A DNA stretch of 64,000 nt from Bryobacterales bacterium (GTDB lineage Bacteria > Acidobacteriota > Terriglobia > Bryobacterales > UBA6623): contig OZ242039.1 in the NCBI GenBank assembly GCA_965205085.1, positions 3,954,277 through 4,018,276 on the forward strand, in the 5' to 3' direction. This document shows, in pieces, positions 1-64,000 of the stretch. Both the position numbers and the translations under genes were made by a program. The notes below the pieces were generated by a model. It was not told the DNA's origin, searched no databases, and worked only from the letters and a program-made list of their open reading frames with translations. Positions within the stretch are counted from its first letter, which is position 1, and the number at the start of each line of letters is the position of its first letter.

Positions 1-566
1 ACGTTGCCAAGCAGACCCGCCACACTCGGTTTCCCCTATGCGAGGGATCGCTCGACCACGTCATCGGCCTGGTTCACATCAAGGATCTTGTCGGCGTGGC
101 GTCCATGCAGGATGTCGATCTAAGGTCGGTGGCGCGGCCGCTTCGGCACATTCCCGAGACCCTGCCCCTGAGCCGCCTTCTCCGCGAAATGCAGGTTACG
201 CGCCAGCACATGGCTGTGGTGGATGACGAGTATGGCTCGGTTGTCGGGATCGTGACCATGGAGAATGTCGTCGAAGAAATTGTCGGGGCGGTGCAAGACG
301 AGTTTGACCTGGAGCTCCCCGACATCGTGCCGGCTGGCGAGGGAGTGTTCCGGGTCTCCGGCCAGTTGCCTCTGGAGCGAGTCAACCGGGAGCTGGGTCT
401 GGACCTGGAGTCCCAGTCGGTCGATTCACTGTCGGGCCTACTTGTCAGTCACCTGAACAGGCTGGTTCGCAAGGGTGACGAAGTGACGCTGGAAGGAGCC
501 GTGGCCGAGGTCATTGAGGAGCAGGGCGGCCGTGCGACCCAAGTGGAACTTCGCATTGTCAACTAG
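1..566 (+). CDS. CBS-pair plus CorC/HlyC C-terminal domain protein (TlyC/CorC-type hemolysin/Mg-Co efflux family), 5' end outside the window
   Basis: The frame is open from base 3. The translation reads ...RFPLCEGSLDHVIGLVHIKDL...RQHMAVVDDEYGSVVGIVTMENVVEEIVG (CBS pair), followed by a transporter-associated C-terminal domain (FRVSGQLPLERVNRELGL...). Stop at 564-566. Confidence 0.8.
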   Translation, partial: VAKQTRHTRFPLCEGSLDHVIGLVHIKDLVGVASMQDVDLRSVARPLRHIPETLPLSRLLREMQVTRQHMAVVDDEYGSVVGIVTMENVVEEIVGAVQDEFDLELPDIVPAGEGVFRVSGQLPLERVNRELGLDLESQSVDSLSGLLVSHLNRLVRKGDEVTLEGAVAEVIEEQGGRATQVELRIVN

Positions 567-1301
567 CGTTCCGGAACAAGACAACTCTGAGATCGTCAGG
601 TTTGCGTGTAATGCGCGCAGAGGCATCTCCTGACACGGGCGGAGGCGGCTGGCGCGGTCACTCGCGAGCCGGGTTGCCCTAGTTCGTACCGGCATCTCCG
701 GAATGCGTCTCGCACACCGCAAGACTGCCATCTGTGTTCCTGCGGTGAGCACTTTCGGAACGAGGAGAAGCAACCATCAAGCCGCAGCGGGTGTGCCTTC
801 AGCTTCCAGTCAATGTGGACGGGCCCGACCGCCGCTCCGCGCAGGTATGCGGCCACTCCGCACAGACGGTCGGGAACGTCCGCCAATGCCGCTTGCTGGA
901 CAGATTCGAGGGGACCTTGGGCGCCCGCGCGACCCGCACAGTGGGCACGAGGGGCTCGGGTGGGTACCAGAAAGCCGACCTCCCTCAAGTCAACCGAGCG
1001 GGCTAAGCGGACGACCAGGACTGGGCATACCAGGGGCAGCGCTCCCGGCGGTCCCCTTGCGGGCCGCAATCTGGTAACCCCCGTGCCTGCCAACCGCAAG
1101 AGGCACACGCAGGGGCAATCGCCTTACATTCCCTTTACAAATGGATGGGCCTAGGGGAGGAATCTCTGTGATAGGTTGGGTCAAAGGGCCCGTGGACGCT
1201 GCGGACAGAGGTCGGCAGTTGCTGTGGCTCGGCTATCCGGGGAGCAAAGAGGCTGCCCGGAAGGCAAAGTGGTCAAAAAAGGGAACAACGAGGTCATCAA
1301 C

Positions 1302-4300
1302 ATGAATCGCAGTGCAATAAAATTCGAGGGGGGGGGGATTTTCCTCCTGCTGGCGTTTCTCATGGCGGGTCTGGCCGCCTGTGGAGGCGATGAGCCGACG
1401 GCGATAAGACAGCCGCCAGCGCCGGTGACGCCGGCGTTCCAGGCGCAGCCGGTGGAGGTGGAGCTGGGGGGGAGTGGAGAGACGGTCACGCTGATGACCA
1501 CGGAGAGTGGGGGATTCACGCTGAACGGGAATGCGTTCGAGAGCGGGGGGACGGTCGAGAGCGAAGGCGGCAACATGTACACGCTGCTGCTGGCGGATGG
1601 GACGTGGAGTGCGAGGTACGACGCGCCCGAGGTGGAGGTGAAGCTGGGGAGCCTGGAGGAGACGGTGAAGCTCGTGAGGGCCGAGGATGGGAGCTACAGG
1701 CTGGGCGAGATGGCGGTGGAGAGTGGGGTGACGATGCACACGGCGGCGAATGGGAACGTGTACACGCTGGTGATGGGGGAGGACGGGATGTGGATGGCGC
1801 AATACCAGGCGTCGGAGACGATGCTGGAGTTGGGGGGGACGACGGTCACGATCGTGAAGAACGAGGACGGGACCTACACGGTGGGGGGAGAGCCGTTGAT
1901 GAGCGGGGGGACGTGGACGTCGGCGAATGGCAACGTGTACATGCTGGTGATGGGGGAGGACGGTGAGTGGATGGCGACGTTCCAGCCCCAGAGTGTGGAG
2001 GTGATGCTGGGGGCGAGTGGGGAGACAGTGACGCTGATGACGACGGAGGATGGTGGTTTCACGCTGAACGGGGAGGTGTTCGCAAGCGGGAAGACGGTGA
2101 CGAGCGAAAGCGGCAACGTGTACACGCTGGTGATGGGGGAGGGGATGTGGAGTGCGAGGTACGAAGCGCCCGAGGTGGAGGTGATGCTGGGGACAGTCGG
2201 CGGCACGGTGACTTTGGTGCGGGCGGAGGACGGCAGCTACTGGCTGGGGGAGAAGCCGGTGGAGACCGGGATGACGACGGTAACGTCGGCGAACGGGAAG
2301 GTGTACACGCTGGTGATGGGGGAGGACGGGATGTGGATGGGGAGGTATGAAGCGCCGACGACGACGGTGACGCTGGGCACGAGCGGGACGATGGTGACGA
2401 TCGTGATGCAGGAGGACGGGAGCTGGACGCTGGACGGGGAGGTGTTCCTGAGCGGGGGGCAGCACACGGCGGGGAACGGGAACGTGTACAGGCTGAGTCG
2501 GGTGGACGGGGTATGGATGGCGGAGTATGTGCCGATGACGATGGAGGTGCAGGGGACGGGGGGCCTGCAGGCAGTGAAGCGGGAGGACGGCAGCGGGTAT
2601 GACGTGGACGGGGCGCAGCTGGGAATGGACGGGATGGGGGACATCGAGACGGAGACGTCGGGGTGGTACCGGATCGTGAAGATGGACGGGGCACTGATGG
2701 GGACGCGGCTGGACAACGTGGCGATCGGCAAGGCAAAGTTCAGGACGAAGGGAGTAAGCAAGGATCCGACGATTCTGCAGGACGACCGGAAGACGGAGGC
2801 GAACGAGGCGCGGACGGCTTTGGTGGTGGCAGGGGAGAACTATCCGTTCGGGGCCCTGTTGGGGGACGGGGTGTCGCAGAGGAAGGGGACGAACTTCGTG
2901 GCGGAGGCGCGGGGGAAGCTGGTGGAGATTCGGGAGAAGATCGTGGCGGTGCTGGAGGTGTTCGACACGGCCACGCAGAGGAACGAGCAGGTGGAGCGGC
3001 AGTGGGGGACGGGCACGAACAAGGCGACGACGAACGTGAAGGGGGTGCTGGAGACGGTGTTCGGGGCGGACAAGTACGAGAAGCGGGCACCGGACGAGGA
3101 CGACGCGCTGGGAGCGATCGACGACCTGATCGAGGCATTGGGGAGCGCGGAGGCGCTGGAGAAGGCGCTGGGGAACGAGGATGTGCTGAAGGGTTCGGCG
3201 GGGGCGAGCGCGGCGGGGAAGATCTTCGCGGCGGCGAAGACGGAATCGACCGTGACGTACGGGGAGCACGGGAACACGCGGTTTGGGACGATCACGAAGA
3301 AGGAGCGGGCGAATGCGGCGGGGAACCTGGAGTACGACTTCGATTCGAGTCCGAAGAAGGGGGAGCGGGGAGCGTTCGCGTTCGGTGTGACGGGGGAGAC
3401 GACGCGGACGAGGTACGTGCAGACGGCGGGGACGGCACGGTACGAGGGGCGGACGCTGGCGGTGAGCGGAGCGGGGAAGCAGTACAGCGGGACGATGGCG
3501 GTGGGGGTGAACTTCACGACGTCGATGGTGGACGGGCTGGTGACGGAGTTGGCGACGGAGGGAGGGGAGTCGTGGGAGTACCTGTTCGGGGAGGTGCACC
3601 GGATCGTGCTGCCGACGGTGAAGATGAATCAGCAGGGGGTCTGGAAGGAGAAGAGCGACGGAACGGACATGGCGTCGGTCGAGTTCGGGCCCCAGGTGGG
3701 GGCGTACCGGCCGCAGACGGTGGAAGCGACGTTCAACGGGCGGCTGCTGGGGGGGAACAGCGCGCCGGGAGCGGGCAGCGAGGTGGTGGGGGTGTGGTCG
3801 CTGGGAGCGGACCCGGAGAGCATGTCGTACCTGGCGGGGGGCTTCGGGGCCGAGAGGGTGGCGGACGAGCCGGTGAGGCGTCCGACGGTCGACGACGGCA
3901 CGCAGGTCAGCACCATGCTGGCGACGGCCAAGCCCGCGACAATCACCGCGGACAGCACGTGGACGGAGCTCTCCAACGGGCGGCTCACGGCCAAGCCTTC
4001 GGAGTGGATCTGGCACTATGTCGGCAGTACGGACCTGACCACGTCGCAGCGGGACACCACGGACGCCGGCTTTGTGGCGGGCGGCAACAGCGTGTATTTC
4101 CGCAAGGCCGACACGGGCGATGACAAGTTCAGCGCGAAAAACGGGCTCCGCAAGCTGACCGTGCAGATCCCGCTGGCGGACCTGCTGGCGAGCGAGGGCG
4201 GCGAGCTCACCATCAACAGTCCGAAGACTTGGGTCCAACACCGCCGGGAGGCAATTCAGGCGGACCGCAAACTGATCGGCGGGCTGGTGGAGATTGGCGG

Positions 4301-5681
4301 CTTCTGCTGCCAGGCTGTCCCCCAGTCAGGAGGTAACCCCGTTCCGACCAGGGTGCAGTCGGAGTGGGGCTTCCTGCCGTTCACGTTGTCCATGGGCCTG
4401 TTCTGGGATGTGCGCACCGACGCCCACGCTGCCACGCGTGGCAAGCGGATCTCGGGCCAGACCGTCAATAACTCCCTGGATCAGGTGCCGTGGGACTCGG
4501 TCCGCGGCCCCGCCCTGCCGGCGGGTTCCAATCGGTGGACCGTTCCGCACATCAGGGGGGACAACAGCGCCGCCACCCAAGATGACGATGCGTCGCCGGC
4601 GGTGGAGCGCCTCGACGCGGTGCTGGCGGCCTTGAGTTCGCAAGAGGCGTTCGAGGATGCCTTCGACCCGGCCGGGTCGGGTCTCTTCACGATCACCGAG
4701 GACGGCAAGGTCAAGTCGTTCCTGGAGGCGAACCATAGCGCCGACGGCAAACTCTACGACAGCGCAGGTGCGAACAAGCTGATCTGGAACACGACGCCGG
4801 CGGCGATGTTCAACCAGCGGCAGTGGCAGGTGAAGGCGGCGGTGGGTACGACGGACTACACGCGGTTCGGGGCGTGGCGGATCCAGTGGGCGAAGAACGC
4901 GCTGCGGGCGAAGAACTGGCTGCACCACGAGGTGGAGTCGTTCGTCTACAGCCCCTTGCCGGTGGCGACGGCGCGGAGCCGTTCGCAGTTGCCGCTCGGG
5001 GGGCGGGCGACGTACACGGGCAAGACGGTGGCCTATGTGGGCACCATGACGGAGCCGAGCGATGCGCCGAACACGGGCGGCTTCGCGGACTACGAGGGCG
5101 AGGTGAGCGTGGAGGTGCGGTGGTACGCGGCGGACGAGGCGGTGGAGCCCTGGACAACCCGTGGCGGGAATCCGGCGTCCGCGACCAGGAAACTGGTTGG
5201 TAGCCACGTGACGACGGTGCTGAGCGACCTGCGCGATGTGGAAACGGGCGACTACCTGTATCACGTGGATGGGAACAACACCGTGAGGGAAGTCCGGCGG
5301 CTGACCTTCGGCAAGGTCGCCTTTTCTACCAATGCCGCCGTCTCGACCGCAGGTACCGCCGGCGCAAGCGACCACAAGCTGGACTGGAACAGCACGGGTA
5401 ACACCAACTGGTTCACCGCCGCGGACAGCAGCATCCAAGGGACCATGCGGACGGTGCAGGTCGACTACCGGGACTCGTCGGTGGCTCGGCAAACGACGCT
5501 GCTGAACCATTACGAGTTCGTCTTTGTGGGCCGGTCGCCGGAGGGGCCGCTGGGGGTGATGGGGCGCTACAGCTTCACGGACGATGCAACGCAGACGAAA
5601 TTCCACCCCAAGTTTAGGACGGGCCCGAAGGACACAGTCAACAAGTCGGTCTACGGTGCCTTCGGCGCGGACCTGCCATAG
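1302..5681 (+). CDS. Giant surface lipoprotein: lipobox signal peptide, 7 tandem ~60-aa repeats, helical linker, two TbpB/HpuA-like beta-barrel modules
   Basis: ATG at 1302 is preceded by GAGG 8 nt upstream. The signal peptide MNRSAIKFEGGGIFLLLAFLMAGLAAC has an LAAC lipobox. Barrel-like signatures are ARYEGRTLAVSG...VGVNF...FNGRLLGG...EVVGVWSL...GGFGAERV, and at the C-terminus YTRFGAWR...ATYTGKTVAYVG...LGVMGRYSF...SVYGAFGADLP-stop. The TTG at 1176 listed in the ORF track is probably not the start. Confidence 0.85.
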   Translation: MNRSAIKFEGGGIFLLLAFLMAGLAACGGDEPTAIRQPPAPVTPAFQAQPVEVELGGSGETVTLMTTESGGFTLNGNAFESGGTVESEGGNMYTLLLADGTWSARYDAPEVEVKLGSLEETVKLVRAEDGSYRLGEMAVESGVTMHTAANGNVYTLVMGEDGMWMAQYQASETMLELGGTTVTIVKNEDGTYTVGGEPLMSGGTWTSANGNVYMLVMGEDGEWMATFQPQSVEVMLGASGETVTLMTTEDGGFTLNGEVFASGKTVTSESGNVYTLVMGEGMWSARYEAPEVEVMLGTVGGTVTLVRAEDGSYWLGEKPVETGMTTVTSANGKVYTLVMGEDGMWMGRYEAPTTTVTLGTSGTMVTIVMQEDGSWTLDGEVFLSGGQHTAGNGNVYRLSRVDGVWMAEYVPMTMEVQGTGGLQAVKREDGSGYDVDGAQLGMDGMGDIETETSGWYRIVKMDGALMGTRLDNVAIGKAKFRTKGVSKDPTILQDDRKTEANEARTALVVAGENYPFGALLGDGVSQRKGTNFVAEARGKLVEIREKIVAVLEVFDTATQRNEQVERQWGTGTNKATTNVKGVLETVFGADKYEKRAPDEDDALGAIDDLIEALGSAEALEKALGNEDVLKGSAGASAAGKIFAAAKTESTVTYGEHGNTRFGTITKKERANAAGNLEYDFDSSPKKGERGAFAFGVTGETTRTRYVQTAGTARYEGRTLAVSGAGKQYSGTMAVGVNFTTSMVDGLVTELATEGGESWEYLFGEVHRIVLPTVKMNQQGVWKEKSDGTDMASVEFGPQVGAYRPQTVEATFNGRLLGGNSAPGAGSEVVGVWSLGADPESMSYLAGGFGAERVADEPVRRPTVDDGTQVSTMLATAKPATITADSTWTELSNGRLTAKPSEWIWHYVGSTDLTTSQRDTTDAGFVAGGNSVYFRKADTGDDKFSAKNGLRKLTVQIPLADLLASEGGELTINSPKTWVQHRREAIQADRKLIGGLVEIGGFCCQAVPQSGGNPVPTRVQSEWGFLPFTLSMGLFWDVRTDAHAATRGKRISGQTVNNSLDQVPWDSVRGPALPAGSNRWTVPHIRGDNSAATQDDDASPAVERLDAVLAALSSQEAFEDAFDPAGSGLFTITEDGKVKSFLEANHSADGKLYDSAGANKLIWNTTPAAMFNQRQWQVKAAVGTTDYTRFGAWRIQWAKNALRAKNWLHHEVESFVYSPLPVATARSRSQLPLGGRATYTGKTVAYVGTMTEPSDAPNTGGFADYEGEVSVEVRWYAADEAVEPWTTRGGNPASATRKLVGSHVTTVLSDLRDVETGDYLYHVDGNNTVREVRRLTFGKVAFSTNAAVSTAGTAGASDHKLDWNSTGNTNWFTAADSSIQGTMRTVQVDYRDSSVARQTTLLNHYEFVFVGRSPEGPLGVMGRYSFTDDATQTKFHPKFRTGPKDTVNKSVYGAFGADLP
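1328..1337 (+). repeat. G10 homopolymer inside the signal-peptide codons (GAG GGG GGG GGG ATT), candidate slipped-strand phase-variation tract
   Basis: Counted directly: G at positions 1328-1337, 26 nt downstream of the ATG. It is the longest homopolymer I saw in the window. Other G runs seen are 6-7 nt. Confidence 0.6.
1446..2717 (+). repeat. Seven tandem coding repeats (59-62 aa each) with a 543-bp three-unit higher-order period
   Basis: Unit starts are at 1446, 1626, 1812, 1989, 2169, 2355 and 2535. The consensus is P.VEV.LG..G.TVTL...EDG.(F/Y).L.G......G.T.T.ANGNVYTLVMGEDG.W.A.Y. Unit 1 resembles 4, 2 resembles 5 and 3 resembles 6. Unit 7 is degenerate. Confidence 0.9.
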
Positions 5682-5715
5682 GGGTGATGCGGTAGCGGAC
5701 AGGACGGGAACGACG

Positions 5716-5739
5716 GGGGGAGCGGGCAGCCGCTCCCCC
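5716..5739 (+). terminator. GC-rich hairpin 35 nt after the lipoprotein stop (10-bp stem, 4-nt loop), weak T tail
   Basis: GGGGGAGCGG-GCAG-CCGCTCCCCC is followed by AGATACTTTGG. The stem is perfect but the U-tract is poor. Confidence 0.4.
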
Positions 5740-5861
5740 AGATACTTTGGCGACCGCGTTGCGGAGCGGGCGGGATTGGAATTCATGCTGGTGGGGCTCG
5801 GAGGACCTCCTGTGGCTCCACCGACGAATCTTAGGTGACCGCGCCGGGGCAGGCGTGAAGT

Positions 5862-7176
5862 TGCCGGTTGCACTAGGAAACGCAACAACGGGGAAGATGG
5901 CCCCTGGAGTAGGCGGTTGAGTTACTAGCACGATGCGACAGTCCGGGTGGATCTGTCAAGGCGACGCTCCGGGCGGGGCTGCTACGCGAGGGCGACAGTG
6001 GGATCGGGCCCGAAAAGGCGGCCGGACCACAGGGGCTTTGGCGGGCTGGGCCCGCCAGCTCGAGAGGGGGAAGGTTCGTCGGGGAGAGGCCGCGTTGCGG
6101 CCCTGATCAGAGAGGAGAGGGTTCCGGGGCAGCGGGTGGCGGGTCGATGCCGGCCGCGAGACAGTCATCGCGGAAGACCTCGTGCGGGGTGCGGTAGCCA
6201 AGCACCTAGCGGGGGCGGTGGTCGAGTCGGTTGATGGCTTCCTGCAGCCGTTGCGGGCCGAGCGTGTGCAGGTTCTCGGTGGGCACGAACTGGCGCAGGA
6301 GGCCGTCGGTATGTTCATTGAGGCCCCGCTCGCAGGAGCGGTAGGGCCGGGCAAAGAAAATGTTGGTGTCGAGCGCCTCGGCGGTCTGGATGTGGCCGGC
6401 GAACTCCTTCCCGTTGTCGCAGGTCACGGTCAGGACCAGGGCCGAGAAGGGCCGCAGCAGGTTCTGCATCGCGTCACCCACCAGGGCGGCGGTCTTGCGG
6501 CTCACAGTCTGAGCAAGCAGGGTCCTTCGACTTCCTCTCCACCAGCGTGACAGCGGCGCCCTGATGGGCCTTGCCGAGGATCGTGTCGGCCTCCCAGTCC
6601 CCGTAGCGCTGCTTCGAGTCGACGATCGCGGGGCGTTCGCTGAGGTCCCTGCGGCCCGGGATGCAGCCGCGGCCGGCGCTGCCCCGGCTGGTCTTGCTGC
6701 CGCAGGTAGGTGTACAGCGAGCCGCCCTGGGCGCGGTCCTGGCGAATCCGCTGGCAGAGCCACGAGAAGCTGACCGAAACCGCTCCGACCCGTTCAGGTA
6801 ACCAGCCACTTGCTCGGGGCTCCAGGTGCGCTGGAGCCGGTCAGAGATGAGGTTCCAGATCGCAGGCTGGAGCTTGCGCGGGTCGGTGACCGCTCGGTGG
6901 CGGCACCGTTAAGTGAGTTGCTGGACTTGCTCATGGTGATAGACCGAGGGGCCGGTGTTGCGCCGGAGTTCGCGACAGAGGGCGGACTTGTGGCACTGGA
7001 GTGGAGTGGCGATAGCGGTGACCGAGAATCCCCGTTGGTACAAGGCTTGGATCTGGCAGCACCCGTCGTATCGCAGGTGGCGGAACTTCTGAGGCAAGGC
7101 GATTTCCCCCATAGGATAGGCCCATCAGGTCCTTAGATCCCTCCGCCCGCTGTTGCATTTCCTGGTGCAACCGGCA
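5862..7176 (-). mobile_element. Degenerate IS30-family insertion sequence (about 1.3 kb) with ~32-bp terminal inverted repeats
   Basis: Left end 5862-5893 is tgccggttgcactaggaaacgcaacaacgggg. The reverse complement of 7145-7176 is tgccggttgcaccaggaaatgcaacagcgggc, a 28/32 match. These bracket an IS30-type transposase pseudogene. Confidence 0.8.
6107..7112 (-). pseudogene. IS30-family transposase, inactivated by two in-frame stops and several frameshifts
   Basis: N-terminal HTH: RHLRYDGCCQIQALYQRGFSVTAIA...CRELRRNTG. Middle: WSPEQVAGYL...ERPAIVDSKQRYGDWEADTILGK...VTLVERKSK. C-terminus: DNGKEFAGH...FARPYRSCERGLNEHTDGLLRQF...NRLDHRPR-TAG-VLGYRTPHEVF. These pieces lie in three frames. In-frame stops are TAA at 6909-6911 and TAG at 6206-6208. 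Confidence 0.85.
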
Positions 7177-7250
7177 GATTCTGACATAGACCACCGGAGC
7201 CGCCCGGACTTATCGTCCAACCCGCGGCAATCGCCCATCCGGGCAGGTGC

Positions 7251-8282
7251 CTAGAATGTGATGCCAACGCCGCTGACGAGACCGTAGTCGTTGCGCTCGA
7301 CCGATTCTGCTGGCTTCGTGTGGAACCGGTCGAACAGCCGAAGCGAATACGTGAATCTTCCGCTGATCGGCACGCGTAACGTGGTGTCGAGTTCAGCGCG
7401 GACGTTGGTGCGGTCAAACAGGTCCGGGTGCGTTGTCAGGTTTATCGACAATTCGACTCCCCTGAAGATGTGTGTCTCCCACTCCACGCCGAGGACCCCC
7501 TCCACGGAGGCCCTGTCGGGAAGGCGTCGGTACTGTTCGTGCAGATAGGCAAGCCCGCTGACTAGGGACAGCCCAGTGGAGGGGCTGTCCCGCAAGCGCC
7601 AGCCCAGACCGCCGCCCAGTCGGGTTCGGAGGTCGAGCCTGCGTCGCTCGTTCCTCTCGAATCCGGACAGACCGTAGACGAACGTGCTTGCCTTGACGAA
7701 GCGGTCGAGCCGTAGGTTGAGGGCGTGGCGGCTCTGTGCTCTGGCGTCGTCCTGCCGTGCAAACAGCGAGTCCAGCCGACCAGATGCCTTGTAGTGGGCG
7801 GATTCGTAGGTCGCGTGTGCACCGAGAGACGACTGCATTTGGTTCTGGTTCCCTCGGGCCACGCTGTAGCCGATATCAGCGGCACCATCCAGAGTGGCCA
7901 CGAAGCCGCGGATCCCGGTTCCTTTGGCACCGGGTACGATCCTCGTGATCGAGTGGGAATCCACGGCCGTCGCCTCCTCCTCGGGCATTGCGATCTGGGT
8001 CTCGGCACCGCTCCGGGACAGCCTCCCCTCGAGTCGCCTGCCGTCCTCGGTGAGGACGGAGAATTCCGAGTCGCTCTGGAGGGATGCGACATCGCTCCAT
8101 TGCACGCGAACCGTCCCCAGCAGATCGGAAGCCACGATCAGTTTCCCCGCCTCCAGCTGCTTGACAGTTCCGGAAATGCGATCGCCATTGACCAGCAGGA
8201 CCGTGTCTGCCAATGACGGGATCGTTACGACGAGAGCCAGGAGAATTCCGGCAACAAGACTGCAGATTCGCATGGATTTCAT
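7251..8282 (-). CDS. DUF481 (YdiY-like) outer-membrane beta-barrel protein
   Basis: The start at MKSMRICSLVAGILLALVV is a signal peptide. The N-terminus has VLLVNGDRISGTVKQLEAGKLIV, alternating beta-strand repeats follow, and the C-terminus ends ...GVGITF. The upstream extension to 8567 in the ORF track looks non-coding. Confidence 0.75.
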   Translation of the reverse strand: MKSMRICSLVAGILLALVVTIPSLADTVLLVNGDRISGTVKQLEAGKLIVASDLLGTVRVQWSDVASLQSDSEFSVLTEDGRRLEGRLSRSGAETQIAMPEEEATAVDSHSITRIVPGAKGTGIRGFVATLDGAADIGYSVARGNQNQMQSSLGAHATYESAHYKASGRLDSLFARQDDARAQSRHALNLRLDRFVKASTFVYGLSGFERNERRRLDLRTRLGGGLGWRLRDSPSTGLSLVSGLAYLHEQYRRLPDRASVEGVLGVEWETHIFRGVELSINLTTHPDLFDRTNVRAELDTTLRVPISGRFTYSLRLFDRFHTKPAESVERNDYGLVSGVGITF

Positions 8283-8680
8283 CGGGACCGGCCCGTAAGG
8301 AATTCGCACTCCGCTCACCCTTCTAACTCTAGGCCGGTGCGGGGCCGTTTCGAAGGTTCCCCTTAGCGGGACCCACTGCCACGCGCAGGGGATCGCCCCG
8401 TGCTCTGTGCTGGACGTCCGACGCTGGCGGAGGAGCGGATCATCACTGCCAGGTTCGGGTGCGGCCAGTGCCATGCACTGGTCATCGCCGTGCAGGGTGT
8501 GAGACGGCGTCTGCGGCGATGTCCTCCAAGCCTTCCGGCTTGCCAGCCCTTGCGCTGCCGCAACCATTCCGAGCGTCGGGTGCGCCTCGCCCGGCCGGCC
8601 AATCTGTCACGCGCTCCGGATGGCCGGTGCTATGGCGAGCACGACTTGGAGATACCGGTTGACGCTTGGCTCGAAATGCC

Positions 8681-9553
8681 CTACCTCGAAGGGTTCGAAC
8701 CACCCGATGCCGGGGCACCGGGCTGGGGTGGGACCGGTGGCGGGGGGATCAGGCCGTTGGGATCGAAGAGCCGTCCAGGCAGATAGTCTGCCGCGCGGGG
8801 CCCCTCCAGAGCCCGGATCTTGATATTTCGATACCAGACAGGATGATTGTGATGGGTCAGGGCGATGTGTCCCGGTCCCTTGAAGCCAAAGCCCGGAACG
8901 CGTCTGAATTTCGTCCTCTCGACCCGTTGGAAGAAGTCGGGGGAGTTGAATTCGTACTCGAGAATCTTCTGTCCGTTCAGCCAGTGCTCCCCTTGGGTGC
9001 CGCGGACAACGATCCGGGAGGTATTCCACTCGCCCGGCGCACGCAGCGGCTTGTCGCTGGCCGGTTTGTAGAGCAGGTACAGCGAGCCGCAACTGGAGTA
9101 TTCCCATTCGGCCCTGCGCTGATTGAGGCTGCTGTCGTCGAGCAACTGGTACTCGGGTCCTGTGGCGCGCAGCATGGAGAGTCGCTTGGCGTCCTGGCTG
9201 AGGTGCGGACGGTATCCCGGGCCGGCCCAGGCCTTCTGCACCAGGTACTTGACGCCGCTATTGCCACCGCTGACCAGTTTCCAGTCGAAGACCAGCTCGA
9301 AGTTCTCGAACTCGGCCACGGAAACGATGTCACCTCCCCGCCTGTCCGCCAGTGTACGGATGGTGCCGTCCTCGACAGCCCATGATCTGGTCGGGAACGG
9401 GGTACCCTGAAAGCCCTCCCATCCGGTCGACGTCGAACCGTCGAAAAGCAACTGCCAGCCCGCCAGTTTCTCGTCTTCCGAGAGTTGATTGTGCTCCTGG
9501 GCGGACAGTCCCACCCCGACACCTAGCACTGAGACCGCGAGCAACCGTAGCAT
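8681..9553 (-). CDS. Secreted DUF1080 (3-keto-disaccharide hydrolase-like) domain protein
   Basis: Signal peptide MLRLLAVSVLGVGVGLSAQ, then GWQLLFDGSTSTGWEGF...W.VEDGTI...FENFELVFDWKL..GGNSGV...EYQLLDD...GEWNTSRIVVRGT..EHWLNG. Confidence 0.8.
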   Translation of the reverse strand: MLRLLAVSVLGVGVGLSAQEHNQLSEDEKLAGWQLLFDGSTSTGWEGFQGTPFPTRSWAVEDGTIRTLADRRGGDIVSVAEFENFELVFDWKLVSGGNSGVKYLVQKAWAGPGYRPHLSQDAKRLSMLRATGPEYQLLDDSSLNQRRAEWEYSSCGSLYLLYKPASDKPLRAPGEWNTSRIVVRGTQGEHWLNGQKILEYEFNSPDFFQRVERTKFRRVPGFGFKGPGHIALTHHNHPVWYRNIKIRALEGPRAADYLPGRLFDPNGLIPPPPVPPQPGAPASGGSNPSR

Positions 9554-9897
9554 CGTCCGTACCTGCCCTACAGAATACCGGATCCACCCTTTCCTGCATC
9601 GTGGTGGAACCGGGCGGTCCGGCACTGGACGAGACAACGTGTCGGACCTGCCCGCAAAGGGTCCTCGTCCCTGCTGCGGCAGTGTCAGTGCGGGGAGCCC
9701 TCGTCAGACCCTGCGCCGCATCGCTCCCCAACACGAAGCTATTGGTGCCCATGCAAGGGCTGGCTTGAATCGGAATGGCAATACCTGAAACGTGGCGGCC
9801 CCAACGCAATCGTCTCCGAACCCACGATTCCTGTCCTGTTCCATCGACATCCGCTGGCGCAACCTGGCATCTCGCCAAAGGCGAACCGTTCTCGTTC

Positions 9898-12800
9898 TTA
9901 CCGCACGAACATGAATTCGGCGGTGTTGAAGAGCGCATGCGCGAGGTCGGTCCAGACTCCGGAATCGCCGTTGGCCGCCACTCCCCGGGCCGCGGCCTGG
10001 CTGTCCAGAAACCGCCGGACTTCCTGGATCTCGCTCCGTGCCGGCTCGCGGCCGAACGCCTGGATGTACATGCTGCGGATGCGGTTGGTCAGAACTCTGT
10101 GGGAGGAGAGTTCCCGCCGGGCCCACAGCGCCGCCTGCTCGTTCACGAACTCGTTGTTGAGCATGAGCAGAGCCTGCGAGGCGACGGCCGAGACACCGCG
10201 CCGGCCCGCCGTCGAGATCGGTAACGGATAGTCGAAAGCGAGAAACAGCGGCGGAAGAAAGTTCCGCCGGATCTGGATGTACACGCTGCGCCGGCCCAGC
10301 CCGTCGAGTGGTCCAGATTCCGGCTTGCCTCGGCCATCCTGATACACGCTGATGTGCGGAGGAATCCCCGGTCCGCCAACGGTCCGGTCCAGGGTGCCGG
10401 CGATCGCGAGAACGGAATCCCGGATGGCCTCCGCCTCCAGGCGACGTACGGGAAAGTGTGACAGCAGGGCGTTCGAAGGGTCCACCTGCAGGGCCCGCTC
10501 CGACCCCGCACTGTCGGACCGATAGGTGCTCGACAGGACGATCAGCCGGTGCAACGCCTTCACGGACCAGTCGGACTCCATCAGGCGGCTCGCAAGATAG
10601 TCGAGCAATGCGGGATGGGTTGGCCTTGAGCCCATCCGGCCGAAGTCGTCTGGCGAGGCCACGATACCCCGGCCGAAATGGTGATGCCAAATCCGGTTGG
10701 CCATCACACGCGGGGTCAGCGGGTTCGCGGGGCCTGAAATCCAGTGGGCGAGAGCCAAGCGTCCGGATCCCTCCCTCACGGACAACCGGGAGTCGCCGAC
10801 CAGTGCTCGAACGTAACCGCGAGGGACTGTCTCGCCTGGGTTCCTGTGGTTGCCCCGGATGTGAATGCGGGAATCATCGGGCATCCAGTCCCGGCTGGTC
10901 ATGGCAAAGGAGGACTCGGCAAGGTGCCCGGCCAGGTCGGAGCGTCGGCCAAGCAACTTGGCAAAACGCGGTCTTTCGTCTGCTGTCAGCCAGCCTTCGG
11001 CGTCCTCAAGGTCCGTGTGTCCCAGAATCGCGGTCAGTGCCGCGATGTCCCGGGGACCTGGGTTCGCCATGGTTGCGAGATCTTCGGCCAGACGCTGGTA
11101 GCGCGTTGCCAGGTCGGCAAGGGAATGCACGTCCTCGCTGGCCACGAGTTCCAGGACGCGAGCATCGATCGGTCCGGCGATGGGTGGAGGTTCCGGACTG
11201 GAGGAGAATACGATCTGGTCCACGGTGATCGATCCCGCCCGGTCCCGGTCCACGATCTCGATCGCGCAGATCCTGTCGCGCTCCTTGGTCATGGCGACGG
11301 TGTACCACTGCAGGCGCCCGCTCCCATCTGCCATGGCATGGCCCGACTTGTGCTCGTCGGCGACGACCGTAAGTCGCACGGGAGCGTTCTCGCGGAGCCC
11401 TCGGGAGTAGGCCCGCCCGGCGAGCCGCACGTGGACGAAGCGCGCCGGCATGCGGAACTTCTCGGTCGAGAGGGTACCGACCAGCGTGTCCGCTCCACCA
11501 CCGAAGGAAGCCGCAATCGCCTGACCGGCGAAGCCTCCCAGTGCCTGGCTGGCGGGTACGTCACGGACGGGCCGACGACCGAAGGCGGCACCGGTAGGGT
11601 TCCACTGCGCGTAGCCGTTCTCGAAGTCCTCGAAGATCTCGTCGCCCCTTTCCGTCCAGATTGGGTGGCTGCGGAGGGCCTTGGCGGCCCAGTCGGCCAT
11701 CTCCGCACGGAGCTGCTCCCTCCACTCCGGGAATGCGGGGGAGGCCGGCTCCTGGCGGACCTTTGCGCTGCGCGCGAAGGGATAGAGCCAGTGGCTGGGT
11801 TCGGTCAGTGCATACCGCAGTTCCGCTGCCATCCCGGACGCCGCCTCAGACGAGATTTCACTCGCCGCCGCCAGGAGACGTTCCGCCAGCGAATCGACGG
11901 CCCTGGAGCGAGCCGTGTCCAGAATGGTGCCGATCTCGCGATTAACCTCGGCAATCCTGCCTGACGTCTCCCAGATATCGCGTATTCGCGTCGGCGAGTC
12001 GACTGACACCTCAGCCATATGCGTGGACTGCAGGATTCCGAAGAGCGAGTAGTAGTCGGCAGTTCGAATCGGGTCGAACTTGTGGTCGTGGCACCGTGCG
12101 CACGCGACGGTGAGTGCCTGGGTGGCCTTCGACAGGACGTCGATCTGATTGTCGATCTGGTCGGCCCGGGCCTTTACCGAGTCGGTTGGAGAGTTCAGGA
12201 CCTCCCACAGCCAGTACATCCCTGACGCGATCGGATTGACGTGATGAGTACCGTCGGCCGACAGCCTCGGAGGGAGCAAGTCCCCGGCGATCTGCTCCCG
12301 AAGAAACATGTCGTACGGGAGATCCTCGTTAAAGGAATTGATCACGTAATCGCGGTACCGCCACGCATCGAGCTTGTTGTTGTCGAATTCGTGGCCATTG
12401 GTTTCGGCCCAGCGGACGAGATCCAGCCAATGGCGCCCCCACCGCTCGCCGTAGTGGGGTGAACCGAGCAGCCGCTCCACGACCCGCTCGAAAGCTCCCG
12501 GGCTGGTGTCATCCCGGAAGGCACCGATTTCGGCACGAGTGGGCGGAAGGCCCGTCAGGTCGAAGGTAACCCGACGCAACAGGGTCAGCCGGTCCGCATC
12601 CCCGGCAGGCGTCAGGCCTTTCGCCTCGAGTCGGGCGAGAACGAATCGATCGACATCGTTGCGCGGCCACGAATCGTTCTCGACATCGGGCGTTTCCGGG
12701 TCTGTGACAGGCCGAAAACTCCAGAATCGCTCGGGGCCACCGGTATCCACCTCCTCGTCAGGTGCAGCGCTCGTCTCCTGCGTCGACCGTGGGTCCGGGG

Positions 12801-13152
12801 CTCCCATGCGGATCCACGCTTCCAGATGCGCGATTTCCTGGTCCGTCAGCCGCCCCGACGGCGGCATTCTCAGGTCCAGCGCCGTATACGACACTGCCTT
12901 CAGCAGCAGACTGGCGGACGGGCTGCCGGGTACGACAGCCGGTCCGCGACTCCCCCCGCGCAGAACGGCTTCCATCGAGTCCAGTCGCAACTCACCCATC
13001 GCGGCAGCGCCGGAGCTGTGACAGGCATAGCACTTCTCGGCGAGCAGCGGGCGTACGTGTTTCTCGAAATGCTCGAAGTCCTGAGCCTCTTGGGCCGCGG
13101 CTCCAAGGGCTAGCGCTGCAAGGAACAGGCAGAGCGATACGGGTCGGGTCAT
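9898..13152 (-). CDS. Planctomycete-type cytochrome c (PSCyt) / DUF1549 / DUF1553 protein
   Basis: Signal peptide, CYACHS heme motif, RRVTFDLTGLPPT (DUF1549), and a long C-terminal DUF1553-like region ending ...FNTAEFMFVR. Confidence 0.9.
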   Translation of the reverse strand: MTRPVSLCLFLAALALGAAAQEAQDFEHFEKHVRPLLAEKCYACHSSGAAAMGELRLDSMEAVLRGGSRGPAVVPGSPSASLLLKAVSYTALDLRMPPSGRLTDQEIAHLEAWIRMGAPDPRSTQETSAAPDEEVDTGGPERFWSFRPVTDPETPDVENDSWPRNDVDRFVLARLEAKGLTPAGDADRLTLLRRVTFDLTGLPPTRAEIGAFRDDTSPGAFERVVERLLGSPHYGERWGRHWLDLVRWAETNGHEFDNNKLDAWRYRDYVINSFNEDLPYDMFLREQIAGDLLPPRLSADGTHHVNPIASGMYWLWEVLNSPTDSVKARADQIDNQIDVLSKATQALTVACARCHDHKFDPIRTADYYSLFGILQSTHMAEVSVDSPTRIRDIWETSGRIAEVNREIGTILDTARSRAVDSLAERLLAAASEISSEAASGMAAELRYALTEPSHWLYPFARSAKVRQEPASPAFPEWREQLRAEMADWAAKALRSHPIWTERGDEIFEDFENGYAQWNPTGAAFGRRPVRDVPASQALGGFAGQAIAASFGGGADTLVGTLSTEKFRMPARFVHVRLAGRAYSRGLRENAPVRLTVVADEHKSGHAMADGSGRLQWYTVAMTKERDRICAIEIVDRDRAGSITVDQIVFSSSPEPPPIAGPIDARVLELVASEDVHSLADLATRYQRLAEDLATMANPGPRDIAALTAILGHTDLEDAEGWLTADERPRFAKLLGRRSDLAGHLAESSFAMTSRDWMPDDSRIHIRGNHRNPGETVPRGYVRALVGDSRLSVREGSGRLALAHWISGPANPLTPRVMANRIWHHHFGRGIVASPDDFGRMGSRPTHPALLDYLASRLMESDWSVKALHRLIVLSSTYRSDSAGSERALQVDPSNALLSHFPVRRLEAEAIRDSVLAIAGTLDRTVGGPGIPPHISVYQDGRGKPESGPLDGLGRRSVYIQIRRNFLPPLFLAFDYPLPISTAGRRGVSAVASQALLMLNNEFVNEQAALWARRELSSHRVLTNRIRSMYIQAFGREPARSEIQEVRRFLDSQAAARGVAANGDSGVWTDLAHALFNTAEFMFVR

Positions 13153-13269
13153 CAGCCTTCACAGTCATGATACGCCCTGTCATATCTTGATCCGACCGAG
13201 ACAACGCCGTAACGCTGGCGGGCGACTGCAACCCCTGCCTGTTGCAGCCGAGGTTGTACGATTGGGGCA

Positions 13270-13806
13270 GTGTCTGCACTTCGGTCCCTTGTCGTCTCCA
13301 TGCTCGCCGTATCGGTCGCCTATCCGCAGGACGCCGGCATGCTTCCACGCTGGCAGGTCGAGGAACTGGCGGACAGACTCGTAGCGAATGTCGCCATGGC
13401 AACCAAGGTTGTTGCGGAATTGCGGCCCCGCGAATGGACCCAGGACGGAGCACCGGAGGTCTATGTGGAGCAGCACCAGGTCCTGATGGAGGAACTGGAG
13501 CAGGTTCGGCTCTCGGCCATGGCACTCAAGAGGCAACCCGAGAGCCTGGTGGATGCGGTGGGCACGTTTCTTTGGCTAGACCGAACCGCCAGCCTGATCA
13601 AATCCGTGAACGGCGGTGTGCGTCGGTACTACAACGCGGCCGTGGCCGAACTGCTGGATTCCCTGCAGAACAGGAATGCGGAGAGCATCGACCTGCTCAA
13701 GGCTTACTTGGCCCAACTGGCCGCCCATATCGAGGCATCCATGGAAACTGCCCATCGTGAGGCCCAGCGCTGCCGGTCGGAAATCGTTGCCGAGCCTCCC
13801 GCGTAG
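13270..13806 (+). CDS. Hypothetical secreted protein
   Basis: GTG start and an N-terminal hydrophobic signal (SALRSLVVSMLAVSVAYPQD). The rest is helical-looking with ordinary composition. No family recognised. Confidence 0.5.
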   Translation: MSALRSLVVSMLAVSVAYPQDAGMLPRWQVEELADRLVANVAMATKVVAELRPREWTQDGAPEVYVEQHQVLMEELEQVRLSAMALKRQPESLVDAVGTFLWLDRTASLIKSVNGGVRRYYNAAVAELLDSLQNRNAESIDLLKAYLAQLAAHIEASMETAHREAQRCRSEIVAEPPA

Positions 13807-13829
13807 CCGGAAGCAAACAGAGATCGGGT

Positions 13830-14858
13830 CTAGTAGGTGCCCCCGCGTTCCTCGAAGTGAGTGGGTTTCTCCAGTCCGGCTCCACCCTGCCGGACCCACC
13901 GAGCGACGTCATCGATCATCTGGTCAGTGCCGGTTCGCGCAACCCCGAAGAGCGATACGCACAGCGATGCATCGCTCAGCAGGGCAAACGGCTTCTCGGA
14001 CGCATCAAAGGTGGGCTTGACTCCGAGAGCACGGCCCATCCGTTCCGCCAGCGTCCTCACGCTCAGGCGCTCGGATCCCGTGACATTGAGGACGAAAGGT
14101 GGCGAGGTGCACTTCTCCAGCAATCGCAGCGCAATGGAGTTGGCATCGCGCTGCCAGATGAGGTTGATGTGCCCCATCCGGAGGTCCACCGGCCTGCGAT
14201 CGAGGAGCCTGTCGGCGATGTCGCGCAGTACGCCGTAGCGTGGCTCGACAGCGTAGTTGAGTCGCATGATGGCGACCGGTGTTCCGAGGGACCCGCTGAA
14301 GTACTCGAAGAGACGTTCCCTGCCGAGCACAGACTGGGCATACTCGCCAACAGGGCCGACGGGGTCTGTTTCCGTGGGGCCGTTGCCGGTCACATCGGTG
14401 AACGGGTAGACGTTCCCACTGGAAAAAACGACGATCCGTGAACGGGCGAACCGCTCGGCAACCAGTGAGGGCATGTACGTGTTGGCAGCCCAGGTTCGGC
14501 CCGGGTCGGCACTGGTGCCGAACTTCTGGCCTGCCATGAAAATGACATTCGGAACGTCCGGCAGCGCCTCGACATCCGAGCGCCTCATCAGATCGGCGCG
14601 GATGGTGGACACTCCCCAAGCGTTCAGCTTGGCGCGGGTGCGGGGATCGGTGAAGCGAGACACGGCGGTGATGCGCTTTCGCGCTCCCGACTGCAGGGCG
14701 GCGTCGACGGCGAGGCGCGCCAGCGTGGGCCCCATCTTTCCGCCAGCACCGAGGATGAGGATATCCCCCTCCAGCCGCCTCATTGCGGTAACCTCCTCAA
14801 CTCCCGGAATCGAGAGCGTCACCTCCAGTTCGGCGCTGTCCGACTCGGCGCAGGACAT
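13830..14858 (-). CDS. NAD-dependent epimerase/dehydratase family protein
   Basis: Rossmann motif ILILGAGGKMGPTLARL. The start lies 3 nt after the stop of the upstream ORF. An alternative start is at 14783. Confidence 0.8.
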   Translation of the reverse strand: MSCAESDSAELEVTLSIPGVEEVTAMRRLEGDILILGAGGKMGPTLARLAVDAALQSGARKRITAVSRFTDPRTRAKLNAWGVSTIRADLMRRSDVEALPDVPNVIFMAGQKFGTSADPGRTWAANTYMPSLVAERFARSRIVVFSSGNVYPFTDVTGNGPTETDPVGPVGEYAQSVLGRERLFEYFSGSLGTPVAIMRLNYAVEPRYGVLRDIADRLLDRRPVDLRMGHINLIWQRDANSIALRLLEKCTSPPFVLNVTGSERLSVRTLAERMGRALGVKPTFDASEKPFALLSDASLCVSLFGVARTGTDQMIDDVARWVRQGGAGLEKPTHFEERGGTY

Positions 14859-14861
14859 TCT

Positions 14862-15635
14862 CTAATCGGCCGAAAGCTCCTCCGGGAAGAGGGCAATGCC
14901 CTCCGGTGGCGGGAGGTGGCTCTTGAGCAACAGCAGCCTTGCCCGTATGACCTTGCTGGGCAACTGTTTCGGACCAGCGTTCAGATCGATGTCGCAGCAG
15001 AGCCCGTGCATGTACAGGGTCAGTGTGTCCTCGAGTGCCTGCTGGTGGTACCGGGCCAGCAGCCTCGACTTGCCATCGGCATCTCCCTGGTAGCTGAGCA
15101 ACTCCTGCTTGAGTTTCCATGCGGTTTCCTGCACCTCGCCACGGACGTTCTGCTGCAACTCCTCGTTCACCAGCGTGTAGAACGGCTCGCTGAACTCCTC
15201 GCCGGCCGAGGCAATCACCCGGGACGCCAGTTTCTGGTACAGCAGCACATGCGCATCGAACAGACCCTCGTCGCGAATGGCCAGGAACAGGTACGTCTCA
15301 CCGTCGTGCTCCTCAAAGGTTCCGTATTGCCTGGCCGCCTCCGGCTCCGGCTGGAACTCAATGAATACACTGCCGTCCGGCGTGGCTCGGCCCGAATCGT
15401 CTGTGTGGGTTACCAGATACGGTACGAGAATCAGGCGCAGATTGGGTACGATCTTCAGCAGTTTCGGGGGAAAGGCACTGGTCGGATCGTGGATCAGGCG
15501 GGTGCACTCGGTCTCGTCAAGCGGCAGCAGGGAAAAGTAGCCGAGCGAACCCGCGAGGGGAATGACGGTGTCACGGCACTGCTTGACGAATTCCGTCGTC
15601 GTGAGTCTGACCGATTGGGTTGTAGAGAGTTCCAT
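14862..15635 (-). CDS. Hypothetical protein (257 aa), tightly coupled to the epimerase gene
   Basis: From the ATG at 15635 (MELSTTQSVRLTTTEFVKQCRD...) the composition is protein-like. The 5' extension to 16157 is Arg/Pro/Gly-rich and looks non-coding. Confidence 0.55.
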   Translation of the reverse strand: MELSTTQSVRLTTTEFVKQCRDTVIPLAGSLGYFSLLPLDETECTRLIHDPTSAFPPKLLKIVPNLRLILVPYLVTHTDDSGRATPDGSVFIEFQPEPEAARQYGTFEEHDGETYLFLAIRDEGLFDAHVLLYQKLASRVIASAGEEFSEPFYTLVNEELQQNVRGEVQETAWKLKQELLSYQGDADGKSRLLARYHQQALEDTLTLYMHGLCCDIDLNAGPKQLPSKVIRARLLLLKSHLPPPEGIALFPEELSAD

Positions 15636-16579
15636 CGACAGTGCTAGCACCAAGTCTATCAGAGGGATTCTCGAATTGTCGCGGCTGAATCTCCGGAGGC
15701 GAGTTGCACATCGAATTGCGGCGATACGGAGGAGCAACCTCGGAGTTGGCGGTCGAGTCGTTGGCAATGGCCCCCGATGCAATGGATCTGCGAAGGCGAC
15801 GCTCCACGGCCGGAGCCCCGGGGATGCCGGCTCCCCGGTGGGCTTGGAGGTTTCTCCCGTACGGCAGGTCCAACCGCGCCTGCGGCCCCTGCGTGTCTTG
15901 TGCCCACGCCCAATGGTCTGCCCGGGAGGCCGGACCTGAGCGAGAGATCGATTCAACGCGGAAACAAGTGCATCCTGCGTCGGCGAGAGAGGTGCAGCCG
16001 GGGAGGTCTCGACGGTTGACTCAGGGGATGACATCCCCCGGCTTTTTCGGGGGCGAGAACCACCGTGCGCCTTCCCGCCCGGGGCGGAGCAGGCCAGATT
16101 GTGGACGGTGCTCTGCAGGACCTTCCCAAGACTCCCGCCATGCCGCTGCAGGTCCACCTGTGTCGTGGCAAGAATCCTCGTTCCGGCTGAATCTCATGAA
16201 GGTGGCCAATCAGGTGCCGGTGCGCTTTCCTGACGGGAAGGCCCGGCCAGGCAACCCGCTGCCCAGCGAGCGCCAAGACCATGCTGGTCAGCCCCTCAGC
16301 GCTTCCCGATGCAGTGGTGAATGCGATGCTCTCCACGCAAGAGCAGGAGGGAGTGCTGCGCGAATGGCACCGATCGGCCGGACATGCCCGCCATGAGGGA
16401 GTCCGAAGCCTCGATGGGCTGGCCGGTCGCTCCGAGTGCGACCGGGAACCGATCAGTTGCCGACAAGTCTGGCAACCTCGTTCAATGGCCGCGGTGCCCA
16501 GATCAGCTCCATCCACTGCGGACTGTCGCTTCCCGCGCCGGGGACCAGACGACGCTCCACTCGCCAGCCAAGGGAAAGA

Positions 16580-16656
16580 TGGTACCGACGGATGGAGTCG
16601 AACCATCGACCTCCTGATCCACAATCAGGCGCTCTAACCAACTGAGCTACGTCGGC
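16580..16656 (-). tRNA. tRNA-His (anticodon GTG), CCA encoded, no genome-encoded G-1
   Basis: Cloverleaf read by hand: GCCGACG-TA-GCTC-AGTTGGTTA-GAGC-G-CCTGA-TTGTGGA-TCAGG-AGGTC-GATGG-TTCGACT-CCATC-CGTCGGT-A-CCA. Confidence 0.9.
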
Positions 16657-16748
16657 TCGGTATGCCCTGGAACCGGGCACGGTTCCCAATCGGCGGGAGC
16701 GGGGGAACCGCTCTCTGTTCCAAGAATACACGATCCCAGCCGGGGCCG

Positions 16749-18302
16749 ATGCTGCACAATGGTTCCGTGCTGGACAGGCGTCGCTTCCTGCTGGCAGGTG
16801 CCAGCTTATCGGGCATCCCGCGAAGCAGGGCCTCCACGGCGGTTAACCCGCCCGGATTGCGGCTGGAGTACGCAGTGTCGAATCCGCCCGCCGTGCCGCC
16901 TCCGCTGCGGCTTGAGTCTCCCGCCCGACTGGTACTGGAGTTTTGCCGTATCGGGGAGGCGGAGAGATGCACTCTCTCGCTGCGCGTTGTCCGGGCCTCC
17001 GAGCGATGCCTCCTTCCTCTCGCCCTGTGGACTGCCGACCTGGCCTACTACCGCCGCGCCCGGGAAGCTCTGCACCTGCCGGCCTACACGGGAAGCGTGG
17101 CATGGTCCGAGGACCGATGGTCGCTGGCGGTTGCCGGACGCGAAGCTTTCGCGGTGCGAGTCGTCGGGACGGCCCGGGAGCCTGGTGCGGCAGGGGCTCC
17201 CCTGCCTTGGGTGACCTACCGATACACCTTGGCGGCGGACTGGCGAACGGGCCCGCTCGATAAATCTCCGCCGGAGTTGTGGACCCTCCGGTCTGCCACC
17301 GGCTCGAGTATCCAGCGACTGGCCGCCGACAGTGTCGCCACCACCGGCGACCCCGGCGGCCTGTTTTCCAGGTTCGGCGTGTCCGACCTCGTATCCGCGA
17401 CGGTTCTGGGCCGGCTCGAGGAACCGGAGTCCGCGTTTACGCAGGCCGTGCCGGCTGAGGATCTGGAACCCTTCGCTCTTCGAAACTATCCGAACGATTC
17501 GCTGGGGTCGCCGCCCCTCGATACGATATTCCTGCAACCGGATGCGCTGGAACGGTATCGCAGCCGTCAGGAGGTCCGCCTGTCGGGGGTGATGTTGGCC
17601 TCGGTGGACGCGGCGGTCGACCGGGCGGCGGTCGCCCCCCTGCTTCCGCCCCCCTGCCGTGCCCGAGACACGGCCGTCGTTCGCGTCGCCGGAGTGCGGG
17701 GGCTGGACGATCCGGAACTGGATGAGGCCTGGCTCCTTGCAGAGTGCGACCTCGACGGCAGACGGGTTTGGTACGCACTTTCCCACGTCCGCGGGTCGAT
17801 CGGTGGTTCCGAGTTCGGCAGGGAGGCATTGGGATACCCCACGATCCCGGGAACTGTCGCGGCTACGCTCGGGGGGAATCGGTTCGGGGTGTCCGTCAGC
17901 CGCGAGCAGACCCAACTCTACGATGGCGGCGGCTTCTACGGCGGCTTCTCAACAGGCACTTCGCTCGCGGACATGCACGTGGCAACCCTGAGGCTTCGAC
18001 ACCAGCCCCGACAGCTGCGGCCGACAGGCGAGATCGTGGTTCAGGCCTGGTCCTACCAAGGTCTGCGGAAGCCGGTCAGCCGGGAGAGCCTCCATGCGTC
18101 CTTCGCGGCCGGGTCCAGCGGTCCCTGGAGCCGGGTCGGCCCCGCACGGGCGTACTGGGCGGTCGTGTTCGACAGTGCCACGCTGCAGCGGACGCCCCCA
18201 GCGGTAGTGGCCGAGGTGGACGACGTGGGTCCCTACTTCCGGGACCGCTGTGAGGGGCGCATTCCGTGGGAAGCCCCGGGCCGGGACAGGGTTGCGGACT
18301 AG
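16749..18302 (+). CDS. Tat-signal protein with two acetoacetate-decarboxylase-like (ADC family) halves; function unknown
   Basis: The ATG at 16749 gives MLHNGSVLDRRRFLLAGASL, a twin-arginine signal. GREALGYPTIPG resembles the ADC-family GRE.WG.PK motif, and a weaker echo (ARE.LHLPAY) lies in the N-terminal half. Confidence 0.55.
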   Translation: MLHNGSVLDRRRFLLAGASLSGIPRSRASTAVNPPGLRLEYAVSNPPAVPPPLRLESPARLVLEFCRIGEAERCTLSLRVVRASERCLLPLALWTADLAYYRRAREALHLPAYTGSVAWSEDRWSLAVAGREAFAVRVVGTAREPGAAGAPLPWVTYRYTLAADWRTGPLDKSPPELWTLRSATGSSIQRLAADSVATTGDPGGLFSRFGVSDLVSATVLGRLEEPESAFTQAVPAEDLEPFALRNYPNDSLGSPPLDTIFLQPDALERYRSRQEVRLSGVMLASVDAAVDRAAVAPLLPPPCRARDTAVVRVAGVRGLDDPELDEAWLLAECDLDGRRVWYALSHVRGSIGGSEFGREALGYPTIPGTVAATLGGNRFGVSVSREQTQLYDGGGFYGGFSTGTSLADMHVATLRLRHQPRQLRPTGEIVVQAWSYQGLRKPVSRESLHASFAAGSSGPWSRVGPARAYWAVVFDSATLQRTPPAVVAEVDDVGPYFRDRCEGRIPWEAPGRDRVAD

Positions 18303-18477
18303 TGTCCCGGCGCCCGCAACAATGCTGGTGAAGGACGTTTCAGCAATGCGGGTCCACCCGCACGACCAGACTGACCAACGCAACGCACGGCAGCACAGCG
18401 GAACGGTCGAATGACGGTTGCGGGTCCCAGACCCGACCTCCAGTCTCGTTGCCCGCCCATCCTGTGGTGACGGAGCA

Positions 18478-19797
<1,320 letters not shown>

Positions 19798-20067
19798 TTG
19801 GGTCTCCTCGGTCTTGCCCACCAGCCGGGAATCCAAGGATACCAAACGGCCATTTCCGCGAGTTCACGCCGATTCCGGCAGCCGGGCCTGGACGTGTCGC
19901 CCCGGACCCAGAGGGGCGGGAACCCAGCTGTAGCAGTGCGGGTTGCATGACCCGGGCCGGACCGTTATCTCGCTAACAGGACGGGCGTTGGCAATCCTTT
20001 GTAAGGCTTCGGAAAAGGATGGCCGGACCGCACCGGTGCCGGGGCGGGAGATACTATACTCGGCTCC

Positions 20068-20769
20068 ATGACCAAACTCACTCTCAAAACTTTCCTGATC
20101 GCAATCGCGGTGATGGCGTTGGGCAACCAATCAGCTGTCGCGCAGCCCTCAGCGGGTCAGGCGGTCGGAAAGATCTCCATCACCAACATCAGCAATCACA
20201 TTCTCGCGCCCATCCTTGTCGTCACGCACCGCAAGGGGGTTTCCCCAGTCTTTACCCCGGCGATGCCGGCCAGTAAGGAACTGGCAGAATTGGCGGAAGC
20301 GGGCAGCCCCGCAGCCCTTGAGGCCATGATGAACACCCATCCGGCCGTACTGCACGCAACCCACCTGCCGGGCATGCGTCCGAAGAGCAAGATCTGGCCC
20401 GGTGATACCGTGACTGCCGACATTGCGTTCGATCCGGGCCATATGGCCGTCTCGATTGCAGGCATGCTCGTGTCCACCAACGACGGGTTCGTGGGGTACC
20501 AGGGTGCGGAGATTCCTCTTCACGGCAGCAGGCACTACAAGGCTTATGCGTGGGATGCCGGCAGCGAGGCAAATACGGAATCCTGCTCGGACGTGCCGGG
20601 ACCTCCGTGTTCCGCGGAAAGCGGCAATGCCCGCGTTACGGAGGGCGCAGAGGGCGTGGTCCTGATCCATCCCGGAATCCACGGGATGTCGGACGTCACC
20701 CGCAAATACGACTGGCGAGGTCCCATGGTAATGTTCACGGTGTCGGGACTCGGTGTCGCGGAGCACTAG
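20068..20769 (+). CDS. Secreted spondin_N domain protein
   Basis: Signal peptide, then ITNISNHILAPILVVTH..., PASKELAELAEAGSP, MLVSTNDGFVG and AWDAGSEANTE, all typical of bacterial spondin-N homologues. Confidence 0.7.
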   Translation: MTKLTLKTFLIAIAVMALGNQSAVAQPSAGQAVGKISITNISNHILAPILVVTHRKGVSPVFTPAMPASKELAELAEAGSPAALEAMMNTHPAVLHATHLPGMRPKSKIWPGDTVTADIAFDPGHMAVSIAGMLVSTNDGFVGYQGAEIPLHGSRHYKAYAWDAGSEANTESCSDVPGPPCSAESGNARVTEGAEGVVLIHPGIHGMSDVTRKYDWRGPMVMFTVSGLGVAEH

Positions 20770-21663
20770 ACGACGGCCCGAGCTTCTGGCGCAGCGGTAG
20801 TCCCAATGGGGCGGCGCAAGGACGTCGCCCCAGCAGGTCGCGGGGCGGTTCCGTGCGGTGGAGGGGTGCCTGACACCCTGACATGACGTTCTGGACAAGG
20901 TCAGGCGATGCAGAGTCGTTCGCTTCCACGGTCGCTGGATGCGGAACGATCAAATCTGCTAGGCCTTGAGCAAACCTTGGGGGAGATCCTGGGCACGTCC
21001 CGCGACCGCTCCCCTCTCGAACAGCGGTGTCCGTCAGGAACAAGTCGGGCGTGTGAGCCCGACTTGACGGGCAGGCAGCGTCTGCACCAGTGGCATCCAG
21101 AGGTGTGCGCGCCCGCGAACAGGGCCTGGCGTGAAGAGGATCTGGCCTGCTACGTCCCGATCAAGTTGCTCGGAACCGCAGAAAGGTGGGTAGCTGTTCT
21201 TGTGAGAGTGCGCCAAGCGACGTCGTCACGATGACGGATGATCGGGCGAACCTGGAAGGGGACCCTCAGCGCTTGTTCGCTTCGGCCTCAACCGCCGACC
21301 CGGATTCCGCCTTGATCGGCCTGGCCGGCGAATTCGCCCCGTGGCGACCGAAGGCCTCCGGGAACAACTCGGGAGGAAGCCTGCAGGCGATGGGCGGGCG
21401 ACATTGAGCGCCCATCGGCCGTCCGAATCGAGATCCGAAGGAACCCCAGCCACTCGGTCAGGTGGGATCTAGAGGACACTTCAGCACCGACGTGCGAGAA
21501 ACCCATTCCTGTGGCCCCGGGAACGCGGACGCCGCCTTTCTCCCGGACTGAAGCTGCCGGCGTCCGACGGCAAGCGGGGCCGGAATCGGGCCGAAACGAT
21601 GTCGCCCGTATGTGCGAAACTCACATTGGTCGGTGCCCGCGTTCTTGACACCGGCCCTTGCCT

Positions 21664-22872
21664 ATGGATTCTCTGCATTTCGAGGAGGCTCGCAGCATCG
21701 TACTCGAGCGAATTCGCGAGTGTCGTCGGGCCTTGGACGTGGAAGTCGTCCCTCTGGACCAGGCCGACCTACGAATCCTTGCGCGGGACGTGCTGGCCGA
21801 TCGTGACTACCCGCCCTTCAGCCGTTCGGCGCGGGACGGATTCGCCGTCATAGCCTCGGATGTCGAGCAGGTCCCGGTGACGCTCGACGTGGTCGGAGAG
21901 ACCCGTGCGGGGGAACCGTCCCGGTTCGCGCTGCGGCCCGGGCAGGCCGTTGAGATCATGACGGGTGCACCAGGCCCTGCCCATGCCGATGCCGTAGTCA
22001 TGGTGGAGCACTCGCAACGGGACGGAGCCCGCGTTACGCTCAGCGATTCGGTGCGCCCGGGACGGAACCTCGTCCGGGCCGGTTCCGAGGCGAGGCGCGG
22101 TGAGGTCGTTATGGGCTCAGGGACGCAGATCGGATTCGCTCAGGTCGCACTTCTGGGTACGGTGGGTTGCACCCGGGTTCCGGTGTTTCGGAAGCCCGAA
22201 GTAGCCATCCTCTCGACAGGGGACGAGATCGTGCCGGTCGCGGCATCGCCGGAGGTGTACCAGATTCGCAATTCGAACGCGCATTCCCTCGCTTCGCAGG
22301 TCCGCCGGCGGGGGGGCCGCCCCAAGATCCTGCCGGTCGCCAAGGACCGTCCGGACGAGACGCGCAGGTTGATCGAGGAAGGCCTGCACAGTGATGTTCT
22401 GGTCCTGTCCGGAGGCGTCTCCATGGGAAAGCACGATCTGGTCAGGGACGTTCTGGATGGACTTGGAGCAGAAATCTTCTTCACAACGGTGCGGATTCAG
22501 CCGGGAAAGCCCCTGGTCTTCGGGCGCGTCGGCACTACCCCCGTCTTCGGACTGCCCGGCAATCCGCTCTCGACGATGGTAACGTTCGAGGTGTTCGCGT
22601 CGGTCGCCGTCGACCTGTTCGGGGGCGCGACGGATTCTCCGCTGCAGTTCCAGTCGGTCCGGCTGGCCGAGCCGTTCCGGCACAAGCCCGTGCTGACGCG
22701 CTTCATTGGGGCGAGACTTGACGGGGAATACGGCGCGACTTCGGTCCGTCCCGACCGGGGCCAAGGGTCGGGGGACGTGACAGCGTTCGCACGGGCCGAT
22801 TGCCTGATGGTGGCCCCGGACTCGCGGGCCGCCTGGGAGGCCGGCGACTGGATCGAGGTAATGTCCCTGTGA
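21664..22872 (+). CDS. moeA: Molybdopterin molybdotransferase
   Basis: MDSLHFEEARSIVL..., EIMTGAP.P..ADAVVMVE, SGGVSMGKHDLVRDVL and GLPGNPLS. The ATG at 21664 is preferred over the TTG at 21658. Confidence 0.9.
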   Translation: MDSLHFEEARSIVLERIRECRRALDVEVVPLDQADLRILARDVLADRDYPPFSRSARDGFAVIASDVEQVPVTLDVVGETRAGEPSRFALRPGQAVEIMTGAPGPAHADAVVMVEHSQRDGARVTLSDSVRPGRNLVRAGSEARRGEVVMGSGTQIGFAQVALLGTVGCTRVPVFRKPEVAILSTGDEIVPVAASPEVYQIRNSNAHSLASQVRRRGGRPKILPVAKDRPDETRRLIEEGLHSDVLVLSGGVSMGKHDLVRDVLDGLGAEIFFTTVRIQPGKPLVFGRVGTTPVFGLPGNPLSTMVTFEVFASVAVDLFGGATDSPLQFQSVRLAEPFRHKPVLTRFIGARLDGEYGATSVRPDRGQGSGDVTAFARADCLMVAPDSRAAWEAGDWIEVMSL

Positions 22873-23366
22873 GCGGGCTGAGCCACTACGACGACGCCGG
22901 CGCCGCCTCCATGGTCGATGTCGGTTCCAAACCCGCCACAAAGCGGACCGCCACCGCCCGTGCATTCGTGAGGATCCGGTCAGAGGTGCTGGCCGCCATC
23001 CCCAAGAACCCCAAGGGCAACCCATTGGAGGTGGCGCGAATCGCCGGCATCCAGGCAGCCAAGAAGACTCCCGATCTGATTCCGCTTTGCCATTCGCTGC
23101 CGCTGACCCATGTGGACGTCGTTACCGAGGTTACGAATGGCGGGGTCTCGATCACGGCCACGGCCTCGACGGTAGCAGCTACCGGCGTCGAGATGGAGGC
23201 GATGACCGCCGCGGCCATCGCCGGCCTCACGGTCTACGACATGTGCAAGGCACTCGACAAGGGAATCGAGATCCGGAGGGTTGTCCTGCTGGAAAAGACA
23301 GGCGGCAAGAGCGGCCGTTACGTCCGCCGTCCGCACAGCGAATCCGGCGACCCAGGGACCCGATAG
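22869..23366 (+). CDS. moaC: Cyclic pyranopterin monophosphate synthase
   Basis: LSHYDD.G.ASMVDVG.K..T.R.A.A, GNPLEVARIAGIQAAKKT.DLIPLCH.LPL and MEAMTA. The GTG start overlaps the moeA stop (GTGA). Confidence 0.9.
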   Translation: MSGLSHYDDAGAASMVDVGSKPATKRTATARAFVRIRSEVLAAIPKNPKGNPLEVARIAGIQAAKKTPDLIPLCHSLPLTHVDVVTEVTNGGVSITATASTVAATGVEMEAMTAAAIAGLTVYDMCKALDKGIEIRRVVLLEKTGGKSGRYVRRPHSESGDPGTR

Positions 23367-23390
23367 GCGAGACTGAGATAGGAGAGACTC

Positions 23391-24563
23391 ATGCAGCGAT
23401 CTTGTGCAACCTGGACGGTCGTCGGGGTGCTGGCAGCCGGCCTGGCCGTCTCCGTGGTGCCGTTGCCGGCGCAGGACGAGGGTGATCTGTTCGATCCGGA
23501 GACTCTCTTCGAGTCCGAGCAGCCTGCGATCTTCCTGGAAGAGTTCGACGAGGTGACAGTCCCGCTGACCGTGCGCAGCCGCAAAGGCGACTACGTTCAC
23601 GACATGATCGAAGAAGATTTCACGATCTACGACAACGACGTGAAGCAGGAGGTCGCCGGTTTCGACATCAGCTTCCTGCCCATCTCCATGGTGATCTGCG
23701 TCCAGACGAGCGATCGCGTGGAAGGCATTCTGGGCGACATACGCAAGTCGGCCTATCTGTTCACGGAGCTGGTCCTGGGCCAGAACGGAGAGGCCGCCGT
23801 GATGACGTTCGACAGCCGCATCAGGCTGCTCGAGGACTTCACCAACGACACCGGGAAGATTGACAAGGCGCTCAAGTCGATGCGCATCGGCACCTCGTCC
23901 GTGGCCCTCGCGGACGCCGTGTACAGCGCGGTACGGATGCTCCTGAAGCGCCCCGAGACGCACCACAAGATCATTGTCGTGATCTCCGAATCGCAGAACA
24001 ACGGGAGCCGGATCGGTCTCGGGGAGAGCTTGCGGACCGCGCAGCTGTATAACATCGTCCTGTATCCCGTACGGCTCTCGACACTCTCGGCGCGCCTTCG
24101 GCGGAAGCCGGAAGTGAAGCCCCCGAACATCCCCGCCGGCGTCGTCGTGCGCCCCACCATGCCCGGTACCCCCGCCACGCCGACAACCCAGCAGCAGAGC
24201 ACCTACAGCGTAACCCCGAACATGATCCCGATTATCATCGACCTCGTCCGGGGAGCGAAGAACCTGGTGTTCAGCAACCCCCTGGAGATCTTGGCTGACG
24301 GAACGGGAGGCCGGGATTTCAGCCCGCGCACGAGCCGCGGCGTTCAGGAGTCGATTATCCGGATTGGCGAGGACATCCGGAGCCAGTACCGGCTCAGCTA
24401 TCGACCGAACAACCTCAACGAGCGGGGGATCTACCACCGAATCCGCGTGGAAGTTCCCTACGAGAGTCTCCGGGTTCGTCACCGGGTGGGTTATTATCAC
24501 GGCCCCTCGCCGGTCTTCGACGGAGATCCGGTCGAGGCCGGCCAGGCCGACCCGGTCCAGTAG
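23391..24563 (+). CDS. VWA domain protein of the acidobacterial VWFA-related type
   Basis: RBS GGAGAG and a signal peptide. The layout is ...FTIYDNDVKQEV.GF...SRIRLLEDFTND...ALADAVYSAV.ML...HKIIVVISESQNNGS, as in TIGR03436-like proteins. Confidence 0.85.
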   Translation: MQRSCATWTVVGVLAAGLAVSVVPLPAQDEGDLFDPETLFESEQPAIFLEEFDEVTVPLTVRSRKGDYVHDMIEEDFTIYDNDVKQEVAGFDISFLPISMVICVQTSDRVEGILGDIRKSAYLFTELVLGQNGEAAVMTFDSRIRLLEDFTNDTGKIDKALKSMRIGTSSVALADAVYSAVRMLLKRPETHHKIIVVISESQNNGSRIGLGESLRTAQLYNIVLYPVRLSTLSARLRRKPEVKPPNIPAGVVVRPTMPGTPATPTTQQQSTYSVTPNMIPIIIDLVRGAKNLVFSNPLEILADGTGGRDFSPRTSRGVQESIIRIGEDIRSQYRLSYRPNNLNERGIYHRIRVEVPYESLRVRHRVGYYHGPSPVFDGDPVEAGQADPVQ

Positions 24564-24682
24564 CTTCGCTCTCGACCTCCGAGACTACGCACTGGCGGGC
24601 AGCGGTCTCGACTGCCAGCACTGTGCAGTTCTCTCCCTCGGGGACCGGAGCCGTGCCGGCTGCGGCAGACCGGGCACGACGG

Positions 24683-25450
24683 TCAATGCGACAGAATCTG
24701 GCCGAGAAAGAGTCTTGCGCGGTCGCTCTCGGGGTGAGCGAAGAACCGGTCGGGAGGAGCCGACTCGACGATCCGGCCCTCGTCCATGAAGACGATCTCG
24801 TCGGCAACCGTCCTCGCGAAATCCATCTCGTGCGTAACGACGATCATGGTCATGCGGCTCTTCGCGAGATCGGCCAGCACGTCCAGAACTTCCTGGATCA
24901 TCTCAGGGTCCAGTGCGGAAGTTGGTTCGTCGAACAGCAGGACCTTCGGCCGGACGCACAGAGAACGGGCGATAGCGACCCTTTGCTGCTGGCCACCCGA
25001 GAGCTGGCTGGGGTACTTGTCCGCCTGATCCGCAATCCTCACGCGTGCGAGATACTCCATTGCCAGATTCCGAGCCTCGCGGTCCGGCAACCCCCGGGCC
25101 TTGGTCGGACCCAGGGTACAGTTCTCGAGGACAGTGAGGTGGGGGAAGAGGTTGAACTGCTGAAACACCATCCCGACCTCCTTCCGGACTGCGCCGAGGC
25201 TCCTCCTGTCATCGCCGAGCTCCCGCCCTGCGACCGCAATGCGACCTTCGTGATGCTCCTCGAGTCCGTTGATACAGCGAATCAGCGTCGACTTGCCGGA
25301 TCCGGACGGGCCGCAGACAACGACCCGCTCGCCCTCCCGAACCCCAAGATTGATGTCCTTGAGGACGGGGAAGTCGCCGAACCACTTGCTGACCCCCTCG
25401 AATTCGACTACCAGCCTGCGATGGGCCCGGCAGTCCTCGTGAATGCTCAC
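24683..25450 (-). CDS. Polar amino-acid ABC transporter ATP-binding protein
   Basis: Walker A GPSGSGKST, signature LSGGQQQRVAIAR and Walker B LLFDEPTSALD. The GTG start overlaps the permease stop (GTGA). Confidence 0.9.
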   Translation of the reverse strand: MSIHEDCRAHRRLVVEFEGVSKWFGDFPVLKDINLGVREGERVVVCGPSGSGKSTLIRCINGLEEHHEGRIAVAGRELGDDRRSLGAVRKEVGMVFQQFNLFPHLTVLENCTLGPTKARGLPDREARNLAMEYLARVRIADQADKYPSQLSGGQQQRVAIARSLCVRPKVLLFDEPTSALDPEMIQEVLDVLADLAKSRMTMIVVTHEMDFARTVADEIVFMDEGRIVESAPPDRFFAHPESDRARLFLGQILSH

Positions 25451-26337
25451 TGGCGTCGTGCCTCCGCACGGCGCTCGAGCCGGTTGAACAGCAGCGCACC
25501 CGAATAACATACGACGAAGTACATGGCCGCCACCGTCAGCCACACCTCGAAGACGCGAGTCGTGGAAACGGCGATCTCGGTGGCGAGAAAGGTCAGCTCC
25601 TGGATCGAGATCAAGGACACGATGGAAGAGTCCTTGATCAGTGTGACGAACTGTCCGGCAAGCGGTGGAATGACCCGCTGCACCGCCTGTGGAAGAACGA
25701 CGTAACGCATCACCTGCCGGTTCGAGAGTCCGACGCTGAAGCCGGCTTCGGCCTGGACCGAGGGAACGGATTCAATGCCAGCCCGCACGATCTCGGCCAC
25801 GTAGGCCCCCTCGAACATGGCGAGGCAAAGGACTCCTGCCAGGACGTTCGGAAAGATCTCCGGCGGCCCAAACAGGACCGCCAGCCAGTGCAGTGTGTTT
25901 GGCGAGGCCCGACGCACAAACTCCTCCACGCCGAGCGCAGGCATGATCTGGCTGCCGATGAAGAAGTAGAAGATGAAGACGAACACCAGCGGGGGAGTGT
26001 TGCGGATCAACTCGACGTACGCGCGGCCCAGCATGCGGGGAAGCAGTCGCTGGCCGGTGCGCATGATGCCGAACCCGGTGCCGATCGGCGCTGCCAGTAC
26101 AATGCCCCAGAGCGCGAGCCGCAGCGTCGTTTGCAATCCCTGGACCAGCAGGTTCGGGACCCACCTCTCCTGCGCGGAGTCCCAGCGGTACAGGTAGCCT
26201 GGCACGACGGACCAGTCCCAGCGGTACTCCAGAACCGAATGGACCCGGTATCCGATGTAGGCAGTCACCACGATGAGGACAGCGAACGTGGCGTAGTCAA
26301 ACCAGAGCAGCCGGAGTTTCCTGCGATGCGTCGCCAT
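25447..26337 (-). CDS. Amino-acid ABC transporter permease (His/Glu/Gln/Arg/opine family)
   Basis: Multi-pass membrane protein with the EAA-loop region FEGAYVAEIVRAGIESVP..Q.EA..S.GLS..Q. Confidence 0.9.
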   Translation of the reverse strand: MATHRRKLRLLWFDYATFAVLIVVTAYIGYRVHSVLEYRWDWSVVPGYLYRWDSAQERWVPNLLVQGLQTTLRLALWGIVLAAPIGTGFGIMRTGQRLLPRMLGRAYVELIRNTPPLVFVFIFYFFIGSQIMPALGVEEFVRRASPNTLHWLAVLFGPPEIFPNVLAGVLCLAMFEGAYVAEIVRAGIESVPSVQAEAGFSVGLSNRQVMRYVVLPQAVQRVIPPLAGQFVTLIKDSSIVSLISIQELTFLATEIAVSTTRVFEVWLTVAAMYFVVCYSGALLFNRLERRAEARRQ

Positions 26338-26370
26338 GGTTCTTGGCAGGTGCCGGATGCTTGCTACGGC

Positions 26371-27222
26371 CTAGCTGCCGGCCTGCTCCAGGTCGACTTG
26401 CCCGGTCCAGTCGGCAGTCTTGAACCAGTAGAAGTGACGGTCCTGCAGCCAGCCATTGCTTGTGTTCACGCGAATCCAATTGGAAAAGAAGTTGAGTGCG
26501 TCCGGGTCACCCTTGCGCAGCCCGAAGGCTTCGTTGCCCTCTGCCAGGTTGTCCGTCGTCGGGAGGAAGAGCTGCTCGGCGTACTGATGAACCAGCAGGG
26601 TTGGAGTCGGATACGACGCAACGAAAGCATGGGCGTTGCCGTTCAATACTTCCTGGGCAGACTGCGAGTCGTCGTCGAACCTGCGAACCGTCGCGCTCGG
26701 GAGCAACTCGCGGATCGCCTTGCAGGGCGTGGCGCCTCGCCGGCACGCAAACGTTACCTCAGGACGGTTGTAATCGTCCGGCCAGCGCATGTCTTTCGCG
26801 AGTTTTCTGTTGGCCGCGACTCCCACGCCGGAATGGGCGTACGGTACGGTGAAATTGATGGTCAGGTTGCGTTGAGCCGTGACGCTGAGACCGCCCACGA
26901 TGATGTCGAACTTGCGGGCAATCAGAGCTGGAATGATCCCGTCCCAGGCGGTCGGTACGAACTCGATGCCCACTCCCATGTCCCCTGCGAGCTTCTTCGC
27001 CACATCGATTTCGAAGCCGACCAGCGCACCGCTGGTGTCCCGCATCGCCCAGGGTACAAACGTCGAGACACCGACTCGCAGGGCCCCCCGTTGCTGGATC
27101 GTCTCGATAACGCTGGCGGATGCAGGGTGCTGTGTGCCCCCCGGTGTGCAGCCTCCTGCCATGACCGCCCCGCAGGCGATGGCGGTCAGCCTGGGAATCA
27201 ACAGGGTTCCGTTCAGTCGCAA
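26371..27222 (-). CDS. Amino-acid ABC transporter substrate-binding lipoprotein (family 3 SBP)
   Basis: LRVGVSTFVPWAMRD.SGALVGFEIDVAKKLA...DGIIPALIARKFDIIVGGLS. The TTG at 27222 has AAGGAG 6 nt upstream and gives a signal ending MAGGC (lipobox). The ATG at 27282 would overlap the upstream permease. Confidence 0.85.
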   Translation of the reverse strand: MRLNGTLLIPRLTAIACGAVMAGGCTPGGTQHPASASVIETIQQRGALRVGVSTFVPWAMRDTSGALVGFEIDVAKKLAGDMGVGIEFVPTAWDGIIPALIARKFDIIVGGLSVTAQRNLTINFTVPYAHSGVGVAANRKLAKDMRWPDDYNRPEVTFACRRGATPCKAIRELLPSATVRRFDDDSQSAQEVLNGNAHAFVASYPTPTLLVHQYAEQLFLPTTDNLAEGNEAFGLRKGDPDALNFFSNWIRVNTSNGWLQDRHFYWFKTADWTGQVDLEQAGS

Positions 27223-27247
27223 TGGCTTCTCCTTACTTTCTCCGAGT

Positions 27248-28138
27248 TCAGCTGGCGGCCAGGGAGCGGGAAGTTCGGGCACCCGTCCGGACTCGGTGCT
27301 CGAGACGGCTCATGAGGATCGACAGGCTGATGGTCAGCGCCAGGTAGACAACGGCGACGGTCAGCCAGACTTCGAAGGTCAGGAACGTGTCTGCAACGAT
27401 GTTGCGGGCCTCGTTGGTGAGATCGAACACGGCAATGACGCTTACCATTGCCGAATTCCTGACCAGGGAGATGAGGACCCCTGTCAGGGGGGGCAACATC
27501 AGGGGCCCAGCCTGCGGAAGGATGACATGCCGGTAGCTTTGCAGGCGGCCGAGGCCGACGCTATGGGCCGCCTCCATCTGGCCGCGCGGTACCGACACGA
27601 TTCCGCCTCGGATTACCTCGCAGGCGAATGCACCCTCAAAGACCGCAAGGCAAGCGACGCCCACCCAGAACCGGTCCAGCCCGATGATAGGACCGAAAAC
27701 GAAGTAGAAAACGTAGATCTGGACCAGCAGAGGGGTGTTTCGGACAGCCTCGAGGTAGATCTTCGCAACGGTTCGTCCGGCGATGGAGTCTGAGAGCCGC
27801 AGCAATGCTGTCGCCATCCCAATTGCAAGGGCCAGAAACGCACTGCAAGCGGTGATCTTCAAGGTGACCGCCAGTCCTTCGACCAAGGGCCCCCAAACGA
27901 GCTTGCCATCCACAATGCGCCAGAAGAAGCCGGGAATGCGATACCACTGCCAGGTGTAGCCCATGGCCATTGCCCCCGAGACGGTGAGCCACAGCAGAGA
28001 CACTACCAGCAACACGAGTTGCAGGACATCGAACCAGGGAGCGTTCCACCAGCGTTCCCGCCGCCTGAGCCTTCGCTTCCGATGGGAGGAGAACGGGGAC
28101 CGTTGCGCGGCCGGCTTCTTCGGAGTGGTGACCGGCAT
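27248..28138 (-). CDS. Amino-acid ABC transporter permease (second subunit)
   Basis: EAA region FEGAFACEVIRGGIVSVPRGQMEAAHSVGL. The start is uncertain, either 28138 or 28228. Confidence 0.85.
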   Translation of the reverse strand: MPVTTPKKPAAQRSPFSSHRKRRLRRRERWWNAPWFDVLQLVLLVVSLLWLTVSGAMAMGYTWQWYRIPGFFWRIVDGKLVWGPLVEGLAVTLKITACSAFLALAIGMATALLRLSDSIAGRTVAKIYLEAVRNTPLLVQIYVFYFVFGPIIGLDRFWVGVACLAVFEGAFACEVIRGGIVSVPRGQMEAAHSVGLGRLQSYRHVILPQAGPLMLPPLTGVLISLVRNSAMVSVIAVFDLTNEARNIVADTFLTFEVWLTVAVVYLALTISLSILMSRLEHRVRTGARTSRSLAAS

Positions 28139-28339
28139 TGCCTCGGTTTTCTGACCGCCCCTGACCGCTCCGCCCGCATGAAGGGCGAGGACGAGGAATA
28201 CCTGCGGCGGCTGTTCCAGAGTACCCATTCTCGGACACGGCTTGAGGTGCCGGCAGGGCGAACGCGGTCGGACTGGAATCGCAGATCACATCTGGGGTGG
28301 CCGGGTCCAGCGCGGCAGGCAGCTTCGGCGATCATCCCC

Positions 28340-28377
28340 TGCCGGTTGCACTAGGAAATGCGACAGCGGGCGGAGGG
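28340..28377 (+). repeat. Solo end (IR remnant) of the same IS30-family element
   Basis: tgccggttgcactaggaaatgcgacagcgggcggaggg matches the reverse complement of 7139-7176 at 36/38. Weak similarity continues for a few tens of nt (ctgatggg...) and then is lost. Confidence 0.7.
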
Positions 28378-28493
28378 GCCCACCTGCGCTAGGCCAGACC
28401 AACTACGGCTCGGGCACGGGACTGATGGGTAGCATCCCGGACCATCCACAGCTTGGCTTGCGGACCGGGCCCGCTGACGCCGGGCCAGAACGG

Positions 28494-29525
28494 CTAAGGC
28501 GAACTCTTGAGCCGCTGCAGCAGGTCGGTGCCGACATCGCAATCGACGATCCATTCGGCGATATCCTGCAACCGGTCCTGATCGTCAATCATCGCCAGAA
28601 GTCCGGCGACCGGCTCCGCCGTGTGAAGCCCAAACTTCCGACCGGCCTGCCGCACCAGCAGCTGCCGCTGCTGCTCCAGGCCTTGTTCCAGGCCTTGCTC
28701 TCGGCCCTCGGCCCGCAGCCGGGCTCGCTGCGCCTGAAAGCGCTCCTGCAGGGTGGTGCGCATCTTGCCACTGTGTATCATCTCCTCTATCCTTTCACGA
28801 TTCTCCAGCTGCTCCAAATCGATCCCGGTCTCCTGCAGGGTCGCCCGCAGCAACTGGAGATAGGTTGTCCAGACCGGCTCCTCCGGTTCGATCAGCCGCA
28901 CTCCCTCCTCCACGGCCTCGTTCGCGTCCTCCGGCCCCTCCATGCCCTCGGTCACCGCCAGCAGAGTGACCAGGTTGTTTTTCGGGAGCCGTGGCAGGGC
29001 CTTCAGGTCCACCAGCACGTAGCTGTCCCCGGTGAAGGCTGGCCCGGAGGCCTGCCCCGAGGCGAGCGGCCGGGTGCCCTCGCCCACCAGATCGCCCAGT
29101 CTGGTGGCTGCCTTCCAGGTGGCGGGGCCGTTGTAGACCACGACCGCCAGGATGGGCGGCAGACGGTCCTGGCGACCGGGGCGGCGGTCCTTCCACTGGT
29201 CCTCGTAGAGCCGCACGGCGTAACTCTGCACCCGCAGGGCCATGAACCAGTCGACCTGGGACTGGAATTCGAGCATCAGCAGGACGGGCAGCCACCGGGG
29301 CTGGCCGTCGGCATCGCGGAAGCGGACGCGCCAGACGAGATCGTTGATGCGGCGTTGGAGGGAGGCGTCGAGGTGTTAGGTGGGCAGGGGTTGGAGGGAG
29401 GAGAGGTCGAGTCGGGCGAGCCATTCCTGGCCGCCCTCGATCTGGTCGGCGACGAAGGCGGACAGGAGGTCGCGGACGGTCCGGGGATGGGAGAAGTAGG
29501 CCTTGTAGATTGCGTCGTAGTCCAT
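28494..29525 (-). pseudogene. Rpn/YhgA-like (PD-(D/E)XK) recombination-promoting nuclease / putative transposase, interrupted by one in-frame TAA
   Basis: MDYDAIYKAYFSHPRTVRDLL..FV...LDLSSLQPLPT-TAA(29376-29378)-HLDASLQRRINDLVWRVRF...LLMLEFQSQVDWFMALRVQSYAVRLYED... All of this is in one frame. The C-terminal tail is typical for the family. Confidence 0.8.
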
Positions 29526-30112
29526 GCTCACTCGTAGTCCATATTCACACTGTGGCAGGCCGCCCAAGCGCGGCGTGACCATTCTCGCATGAAGCGGCGA
29601 GGCCGGCTTGCAGCGGCCCGAGCCCGAGTCCCGCGCTGCAAGTAGTTTCTTGAGTTTGGTAACTGCCCAGATACTCTCCTATGAGACGCAGACGGTGAAT
29701 GCCGCAGAGGGGGGCTCTGGCGAAGGGGTTGATGGCGGGGTGGGGGAGTGCGCTGGAGCGGACGCCACGCGATCCAGAATGACCGGGTCCTGCCTTGGGG
29801 GGCCTCCCACAAGCGTCAGGGCCAAGGGGCAGATTGGACAGGAAGCGATCACAAGACTGTTCGCGGCAGCTGTGGAACTCCAGTTCACGATGGCGACGTT
29901 CTCGCGATGTTGGCGTGGAGATGTCTGGTCCAACGCAGAATTTCCCGTACAATCCATTTCAAGGTGGAGGGTCACCCGAGGCGGGAAGATGGAGCCAGGA
30001 TGGCGATGTTCCCTGCGATTGGGGCTCGGTCCGGAATCCCGCTGGAAACAGACCCGGTCTCCAGATGCCTGCCCCACCGGAAGAGTCAGTTGTGCTACAG
30101 TCTAAAGCAGCC

Positions 30113-30319
30113 ATGGCCATCCCGAACGCGAAGACCTACTCGATCTACCATCCCGAGACTCGCGAGCGAGCCACGATCGTAGCGGTCCTGCCGAAGGGAA
30201 CGGATGTCAAGGCCTACCTGGCCGGGGCAACCAAGCGTTTCGACTGGCAATCTTGGCAAGATCAGAAGGCGACGCTGAAGAGAGTTCGCGTTGGCCAGCA
30301 GAAGCAGCGGAAGCGCTAG
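30113..30319 (+). CDS. Small hypothetical protein (68 aa, basic C-terminus)
   Basis: MAIPNAKTYSIYHPETRERATIVAVLPKGTDVKAYLAGATKRFDWQSWQDQKATLKRVRVGQQKQRKR. The composition is protein-like and locally lower in GC, but there is no clear RBS. Confidence 0.3.
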   Translation: MAIPNAKTYSIYHPETRERATIVAVLPKGTDVKAYLAGATKRFDWQSWQDQKATLKRVRVGQQKQRKR

Positions 30320-30410
30320 AACTGCGACCAACCCCAGCGGAGGTGCTGCACCTCCCGTCGGCCGCGGGACCTCCGCATCCCGCAGCCGGGCATTCGGTCT
30401 TGGAGGGTTC

Positions 30411-31814
30411 ATGAAGAGATCCGCCGCAGCGCCAGTGGCGCTTATCCTCGCCTCGTGCGCTTTGGATCTGGCGGCTCAGCCCAGCGAGGCCACCCGACGG
30501 CTGCAGGACCGCAACACGATGTTCGTTCCGACCGTGACGAAGGTCGCGGACGACGTGTTCACGGCCACCGGTTACCAGGTATCGGCCAATTCCATGATCG
30601 TCGGCGTGGATGGCATCATCGTCGTCGACCCGGGGCAGTTGCCGGCCGCTGCCGCCAATGTGCGGGATGCGTTCCGCGAGATCACGGACCTTCCCGTCAA
30701 GGCCATCGTCTACACGCACGGCCACGGCGACCATACCAACGGTGCCTCAGCGTTCTACGAGCCTGGCCGAGGCATTCAGGTTTGGGCACGCGATAACTTC
30801 GGCTCCGAAGCGACAGCCGTCCAGCGGAAGGGTCTGCGAGCTCCCTCCGGGCTGCGGCTTTCGAACTCGCAGGGTTTCGATCTCCTCCCCGAGCAGAAGC
30901 TGGGTATCGGCATCGCCATTCCACCCGAACGGCGCCCGGCGGGCAACATGATGCGGGACGGTGTGGGGCGTGGGGCTGAGCGAAGCTCGTCGACACCGGC
31001 GGGCCGCATCGAGCCCACGCACCGGTTTTCCGAATCCCGCAAGGAACTGACCGTCGCAGGTGTGCGCCTGGAGCTCGTGGCGGCGCCCGGAGAGACTGCG
31101 GACCAGCTGTACGTCTGGCTTCCAGACCAAAGGGTTGTGTTTGCCGGAGACAACTTCTATCAATCCTGGCCCAACGTGTATCCCTTGCGGGGCACCGCGC
31201 GACGGTCGCTCAGGGACTGGATTGCCAGCGTCGACCGCATGGTGCAAGAAAACCCCCTGCATGTGGTCGGTGGACACACCATCCCGATCCTTGACAGTGC
31301 CTTGGAAGTCCTCACGAACTACCGTGATGCGATGCAGTGGGTGCTGGAACGGACTCTGGAGGGTCTGCGCCAGTACATGACACCCGACGAGCTGGTGGAC
31401 TATACACGGCTTCCGGAACGTTTTGCGCAGCTCGATTATCTTGCGGACTACTATGGCACGGTCGAGGGGACTGTCCGGGATCTCTATGCACAGGATCTGG
31501 GCTGGTTTGACGGGGACCCGCTCAGCCTTCACCGCGAGAGTCCCCGCAAGCAGTCCGAGCGCATTGCGGACCTCGCGGGAGGAGTCGATGCCCTGCTCGA
31601 GAAAGCGCGCGGCGCGTTGCGACGAGATGATCCGCTGGGGGCTGCCCAGCTGTTGCGCCATTTCATCCGCCTTCGGCCCGAGAACCGGGATGCCAAGCTC
31701 TTGATGGCCGACGCACTTGCGATCATTGGTGAACGCACGTTCAACGCACCGGTCCGAAACTACACGATCTCGTCGTCGAACCGCTACCGCCGGCTCGCGG
31801 CCGAAGGCCAGTAG
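30411..31814 (+). CDS. Metallo-beta-lactamase-fold alkyl/aryl-sulfatase (SdsA1/BDS1-like)
   Basis: RBS GGAGGG and a signal peptide. YTHGHGDHTNG is the HxHxDH motif. PGETADQLYVWLPD is followed by a dimerisation-domain-like C-terminus (DYLADYYGTVEGTVRDLY...GWFDGDP). Confidence 0.85.
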   Translation: MKRSAAAPVALILASCALDLAAQPSEATRRLQDRNTMFVPTVTKVADDVFTATGYQVSANSMIVGVDGIIVVDPGQLPAAAANVRDAFREITDLPVKAIVYTHGHGDHTNGASAFYEPGRGIQVWARDNFGSEATAVQRKGLRAPSGLRLSNSQGFDLLPEQKLGIGIAIPPERRPAGNMMRDGVGRGAERSSSTPAGRIEPTHRFSESRKELTVAGVRLELVAAPGETADQLYVWLPDQRVVFAGDNFYQSWPNVYPLRGTARRSLRDWIASVDRMVQENPLHVVGGHTIPILDSALEVLTNYRDAMQWVLERTLEGLRQYMTPDELVDYTRLPERFAQLDYLADYYGTVEGTVRDLYAQDLGWFDGDPLSLHRESPRKQSERIADLAGGVDALLEKARGALRRDDPLGAAQLLRHFIRLRPENRDAKLLMADALAIIGERTFNAPVRNYTISSSNRYRRLAAEGQ

Positions 31815-31817
31815 GCG

Positions 31818-33167
31818 CTAGAGCCGGGCGCGCAGCACGCGCAACGCTTCGATGGCGTCCGAAGCCACATCGTCGTTGGTGTCCTTGCTGAGATTCTCGA
31901 GGTAGGCAACGCTGCCCTCGTTCCCGCTCTGGCCGAGCACGAAAGCCAGGTGGCGGCGTTGCGCAGCCGTCCCTGTTGACAGCGGCACGTACAGAGGTTC
32001 CAGCAGAGAGGGGTCGCGGCAAAGCTCGACCAGAAATGGCCGGGCCTCCAGCCGGTGAACCCTGGAATTGAGTCCCTCGACCAGGTATCCGAGCAGGACA
32101 CGGTGCCCCAGACTGACTGCGGCGAAGGCCAACGACAGTTTCGCTGATTCGGACCTCTCCTCGGCAAACAGCTCCTCGATCAACTGGACATCGGCTGGCA
32201 TGCCGATGCGACCGAGGCCCTCTGCCGCTGCCGCCCGGAACTGGTCGTTCCGATGACGGATGTAACTGATGAACAGCTCGCGCTGGTCATTGTCCGGAAT
32301 CTTGGCCAACGCGATGAGGGCATGCTTCCGGATCCGGTCGCGGTCTGTTTCGGAGATGATACGCACCAGGTCGTCGACCGCTTCCGATGTTCGTAGCTGT
32401 CCCACGGCCTGGATGACCGCCTCCTGCACGTCGGGATCAAGATCCCGCAGCAGAAACACGATGTCGGGGCCTACGGAAGGGTCGCGCAGCTTCTTGATCG
32501 CTTGAACCGACTCCAGGATGATCGTCGATTTGCGGGACCGAACACCCTCGACGAGCGCGTCGAGCGCGTCGCGGCCGAGCAGGACTCCGACCGCGCGGGC
32601 CGCATTGGCGCGCGCCTCGTCACTACGGCCGTGCTTCACGACCTCGCCCAGTGCCCGAACCACGTCCGGGTTCACGTCGATGTAGGTCGGAACCACCTCT
32701 TCGGCGGGCTGGGAGAACTTCGACTTGAGCGCCGACGCGAAAGCAGAAACCGTTCCCATTCGCCCGAGCTTGGCGTAGCCCGGAAGGTAGAAGTCCACCA
32801 AGCCATCCACAGCCAGCGCCTGGATCCTGGGCGAGAGATCGGCCGTTGCATCGATCAGGAGGGGCTGGGTCTCGATCGCCCGCATACGGATCAGCGCCAC
32901 GACCGCTGCCCCCCGCACTTCCTCGATCTCGTCGTCGACCAGAGGAGCGAGTTGGTCCAGGTACCGGAACCCGTCCGGGGAAACTCCGATCCGTCGGGCC
33001 GCCTTGGCGCGCTGGTTCGGCTGGGAGGCTGACAGGTCCGCTGTCCAGTCCTGCTGGGCTACGGCAACGCCGGCGGCCAGCAGCATCGCAACGGCGATTC
33101 CGTGCCAAGAGAACATCGTCCTTCTCCCGGGCCTCGGGGGCTTGACGGTGCGGGAGCGGCTGATCAT
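31818..33167 (-). CDS. HEAT-repeat protein (secreted or periplasmic)
   Basis: Repeated ...D.D..VR..A..AL... helical pairs and an N-terminal hydrophobic segment. The ATG overlaps the upstream stop (ATGA). Confidence 0.75.
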   Translation of the reverse strand: MISRSRTVKPPRPGRRTMFSWHGIAVAMLLAAGVAVAQQDWTADLSASQPNQRAKAARRIGVSPDGFRYLDQLAPLVDDEIEEVRGAAVVALIRMRAIETQPLLIDATADLSPRIQALAVDGLVDFYLPGYAKLGRMGTVSAFASALKSKFSQPAEEVVPTYIDVNPDVVRALGEVVKHGRSDEARANAARAVGVLLGRDALDALVEGVRSRKSTIILESVQAIKKLRDPSVGPDIVFLLRDLDPDVQEAVIQAVGQLRTSEAVDDLVRIISETDRDRIRKHALIALAKIPDNDQRELFISYIRHRNDQFRAAAAEGLGRIGMPADVQLIEELFAEERSESAKLSLAFAAVSLGHRVLLGYLVEGLNSRVHRLEARPFLVELCRDPSLLEPLYVPLSTGTAAQRRHLAFVLGQSGNEGSVAYLENLSKDTNDDVASDAIEALRVLRARL

Positions 33168-34000
33168 ACGTATTCCAGTCGAACGCTCCGGCGGATCAGG
33201 CCCGCTGCATGCCCCATGTCCAGCAGGCGCTGGCCTGCCTCCAGCACCTCGGGAGCCATGCCGGTCGTGTGGCCGTTCACGTACATTCCGACGAAACGGT
33301 CGGCCAATCCCGCTTCGAGTCCCCGAGAGAACTGCAGCGCGTACTCCAGGGCCTCCTCTCGATGATCCAATGAGTACCGGATCGTTTCCGACAGCTTGCG
33401 GCGCGCCTCTTCCTGGACGTCACGCGGTAGACCCCTCAAGATGCAGTTACAGCCGAGTGGCAACGGCAGTCCCTGGGTGCGCTTCCACCATTCGCCGAGA
33501 TCGACGACGCAGCGAAGCCCTGCGTCCTGGTAGGTCAACTGCCCTTCGTGGATGACCACTCCCGCGTCCGCCTTGCCGTCGCGCACGAAGTCGAGGATGC
33601 GGTCGAACTCGCATACGATCGTTTCGATGTTGGGCTCGTAGAGCTTGAGTGCGAGGTACGCGGTGGTCAACAGGCCCGGGATCGCAATGCGCTTTCCCGC
33701 AAGGCTCTCGGACTCGGTTCCGCTCGGCACGACCACACTTGGCCCATAGCCGTCGCCCACGCTTGACCCCGCAGCCGTCAGGATGTAGCGGTCGGCGACG
33801 TACGGATACGCATGGTACGAGATCGCCGTCATGTCGTAGCGGCCGGTCTTGGCGTCCTGGTTGAGCGACTGGATGTCTTTCAGGACGTGCCTGAACTCCA
33901 GCAACTCCGACTCGACCTTGCCGGTCGCGAGGGCGTAGAACATGAACGCGTCATCAGCGTCCGGACTGTGGGCTATCGTGAATTCCCGCTTGTTCCCCAT
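33164..34000 (-). CDS. MqnA/MqnD-type (VitK2_biosynth / periplasmic-binding-fold) family protein
   Basis: The N-terminal IAHSPDADDAFMFYALATGKV motif and the overall two-lobe pattern fit this family. The exact enzyme was not determined. Confidence 0.6.
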   Translation of the reverse strand: MGNKREFTIAHSPDADDAFMFYALATGKVESELLEFRHVLKDIQSLNQDAKTGRYDMTAISYHAYPYVADRYILTAAGSSVGDGYGPSVVVPSGTESESLAGKRIAIPGLLTTAYLALKLYEPNIETIVCEFDRILDFVRDGKADAGVVIHEGQLTYQDAGLRCVVDLGEWWKRTQGLPLPLGCNCILRGLPRDVQEEARRKLSETIRYSLDHREEALEYALQFSRGLEAGLADRFVGMYVNGHTTGMAPEVLEAGQRLLDMGHAAGLIRRSVRLEYV

Positions 34001-34045
34001 GCGGCTGTTAGACTCAGGTTACCAGACCGTTCGGCGCGCAGGTTG

Positions 34046-34420
34046 ATGGAATCGCAGACTCCCAAGAGACTCCTCGTTGCCATCCCCGACCTGTACTTCG
34101 GATCGAAGGTCTTGGGTGTTGCCCGCCATCTTGGCGTCGAAGTCGAGATGGCAGGGTCGAGGGCTGCAGTTGTGGAGAGGGCCCGGTCGGGCGTGGATCT
34201 GATCCTGGTCGACCTGGATGCGGTCGAAATGGATCCCATCGGGGCGATTCGAGACATCCGGGCCGGAGCCAGCCCTCGGGTAGTGGCTTTTGCCAGCCAT
34301 GTCCATGCCGACCGGCTCGAAGAAGCCAGGGCAGCGGGCTGCGACGAGGTTCTCACGCGGGGCGGGCTCGCGTCGAGCCTGCCGTCTCTGCTTGCACCGC
34401 TCAGATCGCGACCGGAGTGA
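34046..34420 (+). CDS. Receiver-like (CheY-fold) single-domain protein, atypical active site
   Basis: KRLLVAIPDL...DLILVDLD...PRVVAFASH...AGCDEVLTRG has a receiver-like beta-alpha pattern. The conserved Lys position reads H. The 3' end overlaps the glgC 3' end by 20 nt. Confidence 0.5.
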   Translation: MESQTPKRLLVAIPDLYFGSKVLGVARHLGVEVEMAGSRAAVVERARSGVDLILVDLDAVEMDPIGAIRDIRAGASPRVVAFASHVHADRLEEARAAGCDEVLTRGGLASSLPSLLAPLRSRPE

Positions 34421-35654
34421 TCGGAATCGTTGTTCGGGAACCCTCGACGACCACGATTCCGCCACTGGAAACGTGGTATCGATTCCGGTCCGACTCTTCG
34501 TCGTACCCGATCTTGACACCCCGCGGGATGCGAGCGTTCTTATCAATGATCGCCCGCCGGACCTGCGCTCCCGCGCCGATGTGGCAACGGGCCATGACAA
34601 TCGAGTCCTCCACTGTCGCACCACTGTCGATGTAGACGCTTCGGCCCACGATCGACCGAGTCACGGCCGAGCCGTGAAGGACACAGCCCTCAGCCACGAC
34701 CGAGTCGATGGCCTCGCCACCACGGCCCTCGGTGTCGGTGAGATAGCGTGCAGGCGCAGCCGGATACTCGGCAGTCCGCAACGGCCACTGGCTGTTGGAT
34801 AGATTCAGTGCCGGACGAATGGACCGAAGATCCATGTTCGCGTCATAGTAGGCCTCGACCGTGCCGACGTCGCGCCAGTAGCCGTGATTCTCCGGCCGCT
34901 CCCCGGGTACCACGTTCGTCAGGTAGTCGTACGCATAGACGGGCATCTCGCTCACCATCTTCGGGAGCATGTCCCGTCCAAAGTCGTGCCCGCTGTCCGG
35001 CTTGGCCGCATCCCGGCGGAGCTCGCCAACAAGCACCTCCGCATCGAAAATATAGTTGCCCATGGAGGCTAGGCACCAGCCCGGCCGGTTGGGAATCTCG
35101 GGCGGGTTCGCGACTTTCTCGTGGAAGCCCACAATTTGCCAGTTCTCATCAATTTCCATCGTCCCGAACCGGCTGGCCTCCTCGACTCGAATCGGGAGCG
35201 CCGCGACCGTTCCCTTCGAACCCTTGGCGTGGTGGTAGGCGATCATCTGGCGGATGTCCATGAAGTAGATGTGATCGGCACCGAACACCGCGACGGTCTC
35301 CGGCTGCGAAAGCTCGATCAGGTGAATGTTCTGATGGATGGCGTCGGAGGTGCCTTGATACCAGCGCTCCCCCTTGCGCATCTGGGCGGGCACGGGAATG
35401 ATGAACTGGCTGTTCAGCAGATCGGAGAAGTGCCATGCGTTGCGCATGTGTTGCAGAAGCGACTGGCTCTTGAACTGGGTCAGAACGTAGATCGAATAGA
35501 TGCCGGAATTAATGAAGTTGCTCAGCACAAAGTCCACGATGCGATATTTGCCGGCGAACGGGACCGCGGGCTTGCTGCGCTCCTTCGTGAGTGGGAATAG
35601 GCGCGTCCCTTTGCCCCCCGCCAAGATCAGTCCGAGAACTCGTTCGTATCGCAT
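34401..35654 (-). CDS. glgC: Glucose-1-phosphate adenylyltransferase
   Basis: The start at 35654 gives [52 protein letters not shown] left-handed beta-helix forms the C-terminus. Confidence 0.92.
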
Positions 35655-36717
35655 ATGAAATCCGTTTGAGACGGATAAACCAAACTCCCTGCCTAGCCGT
35701 AACTTCAGTATACGGTTCTGGAGCGAGCCCCCCTTCGCGCCCCTACGGCCACAAATCGGATCGCAGCGTGCTGAAGGCTGTGTCGTCGTTCGTGTCTTCG
35801 ACGAGTTCGCATCCTCCACAACGATGAATTTCCGGCATCCGCGGATCATGGCGTGTTTGACGGTGACCGCCATCTTGTTTCGTTCCGGCGGCGTCTGCCC
35901 ACATATGCTCATCTGCTCATCCGGACCTTGCGAACGCCGCAACGAAGAGTGGCATCATTAGCAGTGCAGAGAGGCCACCGGATTCGGTGCAGCAGGACGA
36001 GCCGGCGACGTTGAGTGCTTGCTATTGAAGCAGCCAGGAAGGGAGGCGGTCACAGTGACCGACTGGAATCGGGAGGTGGGGAGCGTGAGGGGCAGCGGGC
36101 ACGGGATGGGAACCGGGGGAACTGAGCGGGACCGCGCTAACGACAGCGGCCGGCATAGGATCGCCATCAGTTCCACCGACCGATCACATTGCACGGCTGT
36201 ACCCGCCAAGTCCCTCCATACCAGCCAGAGTCTGCCCTATCACCTCACTCGCTGGCACCGCAATTGCATGCAGGGGAACGGTTGGGAAGCAACCTCCTCC
36301 AAGACGGGCGTCTCCCGGCCCCTGTGAGTGTTCCTCCGTCACACCTGTAGGCTCGGACCGCTTCCCAAGCAGCCAGCGGCCAAGGTGCCGGGGTCGGCGC
36401 ACACGCCCGTCGGCGCACGGGGCGTGGCGCTGAGGCAGTCCGATACTGCCTGTACCCTGCTCGATCAGGCTTGGTGAGGTTCGGCTTGCGTTCCCAAATT
36501 CGAGGATGGGAGCCAAAAGGATGGCGCGACAACAGTCGGCGAAATTGTCAGGCGGAGAGGGGGCAACCCCGAACTGTGGCACCACCATCAATTGCGAGGC
36601 CGAGTAGTGGGCTATGGCTGAAGCGCGGCGCTCATCGCGCCGCGGGGCAAGGATGTCGGCAAGGACCGCAGCACGAATCTGCGCGCGCAGGCCCGTCAGT
36701 CGGCAGTCGACCAGGCG

Positions 36718-37542
36718 ATGGCGGCCGCCGAGCGTAACAACCCGTCGGTCGACTGCGAACTACTTTGCGACTTTCCTTGGCTGGCCTTGGACAGGCGGCG
36801 GCTCGGCCACATCTGCGACCTCGGCAGCAACATCCGGGCGGACGTCAAGTTCCATGATGTGCTCGTCCTCATCCTCGAGTGCCTCCGGTCGGACTTCGTG
36901 AGCGCTGAGGCCAAGAAGGGTGGCGAGTTCTCAATGGGAACGTCGGCACGGCCAGGGTGGAAATGCGCGTCGACGGTCTCGAGTCCAACTGACCGCCCCC
37001 CGGACTTGCAAGCCGATTTCATCCTCGCTGACCAGCCGGGTCACGTCTCGGACTGGGGCGGTGAGTGGTTGATGGAGAACCAGTGCCGGTGCTGCGGAGT
37101 GCCGGCGAACGACGACGCCAACTTTGCGCAGGTGCAGCACATGGTGCACCATCTGGACCTGGCTGGCGTGGCGTGGAAGGTGCGCGCGAACGGGTCGATG
37201 TGGTCGAGCCACTTGGGCCGGAGCCACCAGAGCGAGGCTGACTTGGTGAACCAAATGGTCGCGCAGGGAAGGGCCATCTCCTCGACGCCGATTGCAGCGT
37301 GCCTGTGGCGTCTGGGACGCCGGCGACCGCCGCGCGGTGAGACCCTGTTCAGCGACGAGCACAGGGCGGGCCGGATGGTTGACGGAATGCTCCGCGTACT
37401 GAACGCCGGGGAGCCGTTCGAGGGTAAGTTGCGGCCGGTGGTCGGGGAGTTGCAAGTGCCGCCGCCGCGAGGGACAACTTGGCGGCCTTGGGCTTTCCGT
37501 TACGCTGGGATGGCTGATGAGACTCGAGTTGACACCGCTTGA
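36718..37542 (+). pseudogene. hsdM: Relic of a type I R-M methyltransferase subunit (hsdM): catalytic motif lost, internal deletion
   Basis: ...AEAKKGGEF (GGEFYTP region), then ADFILADQPGHVSDWGGE where the NPPF motif reads DQPG (37030-37041). Further matches are GVPANDDANFAQVQHMVHHL, ANGSMWSS, SEADLVNQMVA...STPIAACLW and RGETLFSDEHRAGRMVD. Only about 45 aa separate GGEF from the NPPF position, so the AdoMet-binding segment appears to be missing. Confidence 0.7.
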
Positions 37543-37957
37543 TGATGCGATTGCACAGCTTGAGGACGCGCTGGATTATCACGACTCGGACCCGGTGTTG
37601 CGTGACCCGGCTCGCAGGCTGCATCTCAGAGCCGCCGCAATCCAAGCCTTCGAGTTCACGTACGAGTTGTCCTTCAAAATGATCAAGCGCCATCTCGAAC
37701 AGGCATCCGAAAATCCCGCCCAACTCGATGAAATGGGCTTCAACGCCATCCTGCGCGAAGCCTTTCGGCGGGGACTTGTGCAGTCCGAGGTGTCCGCCTG
37801 GAAGGAGTACCGGAAGCTTCGGGGCACGACGAGCCATACCTACCACGGGGACAAGGCTCAGATCGTCTTCGAGGGCATTCCTGCCTTCCTCCAGGAAGCC
37901 CGATACCTCCGGGACCAGCTTCGGCAGAGGAACGAGTCCCTTGACGCCACCAATTGA
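37517..37957 (+). CDS. HEPN-domain protein, HI0074 / nucleotidyltransferase-substrate-binding family (toxin-type partner of MNT)
   Basis: 146 aa with FEFTYELSFKMIKRHL and the Rx4H motif in WKEYRKLRGTTSHTYHGD. The reading frame is intact. Confidence 0.8.
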   Translation: MRLELTPLDDAIAQLEDALDYHDSDPVLRDPARRLHLRAAAIQAFEFTYELSFKMIKRHLEQASENPAQLDEMGFNAILREAFRRGLVQSEVSAWKEYRKLRGTTSHTYHGDKAQIVFEGIPAFLQEARYLRDQLRQRNESLDATN

Positions 37958-39566
37958 CATCCGCCCCGTCGACTTGCGCATCGTCTGGGAGGTGCTGCGC
38001 CAGCATCTGCCTGCCGGCGTGAGAGTCTGGGTCTTTGGGAGTCGCGCGAGCTGGATGACGAAGGACTCGTCCGACCTGGATCTCGCACTGGACGGGAAAA
38101 CCGCGATCCCGCTTAGCAGACTGTCCGCACTGGAGGCAGCGTTCGAGGACTCGGACCTTCCTTACGCCGTGGACATCGTCGACCTCAAGCGTGTCAGCGA
38201 CCGATTCCGACGCCTCGTGCAACTGCAACGCATACCGTTTCCGGCAGCAGAGGAATCGCAGGATCGCGGGAAGTGGAAGGATGTCCCGCTCGACAATCTC
38301 GCTGACATTTACGACGGTCCTCCCGCGACTCCAGGGAAGACCCGGAGGTGCCCGGTTATTCTTGGGATTTCCAATCTCGCTTCCGTGCGTCTCGATCTCA
38401 CGCAGGCAGAGCATCTCCCGGAAGCCGACTACGGAAGATGGATGCGTCGCGTCATGCCCGCGCCGAACGATATCGTGTTCTCCTACGAGACACGCCGTGG
38501 GCGACGAATGGGTTTGATCCGCCCGAGAGACGGAGAAATAGACGCGAGGTATCTGCTGTATGCGTTTCTCGGAGACGGGGTTCAGAACAGGCTGCGGGCA
38601 CCAGCGGTCCACGGAAATACAGTCGACCGGATTCTGCCGACCGAGGTGTCCGGCGTCCCGGTCCGAGTGCCCCAAGCTATCACTGAGCAACGTGCCATCG
38701 CTCAAATCCTCGGTAGGCTGGACGACAAGATCGACTTGAACTGTCGGATGAACGAGACCCTGGGGGCGATGGTGGATAGCCTGTTCCGGTCCTGGTTCGT
38801 CGAGTTCGACCCAGTCCGGGCCAAGATGGTGAGCCGCGACCCGGGGCTCGCGAGGGAGTTCGCCGAGATGTTCCCCGACCGGCTGGTGGATTCGGACCTG
38901 GGGGAGATTCCGGAGGGGTGGGTTGTCGGGACGCTTGGCGACATGGCCGATGCGTCGCGGCGCGGGGGAGATCCCGGGCAAGCCGCCGGCGACACGCCCA
39001 GCGTCGGGCTGGAACCGATTCCGTGTAGGTCGATTGCCCGGACTGATTGGGGCCAGGTCGGGAGAGTTTCGAGTACCGGGACGGTCTTCGAGAATCGGGC
39101 TTCGCCGTTGGGGAAGCTGCGGCCCAGCTTCCCCAGGGCGGGCATCGGCCCCGTGAACGGCGTCTGCCCTGCGGACATTGTGATGCTGAAGGCCCGGAAG
39201 CCGGCATGGTCTGCTTTCGTTCTTGCTTGCGTCTCGTCGTCCGGATTCGTCAGCTACGCGAACCAGACTTCGACAGGCATGCAGATGCCGCGAACCAGTT
39301 GGCGCATGATGAGCAGGTACGAGATGTGCCGGCCCTCCGAACCTGTCTTGGCGGCGTTTCAGCAGATCGTGTCGTCGATGGTGGAGGGAATCGTCGCCAA
39401 TGTTCACGAATCCCGCACGCTTGGCCTTCTCCGGGACACGCTGTTGCCAAGGCTGGTTTCCGGCCAGTTGCGGGTGACGGGGCTGGACGGCTCGAGTATG
39501 CACGAGGACCGTCCTCCTCCACCGGCCGCGATACCCGGAGCCTGCCGGAGCGTCGACCGTGGTTGA
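37941..39566 (+). CDS. Minimal nucleotidyltransferase (MNT, HI0073-like) reading in frame into a degenerate type I R-M specificity subunit (HsdS)
   Basis: MNT part: VWVFGSRASWMTKDSSDLDLAL...LPYAVDIVDL. There is no stop before the HsdS part. HsdS has two target-recognition domains and conserved repeats: EQRAIAQILGRLDDKIDLNCRMNETLGAMVDSLFRSWFVEFDPVRAK and ESRTLGLLRDTLLPRLVSGQLRV. Several normally conserved positions are altered (DGPPATP, LEPIP, KLRPSFPR, VCPADI). The start is taken as the TTG at 37941 and is uncertain. Confidence 0.7.
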   Translation: MTPPIDIRPVDLRIVWEVLRQHLPAGVRVWVFGSRASWMTKDSSDLDLALDGKTAIPLSRLSALEAAFEDSDLPYAVDIVDLKRVSDRFRRLVQLQRIPFPAAEESQDRGKWKDVPLDNLADIYDGPPATPGKTRRCPVILGISNLASVRLDLTQAEHLPEADYGRWMRRVMPAPNDIVFSYETRRGRRMGLIRPRDGEIDARYLLYAFLGDGVQNRLRAPAVHGNTVDRILPTEVSGVPVRVPQAITEQRAIAQILGRLDDKIDLNCRMNETLGAMVDSLFRSWFVEFDPVRAKMVSRDPGLAREFAEMFPDRLVDSDLGEIPEGWVVGTLGDMADASRRGGDPGQAAGDTPSVGLEPIPCRSIARTDWGQVGRVSSTGTVFENRASPLGKLRPSFPRAGIGPVNGVCPADIVMLKARKPAWSAFVLACVSSSGFVSYANQTSTGMQMPRTSWRMMSRYEMCRPSEPVLAAFQQIVSSMVEGIVANVHESRTLGLLRDTLLPRLVSGQLRVTGLDGSSMHEDRPPPPAAIPGACRSVDRG

Positions 39567-39593
39567 TGTTGCCCCCTCGTTCGGGATTGCCTG

Positions 39594-40274
39594 CTAATGT
39601 TGCCGTTCCAGCCTGCCGTCGACGAGTTCCGAGCGACTCGGGAATCGTGCCGCGAGGTCCGCGCTGTGCGTGACGGTGACCAACAGGATGTTGTGCTCAC
39701 GCTGCAGTTCCAGCAAGAGGTCCCCGACCTTCCCGGCGCTGTGCCGGTCCAGGTTGCCGGTCGGCTCGTCGGCAAGGACGACCGGCGGCCTGTTGATCAG
39801 GGCGCGAGCGATCGCTACGCGCTGGCGCTCGCCGCCCGATAGCTCCGAAGGAAGCCGGTCCATCCGGCCCCCAAGGCCCACGCGGTCCAGTAGTTCCAGG
39901 GCGCGGTCGGGTTCGCCAGGCGACGACCCTCGGTTAGGAAGGGTGGGCACCAGGACGTTCTCAAGGCTTGTGCACTGCGGCAGCAGGTGGTGGTCCTGAA
40001 AGACGAAGCCGATACTCCGGTTGCGGAATCGAGCGAGCGAGGCCGTGTCCAGGGAGAAGGGATTCTGACCGCAGATCGTCACCGCGCCAGCGGTGGGCGT
40101 CTCCAGCGATCCCAGGATGTACAATAGCGTGCTCTTCCCGGAGCCGGAGGGGCCCATCACCGCCATGGCATCGCCCCGATCCATGACAAGGGACAGGTCG
40201 TCCAGAATGACCAAGGCTCCGGACGAGTGCGGATATTCCTTGCGCAGACCGCGAACGGATAGATCTGCGGACAT
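39594..40274 (-). CDS. ABC transporter ATP-binding protein (LolD/MacB/FtsE-like), no permease gene adjacent
   Basis: Walker A GPSGSGKSTLL, Q-loop, LSGGERQRVAIARAL and ADEPTGNLD. Confidence 0.9.
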   Translation of the reverse strand: MSADLSVRGLRKEYPHSSGALVILDDLSLVMDRGDAMAVMGPSGSGKSTLLYILGSLETPTAGAVTICGQNPFSLDTASLARFRNRSIGFVFQDHHLLPQCTSLENVLVPTLPNRGSSPGEPDRALELLDRVGLGGRMDRLPSELSGGERQRVAIARALINRPPVVLADEPTGNLDRHSAGKVGDLLLELQREHNILLVTVTHSADLAARFPSRSELVDGRLERQH

Positions 40275-40442
40275 GGCCGGTCGCCCCCTTCTCTACCGAT
40301 TGTTCCACAAGCTGCTCGGTGCGCGATTGAGGTGCTTCTACGGGGTGACCGCGGTAGCGGGACAAGCGTTCTCGGTAGTCCGGCTTGCGCGACTGTGGGC
40401 GGAGACCGGCAGGTCCGGTGTCCGGCCGCCGGAGGAACGCCA

Positions 40443-43124
40443 GTGCTTCTGATCGGGCCTCCCGGCAGCGGCAAGACCACAAGGGTGCTGGACGCTCTTG
40501 AGCGGACAATACGAACCGGCCGGAGCCGCGAGGTCCAGTTGCTCGTCCCAACGGCGAGCATGAAACACCACTTGGTTGCGCTGCTGGCCAGGCGAGGGCT
40601 GATGGTGCCTCTCCACATCATATCGACCATGTCGGAGTTTGTGCGGGACCAAACTCCGGATGTCCGGCCGATCCATGCGGCCGCCGGGGAGAGGCTCCTG
40701 CGGCTGGCCATCCTCCGGACTGCGCCCAGCGCCTTCGGAAAGCAGTCCGGCTCGCGCGGCCTCCGTGCGCGAATCGGAGCACTGATCGGTGAATTCTGGG
40801 CTGCCGGAGCGGACAGCTATGCGGTCGAAGCGGTTGCCCGCAGCCGCAGCCAGCGAGCGTTCGTGACCGTATTCCGAGAGTACGAGGACTCCCTCTCTCG
40901 GCTGGGCCATGTCCACCAGAACCAGCGTATCGCCCAGGCCGCCGCCATGATTCGAAGCGAGGGCCTGCCGGTCCGGGAAATCTACCTTGATGGCTTCGAT
41001 CACTTCACCCGGCAGCAGGAGGAGTTGCTCGAGGCCCTGGCGGAACAGGCGGAGAGGATCCTGGTCGCGCTGCCGGCGGACCTGCCGCACTACCCGCTGC
41101 CGAAGCACCGCCAAACCCTGCTGCCGCCTCTGTCGGAGGGCGCCGCAGAGACCGCAGTGGTCCGGGCAGCGCACCCTCAGGCGGAGGTCATGGAGATCGC
41201 CGCGCAGATTCTCGCCAGCGGTCGTCCCCTGCGGGAGCACGCGATCATTCTGCGGTCGCCCGAACGCTACGAGGCCCTGATTCGAGAAATCTTCGAGAGC
41301 TTGCGGATTCCGCACCGTTTCTGGCTGCGGACAAGGCTGGTGGATCACGGGGTAGCCCGGCATTTCCTCGGCTGGCTGCGGGCAATCGAGCATCAGTTCC
41401 CTGGGGAAGCGACGCTCGAGGCGATCACCTCCCCACTCTCCCCTGCCGAATTCGGCGAGGGCGCGGATTGCTTTGATTTCGCCCTCCGCGAACGGCTGCC
41501 CGGTGATGGGCTGGCCTTCTTTCGGACGGCTGCCAAGGGGCACCCGAACCAGTTGCGCCTGCTCGACCACCTCGGCGATTGCGAACTCTGGCACCGCAGC
41601 CGCCGGGGTGCGCCACGGTGGGGGAAGGAGTGCCTGAAGCTCCTGGAGGCGGTTCTGGAGCTCCGGCCGCCGATCGCGCCCGGGTCTTTCCAGCGTGCCC
41701 GCGACTGGCGGGATGCCAGTGCAGCGGCGAGGGCTGTGCGGGGTGGGATTGAGACTACCGCTGCACTCGCCGAGTTCGAGGGCCGTCGACTGCGTTTCGG
41801 TGTGTTCCTTGAAGCACTCGAGGATGTGCTGAGGGCGACCGAACTCTCCGTCCCCGACCAGCGCTACGATGTGGTGCACATCCTGCCGATCCTGGAGGCC
41901 CGGCAGTGGTCTGTCCCGAGAGTTTTCGTTTGCGGCTTGGCGGAGGGCTGGTTCCCCAGGCGCCATGCCCAGGATTTCCTGTTCGACGACGAGGATCGCC
42001 AGCAACTTCGGGCCCGCGACATCGCGGTGAGGTCCGCGGCGGACCGGGTGGCGGAGGAACGGTTTCTCTACCAGGTGGCGGTCAGCCGGGCCGTGGACAA
42101 GTTGGTGCTTACCTATCCCTGTACCGACGATCTCGGCAAACCGCTGATGAAGTCCGAGTTTCTGGCCGGCCACGGGACTGCCCGGGACGCGGAATTCACG
42201 CAACTGGGCGGCGGCGACGCACCGAATCCGCTCCCGCCGGCTGGTGCACTGCCCGCGGACCTGCTTGCGACGCTGGCCGAACGCAACCGACGGTTCAGCG
42301 TTTCGGGCATCCAGAGGTTCCGGCAGTGTCCCTATCTGTACTTCAGCGGCACCACGCTCGGGTTGCGGGGAAGGCCGGTTCGGCCGGATGATCGGCTGGA
42401 CGCAGCGGTGCTCGGCACTGTCGTCCACGATGCACTGGAGTGCTGGAATCGCGACCGCGGAGAGATCGGGCAGATTCTCGACCGCACCTTCCGCCAGACG
42501 ATGGACCGCCTGCATCTGGGAGAGAGCTTCCGGACCGAGCGACTGCGTCTGGCGCTACGAACGGACCTGTTGCGCTTCGCCGGCGAGCAGGGTCCGTCGA
42601 TGGGGCTGCCCGCTGCCAGTCGAGGGTACTTCGAGCAGGCCAGGAGCTACCGGATCGAGGGCCCGGACCCGCGGGTGGAGATCCGCTGCCGAATCGACCG
42701 CTTCGACGTCGATGCCGGCAAGCGCTGCCTTGTTACCGACTACAAGTACGCCCGGCCGGAGCGCGTGCGGGCCATGATCAACGAACACTTGGCTGGACAT
42801 CAGCTGCAGCTGCTGATCTACCTGGCGGCGCTTGAGCAGGACCTGGGCTTCGAACCGTCCGGCATGGCGCTGTGCGGACTGCGGGGCGAAACCAGCTACG
42901 ACGGTGCAGCCGTCGACGGCCCCCCCGAATTGCGACCGCTGGAGCGCAAGAATCTGCTGGACCTGCTGGCTGCCGCTCGCCATGAAGCGGCCTCGGTGGT
43001 CCGGGCCGTCTTGCGCGGTGAGATCGACGTGGAGCCGAACGACACGGAGTACTGCGGAAGTGCCTGTGCTTTCGGTGGCGTCTGCCGGGTTCGTTGGGAC
43101 AAGTCGGAGGGCCTTGTCAAGTGA
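40443..43124 (+). CDS. AddB-like PD-(D/E)XK nuclease/helicase-related subunit
   Basis: The GTG at 40443 has GGAGGA 6 nt upstream. Motifs are LLIGPPGSGKT, a C-terminal nuclease region (DYKY) and cysteines CGSACAFGGVC. It sits directly upstream of, and is coupled to, the UvrD-type subunit. Confidence 0.85.
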   Translation: MLLIGPPGSGKTTRVLDALERTIRTGRSREVQLLVPTASMKHHLVALLARRGLMVPLHIISTMSEFVRDQTPDVRPIHAAAGERLLRLAILRTAPSAFGKQSGSRGLRARIGALIGEFWAAGADSYAVEAVARSRSQRAFVTVFREYEDSLSRLGHVHQNQRIAQAAAMIRSEGLPVREIYLDGFDHFTRQQEELLEALAEQAERILVALPADLPHYPLPKHRQTLLPPLSEGAAETAVVRAAHPQAEVMEIAAQILASGRPLREHAIILRSPERYEALIREIFESLRIPHRFWLRTRLVDHGVARHFLGWLRAIEHQFPGEATLEAITSPLSPAEFGEGADCFDFALRERLPGDGLAFFRTAAKGHPNQLRLLDHLGDCELWHRSRRGAPRWGKECLKLLEAVLELRPPIAPGSFQRARDWRDASAAARAVRGGIETTAALAEFEGRRLRFGVFLEALEDVLRATELSVPDQRYDVVHILPILEARQWSVPRVFVCGLAEGWFPRRHAQDFLFDDEDRQQLRARDIAVRSAADRVAEERFLYQVAVSRAVDKLVLTYPCTDDLGKPLMKSEFLAGHGTARDAEFTQLGGGDAPNPLPPAGALPADLLATLAERNRRFSVSGIQRFRQCPYLYFSGTTLGLRGRPVRPDDRLDAAVLGTVVHDALECWNRDRGEIGQILDRTFRQTMDRLHLGESFRTERLRLALRTDLLRFAGEQGPSMGLPAASRGYFEQARSYRIEGPDPRVEIRCRIDRFDVDAGKRCLVTDYKYARPERVRAMINEHLAGHQLQLLIYLAALEQDLGFEPSGMALCGLRGETSYDGAAVDGPPELRPLERKNLLDLLAAARHEAASVVRAVLRGEIDVEPNDTEYCGSACAFGGVCRVRWDKSEGLVK

Positions 43125-46100
43125 GGCTGACCGACCAGCAGCGGCGGGCGGTGCGGAGTTGGGAGAGCGGCGACATCTGTGTCGTCGCCGGCCCGGGATC
43201 GGGCAAGACCCGGGTGCTGGTTGAGCGGGTCCGCTGGCTCGTTGAGGATCGCAAGGTGACTCCCGAGCGGGTCCTTGCGATCACGTTCACCGAGAAAGCC
43301 GCCCACGAGATGACGGCCAGGCTCCTGGGCGGTGCCCAGGGCTCACCGGAGCTCCGGCAGAAGTTCGAATCGGTACGGATCTCCACGATCGACGGGTTCT
43401 GCAACCGCCTTCTCCGTGAGCACGCCCTCGACGCCGGAGTCGACCCGGGCTTCGAGATGGTCGGGGAACCCGAGGCGCAGACCCTGCTCTACGCCGCCAT
43501 CAATCAGGTTCTCGACCAGTGCTACCGCCAGGCCCCTGAGGGGGTGCGCACTTTTCTGGCGGCGTACGTTCCGTCGGGGGGGCGCTCGTCCCGCACCGAC
43601 TCCCAGCGTTTGCAGGACGACCTGGCCAGCCTCGTGACCCTGATCCGAAGTCACGGCAGGGAGGGGTTCCTCAGCGATTCACCGGCACCGGTCGAAGCCC
43701 TCGCGGGCGCCCTGCGGGACCTCGCGGACAGCAAAAGGCTTCCGGGCCTTGCGGAACTGGCGGACCGCCTGGACGAGGCCCCGTCCGCTGACGCCGCCAC
43801 ACGGGCCTCGCTGATGGCAGAGGCTGTTCGCGCCACGGCGCCGGTCCGCCGGTCCGGCAGGGTCAAGGAACTGGTCAGCGAGATCAAGGACAGGTTGCTG
43901 CCCGCCTGCATCGCGGCTACCGCCGCAATCCTGCACCGGGAGTCGCGGGAGTGGCTGCTGCGGGTCACAACTCGAATTCTTGGGGCGTTTGGTGAGGCGA
44001 AGATGGCAGCCGGGTTGCTCGATTTTGACGATGTCCTGGCCGGGGCGGCAGCGTTGCTGGCCTCCGAATCGGCTCCCGACATGGCCTTTGAGCATGTTCT
44101 GATCGACGAGTTCCAGGACACCAACCCCCTGCAGATCCAACTCGTCGAGAACCTGCTGAAAGCGCACGGGCGGAATCGTCCGGTTCGTTTCGTCGTGGGT
44201 GACATCAACCAATCGATCTACGGGTTCCGGCATGCCGACCAGAACGTCTTCCGCGAGTACCGGGAAAGTCTTGCAGCCGGCGGCGGGGAGGTGATTCGCC
44301 TGGTCGAAAACTTCCGCAGCCGCAGGGACATCCTCGAGGCTGTGCACCGGATCCTGCCTGGAGGTATGGGCGGCGGTGTCGAGAAGCACCGCCTGACAGC
44401 GGCGAACCGGTTTCCGGAGAAGGCTGAGCCAAGCGTCGAGGTTCACCTCGTCATGGACGGTCAGACGAGTGCGCTCGAGCGGGAAGCCGAGACTCTGGCG
44501 GGCCGCCTGCACGAGCTGAAGGAGACTCTCCGGGTGGCCGACCGGCAGGAGAGCCCCGGGGGTGCCCGACCGCTGGAATGGGGAGACGTAGCGGTCCTCG
44601 TGCGGACCCATGAGCGGGCTGCCCGGTTCGCGGCTGCCCTCCGGCGAGCAGGAATTCCCTGCCGAAGCGCCTCCGCGGCGAGGCTGTTCGACGCTCCCGA
44701 AACCACCGAGTTGGCCGCGTTCCTGCGCGTGGTGCGCAACCCGCGCGACGAAATCAGCCTTGCGGGGACCCTGAAATCACCGTTCTGCGGGGTGGATGAC
44801 ACGGCCTTGCTGCGTCTCAGGCTGGGTGGAGGAAACCTGGCCGAAGCGATCTCGGAAAAGCGGGCGAACCGGGCCGGACTGGACCGCCGCTCGTTGCAAC
44901 GCCTTGCACGCTTCAGGGAGTTGCTCGCTGCCTGTCGGGCTGACCGGGCAACTGTTCCGCCACGTTTCCTGCTGGCGCGGGCGGTACAGTCCTGCGGATA
45001 CCGCTCCTTTCTGGCCGCAAGGGACGAGGGCCCGGACCGCGTCGCCAACGTTGACCGCCTTCTGCAATGGATCGGGCGCAGGCAGGATCAGGGTTCCCTC
45101 AGCCTCGACAGGATCTCCGACGATCTTGACAGAGCCATCCAGGAGGGCCATGCCACCAGGGACGCGGTCAACCAGCAGGGGGTGGACGGCTGCGTCGAGA
45201 TCCTCACGATGCACGCCGCCAAGGGGCTGGAGTTTCCGGTCGTGGCGCTGGCTTCGATGCAGAGTCCGGCAGCAGGTCGGGTTCCCGGAATGCTGTTCTC
45301 GGCGGAGCGGGGCATCGGTGCGCGCTGGGTGGTGCCATCGGGGATCGGCCCGGTCGGCGATGCGGCCTACGAGTATGCGTCCAGGGACGCGCTGGGTCGC
45401 GAGCGCGAGGAGAGCGACCGGCTGCTCTACGTGGCCATGACCCGGGCCGAGGAGCACTTGGTGCTCAGCGCCTCGTTCCCGAAGGGAATTGAGAGGCGGC
45501 ACTGGTGCAAGCCGGTCTTTGACCGGCTTGGGATTGACACGAAGGCCGATCTGCCCGCAGCGCCTGAAGTGCGAACCGCCGGAGACGCTCGGTATGCGTT
45601 ACGTGCCCGAACCGGCATCCCGGGACAACCGGCCCGTTCCGGAAACGGCGAGCGTCCCGGCAGCCCTCGTATTCTCCTGCCACTGGCAGCATCGGCGCAA
45701 ACCGATTACTCGGCGACGGTCACATCCATTACGCTGTTCGCGCAATGCCCTCGCCGCTACTACCTTGCGAGGGTCCTTGCCCTGAATGGGGTCGCGGCCC
45801 GCTTGCGCTCAACCCGCATCCAGCCGACGGTCGGGCCACTCGACCGTGATGGGACGGATGCCTCCACATTCGGATCCGAAGTCCATCTGTTCCTTGCCGG
45901 CCAGTTGACCGATCCCGGCCCGGCAGCACGGCGCTTGGCCGCAAGGTTCCTGGAGCACGAACTGGGGTGCCGGTCGGCGCGGGCTGAGACAGTCGAGAGG
46001 GAAGCGGGATTCGCGTTCACCCTCGGCGACCGTCTTCTGCGCGGCACCCTTGACCTGCTGTTCGAGGAAGGTGGTGAGCGGGTTCTCGTGGACTACAAGA

Positions 46101-46399
46101 CGGACCGCGTGCGTCGCGGCAGCGAACGGGATGCTGCGCAGACGTACGCTGCGCAACTGCAGTTGTACGCAGCCGGTTTGGCGAAAGCGGAGCGGCCGGT
46201 TGACCGGGCGGTGATCTTCTATCTTCGCAGCGGGGTGCCGGTTGACATGGATGTCGGCGCCAGTGCTGTCGAATCCGCTGCGGCCATGGTCGACCGATTC
46301 TTCGAGGCGCAGGTGCGGCAGGACTATCCGTTGCGGGTCGGTTCGCACTGCCTCCGGTGCCAGTACTTCCGCGATGCCTGTCCTGCCCGGCTTGCCTGA
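43121..46399 (+). CDS. UvrD/AddA-type ATP-dependent helicase-nuclease subunit
   Basis: LTDQQRRAV....VVAGPGSGKTRVLVERV, ITFTEKAA.EM, DEFQDTNPLQ, TMHAAKGLEFPVV and a C-terminal RecB-type nuclease (VDYKTD). The GTG start overlaps the addB-like stop (GTGA). Confidence 0.9.
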   Translation: MRLTDQQRRAVRSWESGDICVVAGPGSGKTRVLVERVRWLVEDRKVTPERVLAITFTEKAAHEMTARLLGGAQGSPELRQKFESVRISTIDGFCNRLLREHALDAGVDPGFEMVGEPEAQTLLYAAINQVLDQCYRQAPEGVRTFLAAYVPSGGRSSRTDSQRLQDDLASLVTLIRSHGREGFLSDSPAPVEALAGALRDLADSKRLPGLAELADRLDEAPSADAATRASLMAEAVRATAPVRRSGRVKELVSEIKDRLLPACIAATAAILHRESREWLLRVTTRILGAFGEAKMAAGLLDFDDVLAGAAALLASESAPDMAFEHVLIDEFQDTNPLQIQLVENLLKAHGRNRPVRFVVGDINQSIYGFRHADQNVFREYRESLAAGGGEVIRLVENFRSRRDILEAVHRILPGGMGGGVEKHRLTAANRFPEKAEPSVEVHLVMDGQTSALEREAETLAGRLHELKETLRVADRQESPGGARPLEWGDVAVLVRTHERAARFAAALRRAGIPCRSASAARLFDAPETTELAAFLRVVRNPRDEISLAGTLKSPFCGVDDTALLRLRLGGGNLAEAISEKRANRAGLDRRSLQRLARFRELLAACRADRATVPPRFLLARAVQSCGYRSFLAARDEGPDRVANVDRLLQWIGRRQDQGSLSLDRISDDLDRAIQEGHATRDAVNQQGVDGCVEILTMHAAKGLEFPVVALASMQSPAAGRVPGMLFSAERGIGARWVVPSGIGPVGDAAYEYASRDALGREREESDRLLYVAMTRAEEHLVLSASFPKGIERRHWCKPVFDRLGIDTKADLPAAPEVRTAGDARYALRARTGIPGQPARSGNGERPGSPRILLPLAASAQTDYSATVTSITLFAQCPRRYYLARVLALNGVAARLRSTRIQPTVGPLDRDGTDASTFGSEVHLFLAGQLTDPGPAARRLAARFLEHELGCRSARAETVEREAGFAFTLGDRLLRGTLDLLFEEGGERVLVDYKTDRVRRGSERDAAQTYAAQLQLYAAGLAKAERPVDRAVIFYLRSGVPVDMDVGASAVESAAAMVDRFFEAQVRQDYPLRVGSHCLRCQYFRDACPARLA

Positions 46400-46413
46400 G
46401 CGATGCCGGGAAC

Positions 46414-48276
46414 CTAGCCGACAAGACCCCGGACGGCGTCGACGATGTGCCGGGCCGAGATGCCGAATCGGTCCAAAAGTTCCCCGGGCTTGCCGCTGCG
46501 GGCGATGCCGCGCACAGCGAGTTGGCGGACCCGGGCACCGTCTTCGGCAAGCGCCGCAAGGACCGCGCTGCCGATTCCACCGTGGGCGTAGTGATCCTCG
46601 ACCGTTACGATGTTCCCGCCACACTCCTGGGCCGCTCGCCGCAGCGTGGCCTCGTCGACGGGCTGTACGCTGAACAGGTCGATGACCCGGGCCGAGATGC
46701 CTTCCGCCGCCAGTTTCTCTGCCGCCGCCAGGGCTTCGTACAGAGTGACTCCCGCGGCGACGATGGCGGCCCGATCATTCCCGCTCTCCCGCAGCACCTT
46801 GGCCCTTCCGATCCCGAACGCTTCCTGCGGGTCGTACAGGATGGCCGTCTTGGGACGGCTGGTGCGGATATACACCGGCCCCGCGATACCGGCCGCCAGC
46901 TCGATCGCGCGCCACGCACTCGTTGCGTCCGACGGGTACAGGACGGTGTAGTTCGGCTCCGCACAGGTCATCGCCAGGTCCTCGAGACCCATCTGTGACG
47001 GTCCGTCCTCACCGATGGAGATGCCCGCGTGCGTACCCACGAGCTTGATATTCGTCGAGCTGATCGCCGCGAGCCGCATGAAGTCGTAGCCCCTGGCGAG
47101 GAAGCAGGCGAAGCTGGATGCGAAAGGGACCTTGCCGCGGCAAGCGAGCCCCATAGCGACTCCCACAAGGTTCTGCTCCGCGATATGGCACTGCAGCAAT
47201 CGCCGCGGGTCGACCTTGGCAATGTTGGTTGTAAAGGTCGAGTTGCCGACATCGGCGTCGACTCCCACGATGCGGCCGTCCGCCCTCCCGAGCGCTTCCA
47301 GCGCCGCTCCATATGCCTCACGGGTGGCGACCGCCGGGCCACCGATCCGGTAGGGTGGGGCCTCGACGGGCTGCGGGGGAGCAGGGGCGGCCGGTCGGTC
47401 CGCCGGAAGGGCGGGCTCCCACGCGAACGGCGCGCCCGCGAGTGCCGCTTCCAGTGAGGCTATCGTTTCGTCCTCCAGCTGCCCGGCCGGGATCGGCTTG
47501 CCGTGCCAGCCGTCCTTGTCTTCCGCGCATGGAATCCCGCGGCCCTTGAAGGTCTTCGCCAGAATCACGGTCGGCTGGTACGGCGAACTCCGGGCCTCGG
47601 AATAGGCCTCGACCAAGGCTCCGACGTCATGACCGTCAATGACCAGCGCCCGCCAGCCGAAGGCTTCCCAACGCCGCCGGTATGCGTCCAGGTCGTGCTG
47701 GAGCATGGTCGGCGCACTCTGGCCCAGTCGATTGATGTCGACGGTTGCGACCAGGTTGCCCAGTCCGTCGTTCGCCGCCATCGAGGCGGCCTCCCAGACG
47801 GAACCCTCGGCGGTCTCTCCGTCACCGAGCAGGACCCAGATCCGGCGGTCGCTGCCGTCCAGACGGCATGCGTGGGCCATGCCGACCCCAACGCTCAGCC
47901 CCTGTCCCAGGGACCCGGTGGCCACGTCGACGAAAGGCAGGGTCGTCGGCGGGTGCCCCTCCAGGTCGGAGTCGATCTTCCGGAGATTCAGCAGATCCCG
48001 CTCGGCCAGATAACCCGCCTCCACCCAGGCGGCATACAGTACCGGGGCAGCATGGCCCTTCGACAGGACAAAGACGTCGTTGGCCTCGCTGGCCGGATCC
48101 TGCGGATCGTATCGCATTGCATCGAAGAACAGCACCGCCATGATCTCGGCTGCCGAGGTGCATGTTGTTGGGTGTCCGCTACCGGCGCGGCTGGTCGAGC
48201 GGACCGAGTGGATTCGCAGTCTCGTGGCCTTGTCCCGCAATCCGGCAAGAGCGTTTTCTGGAAGAGCGAACGGCAT
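46414..48276 (-). CDS. tkt: Transketolase
   Basis: SGHPTTCTSAAEIMAVLF, GSLGQGLSVGVGMA, LLGDGE.AEGSVWEA and HAGISIGEDGPSQM. Confidence 0.95.
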   Translation of the reverse strand: MPFALPENALAGLRDKATRLRIHSVRSTSRAGSGHPTTCTSAAEIMAVLFFDAMRYDPQDPASEANDVFVLSKGHAAPVLYAAWVEAGYLAERDLLNLRKIDSDLEGHPPTTLPFVDVATGSLGQGLSVGVGMAHACRLDGSDRRIWVLLGDGETAEGSVWEAASMAANDGLGNLVATVDINRLGQSAPTMLQHDLDAYRRRWEAFGWRALVIDGHDVGALVEAYSEARSSPYQPTVILAKTFKGRGIPCAEDKDGWHGKPIPAGQLEDETIASLEAALAGAPFAWEPALPADRPAAPAPPQPVEAPPYRIGGPAVATREAYGAALEALGRADGRIVGVDADVGNSTFTTNIAKVDPRRLLQCHIAEQNLVGVAMGLACRGKVPFASSFACFLARGYDFMRLAAISSTNIKLVGTHAGISIGEDGPSQMGLEDLAMTCAEPNYTVLYPSDATSAWRAIELAAGIAGPVYIRTSRPKTAILYDPQEAFGIGRAKVLRESGNDRAAIVAAGVTLYEALAAAEKLAAEGISARVIDLFSVQPVDEATLRRAAQECGGNIVTVEDHYAHGGIGSAVLAALAEDGARVRQLAVRGIARSGKPGELLDRFGISARHIVDAVRGLVG

Positions 48277-48487
48277 GGGTGTTACTCGGTAATCCTCACT
48301 GGCGGCAGTGCCGACCGAGGTGTCGGTTGTGGCCGCAGGAGCGATGACGGGACGAATGCTGTGGGGTCTCGATCCAGCCCACCGGGTGCAGCAGCCGAGC
48401 CCGGACCTTCCATCATAACCCGGTCATGTTTCCCCTGACCTGGAGGACGCTCGGGCCCTACCCTAGTAGGAAGAGAGGTCAGCCTTC

Positions 48488-49585
48488 ATGATCGTGGCGT
48501 CATCCATCAAGCGGTTCGATTCGATCGAACTGGATTGCGGGAGAAGCCTGGGGCCGGTCGATGTTGCCTACGAGACGTATGGCGAACTGAATGCGGTGCG
48601 GTCCAACGCGATTCTGATCCTGCACGCCTTCTCGGGCAACGCCCATGCGGCCGGGATCAGCCCCGAAACCGGCAAGCCGGGCTGGTGGGACAACATGATC
48701 GGGCCGGGCAAGGCATTCGACACGCGGCGATACTTCGTCATCTCCACCAACGTGCTCGGCGGCTGCCACGGAACGACCGGACCGGGCTCGACGGACCCCG
48801 CGAACGGCCGGCCATTCGGTTCCCGCTTCCCTCCGGTTTCCATCGGGGACATGGTTCGCCTGCAGCAGATGCTCACCGAATCGATGGGGATCCAGCGATT
48901 GCTCAGCGTCTCTGGAGGTTCGATGGGCGGGATGCAGGCCCTGCAGTGGGCGGCTTCCTACCCGGAGCAGGTCGCCTCGGTGATCCCGATCGCCACCACG
49001 CACAGACACTCCGCCCAGCAGATCGCGTTCAACGAGGTGGGGCGACAGGCGATCGTGGCCGACCCCGACTTCAACCACGGTGACTACTACAGGGGCAACT
49101 CTCCCGAACGAGGGCTGGCCGTTGCCAGGATGGTCGGCCACATCACCTACATGAGCGACGATTCGATGCGGGAGAAGTTCGGACGGCGACGACGCAAGTC
49201 GTTCGGTGCGAGCGACCTGTTTGAGGTGGAGAGCTACCTGCGCTACCGTGGCGTGCAGTTCGTCAGCCGGTTCGATGCCAACTCCTACCTCGTGATTACC
49301 CGTGCGATGGACACGTTCGACCTGGGCGGCTCACGCGGCTCGCTCGGTGAGTGCTTCGCCGATGGTGACACGCGTTTCCTGGTGATCAGCTTCACGTCCG
49401 ACTGGCTGTATCCCAGCTACCAGTCGCAGGAAATCGTCCGGGCCCTCCGCTCGCGGAACCGGGACGTCGCTTACGTCGAGCTGGAGTCGAATTACGGCCA
49501 CGACGCCTTCCTGCTCGAAGCCGGCGAGCAGACGGCGCTGATCCGCGGATTTCTGGAAAATACCTTTCAGCGGCTGGCTGGCTGA
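48488..49585 (+). CDS. metX: Homoserine O-acetyltransferase
   Basis: [13 protein letters not shown] (nucleophile elbow), [18 protein letters not shown] and SDWLYP. Confidence 0.95.
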
Positions 49586-50247
49586 GGAGCGGGTGGCGTG
49601 GCGCTGGGTCGGCGGATGTAGTTCGCGTCGATCGCCTCCGGAGGCGCGAGGAGACCTCGCTCGGACTCCTGCAGCGCGAGAAGCGCCACGGACCTGGCGA
49701 GTCCGTCGGCGACAACCCGTATCGTCCAGCCGCTAGCCGCGGCAGCCGGGCCACCGGGTCGGAAGATCGCGGGATCGTCGGTAACCAGCATAGGCTCGAA
49801 TCGCCGGAGCCCGTTCTCCAGTGCATCCCATGTGGCAAGGGTCTCGGGAGTCAGCTGGCGTGCATCGCGATCATAGCAACCGGCGAAAACCTCTCCGCGG
49901 CTCGCGTCGAGCACAGCCGCACGGGGAGCGGGGTCCGAGCACGCGAATGCAAGGGCACGCAGACTGGACACTCCGACCAGAGGTCGACCGCTGGCCTCGG
50001 CAAGCGCCTTGGCGGCGGCGAGACCGACCCGGATGCCTGTGAACGAGCCCGGACCGGTGGCCGCGGCGAAGACGTCGACAGCGCTCAGCGCGACCGAGTG
50101 GCGATCAAGCAGTTGGGCGATGGCTCCGAAGAGCACTTCCTCGTAACGCGCTCCCGGCCCCAGCGCTTCGCTGCCGACATGCTTCCCACGGCATAGCAAC
50201 GCCAGGCCTCCGCGGCGGCGGGCGGTGTCGATGGCGAGAACGTGCAT
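49567..50247 (-). CDS. tsaB: tRNA t6A37 biosynthesis protein TsaB (YeaZ)
   Basis: MHVLAIDTA....LALL...[21 protein letters not shown]...PLVGVSSL. The long upstream extension in the ORF track (to 52257) lies antisense to topA and is rejected. Confidence 0.85.
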
Positions 50248-50258
50248 CGGGAGAGCGG

Positions 50259-52874
50259 TCACGTCCGCTTCGACCGGGTCCTCCGCCTGGTCCCGCCGCC
50301 CTCGGCGATCCTGGCCTCGCGCGCTCGCAGGAGATCGACCGCCTGGTCCATCGTGACATCGGCTGGCTGGCCGCCACGCGGAACCGAGGCGTTCAACTTG
50401 CCGTCGGTGACGTACGGTCCATAGCGGCCCTGGAGAATCCTCAGTTCCCTGCCGGTGGTCGGGTGCTCGCCCAGGACCTTGATCGGCAGTGCCTGGGCCG
50501 CCTGACGTCGAGGGTTCTTCTCCTGTGCCAGCAGTTTGAGGGCGTCGCCCAAACCAATGTCGAGCGGGCTCATGTCGGCCGGAATCGACCGGATGTCTTC
50601 GCCGCGCTTGACGTACGGCCCGAAACGCCCGTTGGCGGCCAGAACGGTCTCGCCGCTCTGGGGGTCGTCGCCCAGGGACCGGGGCAGGGACAGCAGCTTG
50701 AGCGCCGTATCGAGATCGATGCTGTCCGGGTCCTGGCCCCGCAAGAGCGAGGCCCGCTTGGCCTTGCCCTCCTGGTCCGCATCCCCCAGCTGGACGAAAG
50801 GTCCGAACCGGCCCTGCCTGACATAGACCGGAAGGTTGGAGTCGGGCGCGAATCCGACAGGGGCCGGGCCCTTGCGGGCGACCTGCAGCAATTCGCGTGC
50901 GGCATCCATGTCGAGCTCGTCCGGAGCGAGGTTGTCGGGTACGCTGCATCTGGATTCGCCGTCCGTCAGGAACGGTCCGTAGCGACCGATGCGAACCTCG
51001 AGACTGCTGCCGTTCTCCTGTTCGCCGATAGGAAGGCTGCACACCTGGCGTGGGTCGATTCGCTCCTGACCGCGCTCGACGAGGGCGTGCAACCCTGCAT
51101 GCCCGTTGCCGAAGTAGAACCCTTTCAGGTATTTCAGACGATCCAGTTCGCCGCGGGCTATCGCGTCCAACTGATCTTCGAGCCGGGCGGTGAAAGCGTA
51201 ATCGGCCAAGTGCGTGAAGTGTTCCTCCAGAAGGCCGACGACTGCCATCGCCGTGAAGGTTGGTATCAGCGCCCCGCCCCGCTTGAACGCGTACGACCGC
51301 GACTGGACGAGGTCGACAATGGTCGCCCAGGTGCTGGGGCGGCCGATCCCCAGGCGTTCGAGTTCGCGAATCAGTTGGCCTTCCGTGTAGCGGTTCGGGG
51401 GCTGGGTTCGTCGCTCGTGCGGTTGCGCCGCCGTCACGGCGAGCGTGGTGCCCTCGCGGAGGTCCGGCAGGATTCTCTCCCTGGTGTCGGTTTCCACGCC
51501 TCCCTCGAGTGCTTCGCTCGAGTAGGCCACCAGGAATCCCGGGAACTCGATCACCTTGCCGGTGGCGCGGAACACAGCGTCGCGGACTGAGACCAGTGCG
51601 AGGGTGTTCGTGCCGCGCGCGTCCCGCATCTGGCTGGCGAGAGTCCTCCTCCAGATCATCTCGTACAGCTTGGCCGCTTCGGAACCCAGCCGGTCGCGGA
51701 CCTCGCCGACGGTCCGGAACTGCTCTCCCGCCGGGCGGATCGCCTCGTGGGCCTCCTGGGCGTTCTTGACCTTGTTCCGGTAGTAGCGGACGGACTCCGA
51801 AAGGTACTCCGGCCCGAACTTCTCCACGATCAGCGCGCGGGCGGCCGACTTGGCCTCGTCCGAGAGGACCGTCGAGTCGGTTCGCATGTAGGTGATGAAG
51901 CCGTTTTCGTACAGTTGCTGCGCGAGCCCCATTGTGTGCCGGGCCTGGAACCGCAGCCTGCTGTTGGCTTCCTGCTGCAGGGTGCTGGTGACGTACGGAG
52001 CCTGGGGTGCCGTTACGAACGGCTTCTCCTCCAGTGAGGACACCCGAGGGTCGTCGGCGCGGGTCTCCTCGGCGATCCGCTTGGCATCGATCTCCCTCAA
52101 CAGCGCCGGAGGGTCCGCCGTGCGGCCGGTCGCGGCCTTCAGCTGCCCAGTGTCCGGATCGAAATCCCGGCCCGTTGCGATGCGGCGACCGGCCACCTGG
52201 AACAGTTCCGCTTCGAATTCGGAACCGGCGTGTGAAAACGTTGCCTTCACTCCCCAATACGCCGCCTCCGTGAAGCGAATCCTGGCCCGTTCCCGTTCGA
52301 CCAGCAGGCGCACTGCCACACTTTGGACGCGTCCCGCACTCAAGCGGGGAATCATCTTCTTCCAGAGCAGTGGACTGACCTCGTAGCCGAACAGCCGGTC
52401 CACGATGCGGCGCGTCTCCTGGGCTCTGACCAGGTTCTGGTCGATGCTTCTCGGGGATGTCAGGGCGGTTCGGATTGCCTTCGCCGTGATCTCGTGGAAG
52501 ACCAGCCGCTCGGTCGGCACCTTGGGGCCGAGGATCTCCAGCAAATGCCAGCTGATCGATTCCCCCTCGCGGTCCTCGTCCGTCGCGAAGTAGACGTGCT
52601 CGGCCTCCCTTACGGCCTTGCGAATGTCCTTCACGAGTTCCTTCTTGTCCTTCGGAATGACGTAGACGGGCTCAAAGTCGGCCTCCACGTTGACCCCAAG
52701 GCGAGCCCACGGGTTCTTCTTGAGTTTGGCGGGAATGTCGGTGGCGCTGTTCGGCAGGTCTCGGACATGACCCACCGAAGCCTTGACGACATACCCGTCC
52801 GGGAGAAACTTCGCGATCGTCCGGGCCTTGGTCGGCGACTCGACGATAACGAGAGTCTTGGAAGGGTTGCTCAC
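50259..52874 (-). CDS. topA: DNA topoisomerase I
   Basis: TLVIVESPTKARTIAKFL (TOPRIM), ITYMRTDS (active-site Tyr region) and C-terminal G(R)(F/Y)GP(Y/F)V repeats. GTG start. Confidence 0.95.
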   Translation of the reverse strand: MSNPSKTLVIVESPTKARTIAKFLPDGYVVKASVGHVRDLPNSATDIPAKLKKNPWARLGVNVEADFEPVYVIPKDKKELVKDIRKAVREAEHVYFATDEDREGESISWHLLEILGPKVPTERLVFHEITAKAIRTALTSPRSIDQNLVRAQETRRIVDRLFGYEVSPLLWKKMIPRLSAGRVQSVAVRLLVERERARIRFTEAAYWGVKATFSHAGSEFEAELFQVAGRRIATGRDFDPDTGQLKAATGRTADPPALLREIDAKRIAEETRADDPRVSSLEEKPFVTAPQAPYVTSTLQQEANSRLRFQARHTMGLAQQLYENGFITYMRTDSTVLSDEAKSAARALIVEKFGPEYLSESVRYYRNKVKNAQEAHEAIRPAGEQFRTVGEVRDRLGSEAAKLYEMIWRRTLASQMRDARGTNTLALVSVRDAVFRATGKVIEFPGFLVAYSSEALEGGVETDTRERILPDLREGTTLAVTAAQPHERRTQPPNRYTEGQLIRELERLGIGRPSTWATIVDLVQSRSYAFKRGGALIPTFTAMAVVGLLEEHFTHLADYAFTARLEDQLDAIARGELDRLKYLKGFYFGNGHAGLHALVERGQERIDPRQVCSLPIGEQENGSSLEVRIGRYGPFLTDGESRCSVPDNLAPDELDMDAARELLQVARKGPAPVGFAPDSNLPVYVRQGRFGPFVQLGDADQEGKAKRASLLRGQDPDSIDLDTALKLLSLPRSLGDDPQSGETVLAANGRFGPYVKRGEDIRSIPADMSPLDIGLGDALKLLAQEKNPRRQAAQALPIKVLGEHPTTGRELRILQGRYGPYVTDGKLNASVPRGGQPADVTMDQAVDLLRAREARIAEGGGTRRRTRSKRT

Positions 52875-52947
52875 AGCAGCGGTGCCTCTCTTACTTCTCT
52901 ATAGCACCGCTGGCAGAGGATTGTGGCAGACACCGGAATCGGCCGTC

Positions 52948-53574
52948 TCAGCGATGCTGTCCGAAGGTATAGACGAATACGGGGTGCTCGGCCCCGCTGA
53001 CCGGTACGGTTACGGTGATCGACGGATTCCACCCGGGAATCTCCCACTTGTAGCTGACCACCCGAGCGCCGGCCTTCAGTTCCCGTTCCAGCTTGGGGCG
53101 CAATTGGCGGTTGGCTGACGTCATGAGAAACAGCGTAACCACCGTCGCGGCACTCAAGTCGGCGTCGAAGATGTCCCGCTGGCGGATCTCGATGCGGTTC
53201 TGGACGCCCGCAGCGGCGACGGCCTCGCGGGCTTCCTCGACCAGGCGCCGGTCAATCTCGAATCCGACCCCCCGGGCACCATGGGCCTTGGCGGCCCGCA
53301 CGAGAATGCGGCCGTCACCCGAGCCCAGGTCGTAAACCGTGTCCTCCATCGAGACCTTCGCCACGTCCAGCATCATGTCCACGACGTGCCAGGGTGTAGG
53401 CACAAAGGGGGCGACGCTGCGGGGGTCGAGCAAGGGTGCTGCCGGCTGGGCCGGCGCTGTCGGCGCGGATGCCAGCAGCGCGGCCAAGACCGCGATGCCT
53501 GCCGACGGACTCGACAGGAGTCGCCCCGGCCGTTGTCGCTGCCCGGGAAACCCGCCTTGTTCTTCGTCTGCCAC
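52948..53574 (-). CDS. Class I SAM-dependent methyltransferase with an N-terminal hydrophobic segment
   Basis: VYDLGSGDGRILV.AA (motif I) and GVGFEID. The start is uncertain: I take the GTG at 53574, while the ORF track extends to 53820. Confidence 0.7.
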   Translation of the reverse strand: MADEEQGGFPGQRQRPGRLLSSPSAGIAVLAALLASAPTAPAQPAAPLLDPRSVAPFVPTPWHVVDMMLDVAKVSMEDTVYDLGSGDGRILVRAAKAHGARGVGFEIDRRLVEEAREAVAAAGVQNRIEIRQRDIFDADLSAATVVTLFLMTSANRQLRPKLERELKAGARVVSYKWEIPGWNPSITVTVPVSGAEHPVFVYTFGQHR

Positions 53575-53818
53575 CGCTCGGTGCCCTCCCCAATATAGAT
53601 TCACGGTACAGAGCCCCGCAACCGCCCAGCCCAGATCAACCCTTGGCCGCCAGAACCGCCCCGACCGAATCGACGGCTTCGAAGGGATACAGGATACAGT
53701 CGGGCATCCCGAGGTCAATCGGGCTGTTGGGTCTGGCCGTTCCCGGCGGGCCCGGGCCCGTTCCGTGGCCAGCGTGACCATGATATTATTGTATGGGCCG
53801 CTAGGAACTGCCTTGCGC

Positions 53819-55897
53819 ATGAGTGAACTGTTTCGGGCGAGGTTCGTCGCTACGCCGACGCTGGTCGTCGGACTGGTCTGTGCGCATTTCCCGACGGTTG
53901 CGGGGGCGGACGGCTCTTTCCCCGATCACGGCGATTGCAGCTACTTCGGCCCGAACGGTAATTCCGGGATCGTCTATACGCAGACCGATGACATCCGGGC
54001 GATGAAGCGTCGCACCAAACAGACGGTTGCGGCCCTGGCGATGATCCCTCAGGCTCGGCGAGGCGGCATCCTCCCCCGGGCTGCCAACACCGGGGACCTG
54101 GCCTGCTCCGGCATCGACGACTGCATCCAGCGGGCTGCCGAAGCCGCTGGCGTACCGCTCACCTACCTGACCGCGGATTCAGAGTTCCTGCGTCGCGCCA
54201 GCCTGGACTTGACCGGTCGAATCCCGACCAGGGAGCAAGTGCTGTCGTTCCTCCGGGACCGGACCCCCAACAAGCGGGAGCAGTTGGTGGACGCTCTGCT
54301 GCAGAGCACCGCCTGGGTGGACCGCTGGACCATGTTCTTCGGGGACCTGTTCGAGAACACCCAGAGAACCGCCCAGGTCAACCGCTACCCGTTGGGACGG
54401 GATTCGTTCCATCTCTACCTGCGAGATTCGATGGTGCAGAACAAGCCGTACGACCGGATGGTGCGCGAGATGCTGGCGGCCGAGGGTACCAGCGACGGTC
54501 GCGTGTACCCGAAGCGGTACACGAGCTTGGAGCATTTTCGGGGGACCTACGGCGACTACGTGGGGAATCCGGTGCAGGCGTCGCCGGTGGCCTACCTCGT
54601 AGGGGGCCGAACGACCGGAGGACCGATCCAGGATACCTACGACACCCTGGCGTTCATGACAGCGAAGCACTTCCTGGGGAATTCCTTCATGGATTGCATC
54701 CTGTGCCACGACGGGGAAGGCCATCTGGATTCCCTGAGCGCGTGGGGTGCGAAAGCGCAGAGGCTTGAGGGTTGGGGCCTGGCGGCCTACTTCTCGGATA
54801 TCCCCCGCCACCAGTCCTGGCGGGTTCCGAGGCGTACGCTGCCCAACGACCCCCAGCGCATGAGGCGAGTGAACGCCAACTACTACTTCGTGCATGACCT
54901 CCCGCCGGGGCGGGAGGCGCGGGCCGGAAACGGCGACACGGCCGGCATCTACCTGGGACAGACGAACGGCGGCAATCGTCCTGACCGGACGCATGCGGCG
55001 CGGGTGGTGGAGCCGGCCTACCCGTTCGAGGGCGTGCCGGCCGAGAACGCGACCGAGCGCCTGCGTCAAAGGCTGGGCCGCCACGTCACGGCGGATCCGC
55101 AGTTCGCAAGGACTGCCGTCAACTACATCTGGAGGGAGTTCTTCTCGCGGGGGATCGTGGAGCCGCCCGACCAGTTCGACCTGTTGAGGCTGGACCCGGG
55201 CCGGCCGCCGGCGGCCGGCTGGGACATCCAGCCGTCCCATCCGCACCTGCTGCAGTGGCTGGCAAACCGGTTTCGGGACAGCGGCTTCGACCTGAAGTGG
55301 CTGATGAAGGAGATCGTGACATCGCAGGCGTACCAGCTGTCGTCACGATATGAGGGCGCGTACAATCCGCTGCACGAGCGGTACTTTGTTCGACACCAGG
55401 TGAAGCGGCTGACGGCGGAGCAGATCCACGATGCCATCGTGGTGGCGAGCGGGCGTCCGCCGAGCTACAACGTGAGCCGCACGCTGCGGGGCCTGCAGTT
55501 CGCAATGCAGTTCCCGGATGTGGTGAATATGCCGCCCGGCAACGGCTACCAGCCGCGGCATGCGCGCGCCCTGTTGACGTCCTTCACCCGCGGTGACCGC
55601 GAGCAGACGCGCCGCTCCCGCGATGCCAGCCCGCTCCAGGCACTCAACCTGATGAACAACCCGTTCGTGCTGGACCGGACGGCACTGGACCAGGGGGCGG
55701 GCACCCTGGCTGAGTCCCTGGAACTGCCGGATCCGGACATGGTGAGGAACCTGTACCTGCATGTGCTGAGCCGCCTCCCGACGGAGGCGGAGGAAGCCCG
55801 CGCGCTGGCCTACATTCAGGGGGGCGAGCGGGCGGAGCGAGCGTCGAATCTGATGTGGTCGTTCTTCAACAAGACCGACTTCTACTTCAACTACTGA
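53819..55897 (+). CDS. DUF1549/DUF1553 protein (no cytochrome domain)
   Basis: FLRRASLDLTGRIPT.EQV..FL (DUF1549), CILCHDG, and a DUF1553-like C-terminus ending FFNKTDFYFNY. Confidence 0.85.
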   Translation: MSELFRARFVATPTLVVGLVCAHFPTVAGADGSFPDHGDCSYFGPNGNSGIVYTQTDDIRAMKRRTKQTVAALAMIPQARRGGILPRAANTGDLACSGIDDCIQRAAEAAGVPLTYLTADSEFLRRASLDLTGRIPTREQVLSFLRDRTPNKREQLVDALLQSTAWVDRWTMFFGDLFENTQRTAQVNRYPLGRDSFHLYLRDSMVQNKPYDRMVREMLAAEGTSDGRVYPKRYTSLEHFRGTYGDYVGNPVQASPVAYLVGGRTTGGPIQDTYDTLAFMTAKHFLGNSFMDCILCHDGEGHLDSLSAWGAKAQRLEGWGLAAYFSDIPRHQSWRVPRRTLPNDPQRMRRVNANYYFVHDLPPGREARAGNGDTAGIYLGQTNGGNRPDRTHAARVVEPAYPFEGVPAENATERLRQRLGRHVTADPQFARTAVNYIWREFFSRGIVEPPDQFDLLRLDPGRPPAAGWDIQPSHPHLLQWLANRFRDSGFDLKWLMKEIVTSQAYQLSSRYEGAYNPLHERYFVRHQVKRLTAEQIHDAIVVASGRPPSYNVSRTLRGLQFAMQFPDVVNMPPGNGYQPRHARALLTSFTRGDREQTRRSRDASPLQALNLMNNPFVLDRTALDQGAGTLAESLELPDPDMVRNLYLHVLSRLPTEAEEARALAYIQGGERAERASNLMWSFFNKTDFYFNY

Positions 55898-55923
55898 CCA
55901 CGGATGGGGAAGGGTTACCGGCA

Positions 55924-57342
55924 GTGAGCGAGAGAGAACGGTTCGAGAAGCTGGTCCGGCGGCGGCAGCCGGAGCACCACTGGTTTTTCGAGCGGCCGCA
56001 TCTAAGTCGACGGTGCTTCTTCCGCCACGCCGTTTCCGGAGTGGGCGGATTCTATCTTGCCGACGGCTTTGCAAGGGGCGAGACGGAGCGCGTGGGAACT
56101 GCGGCACCGCAGAACTCGGCCACAGCGACGATTTTCCTCTTCCTGTCCGGAGCCCCCAGCCACGTCGATCTGTTCGACTTCAAGGAGGTGCCGGGCGTCA
56201 CGCCGCTGGACTTCGCTCCGGAGACGTTTGGTGGCATGACGTTGCCGACGGGCTTGCTGGGCAACACGGCGCGAGTGGCCGACAGGATCGCGATCATCCG
56301 GTCGGGGCTGGCATGGGCGCGTGCGCACGCGCTGGCGAAGAACTGGCTCCAGATCGGCCGGAATCCGGTGTCGGCGACGGGCCGCATCGCGCCCCATATC
56401 GGGAGTGTTGTGGCGATCGAGAAGGAGCCGGAGCGACGACCGGGACAGAATTTCCCGCCATTCATTTCGCTGCAGGCGCGCAACATCGCCGGGTCGGGCT
56501 ACTTTCCGGCAGACCTGGGCCCCTTCCAGACCCAGGCGTCTGCCAGCGGCCTGGCCAGCGCGGACCACCGGGCCGGCCCCGGGGTGTTCAACGAGCGGTG
56601 GGAGCTGCTGCAGGCGGTCGACGGCGAGCTTCGGGGCGCTGGCTCGCCTTTCGGGGCGGACGCCAGCAGCATGGGGAGCCTGTACCAGAACGCCAGGCGC
56701 CTGATGTTCAATCCGGCCGTGAACGCGGCGTTCACTTTCACCGAGGAGGAGAGCGCACGCTACGGCGGTACAAGTTTCGGAAACGCGGTGCTGACGGCCA
56801 GGAAGATCGTCGAGCAGGACCAGGGCACGCGCTTTATCCAAGTCGAGTCGACCGGGTGGGACCATCACGGGGACATCTATGGACCCGCGAACCAGCGAAA
56901 CCTCTACGACCGGACCAGGGAGTTCGACCCCGCATTTGCAGCACTGATCGAGGATCTGGACGCGTCGGGGAAGCTTGACGAGACCCTGGTGGTCGTGGCC
57001 GGGGAATTCGGGCGGACGCCAGGGAAGCTGTCGAACGCCAGGCTCGGACGCGACCACTACCTCCAGATGTTCTACGTGCTGGCGGGCGCGGGCGTCACGG
57101 GCGGCAAGGTGATCGGTGCCACGAACGACACTGGCGGCCGGGGCCCGGGCTCGTTCACAACCGAGGCAGGCTGGTCCCGTGACCGCGAAATTCGCCCGGA
57201 AGATCTCGAGGCGACGATCTACTCGGCGATGGGCATCGACTGGACGAAGGTGCGCCACGACGACCCGCTGGGCCGGGGCTTCTACTACGTTCCGGTGGCC
57301 GACGAGGACGCTTACGCCCCGGTCGACGAACTCTGGAGTTGA
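55924..57342 (+). CDS. DUF1501 (sulfatase-fold) protein, partner of the DUF1549/1553 gene
   Basis: LFLSGAPSHVDLFD.K, GWDHHGD and AGEFGRTP. The GTG at 55924 was chosen because the upstream gene ends at 55897. Confidence 0.88.
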   Translation: MSERERFEKLVRRRQPEHHWFFERPHLSRRCFFRHAVSGVGGFYLADGFARGETERVGTAAPQNSATATIFLFLSGAPSHVDLFDFKEVPGVTPLDFAPETFGGMTLPTGLLGNTARVADRIAIIRSGLAWARAHALAKNWLQIGRNPVSATGRIAPHIGSVVAIEKEPERRPGQNFPPFISLQARNIAGSGYFPADLGPFQTQASASGLASADHRAGPGVFNERWELLQAVDGELRGAGSPFGADASSMGSLYQNARRLMFNPAVNAAFTFTEEESARYGGTSFGNAVLTARKIVEQDQGTRFIQVESTGWDHHGDIYGPANQRNLYDRTREFDPAFAALIEDLDASGKLDETLVVVAGEFGRTPGKLSNARLGRDHYLQMFYVLAGAGVTGGKVIGATNDTGGRGPGSFTTEAGWSRDREIRPEDLEATIYSAMGIDWTKVRHDDPLGRGFYYVPVADEDAYAPVDELWS

Positions 57343-57395
57343 GTCCGGCTGGCAAGGACCCGAGGGCCCGGACTGGACCCGCCGGACGAGAACAC

Positions 57396-58391
57396 TCAGT
57401 TCGCCCGCTCGACAGCCCAGTGGGCTGCCCCTTCCGCCAGCGCTCGCTTGTAGCGAGATTCGGGCAGTGTCTCCAGCCCTTCCAGGGCTGCCTCGCAGAA
57501 CTGAACGGCCTTTTGCCGAACCTGGTCAATCGCTTCGTATCGGTCCAGAATATCGAGGATTTGCCCCAGGGAGACTGACCTGTAGCCGCCTTCCCGCACG
57601 ACGGTTTCCACCTGGGATCGCTCGAGGGGGGTGCACCTCTGGAGCGCCAAGATCATGGGCAGTGTGATCTTGCCTTCCTTGAGATCGTTGCCCACCGGCT
57701 TGCCGAGGACCGCCTCACTAGCCTCGAAATCCAGCACATCGTCGATCAGCTGGAACGCCATGCCCAGATTCCAGCCATAGGCCCGGAGACGCTCCTCGGT
57801 GGCCTCGCCCAGGCCGGCCAAGTGTGCTCCGAAGCGGGTGCAGGCGGAGAGCAGGCAAGCAGTCTTTCGGTGAATCAGATCATGGTTCTGCTGCTCGGTG
57901 ATGTCGAGACGGCCGATCAGGTCGGCCTGCATGAGCTCTCCCTCGACCATCATCTTCGTGAGGTCTATGAGCACGTCCAGAATGGCGAAATCCCGTTCAC
58001 GCAGGGCAATGCCGAAGGCCTGCATATAGAGCCAGTCGCCCGCGAGGACGCTCACCTGGTTGCCCCATTCCTTGTTGGTGGATGCCCGGCCCCGGCGTAC
58101 CTCGGCGGCGTCAATCACGTCATCGTGCACGAGGGTCGCTGCATGGATGATCTCCATCACGGCCGCGATGCGGACCGGGGCGTCTCCGTACTCCCCGCAC
58201 GCCCGGGATGAGAGCAGGACGAGGGCCGGCCGCAGTCGCTTTCCGCCACTGGCATTGAGGTGTCTGCTGATCGACGTGATCACGTCCTCGCAACAGATCG
58301 TGTCAAGGGCGATCACCCGTTCGACCCGACGAAGATCCGCGGCGACGAGGGAGAACATCTCCGCCTTGGAGAGAAGGGCCAGACGCGCCAT
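57396..58391 (-). CDS. Long-chain polyprenyl diphosphate synthase (IspB/HepT type)
   Basis: GGKRLRPALVLL, LVHDDVID (first DDxxD) and FQLIDDVLD (second). Confidence 0.9.
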   Translation of the reverse strand: MARLALLSKAEMFSLVAADLRRVERVIALDTICCEDVITSISRHLNASGGKRLRPALVLLSSRACGEYGDAPVRIAAVMEIIHAATLVHDDVIDAAEVRRGRASTNKEWGNQVSVLAGDWLYMQAFGIALRERDFAILDVLIDLTKMMVEGELMQADLIGRLDITEQQNHDLIHRKTACLLSACTRFGAHLAGLGEATEERLRAYGWNLGMAFQLIDDVLDFEASEAVLGKPVGNDLKEGKITLPMILALQRCTPLERSQVETVVREGGYRSVSLGQILDILDRYEAIDQVRQKAVQFCEAALEGLETLPESRYKRALAEGAAHWAVERAN

Positions 58392-58494
58392 TGCCTTCGT
58401 CGGAACGGATCCCGTGCCTCCAGTCTACCGATTCGCACCCCGCAGACCGAGTCGGAGGCCTGTCGGATCCACTGCGATGGGTTCGGGGGGCAGC

Positions 58495-59769
58495 CTACGC
58501 CGCCTGTCGGACGGGGTCGCCATCGACGATTTGCCCGCTCGAGTCGAACTGGATCGAATCCGGTCCACCGTGGAAGCTGATGCCGGGATTCCGGCCAAGT
58601 TCATGCCGCAGGTTCTCGCTTACCCTCAACTGCTGGATTTCCATGGTGTTCCGGATCCATACGATCCGGCAGTCCTGCGGGTTCGCCCGGCCGCACGTGG
58701 CGAGAATCTTCTCGATGCATTCCCGGTCGGTCGCGAAGTGAGGGGGGCACATGGAGCCGACCGTACTGGAGGCGGTGAACGAATTGATCCAGGTCTTCTC
58801 GAAGTCGACGGCCGCGTAGAGCCGGTCGTGGATCACGTCGCACAGACCGATCCCCATGGCGTTGCCGCCGCTGTGGGGGGTCAGGCTCCGTGCGTAGATT
58901 CGCTCGATCCGCGGCAGGCCAGCCCAGCAGTTGCGACCCAGGGCCGATCGATTGATCACCTTCGTATCCATGCCGGCACCGGATATGTTCTTGCCGATCT
59001 CGTCCACAATCAACAGGTCGACCGGATCGACGGGAAGATTCGCCTTCCACCCCTTCACCCGCTCGAGCAGCTCTTCCTCCCGCGCAACCATGTTGGCTGC
59101 CCCCAGCGCGTGAACCTCGGCAGTGCTGTGGTGCGCGTCCTCAAGGATCGCGAGGCCGCCAAGCAGTCGCCCGCTGTCCAGCATCACGCGTCCGACCGCA
59201 CGGATCACCTCTTCGAGACCGAGCCGAACGGCCCACAGATGGTATCGGCTGGCGCCCTCCCACTTGCCCAGGCCGATGGCCATCATCTTGTGGACGCCAC
59301 TCTCGAGGCGGCCCTCGAAACCGGTGTGCCACTTCACTCGGCTGCACAGCATGACTCCATCGGCCTCCCAGGCCTCACGGTCCATTGAGACGACGATGCC
59401 TTGGGGCGTCTCGCCGATGGGCACGATCTCCAGGGAACTGACAACCGGCACACCCATGGACGACTCGGTGATGCCGTAGTGCGCCAACACTTCCCGCTGG
59501 CCCTCGGCTGTACCGCCACCGTGGCTGCCCATGACGGGAATAATGAACGGCCTGACGCCGCGGTTTCGCCACGAGTCCACCACCCCCCGGACGATGGTTT
59601 CGATGTTCTCGATGCCCCGACTGCCCACGCCGACGGCGACTCGACTGCCGGCAGGCACCCGCGCGACCCACTCGGCAGAGTCCATTGCCTCCCGTACAGC
59701 CCGGTAGACGTCGGGGACGGCGCGGTCGGGATAGTCTTGCTGGATCGGTACCATTCGGGGCAGGCGCAT
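58495..59769 (-). CDS. Lactate-racemase-N-terminal-like (DUF2088) domain protein
   Basis: The pattern VAVGVGSRGI.NI..IVR.VV...G..PFIIPVMGSHGGGTAEGQ.EVL...GI, VDEIGKNISGAGMDTKVI recalls this family. This is from memory only. Confidence 0.65.
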   Translation of the reverse strand: MRLPRMVPIQQDYPDRAVPDVYRAVREAMDSAEWVARVPAGSRVAVGVGSRGIENIETIVRGVVDSWRNRGVRPFIIPVMGSHGGGTAEGQREVLAHYGITESSMGVPVVSSLEIVPIGETPQGIVVSMDREAWEADGVMLCSRVKWHTGFEGRLESGVHKMMAIGLGKWEGASRYHLWAVRLGLEEVIRAVGRVMLDSGRLLGGLAILEDAHHSTAEVHALGAANMVAREEELLERVKGWKANLPVDPVDLLIVDEIGKNISGAGMDTKVINRSALGRNCWAGLPRIERIYARSLTPHSGGNAMGIGLCDVIHDRLYAAVDFEKTWINSFTASSTVGSMCPPHFATDRECIEKILATCGRANPQDCRIVWIRNTMEIQQLRVSENLRHELGRNPGISFHGGPDSIQFDSSGQIVDGDPVRQAA

Positions 59770-60134
59770 CGAGAGAATTATAGGCGGTGCGGCTCCGACG
59801 ATGGCGATGTCCGTGGCGTTCGCGTTCCGTTGTCGAACGAACCAGCAGCCAACCTCCTTGAGGTACCGTTGACGGGCACGCCGGTTGCGAGAGTTCGGTC
59901 AAGGGGAACTCGCGGGCGGACCCACCCGGGTTTCCAGCGCGCTTCGGTCCGCGGCTCGTCCGCGTTCTCGGCTGCCATTCTCCGCGCTGCGGATTCCCCC
60001 TGCCGTCCAATGCCGATGACGCAACCGACAACTCGGACCCGTCACCCTGCGGTACGCAGGTTGACGGGCCATGAGCAGTTTGCATTGGCGCTGCCCGAAA
60101 TCGGGGCCGACTGTTGCGACCCGCCGCGTCCATA

Positions 60135-61214
60135 ATGAAGGGGATGCGCTGCCACTCCGGCAACCGGGGCGTTTCGAGGCGTCGCATCCTGAGTCTGGCC
60201 GGTGGCTTGGCCCTGGCCAGGTCGGCTGGAAGCGAGCCGCAAGACTTGAATGCCACGATCACAGCCGTGCCGGGTATCCGAGTCGGGCACTGGACCCACC
60301 CGTCCGGATCGACCGGCTGTACCGCCGTCATCACCAGCGACGGTGCTGTAGGGGGGGCTGATGTTCGCGGGGGCGGTCCCGGCACGCGTGAAACGGACCT
60401 GCTCAAGGCGGAAATGAGCGTGGACTCGGTCCATGCGGTGGTGCTGTCGGGGGGGAGTGCCTACGGACTTGCCACGGCGGATGGCGTGATGCACTACCTT
60501 GAGCAGCAGGAAATTGGATTCCGCGTGGGAGGGGCGGTCGTTCCGATCGTGCCGGCAGCCATCCTGTTCGACCTCGGAGTCGGTGACCCGACGGTGAGGC
60601 CCGATGCGAAGGCGGGCTTCCGGGCGGCCGAGACGGCCTCGAACCAACCCGTCGAGATGGGCAGTGTCGGCGCGGGAGCCGGAGCGACGGTCGGCAAGAT
60701 GTTGGGAAAGGAGCGGTCCATGCGAGGGGGACTGGGCTCGGCGGCGTTCAGTCTTGAAGACGGACTCGTCATTGGGGCCTTGGTGGCGGTCAACTGTTTG
60801 GGGGACGTCGTCGATCCTGCGACTGGGGGGATCCTGGCCGGCGCGCGGAACGGGGACGGAACGGGATTCGCAGACACGATGTCGGCGCTGCGGCGCGGAC
60901 TCGCCGGTGTGGAATCTGAAGTGGCTGGCAGCACGACGATCGGAGTTGTGGCGACGAACGTCGATTGGACCAAGGCTCAGGCCACCAAGGTGGCGCAAAT
61001 GGCACAGGATGGGCTCGCGCTCGCGATTCGTCCGGCGCACATGCCCTTCGATGGGGATACGATCTTTGCGCTGGGGACAGGCGGGCGTCGTGTCGACACT
61101 CGACTGACCGGCGTGGTCGGCGCCCTGGCGGCCAGCGCAATGGCACTGGCGATCGTGGCCGCGGTTCAGACGGCCACGAGTGGATTCGGCCTGCCGGCCG
61201 CCCCGGACCTGTAG
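60135..61214 (+). CDS. Peptidase family S58 (DmpA / P1 aminopeptidase-like), Tat signal
   Basis: SRRRILSLAGGLALA, GIRVGHWT...TGCT.V, VVLSGGSAYGL, GTTIGVVATN and FDGDTIFAL. Start options are 60114 (TTG), 60135 and 60144. Confidence 0.85.
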   Translation: MKGMRCHSGNRGVSRRRILSLAGGLALARSAGSEPQDLNATITAVPGIRVGHWTHPSGSTGCTAVITSDGAVGGADVRGGGPGTRETDLLKAEMSVDSVHAVVLSGGSAYGLATADGVMHYLEQQEIGFRVGGAVVPIVPAAILFDLGVGDPTVRPDAKAGFRAAETASNQPVEMGSVGAGAGATVGKMLGKERSMRGGLGSAAFSLEDGLVIGALVAVNCLGDVVDPATGGILAGARNGDGTGFADTMSALRRGLAGVESEVAGSTTIGVVATNVDWTKAQATKVAQMAQDGLALAIRPAHMPFDGDTIFALGTGGRRVDTRLTGVVGALAASAMALAIVAAVQTATSGFGLPAAPDL

Positions 61215-61772
61215 CGACCCCGCCCAGTGCGGCGACAGGCAGGGAGTGACCGCTTCGACGGCGGAGGAGCCCGTCGCCGTTGCCTGCTTCTGCGGAACGC
61301 TCGCTGCGATTCCAGACTCAAGGATCCTGCTCGCTACCTTGACAGTCCGTAAAGGTTGGTTGTCGTCCCGAAACGAGGGCACGCAACCGCCGAGAGGGTC
61401 TGTTCGGTGTGCTGCGACCGCCTCGAGGGTACAGTTCCCGGCATCTTGCTCCCTTCAAGCGTTTCATGCGGCGGGCGCTTCGAACCTGTGTCCTGCCCGC
61501 GCACGCCGGCCCCTGTCTTGCTCCGCGCACGCGATTCTTCTCATCCACCGCGACCGAGCTCCACCTCAGATTCGATTCCGGGCCACGCTCCCGGACATCC
61601 GGGCTCCCAGAGTACCCTCTCGGCGATTCTTGCGTTTCCTGATCCCCAGAAAACCGCCGGAGGGCCCGAAGCCTGCGGACGGCACTCTGGAAGAGGCGAT
61701 GCCCAGCGCTGGGCGAAAGGGAGGGCGGCCGCCGGGCTGGCGGCTCTGATACAATCCGTCGAGGTATTCTCC

Positions 61773-63131
61773 ATGCCAGCCAGAAGCACCCTGAATCGAC
61801 GGTATTTCCTGCAACGCGCGACGGCATCCGCTGCAATCGTGATGACCCCGGCCCGAGGGCAGGACGCCATATCCCGACGGAGGATTCTGGGATCCAACGA
61901 CCGCATCAATGTCGGGCAGATCGGTGTAGGGGGTCGGGGCGGGAGCCTGCAGCGACTGATGCTGGAAATGATCGAGGGGGGCCAGAACTTCAAGATCACC
62001 GCCGTCTGTGATGTCTACGAGAAGCGGCGTCGGCTGGCCCAGGAGAACAGCAAGGCGGAGTTCTCCACTCTGGATTACCGAGAGGTTCTTGCACGGCCCG
62101 ATGTGGATGCCGTGGTCATTGCGACTCCCGACCACTGGCATGGCACGATGGCGGTCGCGGCCATGGAGGCTGGCAAGGACGTCTATCTGGAGAAGCCGAT
62201 GACCCACACCATCGAGGAGGCCAAGGCGGTTGCCCGCAAGGTCAGGGAGACAGGGGCCGTACTCCAGGTCGGTTCGCAAACTACGTCCTCCGACCAGTGG
62301 TGGAAGGCTCGCAAGGCGATCCAGGACGGAATGATCGGCAAGTTGATCTCCAGTCAGGGCTCATACCACCGCAACTCGATGAGAGGCGAGTGGAACTGGA
62401 CTCCGGAAAGGGGGCGCGGGTGGGTGATCGAGCCCGATGCCGGCCCGCATGGCCAAGGCGTGAACTTCGTCGACTGGGACATGTGGCTGGGACCCGCCCA
62501 GAAACGAGAGTGGGACCCGCATCGCTTTTTCCGGTTCCGCAAGTACTGGGACTACTCTGGAGGCATTGCGACCGACCTGTTCTACCACGTTGTGGCACCG
62601 TTGAACATCTGCTGGGGTGAGGCCCAGTTCCCGTACCGTGTCACCGCGACGGGCGGAAAGTACGTGTTCAACGCCCCCGGCGACCGGGAAGTCCCGGACA
62701 CTTTCAACCTGCTGGCCGACTTTGCTCGGGGGCACTCGCTGATCCTGAGTTCGACCATGGCCAACTCGCGGCATATTCCGGGCCTGATCCGAGGCCACGA
62801 GGGAACGATCGTCATGGTGGAGCACGGCCGCTTCGAGGGAAGGACGGATTACATCACTGTCGAGTCCGAGCGAATCTTCCAGGATGCGTTCGTCAGCAAG
62901 TACGGAACGGAAAACGTACAGATCAAGGTGGAGGACCGCGGCCGTGACGCACACATGAAGAACTTCCTGGAGTGCATGCGGACGCGAGCCCGGCCGAACT
63001 TGGATGCGGACACGGCCTACCGGGCGCAAGTGACGATCTCGATGGGGGTCATGGCCCTGCGCCGAGGCAAGGTGCTGTACTTTGATCCGGACCTTGAGGA
63101 GATCACCGAGAGCGCTCCTCGACTGGGCTAG
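61773..63131 (+). CDS. Gfo/Idh/MocA family oxidoreductase with Tat signal
   Basis: [21 protein letters not shown] and [12 protein letters not shown] (Rossmann), with [12 protein letters not shown] and YLEKP. Confidence 0.88.
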
Positions 63132-63448
63132 GGATGCTGCGACAGTCCGGGTGTCATGCACTGCTCGAGGCAGCGCTAGCGCTGGGTGTGCTCGTTGCCG
63201 GCAGCGGCTGCGGGCCGTCCAAGGTGGTTGCAAGACATCCGAACGTCCTGCTGATCCTGGCCGATGACCTGGGATACGGCGACGTCAGCGCGTACAACGA
63301 CGAAGCGAGAGTCCGGACCGGCCACATCGATTCGCTGGCTCGGGGCGGTCTTCGCTTCACGGACGCCCATAGCCCGTCCACCGTGTGCACCCCCACCCGC
63401 TACGGGATCCTGACCGGTCGGATGCCGTTTCGCACGGGCATGTCCGGA

Positions 63449-63486
63449 GTCTTCACCGGGGTGGAAGGCCCGTGCCTGATCGACGC
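63449..63486 (+). repeat. Perfect 38-bp direct repeat, copy 1
   Basis: gtcttcaccggggtggaaggcccgtgcctgatcgacgc, identical to 63522-63559. Confidence 0.95.
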
Positions 63487-63521
63487 AGCTCGTGCGTTCC
63501 CTGTCTTGCCACTTCACAAAG

Positions 63522-63559
63522 GTCTTCACCGGGGTGGAAGGCCCGTGCCTGATCGACGC
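63522..63559 (+). repeat. Perfect 38-bp direct repeat, copy 2
   Basis: Identical to 63449-63486. The 35 nt between the copies (63487-63521) are unique. Confidence 0.95.
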
Positions 63560-64000
63560 TGCCAGGCTGACTCTGCCGCAGATGCTGCGGGAATCCGGCT
63601 ACGTAACGGCGATGGTTGGAAAGTGGCACCTCGGTATGACCTTTTCCGACGCCGCCGGCAGGCCCGTCTATAAACGCGAACTGCCGTCGGCCACACGCGA
63701 ACAGCGGGCCGCCGCAGGGGTCGAGCGAGTCCGGCTGGTCGATTTCAGCCGTCCAGTTCCCGATGGCCCGTTGCATCGCGGATTCGACTCGTTCTTCGGG
63801 ACGGTCGCCTGTCCCACTACGGACTGGCTGTATGCGTGGATCGAGGGCGACCGTATCCCAGTCGCTCCGGACACGCTCTTGGACAGGGAGCCGCTTCCCC
63901 AGCATCCCTATGCCAACGACAATCGCCGTGGCTGGATTGCATCGGACTACGACCTCGAGCGCGTCGACCTGCGGTTCCTTGCAAGGAGCGTTCAGTTTCT

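Follow-up and report, generated by a model that had tools for sequence, protein, structure and literature searches.

Does a toxin-antitoxin (TA) pair embedded in a restriction-modification (RM) operon share the fate of its carrier, or can it persist after the restriction system has gone? The question is raised by a 3.9-kb remnant of a type I RM locus, in the order hsdM relic, HEPN, MNT::HsdS, in a 64-kb stretch of a 5.67-Mb genome (we refer to the whole of this stretch, 64,000 nucleotides, as the window). The original prediction was that a TA module had outlived the defence system in which it was embedded. That view is now backed by three independent tests: the erosion of conserved columns, branch dN/dS and a comparative series of related loci. 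We consider it probable that the toxin-antitoxin pair has outlived its restriction system, and that the locus is what remains of a type I RM operon, with hsdM, HEPN, MNT::hsdS and hsdR, that was gained by horizontal transfer.

Results

Genomic setting

The features of the locus are as follows.

34401-35654, minus strand: glgC, left flank, context only (start at 35654)
35723-39593, no strand assigned: inserted island between glgC and the ABC-transporter ATPase gene, from synteny in L088 and L089
35723-36508, no strand assigned: left part of the island, to which no gene could be assigned
36509-37517, plus strand: hsdM pseudogene, from tblastn with intact HsdM, conserved-column changes and branch omega
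36605-36607, plus strand: in-frame TAG in the N-terminal HsdM fragment (residues 4-43), from alignment to intact HsdM
36931-36990, plus strand: scar replacing HsdM residues 192-283, including AdoMet-binding motif I, from the same alignment
37030-37041, plus strand: DQPG in place of the catalytic motif IV NPPF, from the same alignment
37517-37957, plus strand: HEPN gene, 146 aa, HI0074 / NTase_sub_bind family, predicted RNase toxin, from Pfam, TIGR01987 and PDB 1JOG
37820-37843, plus strand: RX4HXY motif R102-GTTS-H107-T-Y109 (RGTTSHTY), predicted RNase residues and AMP-acceptor tyrosine
37941-39566, plus strand: MNT::HsdS, a single 541-aa gene with a TTG start, identical to the public gene call P0001
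37941-38255, plus strand: MNT domain, HI0073 type (Polbeta, E 6.8e-8; PDB 1NO5, E 7e-14)
38271-39476, plus strand: HsdS moiety (TRD1-CR1-TRD2-CR2), frame open but sequence eroded (PADLOC Specificity_I, E 2e-67)
38493-38498, plus strand: point at which 13 codons of the TRD1 core have been deleted in frame, from family comparison
39594-40274, minus strand: ABC-transporter ATPase gene, right flank, context only (stop at 39594)

Close relatives conserve a short spacer between the ABC-ATPase gene and glgC (44-47 nt, about 45, in the two closest, L088 and L089), and it is here that the island is inserted in the window. Spacer homology stops near 35722, and 27 nt separate the ABC-ATPase stop from the MNT::hsdS stop. 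The comparison shows that the insertion postdates the split of the window lineage from its nearest sequenced relatives. Given that dS in the flanks is 0.28-0.46 on the window branch, there has been enough time for decay in place. The GC content of the island is 0.634, against 0.647 for the window.

The six ORFs in the left part of the island have no Pfam match, and this part has no Rfam match. In tblastx comparisons with all fetched loci it has weak similarity to sequence 5' of hsdM in relatives, only from about 36380. A sigma-70-like promoter was sought there, 5' of the operon, and none was recognisable, which we count against the explanation that we favour.

The hsdM relic and the absence of hsdR

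The hsdM relic had been placed at 36718; it is present, and it starts about 200 nt further 5', at 36509. It spans about 1.0 kb, compared with 1.6 kb for the intact gene, and consists of pieces in three frames, with at least three frame changes, an in-frame TAG and three large deletions. When the relic is aligned to intact HsdM proteins, residues 4-43 map to 36509-36649, in another frame than the 274-aa ORF at 36718-37542, residues 67-191 to 36625-36930, residues 284-425 to 36991-37401, and residues 507-526 to 37446-37505 in a third frame, with residues 426-484 deleted. Within the 60-nt scar, a trace of residues 237-255 is left and lies in a different frame. The same alignment confirms both the substitution of DQPG for NPPF and the loss of the AdoMet-binding segment that had been read from the letters. 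The 274-aa ORF matches PADLOC MTase_I (E 7.5e-26), and Pfam N6_Mtase at profile positions 113-258 of 311 only (E 2.5e-8). The original stop codon of the gene, TGA at 37515-37517, overlaps the HEPN ATG.

We define a conserved column as one that is at least 90% conserved in the family, and omega was calculated by a three-taxon Nei-Gojobori procedure on the window branch. In the relic, 55 of 148 conserved columns have changed (37%, against a median of 2), and branch omega is 0.57-0.76, compared with 0.09-0.13 in intact reference hsdM genes. The gene is a true pseudogene and does not encode the intact HsdM, with motif I and motif IV, of a functional type I RM system. It had been proposed that the RM-derived proteins might serve as non-catalytic scaffolds. 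For hsdM this is ruled out by the in-frame TAG and the frameshifts; it may apply to HsdS, the frame of which is open.

As predicted, hsdR is absent from the window: a tblastn search with a 1046-aa HsdR of the same RM family gave no match in the 64 kb at E up to 1e-2, so the HsdR subunit of a functional type I system is lacking there. Nor is there a second hsdM within the window.

The HEPN gene and the MNT domain

Gene order was predicted correctly, with MNT and HsdS forming one ORF. The HEPN protein matches NTase_sub_bind (E 1.2e-28) and PDB 1JOG (E 1e-25), and it scores 81.4 bits on TIGR01987, above the cut-off of 55.8, which makes it a member of the HI0074 family. Across 36 homologues H107 of the RX4HXY motif never varies, and the conservation of R102 and Y109 is 90% or higher. 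Only 3 of 66 conserved columns have changed (4.5%), inside the family range, and branch omega is 0.13-0.18, equal to that of intact loci, over a branch dS of about 0.45-0.55.

The MNT::HsdS start overlaps the HEPN end by 17 nt, an overlap that also occurs in L002-L005, L086 and L087. The MNT domain carries GSx10DxD (G33-S34...D45-L-D47, at 38037-38084) and, as the third acidic residue, VDIVD (VD78IVD, at 38169-38183). None of its 26 conserved columns has changed, and its branch omega is 0.26-0.42 (0.15-0.32 in references). Its score on MntA_antitoxin NF047752 is 31 bits, below the equivalog cut-off of 60. The window thus has the two proteins expected of a type VII TA pair: an HEPN protein with an Rx4-6H RNase motif, here RX4HXY, and a minimal nucleotidyltransferase that carries GSx10DxD together with a third acidic residue. 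Both motifs are intact, as the original prediction held, and the conserved columns of the two show only the few changes given above.

The eroded HsdS moiety

The 541-aa protein belongs to a family of MNT::HsdS fusions (Polbeta plus Methylase_S, about 510-580 aa) that we define here by one ORF with MNT at its N-terminus and HsdS at its C-terminus, following an HI0074-type HEPN gene the stop of which overlaps its start. With its best homologues it shares 45-56% identity across 94-97% of its length. Within the HsdS part, Pfam Methylase_S is matched at E 0.046, below the Pfam cut-off. Changes had been suspected at normally invariant positions, and they prove to be extreme: 50 of 202 conserved columns have changed (25%), distributed as 23/86 in TRD1, 10/46 in CR1 and 17/60 in TRD2, where the median of other members is 0-1. 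They include proline substitutions in the conserved GKLRPYFHK strand. In addition, the TRD1 core lacks 13 residues, so that the family pattern SYETRLGEAALIPxGLRACLGRRMGL reads SYETR|RGRRMGL in the window. Branch omega in the regions ranges from 0.39 to above 1 (TRD1 0.39, TRD2 0.50, CR1 0.68 or higher). In CR2 none of 10 conserved columns has changed, and omega is about 0.2 over a short stretch (n=30). These data show that the HsdS part is under strongly relaxed constraint.

Selection across the parts

The share of conserved columns that have changed is 37% in hsdM, 25% in HsdS, 4.5% in HEPN and 0% in MNT, and HEPN plus MNT are less eroded than HsdS (Fisher P = 2e-6). At matched HEPN identity, the MNT of the window is 0.75 identical to intact loci, compared with 0.76 between intact pairs. 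The hsdM identity of the window to intact loci is 0.48-0.56, and the minimum of all intact pairs is 0.67. These results show that purifying selection still maintains HEPN and the MNT domain, no less strongly than in intact loci. The locus is a natural experiment in which, within one operon and even one polypeptide, selection is off for the RM parts and on for the TA parts. It supports, in quantitative terms, the view that a TA module nested in a defence system can survive the loss of its carrier and be under selection of its own.

Related loci

We surveyed 80 genome loci, which were seeded with HEPN and are biased to loci that retain it. Complete with hsdR, the canonical operon hsdM-HEPN-MNT::hsdS-(cargo)-hsdR is present in 40 of the surveyed loci (at least 40 species-level genomes), in L087 and on the Zymomonas plasmid pZMOB01; an unfused form, hsdM-HEPN-MNT-hsdS-hsdR, is found on an Acetobacter plasmid. 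Polbeta plus Methylase_S proteins of 510-580 aa account for about 100 of the best 120 homologues. The hosts of this architecture include Acidobacteriota, Chloroflexota and other phyla, with many sponge-symbiont MAGs, as well as the Zymomonas plasmid. From these comparisons, the MNT-HsdS fusion is ancestral and widespread in the RM family and not a product of decay. The HEPN gene comes first in the 80 surveyed loci, within the search window used for them, and also in ORF-checked or annotated examples and on the Zymomonas and Acetobacter plasmids. The HEPN-first order is thus a hallmark of the clade and not an inversion in the window. We found no description of an MNT antitoxin fused to HsdS, or of the hsdM-HEPN-MNT::hsdS-hsdR architecture, in the literature searched.

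Other genomes show the locus intact, in partial decay or reduced to a stand-alone pair. In L002, L005, L053 and L066 decay has happened independently and HEPN has been kept. L002 and L053 have independent internal deletions in MNT::hsdS with the frame kept to the C-terminus, and in L005 a truncated hsdM-HEPN-MNT::hsdS cassette adjoins a complete second system. Stand-alone pairs of HEPN and a 109-aa MNT in L034 and L043 are nested within an RM-linked clade, and some such pairs derive from RM-linked ancestors. Two loci count against a general pattern of TA survival: in L023 MNT is deleted and HEPN is eroding, and in L082 HEPN is truncated with hsdM and hsdR intact.

Discussion

The ancestral operon probably had an HI0074-type HEPN RNase gene between hsdM and hsdS, with an HI0073-type MNT as the N-terminal domain of HsdS. 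After entry of the island into the spacer between the ABC-ATPase gene and glgC, hsdR was lost completely, hsdM decayed and the constraint on HsdS was strongly relaxed. The survivor would be a type VII toxin-antitoxin pair, judging from relatives that are distant in sequence. By analogy with these, an HEPN dimer may act as an RNase via R102 and H107 of RX4HXY, and MNT may neutralise it by AMP transfer to Tyr109. MNT would be retained because its loss frees active toxin. Addiction by itself safeguards the antitoxin and would not stop mutations from inactivating the toxin gene. That HEPN is under strong purifying selection thus indicates that the pair is still useful, most likely in abortive-infection defence or a stress response. 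The HsdS stub may be either an appendage that is tolerated or a scaffold that stabilises MNT.

A stronger version of this last point is that HsdS, unlike hsdM, has taken on a new role: having ceased to recognise DNA for an RM complex, it would be retained as a non-catalytic scaffold by which MNT is stabilised, oligomerised or regulated, the whole 541-aa protein being the functional antitoxin. We regard this as possible but doubtful. Neither a stop nor a frameshift interrupts the 436 codons of the HsdS frame, although its erosion is equivalent to about 0.10-0.12 neutral substitutions per site, and its sole large indel keeps the frame. Simulation at the neutral divergence estimated for it puts the probability of no stop at about 0.02-0.04, which fits partial constraint better than pure decay. 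However, the simulation ignores GC-biased mutation, which would reduce stop formation, and long ORFs stay open by chance in GC-rich sequence, as a 587-aa antisense shadow ORF over the same region illustrates. The unchanged CR2 columns and the intermediate, not neutral, TRD omega of 0.39-0.50 also point to a retained role, as do the frame-preserving deletions in L002 and L053, but a later onset of relaxation would yield an equal intermediate omega. The free-standing MNTs of RM-linked ancestry in L034 and L043 indicate that MNT can do without HsdS.

It is unlikely that MNT::HsdS is a working specificity subunit for hsdM and hsdR elsewhere in the genome, with only the local hsdM dead. It is common to find orphan or additional hsdS genes that are served by a shared methylase, the ORF is open, and the L005 cassette lies beside a complete second system. 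Against this, CR1, the region that contacts HsdM, has 10 changed conserved columns where the median is 1, the two TRDs have many changed conserved columns, with prolines in the GKLRPYFHK strand, as well as the deletion in the TRD1 core, and the window has neither an intact hsdM nor hsdR.

We also find it improbable that HEPN and MNT form a two-subunit nucleotidyltransferase for another substrate, an RM accessory enzyme rather than a TA pair, as in the original reading of HI0073/HI0074. The NCBIfam family name, "nucleotidyltransferase substrate-binding subunit", agrees with such a role, and so does the toxin-first gene order, which is unusual for MNT-HEPN dyads (PMC3710099). However, RX4HXY is retained with its histidine invariant, the pair persists without an RM partner in the window and in stand-alone loci, and the HEPN-MNT of Legionella, a detectable sequence relative, is a proven type VII TA (PMC11586414).

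That the whole locus is dead, with HEPN and MNT as small targets not yet mutated, is very unlikely and is disfavoured: the two span only about 740 nt and no promoter was detected, but at the HsdS erosion rate about 23 of their 92 conserved columns should have changed and only 3 have, with HEPN omega low across a branch of substantial dS.

The favoured reading, a surviving type VII TA pair, invites comparison with known systems. In the HEPN-MNT of Legionella pneumophila (PDB 8XDJ, 8XEH, 8XEO) RX4HXY supplies the RNase catalytic residues, the tyrosine of the motif serves as AMP acceptor, and the toxin is neutralised by MNT (PMC11586414). Shewanella SO_3166/SO_3165 is reported to be a type VII HepT/MntA (HEPN/MNT) TA (PMC7641770). 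Like these systems, the window has an RX4HXY HEPN and a GSx10DxD minimal nucleotidyltransferase in adjacent, overlapping genes, and the Legionella proteins are relatives by sequence (HEPN E 2e-7, MNT E 8.5e-4). Unlike them, it has the toxin gene first, an antitoxin that is the N-terminal domain of HsdS, and a pair born in an RM operon; MNT is at the 5' position in almost all MNT-HEPN dyads (PMC3710099). The closest solved structures by sequence are HI0073 and HI0074 of Haemophilus influenzae (1NO5, 1JOG). HI0073 is a free-standing 114-aa protein, whereas the MNT of the window is fused to HsdS.

PrrC-EcoprrI, an HEPN anticodon nuclease in a type IC RM locus that is held latent by the RM complex, likewise has its RNase gene inside a type I RM operon. 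By this analogy, the physical link that MNT-HsdS makes between the HEPN pair and an RM subunit suggests RM-coupled control. PrrC carries an ABC-ATPase domain, lacks an MNT partner and is masked by the RM complex itself. In contrast, the window has a dedicated enzyme-type antitoxin and an RNase pair that survives without the RM system; its HEPN is a single domain of 146 aa, without the N-terminal ABC-ATPase that defines the PrrC type. We speculate that in intact members the fusion of MNT to HsdS ties a type VII TA pair physically to the methylase/restriction complex of the type I system. As a guard, the HEPN RNase would then be released when M2S is attacked, titrated or lost, a PrrC-like abortive-infection backup made of different parts, with the HsdS stub of the window serving as an antitoxin scaffold after the death of the RM system. 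The RM family makes such coupling of RM to an abortive-infection RNase, a question of long standing, directly testable in culturable hosts.

Two reports describe defence genes in comparable positions: DarTG2, within the EPEC type I RM system of the RRDM island (PMC12255303), and further genes that lie inside RM, BREX or Hma systems (bioRxiv 10.1101/2024.01.29.577857). As in the window, DarTG2 is a TA or abortive-infection module nested in a type I RM operon. Unlike the fusion, it consists of separate genes between hsdS and hsdR, and in the portions consulted neither report mentions an antitoxin fused to HsdS. The FhepTA proteins of Shewanella, single-chain MNT-HEPN fusions (PMC13000451), are another variant HEPN/MNT architecture in which MNT is fused to a partner. 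There the partner is its own toxin, whereas in the window it is HsdS and the toxin is separate.

Results

Organization of the locus and decay of hsdM

A plus-strand block of 3.9 kb sits between glgC and an ABC-transporter ATPase gene, with signal in three ORFs.

Features of the locus (window coordinates, strand, identity)
34401-35654, minus: glgC, left flank
36718-37542, plus: ORF with an N6_Mtase match to only profile positions 113-258 of 311
37517-37957, plus: HEPN gene, NTase_sub_bind / HI0074 family (E 1.2e-28; TIGR01987 81.4 bits, cut-off 55.8)
ending at 39566, plus: long ORF with a Polbeta/MNT domain, then weak Methylase_S similarity
39594-40274, minus: ABC-transporter ATPase gene, right flank

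The third ORF scores clearly against PADLOC models of the type I specificity subunit (E 2e-67), and the first scores as a fragment of a type I methyltransferase (E 7.5e-26); one Specificity_I model takes in the MNT part as well. The public gene call for MNT::hsdS (541 aa) starts with a TTG at 37941 and overlaps the end of the HEPN gene by 17 nt, and its stop lies 27 nt from that of the convergent ABC-ATPase gene. An antisense ORF of 587 aa (37740-39503, minus strand) spans nearly all of MNT::hsdS and is a GC-rich shadow ORF, so the length of an open frame says little about coding in this genome.

The extent of hsdM was mapped by aligning intact HsdM proteins of related loci to the window DNA in all frames.

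Remains of hsdM (HsdM residues, window coordinates, strand, state)
Residues 4-43: 36509-36649, plus, with an in-frame TAG inside (36605-36607)
Residues 67-191: 36625-36930, plus, in a different frame, with three internal gaps
Residues 192-283 (AdoMet-binding part): 60 nt instead, plus, with a remnant of residues 237-255 in a further frame
Residues 284-425: 36991-37401, plus, with ILANPPF changed to ILADQPG (37030-37041)
Residues 426-484: missing
Last 20 residues: 37446-37505, plus, frame-shifted again, with the original TGA at 37515-37517

The original hsdM stop (TGA, 37515-37517) and the HEPN ATG share bases as TGATG. At columns where at least 90% of 35 intact HsdMs agree, 55 of 148 are changed in the relic; other members have 2 changes at the median and 15 at most. 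The gene is a pseudogene. Sequencing error does not account for its lesions, given the large deletions, the ~50% amino-acid divergence and the intact flanking genes. The original prediction of an hsdM relic is thus borne out by the alignment to intact HsdM, including DQPG in place of NPPF and loss of the AdoMet-binding segment, except that the relic begins ~200 nt further upstream than was proposed. Its claim that hsdR is absent also holds: queries of the same family (a 1046-aa HsdR and a 530-aa HsdM) found neither hsdR nor a second hsdM anywhere in the 64-kb window.

Unequal constraint on HEPN, MNT and HsdS

For each protein, the window was compared with the 120 best homologues, and mismatches were counted at columns with at least 90% agreement among the others.

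Mismatches at conserved columns (region; window; other members)
HEPN; 3/66; median 1, with at least 3 mismatches in 27/119
MNT domain; 0/26; median 0.5, maximum 4
HsdS TRD1; 23/86, counting 13 residues of the TRD core deleted in frame (junction 38495/38496); median 1, maximum 7
HsdS CR1; 10/46; median 1, with 10 also reached by one other member
HsdS TRD2; 17/60; median 1, maximum 8
HsdS CR2; 0/10; median 0, maximum 3

HEPN and MNT together (3/92) differ from HsdS (50/202) with a Fisher P of 2e-6, as was expected from the earlier reading of an intact pair beside an HsdS altered at conserved positions, and MNT differs from HsdS inside the same polypeptide (P = 0.002). Radical changes in HsdS include DGPHATP to DGPPATP, LFGKLRPYFHKVGIAP to PLGKLRPSFPRAGIGP, and LGTLDDKIELNRRMN to LGRLDDKIDLNCRMN. 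Judged by these columns, HEPN and MNT are intact and HsdS is not.

Synonymous distances from the window to the nearest loci are 0.45-0.8 and unsaturated, so three-taxon Nei-Gojobori distances were used to isolate the window branch. For TRD2, loci with non-homologous TRDs were dropped as meaningless and the estimate was redone with two loci of the same TRD type (L087 and L001).

Omega by a simple counting method with few taxa (region; window branch; reference branches)
HEPN; 0.13-0.18; 0.14-0.26
MNT; 0.26-0.42; 0.15-0.32
TRD1; 0.39; 0.15
TRD2; 0.50; 0.17
CR1; 0.68 to >1, noisy; 0.15-0.42
hsdM relic; 0.57-0.76; 0.09-0.13

The comparison of dN/dS and conservation proposed with the original prediction therefore separates HEPN (0.13-0.18) from the hsdM relic (0.57-0.76). 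At a given HEPN identity, MNT is as similar between the window and intact loci as among intact loci, and the window hsdM segments have 48-56% identity to intact loci, whereas no pair of intact loci goes below 67-70%. By a simple mixture estimate, we infer that hsdM has been a pseudogene for ~60% of the window branch, and that HsdS would have been unconstrained for ~30% of it or partly constrained throughout. Selection on the HsdS part is at least strongly relaxed.

The HsdS part may alternatively keep a residual scaffold role. Its 436-codon frame is unbroken, which is mildly surprising if the sequence is neutral (simulated probability of no stop 0.02-0.04 at 0.10-0.12 substitutions per site), and it has no frameshifts, versus at least three frame changes in the hsdM relic; such a role is therefore a possibility. 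In two independently decayed loci, L002 (9186-11708) and L053 (9163-11072), every deletion inside hsdM and MNT::hsdS likewise leaves the frame open as far as the natural C-terminus. Random decay would not be expected to do so; the reason may be translational coupling along the operon, or some residual function.

Proposed function of the retained pair

HEPN/MNT pairs are type VII toxin-antitoxin modules, and single-chain MNT-HEPN fusions have been described. By analogy with characterised relatives, the HEPN dimer would act as an RNase through the arginine and histidine in its RX4HXY motif, and the MNT domain would neutralise HEPN by moving AMP onto the motif tyrosine (Y109). Neutralisation by AMP transfer is established for Legionella HEPN-MNT (PMC11586414) and for Shewanella HepT/MntA (PMC7641770). 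With an active toxin present, MNT loss would be selected against, and such counter-selection could account for a spotless MNT domain within an otherwise eroding protein. Addiction leaves the toxin gene itself unprotected; a HEPN omega of ~0.15 on a long branch therefore implies that the pair is still useful. Abortive-infection defence or stress-induced growth arrest would be the obvious candidates for its benefit.

A family of type I restriction-modification operons with an MNT::HsdS fusion

Of the 120 top-scoring homologues found for the third gene, ~100 are 510-580 aa long with both Polbeta and Methylase_S present. In the gene contexts of relatives, hsdM, HEPN and MNT::hsdS are tightly packed as an operon with the same stop/start overlaps as in the window, and hsdR follows directly or past 1-6 kb of cargo (DUF4365, DUF6978, YopA-like, HicB-like). 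The MNT::HsdS fusion is thus ancestral and no product of decay.

A HEPN-seeded scan of GTDB species genomes gave 80 loci, which with four other related loci and the window make 85.

Census of the 85 loci
Full hsdM, MNT::hsdS and hsdR: 40 loci
Full hsdM and MNT::hsdS, hsdR partial or beyond the flank: 10 loci
Stand-alone HEPN and MNT pairs: 14 loci
Partial loci: a further set

Several of the automated "decayed/partial" calls stem from TRD divergence or contig ends and are artefacts; only L002, L005, L023, L052, L053 and L066 were taken as real. Hosts are mainly Acidobacteriota (Vicinamibacterales, Bryobacterales) and Chloroflexota (Dehalococcoidia), with some Gemmatimonadota, Latescibacterota, Dadabacteria and Gammaproteobacteria. 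A large share of the loci in the scan (L006-L085) come from sponge-associated MAGs (RHO, SB, IRC and APA bins of Acidobacteriota, Chloroflexota, Dadabacteria, Gemmatimonadota and Latescibacterota), and the HEPN/MNT-RM module may be enriched in sponge symbionts. The tblastn survey sought MNT(::HsdS) only in the stretch immediately downstream of each HEPN. All surveyed loci but L023 have it there, which gives a HEPN-first order; the overlap of the two genes was checked only in ORF-inspected or annotated loci.

The family is also present in culturable hosts. Zymomonas mobilis ATCC 10988 plasmid pZMOB01 (L090, NC_017180.1, 3-5154) carries an HI0074-type HEPN, MNT::HsdS and hsdR; the fusion protein has 527 aa and no annotation beyond "restriction endonuclease subunit S". 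On an Acetobacter ascendens plasmid (L091, NZ_CP021525.1, 3990-10795), abutting genes stand in the unfused order hsdM-HEPN-MNT-hsdS-hsdR, with an MNT of 105 aa; this arrangement is a plausible precursor of the fusion. In some genomes one RM island holds two HEPN-MNT units, as in L005 (see below) and L001 (4871-11620); L001 has hsdM-HEPN-MNT, then a Schlafen/AlbA_2 ATPase, then a second HEPN with MNT::hsdS.

Toxin-antitoxin or abortive-infection modules inside type I RM loci are established, including PrrC, DarTG2 and many HEPN clades linked to RM (PMC3710099). The literature searched contained no description of an MNT antitoxin fused to HsdS or of an hsdM-HEPN-MNT::hsdS operon type, and databases label the fusion merely "restriction endonuclease subunit S". 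The window locus is thus a decayed representative of a variant, itself built on known kinds, for which that literature gave no description. The experimentally characterised plasmid system HsdRMSp of Z. mobilis ZM4 (PMC8432527) was considered as an MNT::HsdS system and rejected: its primers have no match to pZMOB01, and ZM4 pZM32 (L092, NZ_CP023716.1, 25525-31622) carries a plain hsdR-hsdM-hsdS (420 aa) without HEPN or MNT, unlike the similar-sized ATCC 10988 plasmid with its HEPN and MNT::hsdS. An hsdSp deletion in ZM4 is viable (PMC8432527); since HsdRMSp has no HEPN/MNT, this is no argument against toxicity in the MNT::HsdS family.

Decay in related loci

Several relatives have lost RM functions. 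An IS element interrupts hsdR in L003 and L004. L002 and L053 carry differing internal deletions in hsdM and MNT::hsdS; their hsdR is absent or truncated, and their HEPN is full length and retains the motif. In L005 (9387-18721), one RM island holds a 5'-truncated hsdM cassette and then a complete second system (hsdM-HEPN-MNT::hsdS). L034 (9995-10754) and L043 contain only HEPN and a 109-aa MNT that stops at the linker, among housekeeping genes; the L034 HEPN has 149 aa, with the TTG start and overlap as in the fused genes. Given that both are nested in an RM-linked Chloroflexota clade of the HEPN neighbour-joining tree, these stand-alone pairs are best read as probably the end state of RM loss. 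The decayed loci are scattered over the HEPN tree, so the events are independent.

Opposite trajectories are found as well. In L023 (9400-10776), MNT is deleted and HEPN is eroding at conserved sites, with a second HEPN of the 137-aa type upstream, and in L082 (10001-10279) a HEPN truncated beyond residue 93 accompanies full-length hsdM and hsdR. Seeding with HEPN biases the survey to HEPN-keeping loci, and the commoner order of loss is not readable from it.

Insertion and genomic setting

In the two closest relatives, with 88% and 86% identity in glgC, only 44-47 nt separate the ABC ATPase gene from glgC, and the window shares with both a neighbourhood of AddA, AddB, ABC ATPase, glgC, MqnA and a HEAT-repeat protein. 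In the window, spacer remains abut glgC to ~35722 and the island occupies 35723-39593. By this comparison, the island is an insertion. Island and window are close in GC content (0.634 and 0.647), and no target-site duplication is evident by eye at the island borders. Window-branch dS in flanking genes is 0.28-0.46, time enough for near-neutral change of hsdM, which makes decay in situ after acquisition plausible.

Promoter, terminator and Rfam scans of 35.5-40 kb gave nothing useful, with no recognisable promoter, and Pfam found zero domains in six ORFs of the left island part. The leftmost ~650 nt of the island (35723-36380) have no similarity to any fetched locus and no Pfam domain or Rfam match. 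Directly right of the ABC-ATPase gene lies an AddB/AddA-type helicase-nuclease pair (40332-46399), arranged as in the closest relatives (L088 and L089); its placement is ordinary conserved synteny.

Follow-up and report, generated by a model that had tools for sequence, protein, structure and literature searches.

The 541-codon reading frame that joins a minimal nucleotidyltransferase (MNT) to the specificity subunit (HsdS) of a type I restriction-modification (R-M) system represents a widespread and apparently undescribed type of gene, designated MNT::HsdS here, in which the adenylyltransferase antitoxin of a type VII toxin-antitoxin (TA) system would constitute the N-terminal domain of HsdS. 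In the 64-kb window (the whole stretch of DNA that was analysed), this gene is probably part of a decayed type I R-M island in which an embedded type VII pair, consisting of a HEPN RNase and the MNT, has outlived the restriction half. The features on which this reading is based are as follows.

35668-39600, no strand assigned: inserted island of 3.93 kb; the syntenic site in the closest related genomes does not contain it
36518-37473, + strand: hsdM pseudogene remnant, recognised by tblastn/blastn against the intact hsdM of loci L001 and L082-84
37517-37957, + strand: HEPN gene of the HI0074/NTase_sub_bind family, intact, 146 aa (PF08780, E=1.2e-28)
37941-39566, + strand: MNT::HsdS reading frame, 541 codons plus stop, TTG start, overlapping the HEPN gene by 17 nt
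37941-38240, + strand: MNT domain, HI0073-type minimal nucleotidyltransferase, aa 1-100
38241-38276, + strand: linker, aa 101-112, poorly conserved and variable in length and sequence in the alignment
38277-38675, + strand: first target-recognition domain (TRD1) of HsdS, aa 113-245; 42 nt are deleted in frame at about 38490/38491
38676-38915, + strand: central conserved region of HsdS, aa 246-325
38916-39476, + strand: TRD2 and C-terminal conserved helix of HsdS, aa 326-512
39477-39566, + strand: C-terminal tail, aa 513-541, non-conserved and predicted to be disordered

Translation from the TTG at 37941 to the TGA at 39564-39566 yields 541 aa without an intervening stop, which bears out the single frame described in the first-pass annotation. 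The MNT domain, a short linker and an HsdS with two TRDs lie on one polypeptide that aligns end to end with more than 100 fused proteins. The TTG is preceded by AGAGGA, a Shine-Dalgarno-like sequence, and is conserved as the start among the nearest orthologues; the 612-aa ORF that begins at ATG 37728 is the same frame extended back across the HEPN gene. Because the two genes overlap, the HEPN gene and the fusion gene are probably translationally coupled. The linker is modelled with low confidence by AlphaFold (pLDDT <50 at aa 103-109), and the tail ends at most 35 nt from the island boundary. The open frame was rejected as a sign of selection and says little alone, because an antisense ORF of 587 aa spans the same DNA and the HsdS part remained stop-free in 12-31% of neutral simulations at the observed excess divergence; the corresponding probability for the hsdM remnant was about 6%.

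The first-pass annotation had proposed a database search for the same domain fusion, and the MNT::HsdS architecture was found in 105 of the best 120 database matches (40-57% identity, 94-97% coverage). A single ORF spans MNT and HsdS in 45 of 81 GTDB loci and is abutted by a HEPN ORF in 43 of those 45; the 45-46 fused loci come from more than 10 phyla, their taxa including Chloroflexota, Acidobacteriota, Gemmatimonadota, Proteobacteria, Spirochaetia, Verrucomicrobiota and Nitrospinota, among others. Across 46 fused ORFs, hsdM lies upstream in 43 and hsdR downstream in 40, the GS...DxD motif is present in all 46, and R-x4-6-H-x-Y is carried by 37 of the 45 neighbouring HEPN proteins. The standard operon of the family runs hsdM, HEPN, MNT::hsdS, optional accessory ATPases and hsdR, and the intact operons of L001 and L082-84 display the gene order of the window together with the 17-nt HEPN overlap and the TTG start. 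The window shares with the family the fusion and the overlapping upstream HEPN gene, and lacks the intact flanking hsdM and hsdR. Among the nearest 150 representatives of the MNT domain (50% clusters), 94 carry HsdS, and 22 are shorter than 160 aa, have no HsdS match and are likely stand-alone MNTs.

It had been suggested in the first-pass annotation that the fusion may simply reflect loss of a stop codon in a dying gene, so that separate MNT and hsdS genes became joined at this locus during pseudogenisation. The clear degeneration of the HsdS part is what such a local accident would lead one to expect, yet the same one-chain architecture recurs in intact operons spread over many phyla, with the linker at the same position, the same TTG start and the same overlap with HEPN. 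HsdS relatives without the fusion mostly lack a neighbouring MNT gene, and the sole apparent case of a split pair (L073) resembles a frameshifted fusion. This genome is not a lone exception among relatives that keep the two genes apart; the opposite holds, and a joining event confined to this locus is refuted by these comparative data. A stop or frameshift missed at the junction during sequencing or assembly might be entertained for what is probably a metagenome-assembled genome, but the junction reads identically across more than 100 independent assemblies and an identical protein has been recorded (P0001), leaving artefact with a negligible probability. The earlier statement that no MNT-HsdS fusion is known from the literature agrees with our literature search, from which most subscription journals and REBASE were out of reach and which found no paper describing one; in databases, however, the architecture is abundant, and it is contained in a PADLOC 'Specificity_I' profile.

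In the genomes with the empty site, the ABC-ATPase gene and glgC lie 38-47 nt apart, and blastn of the window against L085-L087 places the end of homology at 35667/35641 and its restart at 39601, with glgC 86-88% identical. The matches to glgC place the source of the window in Bryobacterales (Acidobacteriota). No nearby tRNA, Rfam match, convincing target-site duplication or terminal inverted repeats were found at the island; a 14-nt repeat pair at 35951/39591 is at chance level, and a Pfam search of the left ~850 nt (35668-36520) returned no domain. The module came to this genome by way of this 3.9-kb insertion, after which the restriction half died, leaving hsdM as a pseudogene, hsdR absent, and HsdS short of 14 residues and about a quarter of its invariant ones. 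From an original hsdM of about 1590 nt, the blocks 36518-36631, 36706-36931, 36991-37412 and 37403-37473 remain. Deletions of ~154 nt (causing a frameshift), 216 nt and ~165 nt have occurred, the second of them covering HsdM residues 192-283, in which the AdoMet-binding motif presumably lies. The catalytic NPPF has become DQPG, the score against Pfam N6_Mtase is as low as 34 bits, and the window-branch dN/dS is about 0.6 (0.62) versus 0.12-0.15 in intact pairs, with a branch-length ratio, window versus others, of 7.0. A search for hsdR across the 64-kb window found none, and the cognate HsdM and HsdR needed for M2S1 or R2M2S1 complexes are missing from it. The window represents 64 kb of a 5.67-Mb genome, and further hsdM or hsdR genes could exist elsewhere.

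The HsdS part spans aa 113-512 and is recognised by PADLOC Specificity_I (E=2e-67) and by a Foldseek match to 1YF2 (E=9.5e-16). Pfam PF01420 (Methylase_S) reaches only 14.8 bits, under its cut-off of 22, whereas every close homologue carries this domain. The short in-frame deletion that had been noticed in TRD1 is real and comprises 14 codons; 26 of the 85 TRD1 positions that are invariant in relatives have also changed. The central region, which we take to be the HsdM-contacting part of type I enzymes, has changed at 8 of 37 invariant positions. At columns conserved at 90% or more in about 100 family members, its substitutions include E265D, R268C, E275G, A278V, R279D, A280S, D288E and G298S, among others, and there are 13 deviations at such columns as compared with a median of 3. 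In TRD2, 15 of 52 invariant columns are lost (Y396S, H398P, S410P and T447M among them). Leave-one-out controls for such losses gave 0-7 differences. Derived window-branch dN/dS values are about 0.30 for TRD1 and 0.41 for the central region, and the branch-length ratios are 4.0 and 3.1, respectively. In total, HsdS has lost 50 of 187 invariant columns (27%) versus 12% for MNT, a contrast that is weak (Fisher p=0.02; p=0.06 when only point changes are counted), and by dN/dS the MNT domain is barely better preserved than HsdS (0.34 versus 0.30-0.41).

The relaxed constraint on HsdS that the first-pass annotation had proposed is upheld by the deletion, by the invariant losses in all three regions and by the loss of the partner subunits. 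Its further remark, that many of the odd residues are His or Tyr replaced by Pro or Ser, holds for H128P, H398P and Y396S, all located at invariant columns, but these are few sites in a mixed spectrum. Forty-two codon changes could be inferred at positions invariant across four homologues, with 16 AT>GC and 21 GC>AT events and single-base classes of A>C 3, T>G 4, G>A 7 and C>T 6. Directed mutation, whether adenine-targeted and DGR-like or of a mutT-like A>C bias, was rejected as the source of the His/Tyr-to-Pro/Ser changes on the basis of this mixed spectrum.

An alternative is that the ORF still encodes a functional specificity subunit whose target has changed, serving hsdM and hsdR encoded elsewhere in a genome of which only 64 kb are covered. 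The open full-length frame would suit this, as would the quick divergence for which TRDs are known and the HsdS fold that AlphaFold gives for the 541-aa ORF (pLDDT 81), although AlphaFold confidence was rejected as uninformative on HsdS integrity because the alignment drives the model. Neither of the properties expected of a functional HsdS, a Methylase_S score above threshold and a preserved central region, was found, and the substitutions extend to residues that do not vary among proteins sharing its TRD types. Together with the missing TRD1 residues and the destruction of the cognate hsdM, these observations make a working subunit decidedly improbable.

The HEPN gene is full length and indel-free across its 146 codons, with 75-78% identity to orthologues, and its protein also matches NCBIfam TIGR01987 (81 bits), PDB 1JOG (E=1e-25) and the L. 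pneumophila HEPN 8XDJ (E=2e-7). The motif R102-x4-H107-x-Y109 (RGTTSHTY) is present and conforms to the RX4HXY signature of type VII toxins, and the protein is predicted to be an RNase toxin. Its dN/dS of 0.13-0.21 (derived window-branch value ~0.16) is like that of intact pairs, its branch-length ratio is 2.3, and the gene is under purifying selection. The MNT domain is matched by Pfam PF18765 (MNT/Pol-beta nucleotidyltransferase, aa 5-100, E=5.6e-8) and by HI0073 (PDB 1NO5; E=1e-12 by sequence, TM 0.88 by Foldseek). Direct reading against near-invariant alignment columns shows that the catalytic G33-S34...S44-D45-L46-D47 and D78 are kept, as are all 12 near-invariant residues; the GSx(9-11)(S/T)DxD motif and downstream Asp of type VII MNTs are both present. 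Only 7 of 60 invariant columns deviate (12%), most of them conservatively; the derived window-branch dN/dS is about 0.34 and the branch-length ratio 2.2.

The whole island, HEPN and MNT included, could instead be inert junk, the HEPN gene looking intact since it is short and the decay recent. Several observations are compatible with this: the island lies antisense to the flanking operon, the MNT dN/dS is somewhat raised, neutral simulations indicate that frames of this size can stay open by chance, and a scan for sigma-70-like promoters and terminators, which is uninformative for this phylum, found nothing above shuffled sequences. We nevertheless consider inert junk unlikely, as the HEPN window-branch dN/dS matches that of intact orthologues while the adjacent hsdM is riddled with deletions, RGTTSHTY is retained in an indel-free gene, and 12 of 12 near-invariant MNT residues are kept. 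Survival of the TA half, most likely as an addiction relic, is the reading we prefer because purifying selection acts on an intact HEPN gene and the MNT has retained its catalytic residues; toxicity, addiction and expression are here inferred. The frame would then be open mainly since the first 100 codons continue to be required, and the HsdS part would be an appendage that has ceased to recognise DNA within a working enzyme. A stop immediately after MNT should also be tolerated under addiction, which leaves the persistence of the full frame unexplained by it; that persistence may be due to chance.

The pair most resembles HI0073/HI0074 of H. influenzae (PDB 1NO5, 1JOG) and the HEPN-MNT of L. 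pneumophila, with which it shares a HEPN of the HI0074/NTase_sub_bind family and the R-x4-H-x-Y motif; pairs of this kind are less studied than HepT/MntA. As in L. pneumophila lpg2920/lpg2921 (PDB 8XDJ, 8XEH, 8XEO), the MNT is of the short HI0073 type that lacks the long C-terminal helix; in the L. pneumophila type VII module, too, the HEPN gene precedes and overlaps the MNT gene, the MNT has no alpha-4 helix, and the acceptor Tyr lies in RX4HXY (PMC11586414). In both of these systems the MNT is a free protein of ~100 aa, whereas in the window it is the N-terminus of an HsdS of ~540 aa, and the pair of the MNT::HsdS family is placed between hsdM and hsdR. In HepT/MntA of Shewanella oneidensis, a type VII TA, the MNT adenylylates a Tyr beside the HEPN Rx4-6H active site (PMC7641770; PMC4621449). 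By homology with HepT/MntA and the L. pneumophila pair, the MNT domain would AMPylate the Tyr of the HEPN R-x4-H-x-Y and so silence the RNase toxin. The GS...DxD motif is conserved between HepT/MntA and the window pair, and the predicted chemistry is taken from that system; however, the window MNT is distant from it (31 bits against the NCBIfam MntA_antitoxin model, below the 60-bit cut-off), the gene order is opposite, with MntA first, and HepT/MntA has no R-M link. MNT genes have been described as 'almost always' 5' of HEPN (Anantharaman 2013). FhepTA, a fused MNT-HEPN (PMC13000451), likewise places a type VII component within a multidomain protein, but it joins the antitoxin to its own toxin, whereas MNT::HsdS joins it to a subunit of another defence system and leaves the toxin separate. 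Canonical HsdS proteins (PDB 1YF2, EcoKI 2Y7C, EcoR124I 7BST) have two TRDs and conserved helical regions like the window protein (Foldseek E=9.5e-16 to 7.6e-11), which differs in its additional 100-residue N-terminal enzyme domain, its degenerate body and its absent partners.

HEPN-MNT modules and other HEPN toxins cluster with R-M operons, and a mechanistic link between them is hypothetical except for PrrC. The PrrC of the PrrC/EcoprrI system is a HEPN anticodon nuclease encoded within a type Ic R-M locus; the R-M complex keeps it latent, and T4 Stp triggers it. It resembles the present family in that a gene for a HEPN RNase lies within a type I hsd operon, but PrrC has an N-terminal ABC-ATPase domain, no MNT partner and a non-covalent association with the R-M complex, whereas neutralisation in MNT::HsdS would be enzymatic, with the antitoxin domain covalently within HsdS. 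The window HEPN, a 146-aa single-domain protein, lacks the ABC-ATPase and C-terminal HEPN arrangement of PrrC/RloC, and the likeness is one of context by analogy and not of membership. According to the 'R-M guardian' idea, the R-M complex restrains a suicide nuclease (PMC12707154). Tentatively, and with considerable doubt, a comparable role can be imagined for intact MNT::HsdS operons, in which the tethered antitoxin would make the HEPN RNase a reporter of the type I complex's state. As long as M2S or R2M2S were made and correctly assembled, MNT would keep HEPN AMPylated; upon loss of the operon or attack by a phage anti-restriction factor, neutralisation would stop and the RNase would arrest the cell. 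Candidate triggers would include the DNA mimics Ocr and ArdA, or a Stp-like peptide, distorting or titrating the complex. If this were true, the family would be an enzymatic, covalently wired counterpart of the PrrC principle, and the window would show the predicted end state, with the addictive half outlasting the restriction half.

A conserved covalent fusion of antitoxin and HsdS in more than 10 phyla constitutes testable evidence for physical coupling of the two systems, and a single operon with a defined acceptor tyrosine provides an experimental handle. For this genome the message is more modest, namely a horizontally acquired and largely dead R-M island in which the TA pair are the only plausibly active genes. 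The family also affects annotation: its proteins are currently named only 'restriction endonuclease subunit S', a name that hides the TA component, and profiles for defence systems, PADLOC PDLC03138 among them, silently include the MNT domain. The first-pass annotation called the MNT 'antitoxin-like' yet overlooked the intact cognate HEPN gene at 37517-37957, which is key to the interpretation of the locus.

The reading frame that begins at TTG 37941 is open throughout to the stop codon at 39564-39566 (541 codons), and the first-pass annotation was right to place a minimal nucleotidyltransferase (MNT) and a type I specificity subunit (HsdS) in one stop-free frame there; the length of the open frame is not informative in neutral simulations. 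Directly 5' of it, and overlapping the TTG by 17 nt, is an intact HEPN gene that the first-pass annotation overlooked.

Features of the window copy
36518-36631; 36706-36931; 36991-37412; 37403-37473: hsdM remnant, in four blocks (DNA alignment to intact hsdM genes)
37517-37957: intact HEPN gene, HI0074/NTase_sub_bind family, 146 codons
37941-39566 (+): MNT::hsdS
Residues 1-100: MNT domain (Pfam Polbeta E=5.6e-8; PDB 1NO5/HI0073 E=1e-12; Foldseek TM 0.88)
Residues 101-112: linker, weakly conserved and of low model confidence
Residues 113-512: HsdS with two target-recognition domains (TRDs) (PADLOC Specificity_I E=2e-67; Foldseek 1YF2 E=9.5e-16)

Pfam Methylase_S scores just 14.8 bits on this ORF (cut-off, 22). 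The HEPN protein matches PF08780 (E=1.2e-28), TIGR01987 (81 bits), and PDB 1JOG (E=1e-25), and carries R102-x4-H107-x-Y109. According to two reports on characterised type VII toxin-antitoxin systems, R-x4-H-x-Y is an RNase motif whose Tyr is adenylylated by MNT antitoxins (PMC11586414; PMC7641770). Two further open frames, which could misdirect gene callers, are high-GC artefacts: a 612-aa ORF from ATG 37728 (+, to 39566), which is the fusion frame extended back over the HEPN gene (the sense frame is open for 213 nt 5' of the true start), and a 587-aa antisense ORF (37740-39503, -) that overlies the fusion gene.

It had been suggested that the fusion may reflect loss of a stop codon in a dying gene, an origin refuted by its distribution. 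Among 5.8 billion proteins, more than 100 of 510-580 aa carry both PF18765 and PF01420 (40-57% identity, 94-97% query coverage), and the MNT domain is present in 105 of the best 120 matches. When a single genome of each GTDB species was scanned, 81 loci emerged; one ORF covers MNT and HsdS in 45, with an abutting HEPN ORF in 43 of these; hosts include Dehalococcoidia, Vicinamibacterales, Bryobacterales, Longimicrobiales, several proteobacterial classes, Spirochaetia, Opitutales, Nitrospinaceae, Poribacteria, Latescibacterota, and Thermodesulfobacteriota. On the same strand, fused ORFs have hsdM upstream (43/46) and hsdR downstream (40/46); all 46 keep GS...(S/T)DxD, and R-x4-6-H-x-Y is kept in 37 of 45 HEPN neighbours. 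Where a related HsdS has no MNT domain, a separate gene for MNT or HEPN is hardly ever found alongside, so the fused state was not derived in each lineage from a neighbouring gene pair. A search with the MNT domain only (1.84 billion cluster representatives; 800 matches at E<=1e-10) found HsdS in 94 of the best 150 matches, and only 22 of those 150 fell below 160 aa and lacked an HsdS match; these are likely free-standing MNTs. The PADLOC profile PDLC03138 (Specificity_I) itself has the MNT domain at its N-terminus. MNT::HsdS is a conserved family and not a local event, and the evidence indicates a widespread variant, seemingly not yet described, of toxin-antitoxin systems linked to restriction-modification (R-M); no description of such a protein was found in the full-text literature, whose coverage was incomplete, so that this is absence of evidence only. 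At one locus alone (L073:7968-9633), MNT (7968-8354) and HsdS (8023-9633) occupy different overlapping frames; a fusion that was frameshifted or wrongly assembled seems a better account of this than two ancestrally separate genes. Two HsdS relatives carry other domains, N-terminal or otherwise added, namely Polbeta with DUF559/Vsr-like and MTES_1575 REase-like domains (P0008, 724 aa) and GIY-YIG (P0046, 543 aa), so HsdS seems to serve as a platform for added effector or regulator domains.

In the HsdS half, the suspicion of a dying gene holds. Compared with relatives of the same TRD types, strictly invariant columns are lost at 26/85 positions in TRD1, 8/37 in the central region, and 15/52 in TRD2 (leave-one-out controls lose 0-7), and the suspected in-frame TRD1 deletion amounts to 42 nt (14 codons) at ~38490/38491. 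At columns conserved at >=90%, the window copy deviates most among about 100 family members (13 deviations, median 3), all 13 falling in HsdS. The MNT domain has changed at 7/60 invariant columns, mainly by I/V/L exchanges, and retains 12/12 near-invariant residues, including G33, S34, S44, D45, D47, and D78; its contrast with HsdS is modest (Fisher p=0.02; p=0.06 without deleted columns). The reported His or Tyr to Pro or Ser changes are real (H128P, H398P, Y396S); the inferable substitutions (AT>GC 16, GC>AT 21, A>C 3/47) are an ordinary mixture and indicate no special mutational mechanism. The hsdM remnant has lost ~154 nt (with a frameshift), 216 nt, and ~165 nt between its blocks, and its catalytic NPPF has become DQPG; the 216-nt loss corresponds to HsdM residues 192-283, which we take to be the part holding the AdoMet-binding motif. 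No hsdR-like sequence was found anywhere within the 64-kb window, and the restriction half of this copy is dead.

Three-point branch-length ratios (window/other) are 2.3 for HEPN, 2.2 for MNT, 3.1 for the central region, 4.0 for TRD1, and 7.0 for hsdM, and window-branch dN/dS values derived from Nei-Gojobori estimates are ~0.16, ~0.34, ~0.41, ~0.30, and ~0.62, respectively (intact pairs, 0.11-0.32). Together with the column losses, these give an order of decay in which hsdM is far ahead, followed by the HsdS body and, roughly, MNT, with HEPN untouched and not distinguishable from intact orthologues. The main rival reading, that the whole island is inert, HEPN included, fits poorly with a HEPN gene at omega ~0.16 and free of indels beside an hsdM at omega ~0.6 with four deletions. 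For the window, survival of the toxin-antitoxin pair beyond the loss of its restriction system is the most economical reading.

The architecture is widely conserved, catalytic motifs are kept in both partners, and the R-M parts have decayed selectively. By analogy with characterised homologues, the MNT domain would adenylylate Y109 of the HEPN RNase and so silence it. For the family, tethering of the antitoxin to HsdS suggests two candidate roles: an addiction device that would stabilise the whole hsd operon, or a PrrC-like guardian that would fire on loss or inhibition of the R-M complex. In the window, the first 100 codons of the gene are probably still needed, with the HsdS portion persisting as a C-terminal relic. 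The closest homologue, the L. pneumophila module, has the same HEPN-first order, overlapping genes, and MNT without helix alpha-4 (PMC11586414). HEPN-MNT modules near R-M operons were recorded by Anantharaman et al. (2013), and PrrC is the one worked-out HEPN nuclease held by R-M (PMC12707154); unlike the window locus, PrrC lacks an MNT and contains an ABC-ATPase domain, which makes the locus analogous to PrrC and not a member of its family.

The window copy is horizontally acquired and degenerate. By its glgC sequence, the genome belongs to Acidobacteriota, close to Bryobacterales (named matches, 67-71% identity). In three related contigs (glgC 86-88% identical), only 38-47 nt separate an ABC-ATPase gene from glgC, whereas homology of the window to these relatives stops at ~35667 and starts again at 39601, so that an insertion of 3.93 kb (hsdM remnant, HEPN, MNT::hsdS), in antisense orientation relative to its flanking genes, splits this tight pair. 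Neither an integrase or tRNA nor a target-site duplication or terminal repeat turned up for 35668-39600, and the left 850 nt (35668-36520) had no match. As called, glgC (34401-35942, -; 513 aa, TTG start) extends 96 codons beyond the conserved 417-aa protein; its real start is ATG 35654, at the island boundary.

In the four intact operons read closely (L001, L082, L083, L084), hsdM comes first, followed by HEPN and then MNT::hsdS; the TTG start, an AGAGGA site, and the HEPN overlap are common to the window and its nearest three (L082-84). In L083, an accessory ATPase and then hsdR follow; in L001, hsdR lies ~10 kb downstream, and the L082 and L084 loci end before any hsdR. Between hsdM and HEPN, three of the four operons carry a small conserved ORF (MTVxELIxxL...LRVVVxGYEEGYDDLxPRQISxVRIALNTG...ALVLRR) that belongs to no Pfam family and has homologues in at least seven other loci; L084 has a 492-aa YopA-like gene in this slot, and in the window, where the hsdM wreck lies 5' of HEPN, the small ORF is deleted. 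Some type I operons hold two HEPN/MNT sets, a free-standing pair plus HEPN with MNT::HsdS; in L001, the two sets flank a Schlafen/AlbA_2-HATPase_c_4 gene, and downstream, ahead of hsdR, is a ubiquitin-like (ThiF/E2/Multi_ubiq) cluster. ATPase genes 3' of MNT::hsdS, in L083 directly between it and hsdR, are candidates for further embedded defences.

Features of intact operons
L082:9308-9553; L083:9181-9426; L001:9319-9573: small ORF, 81-84 aa
L001:6468-7338 and 9597-11620: double HEPN/MNT sets (also in L046, L055, L070)
L083:11641-13941; L082:13770-15089; L001:19771-20901: ABC/AAA_13/AAA_15/AAA_21-type ATPase genes
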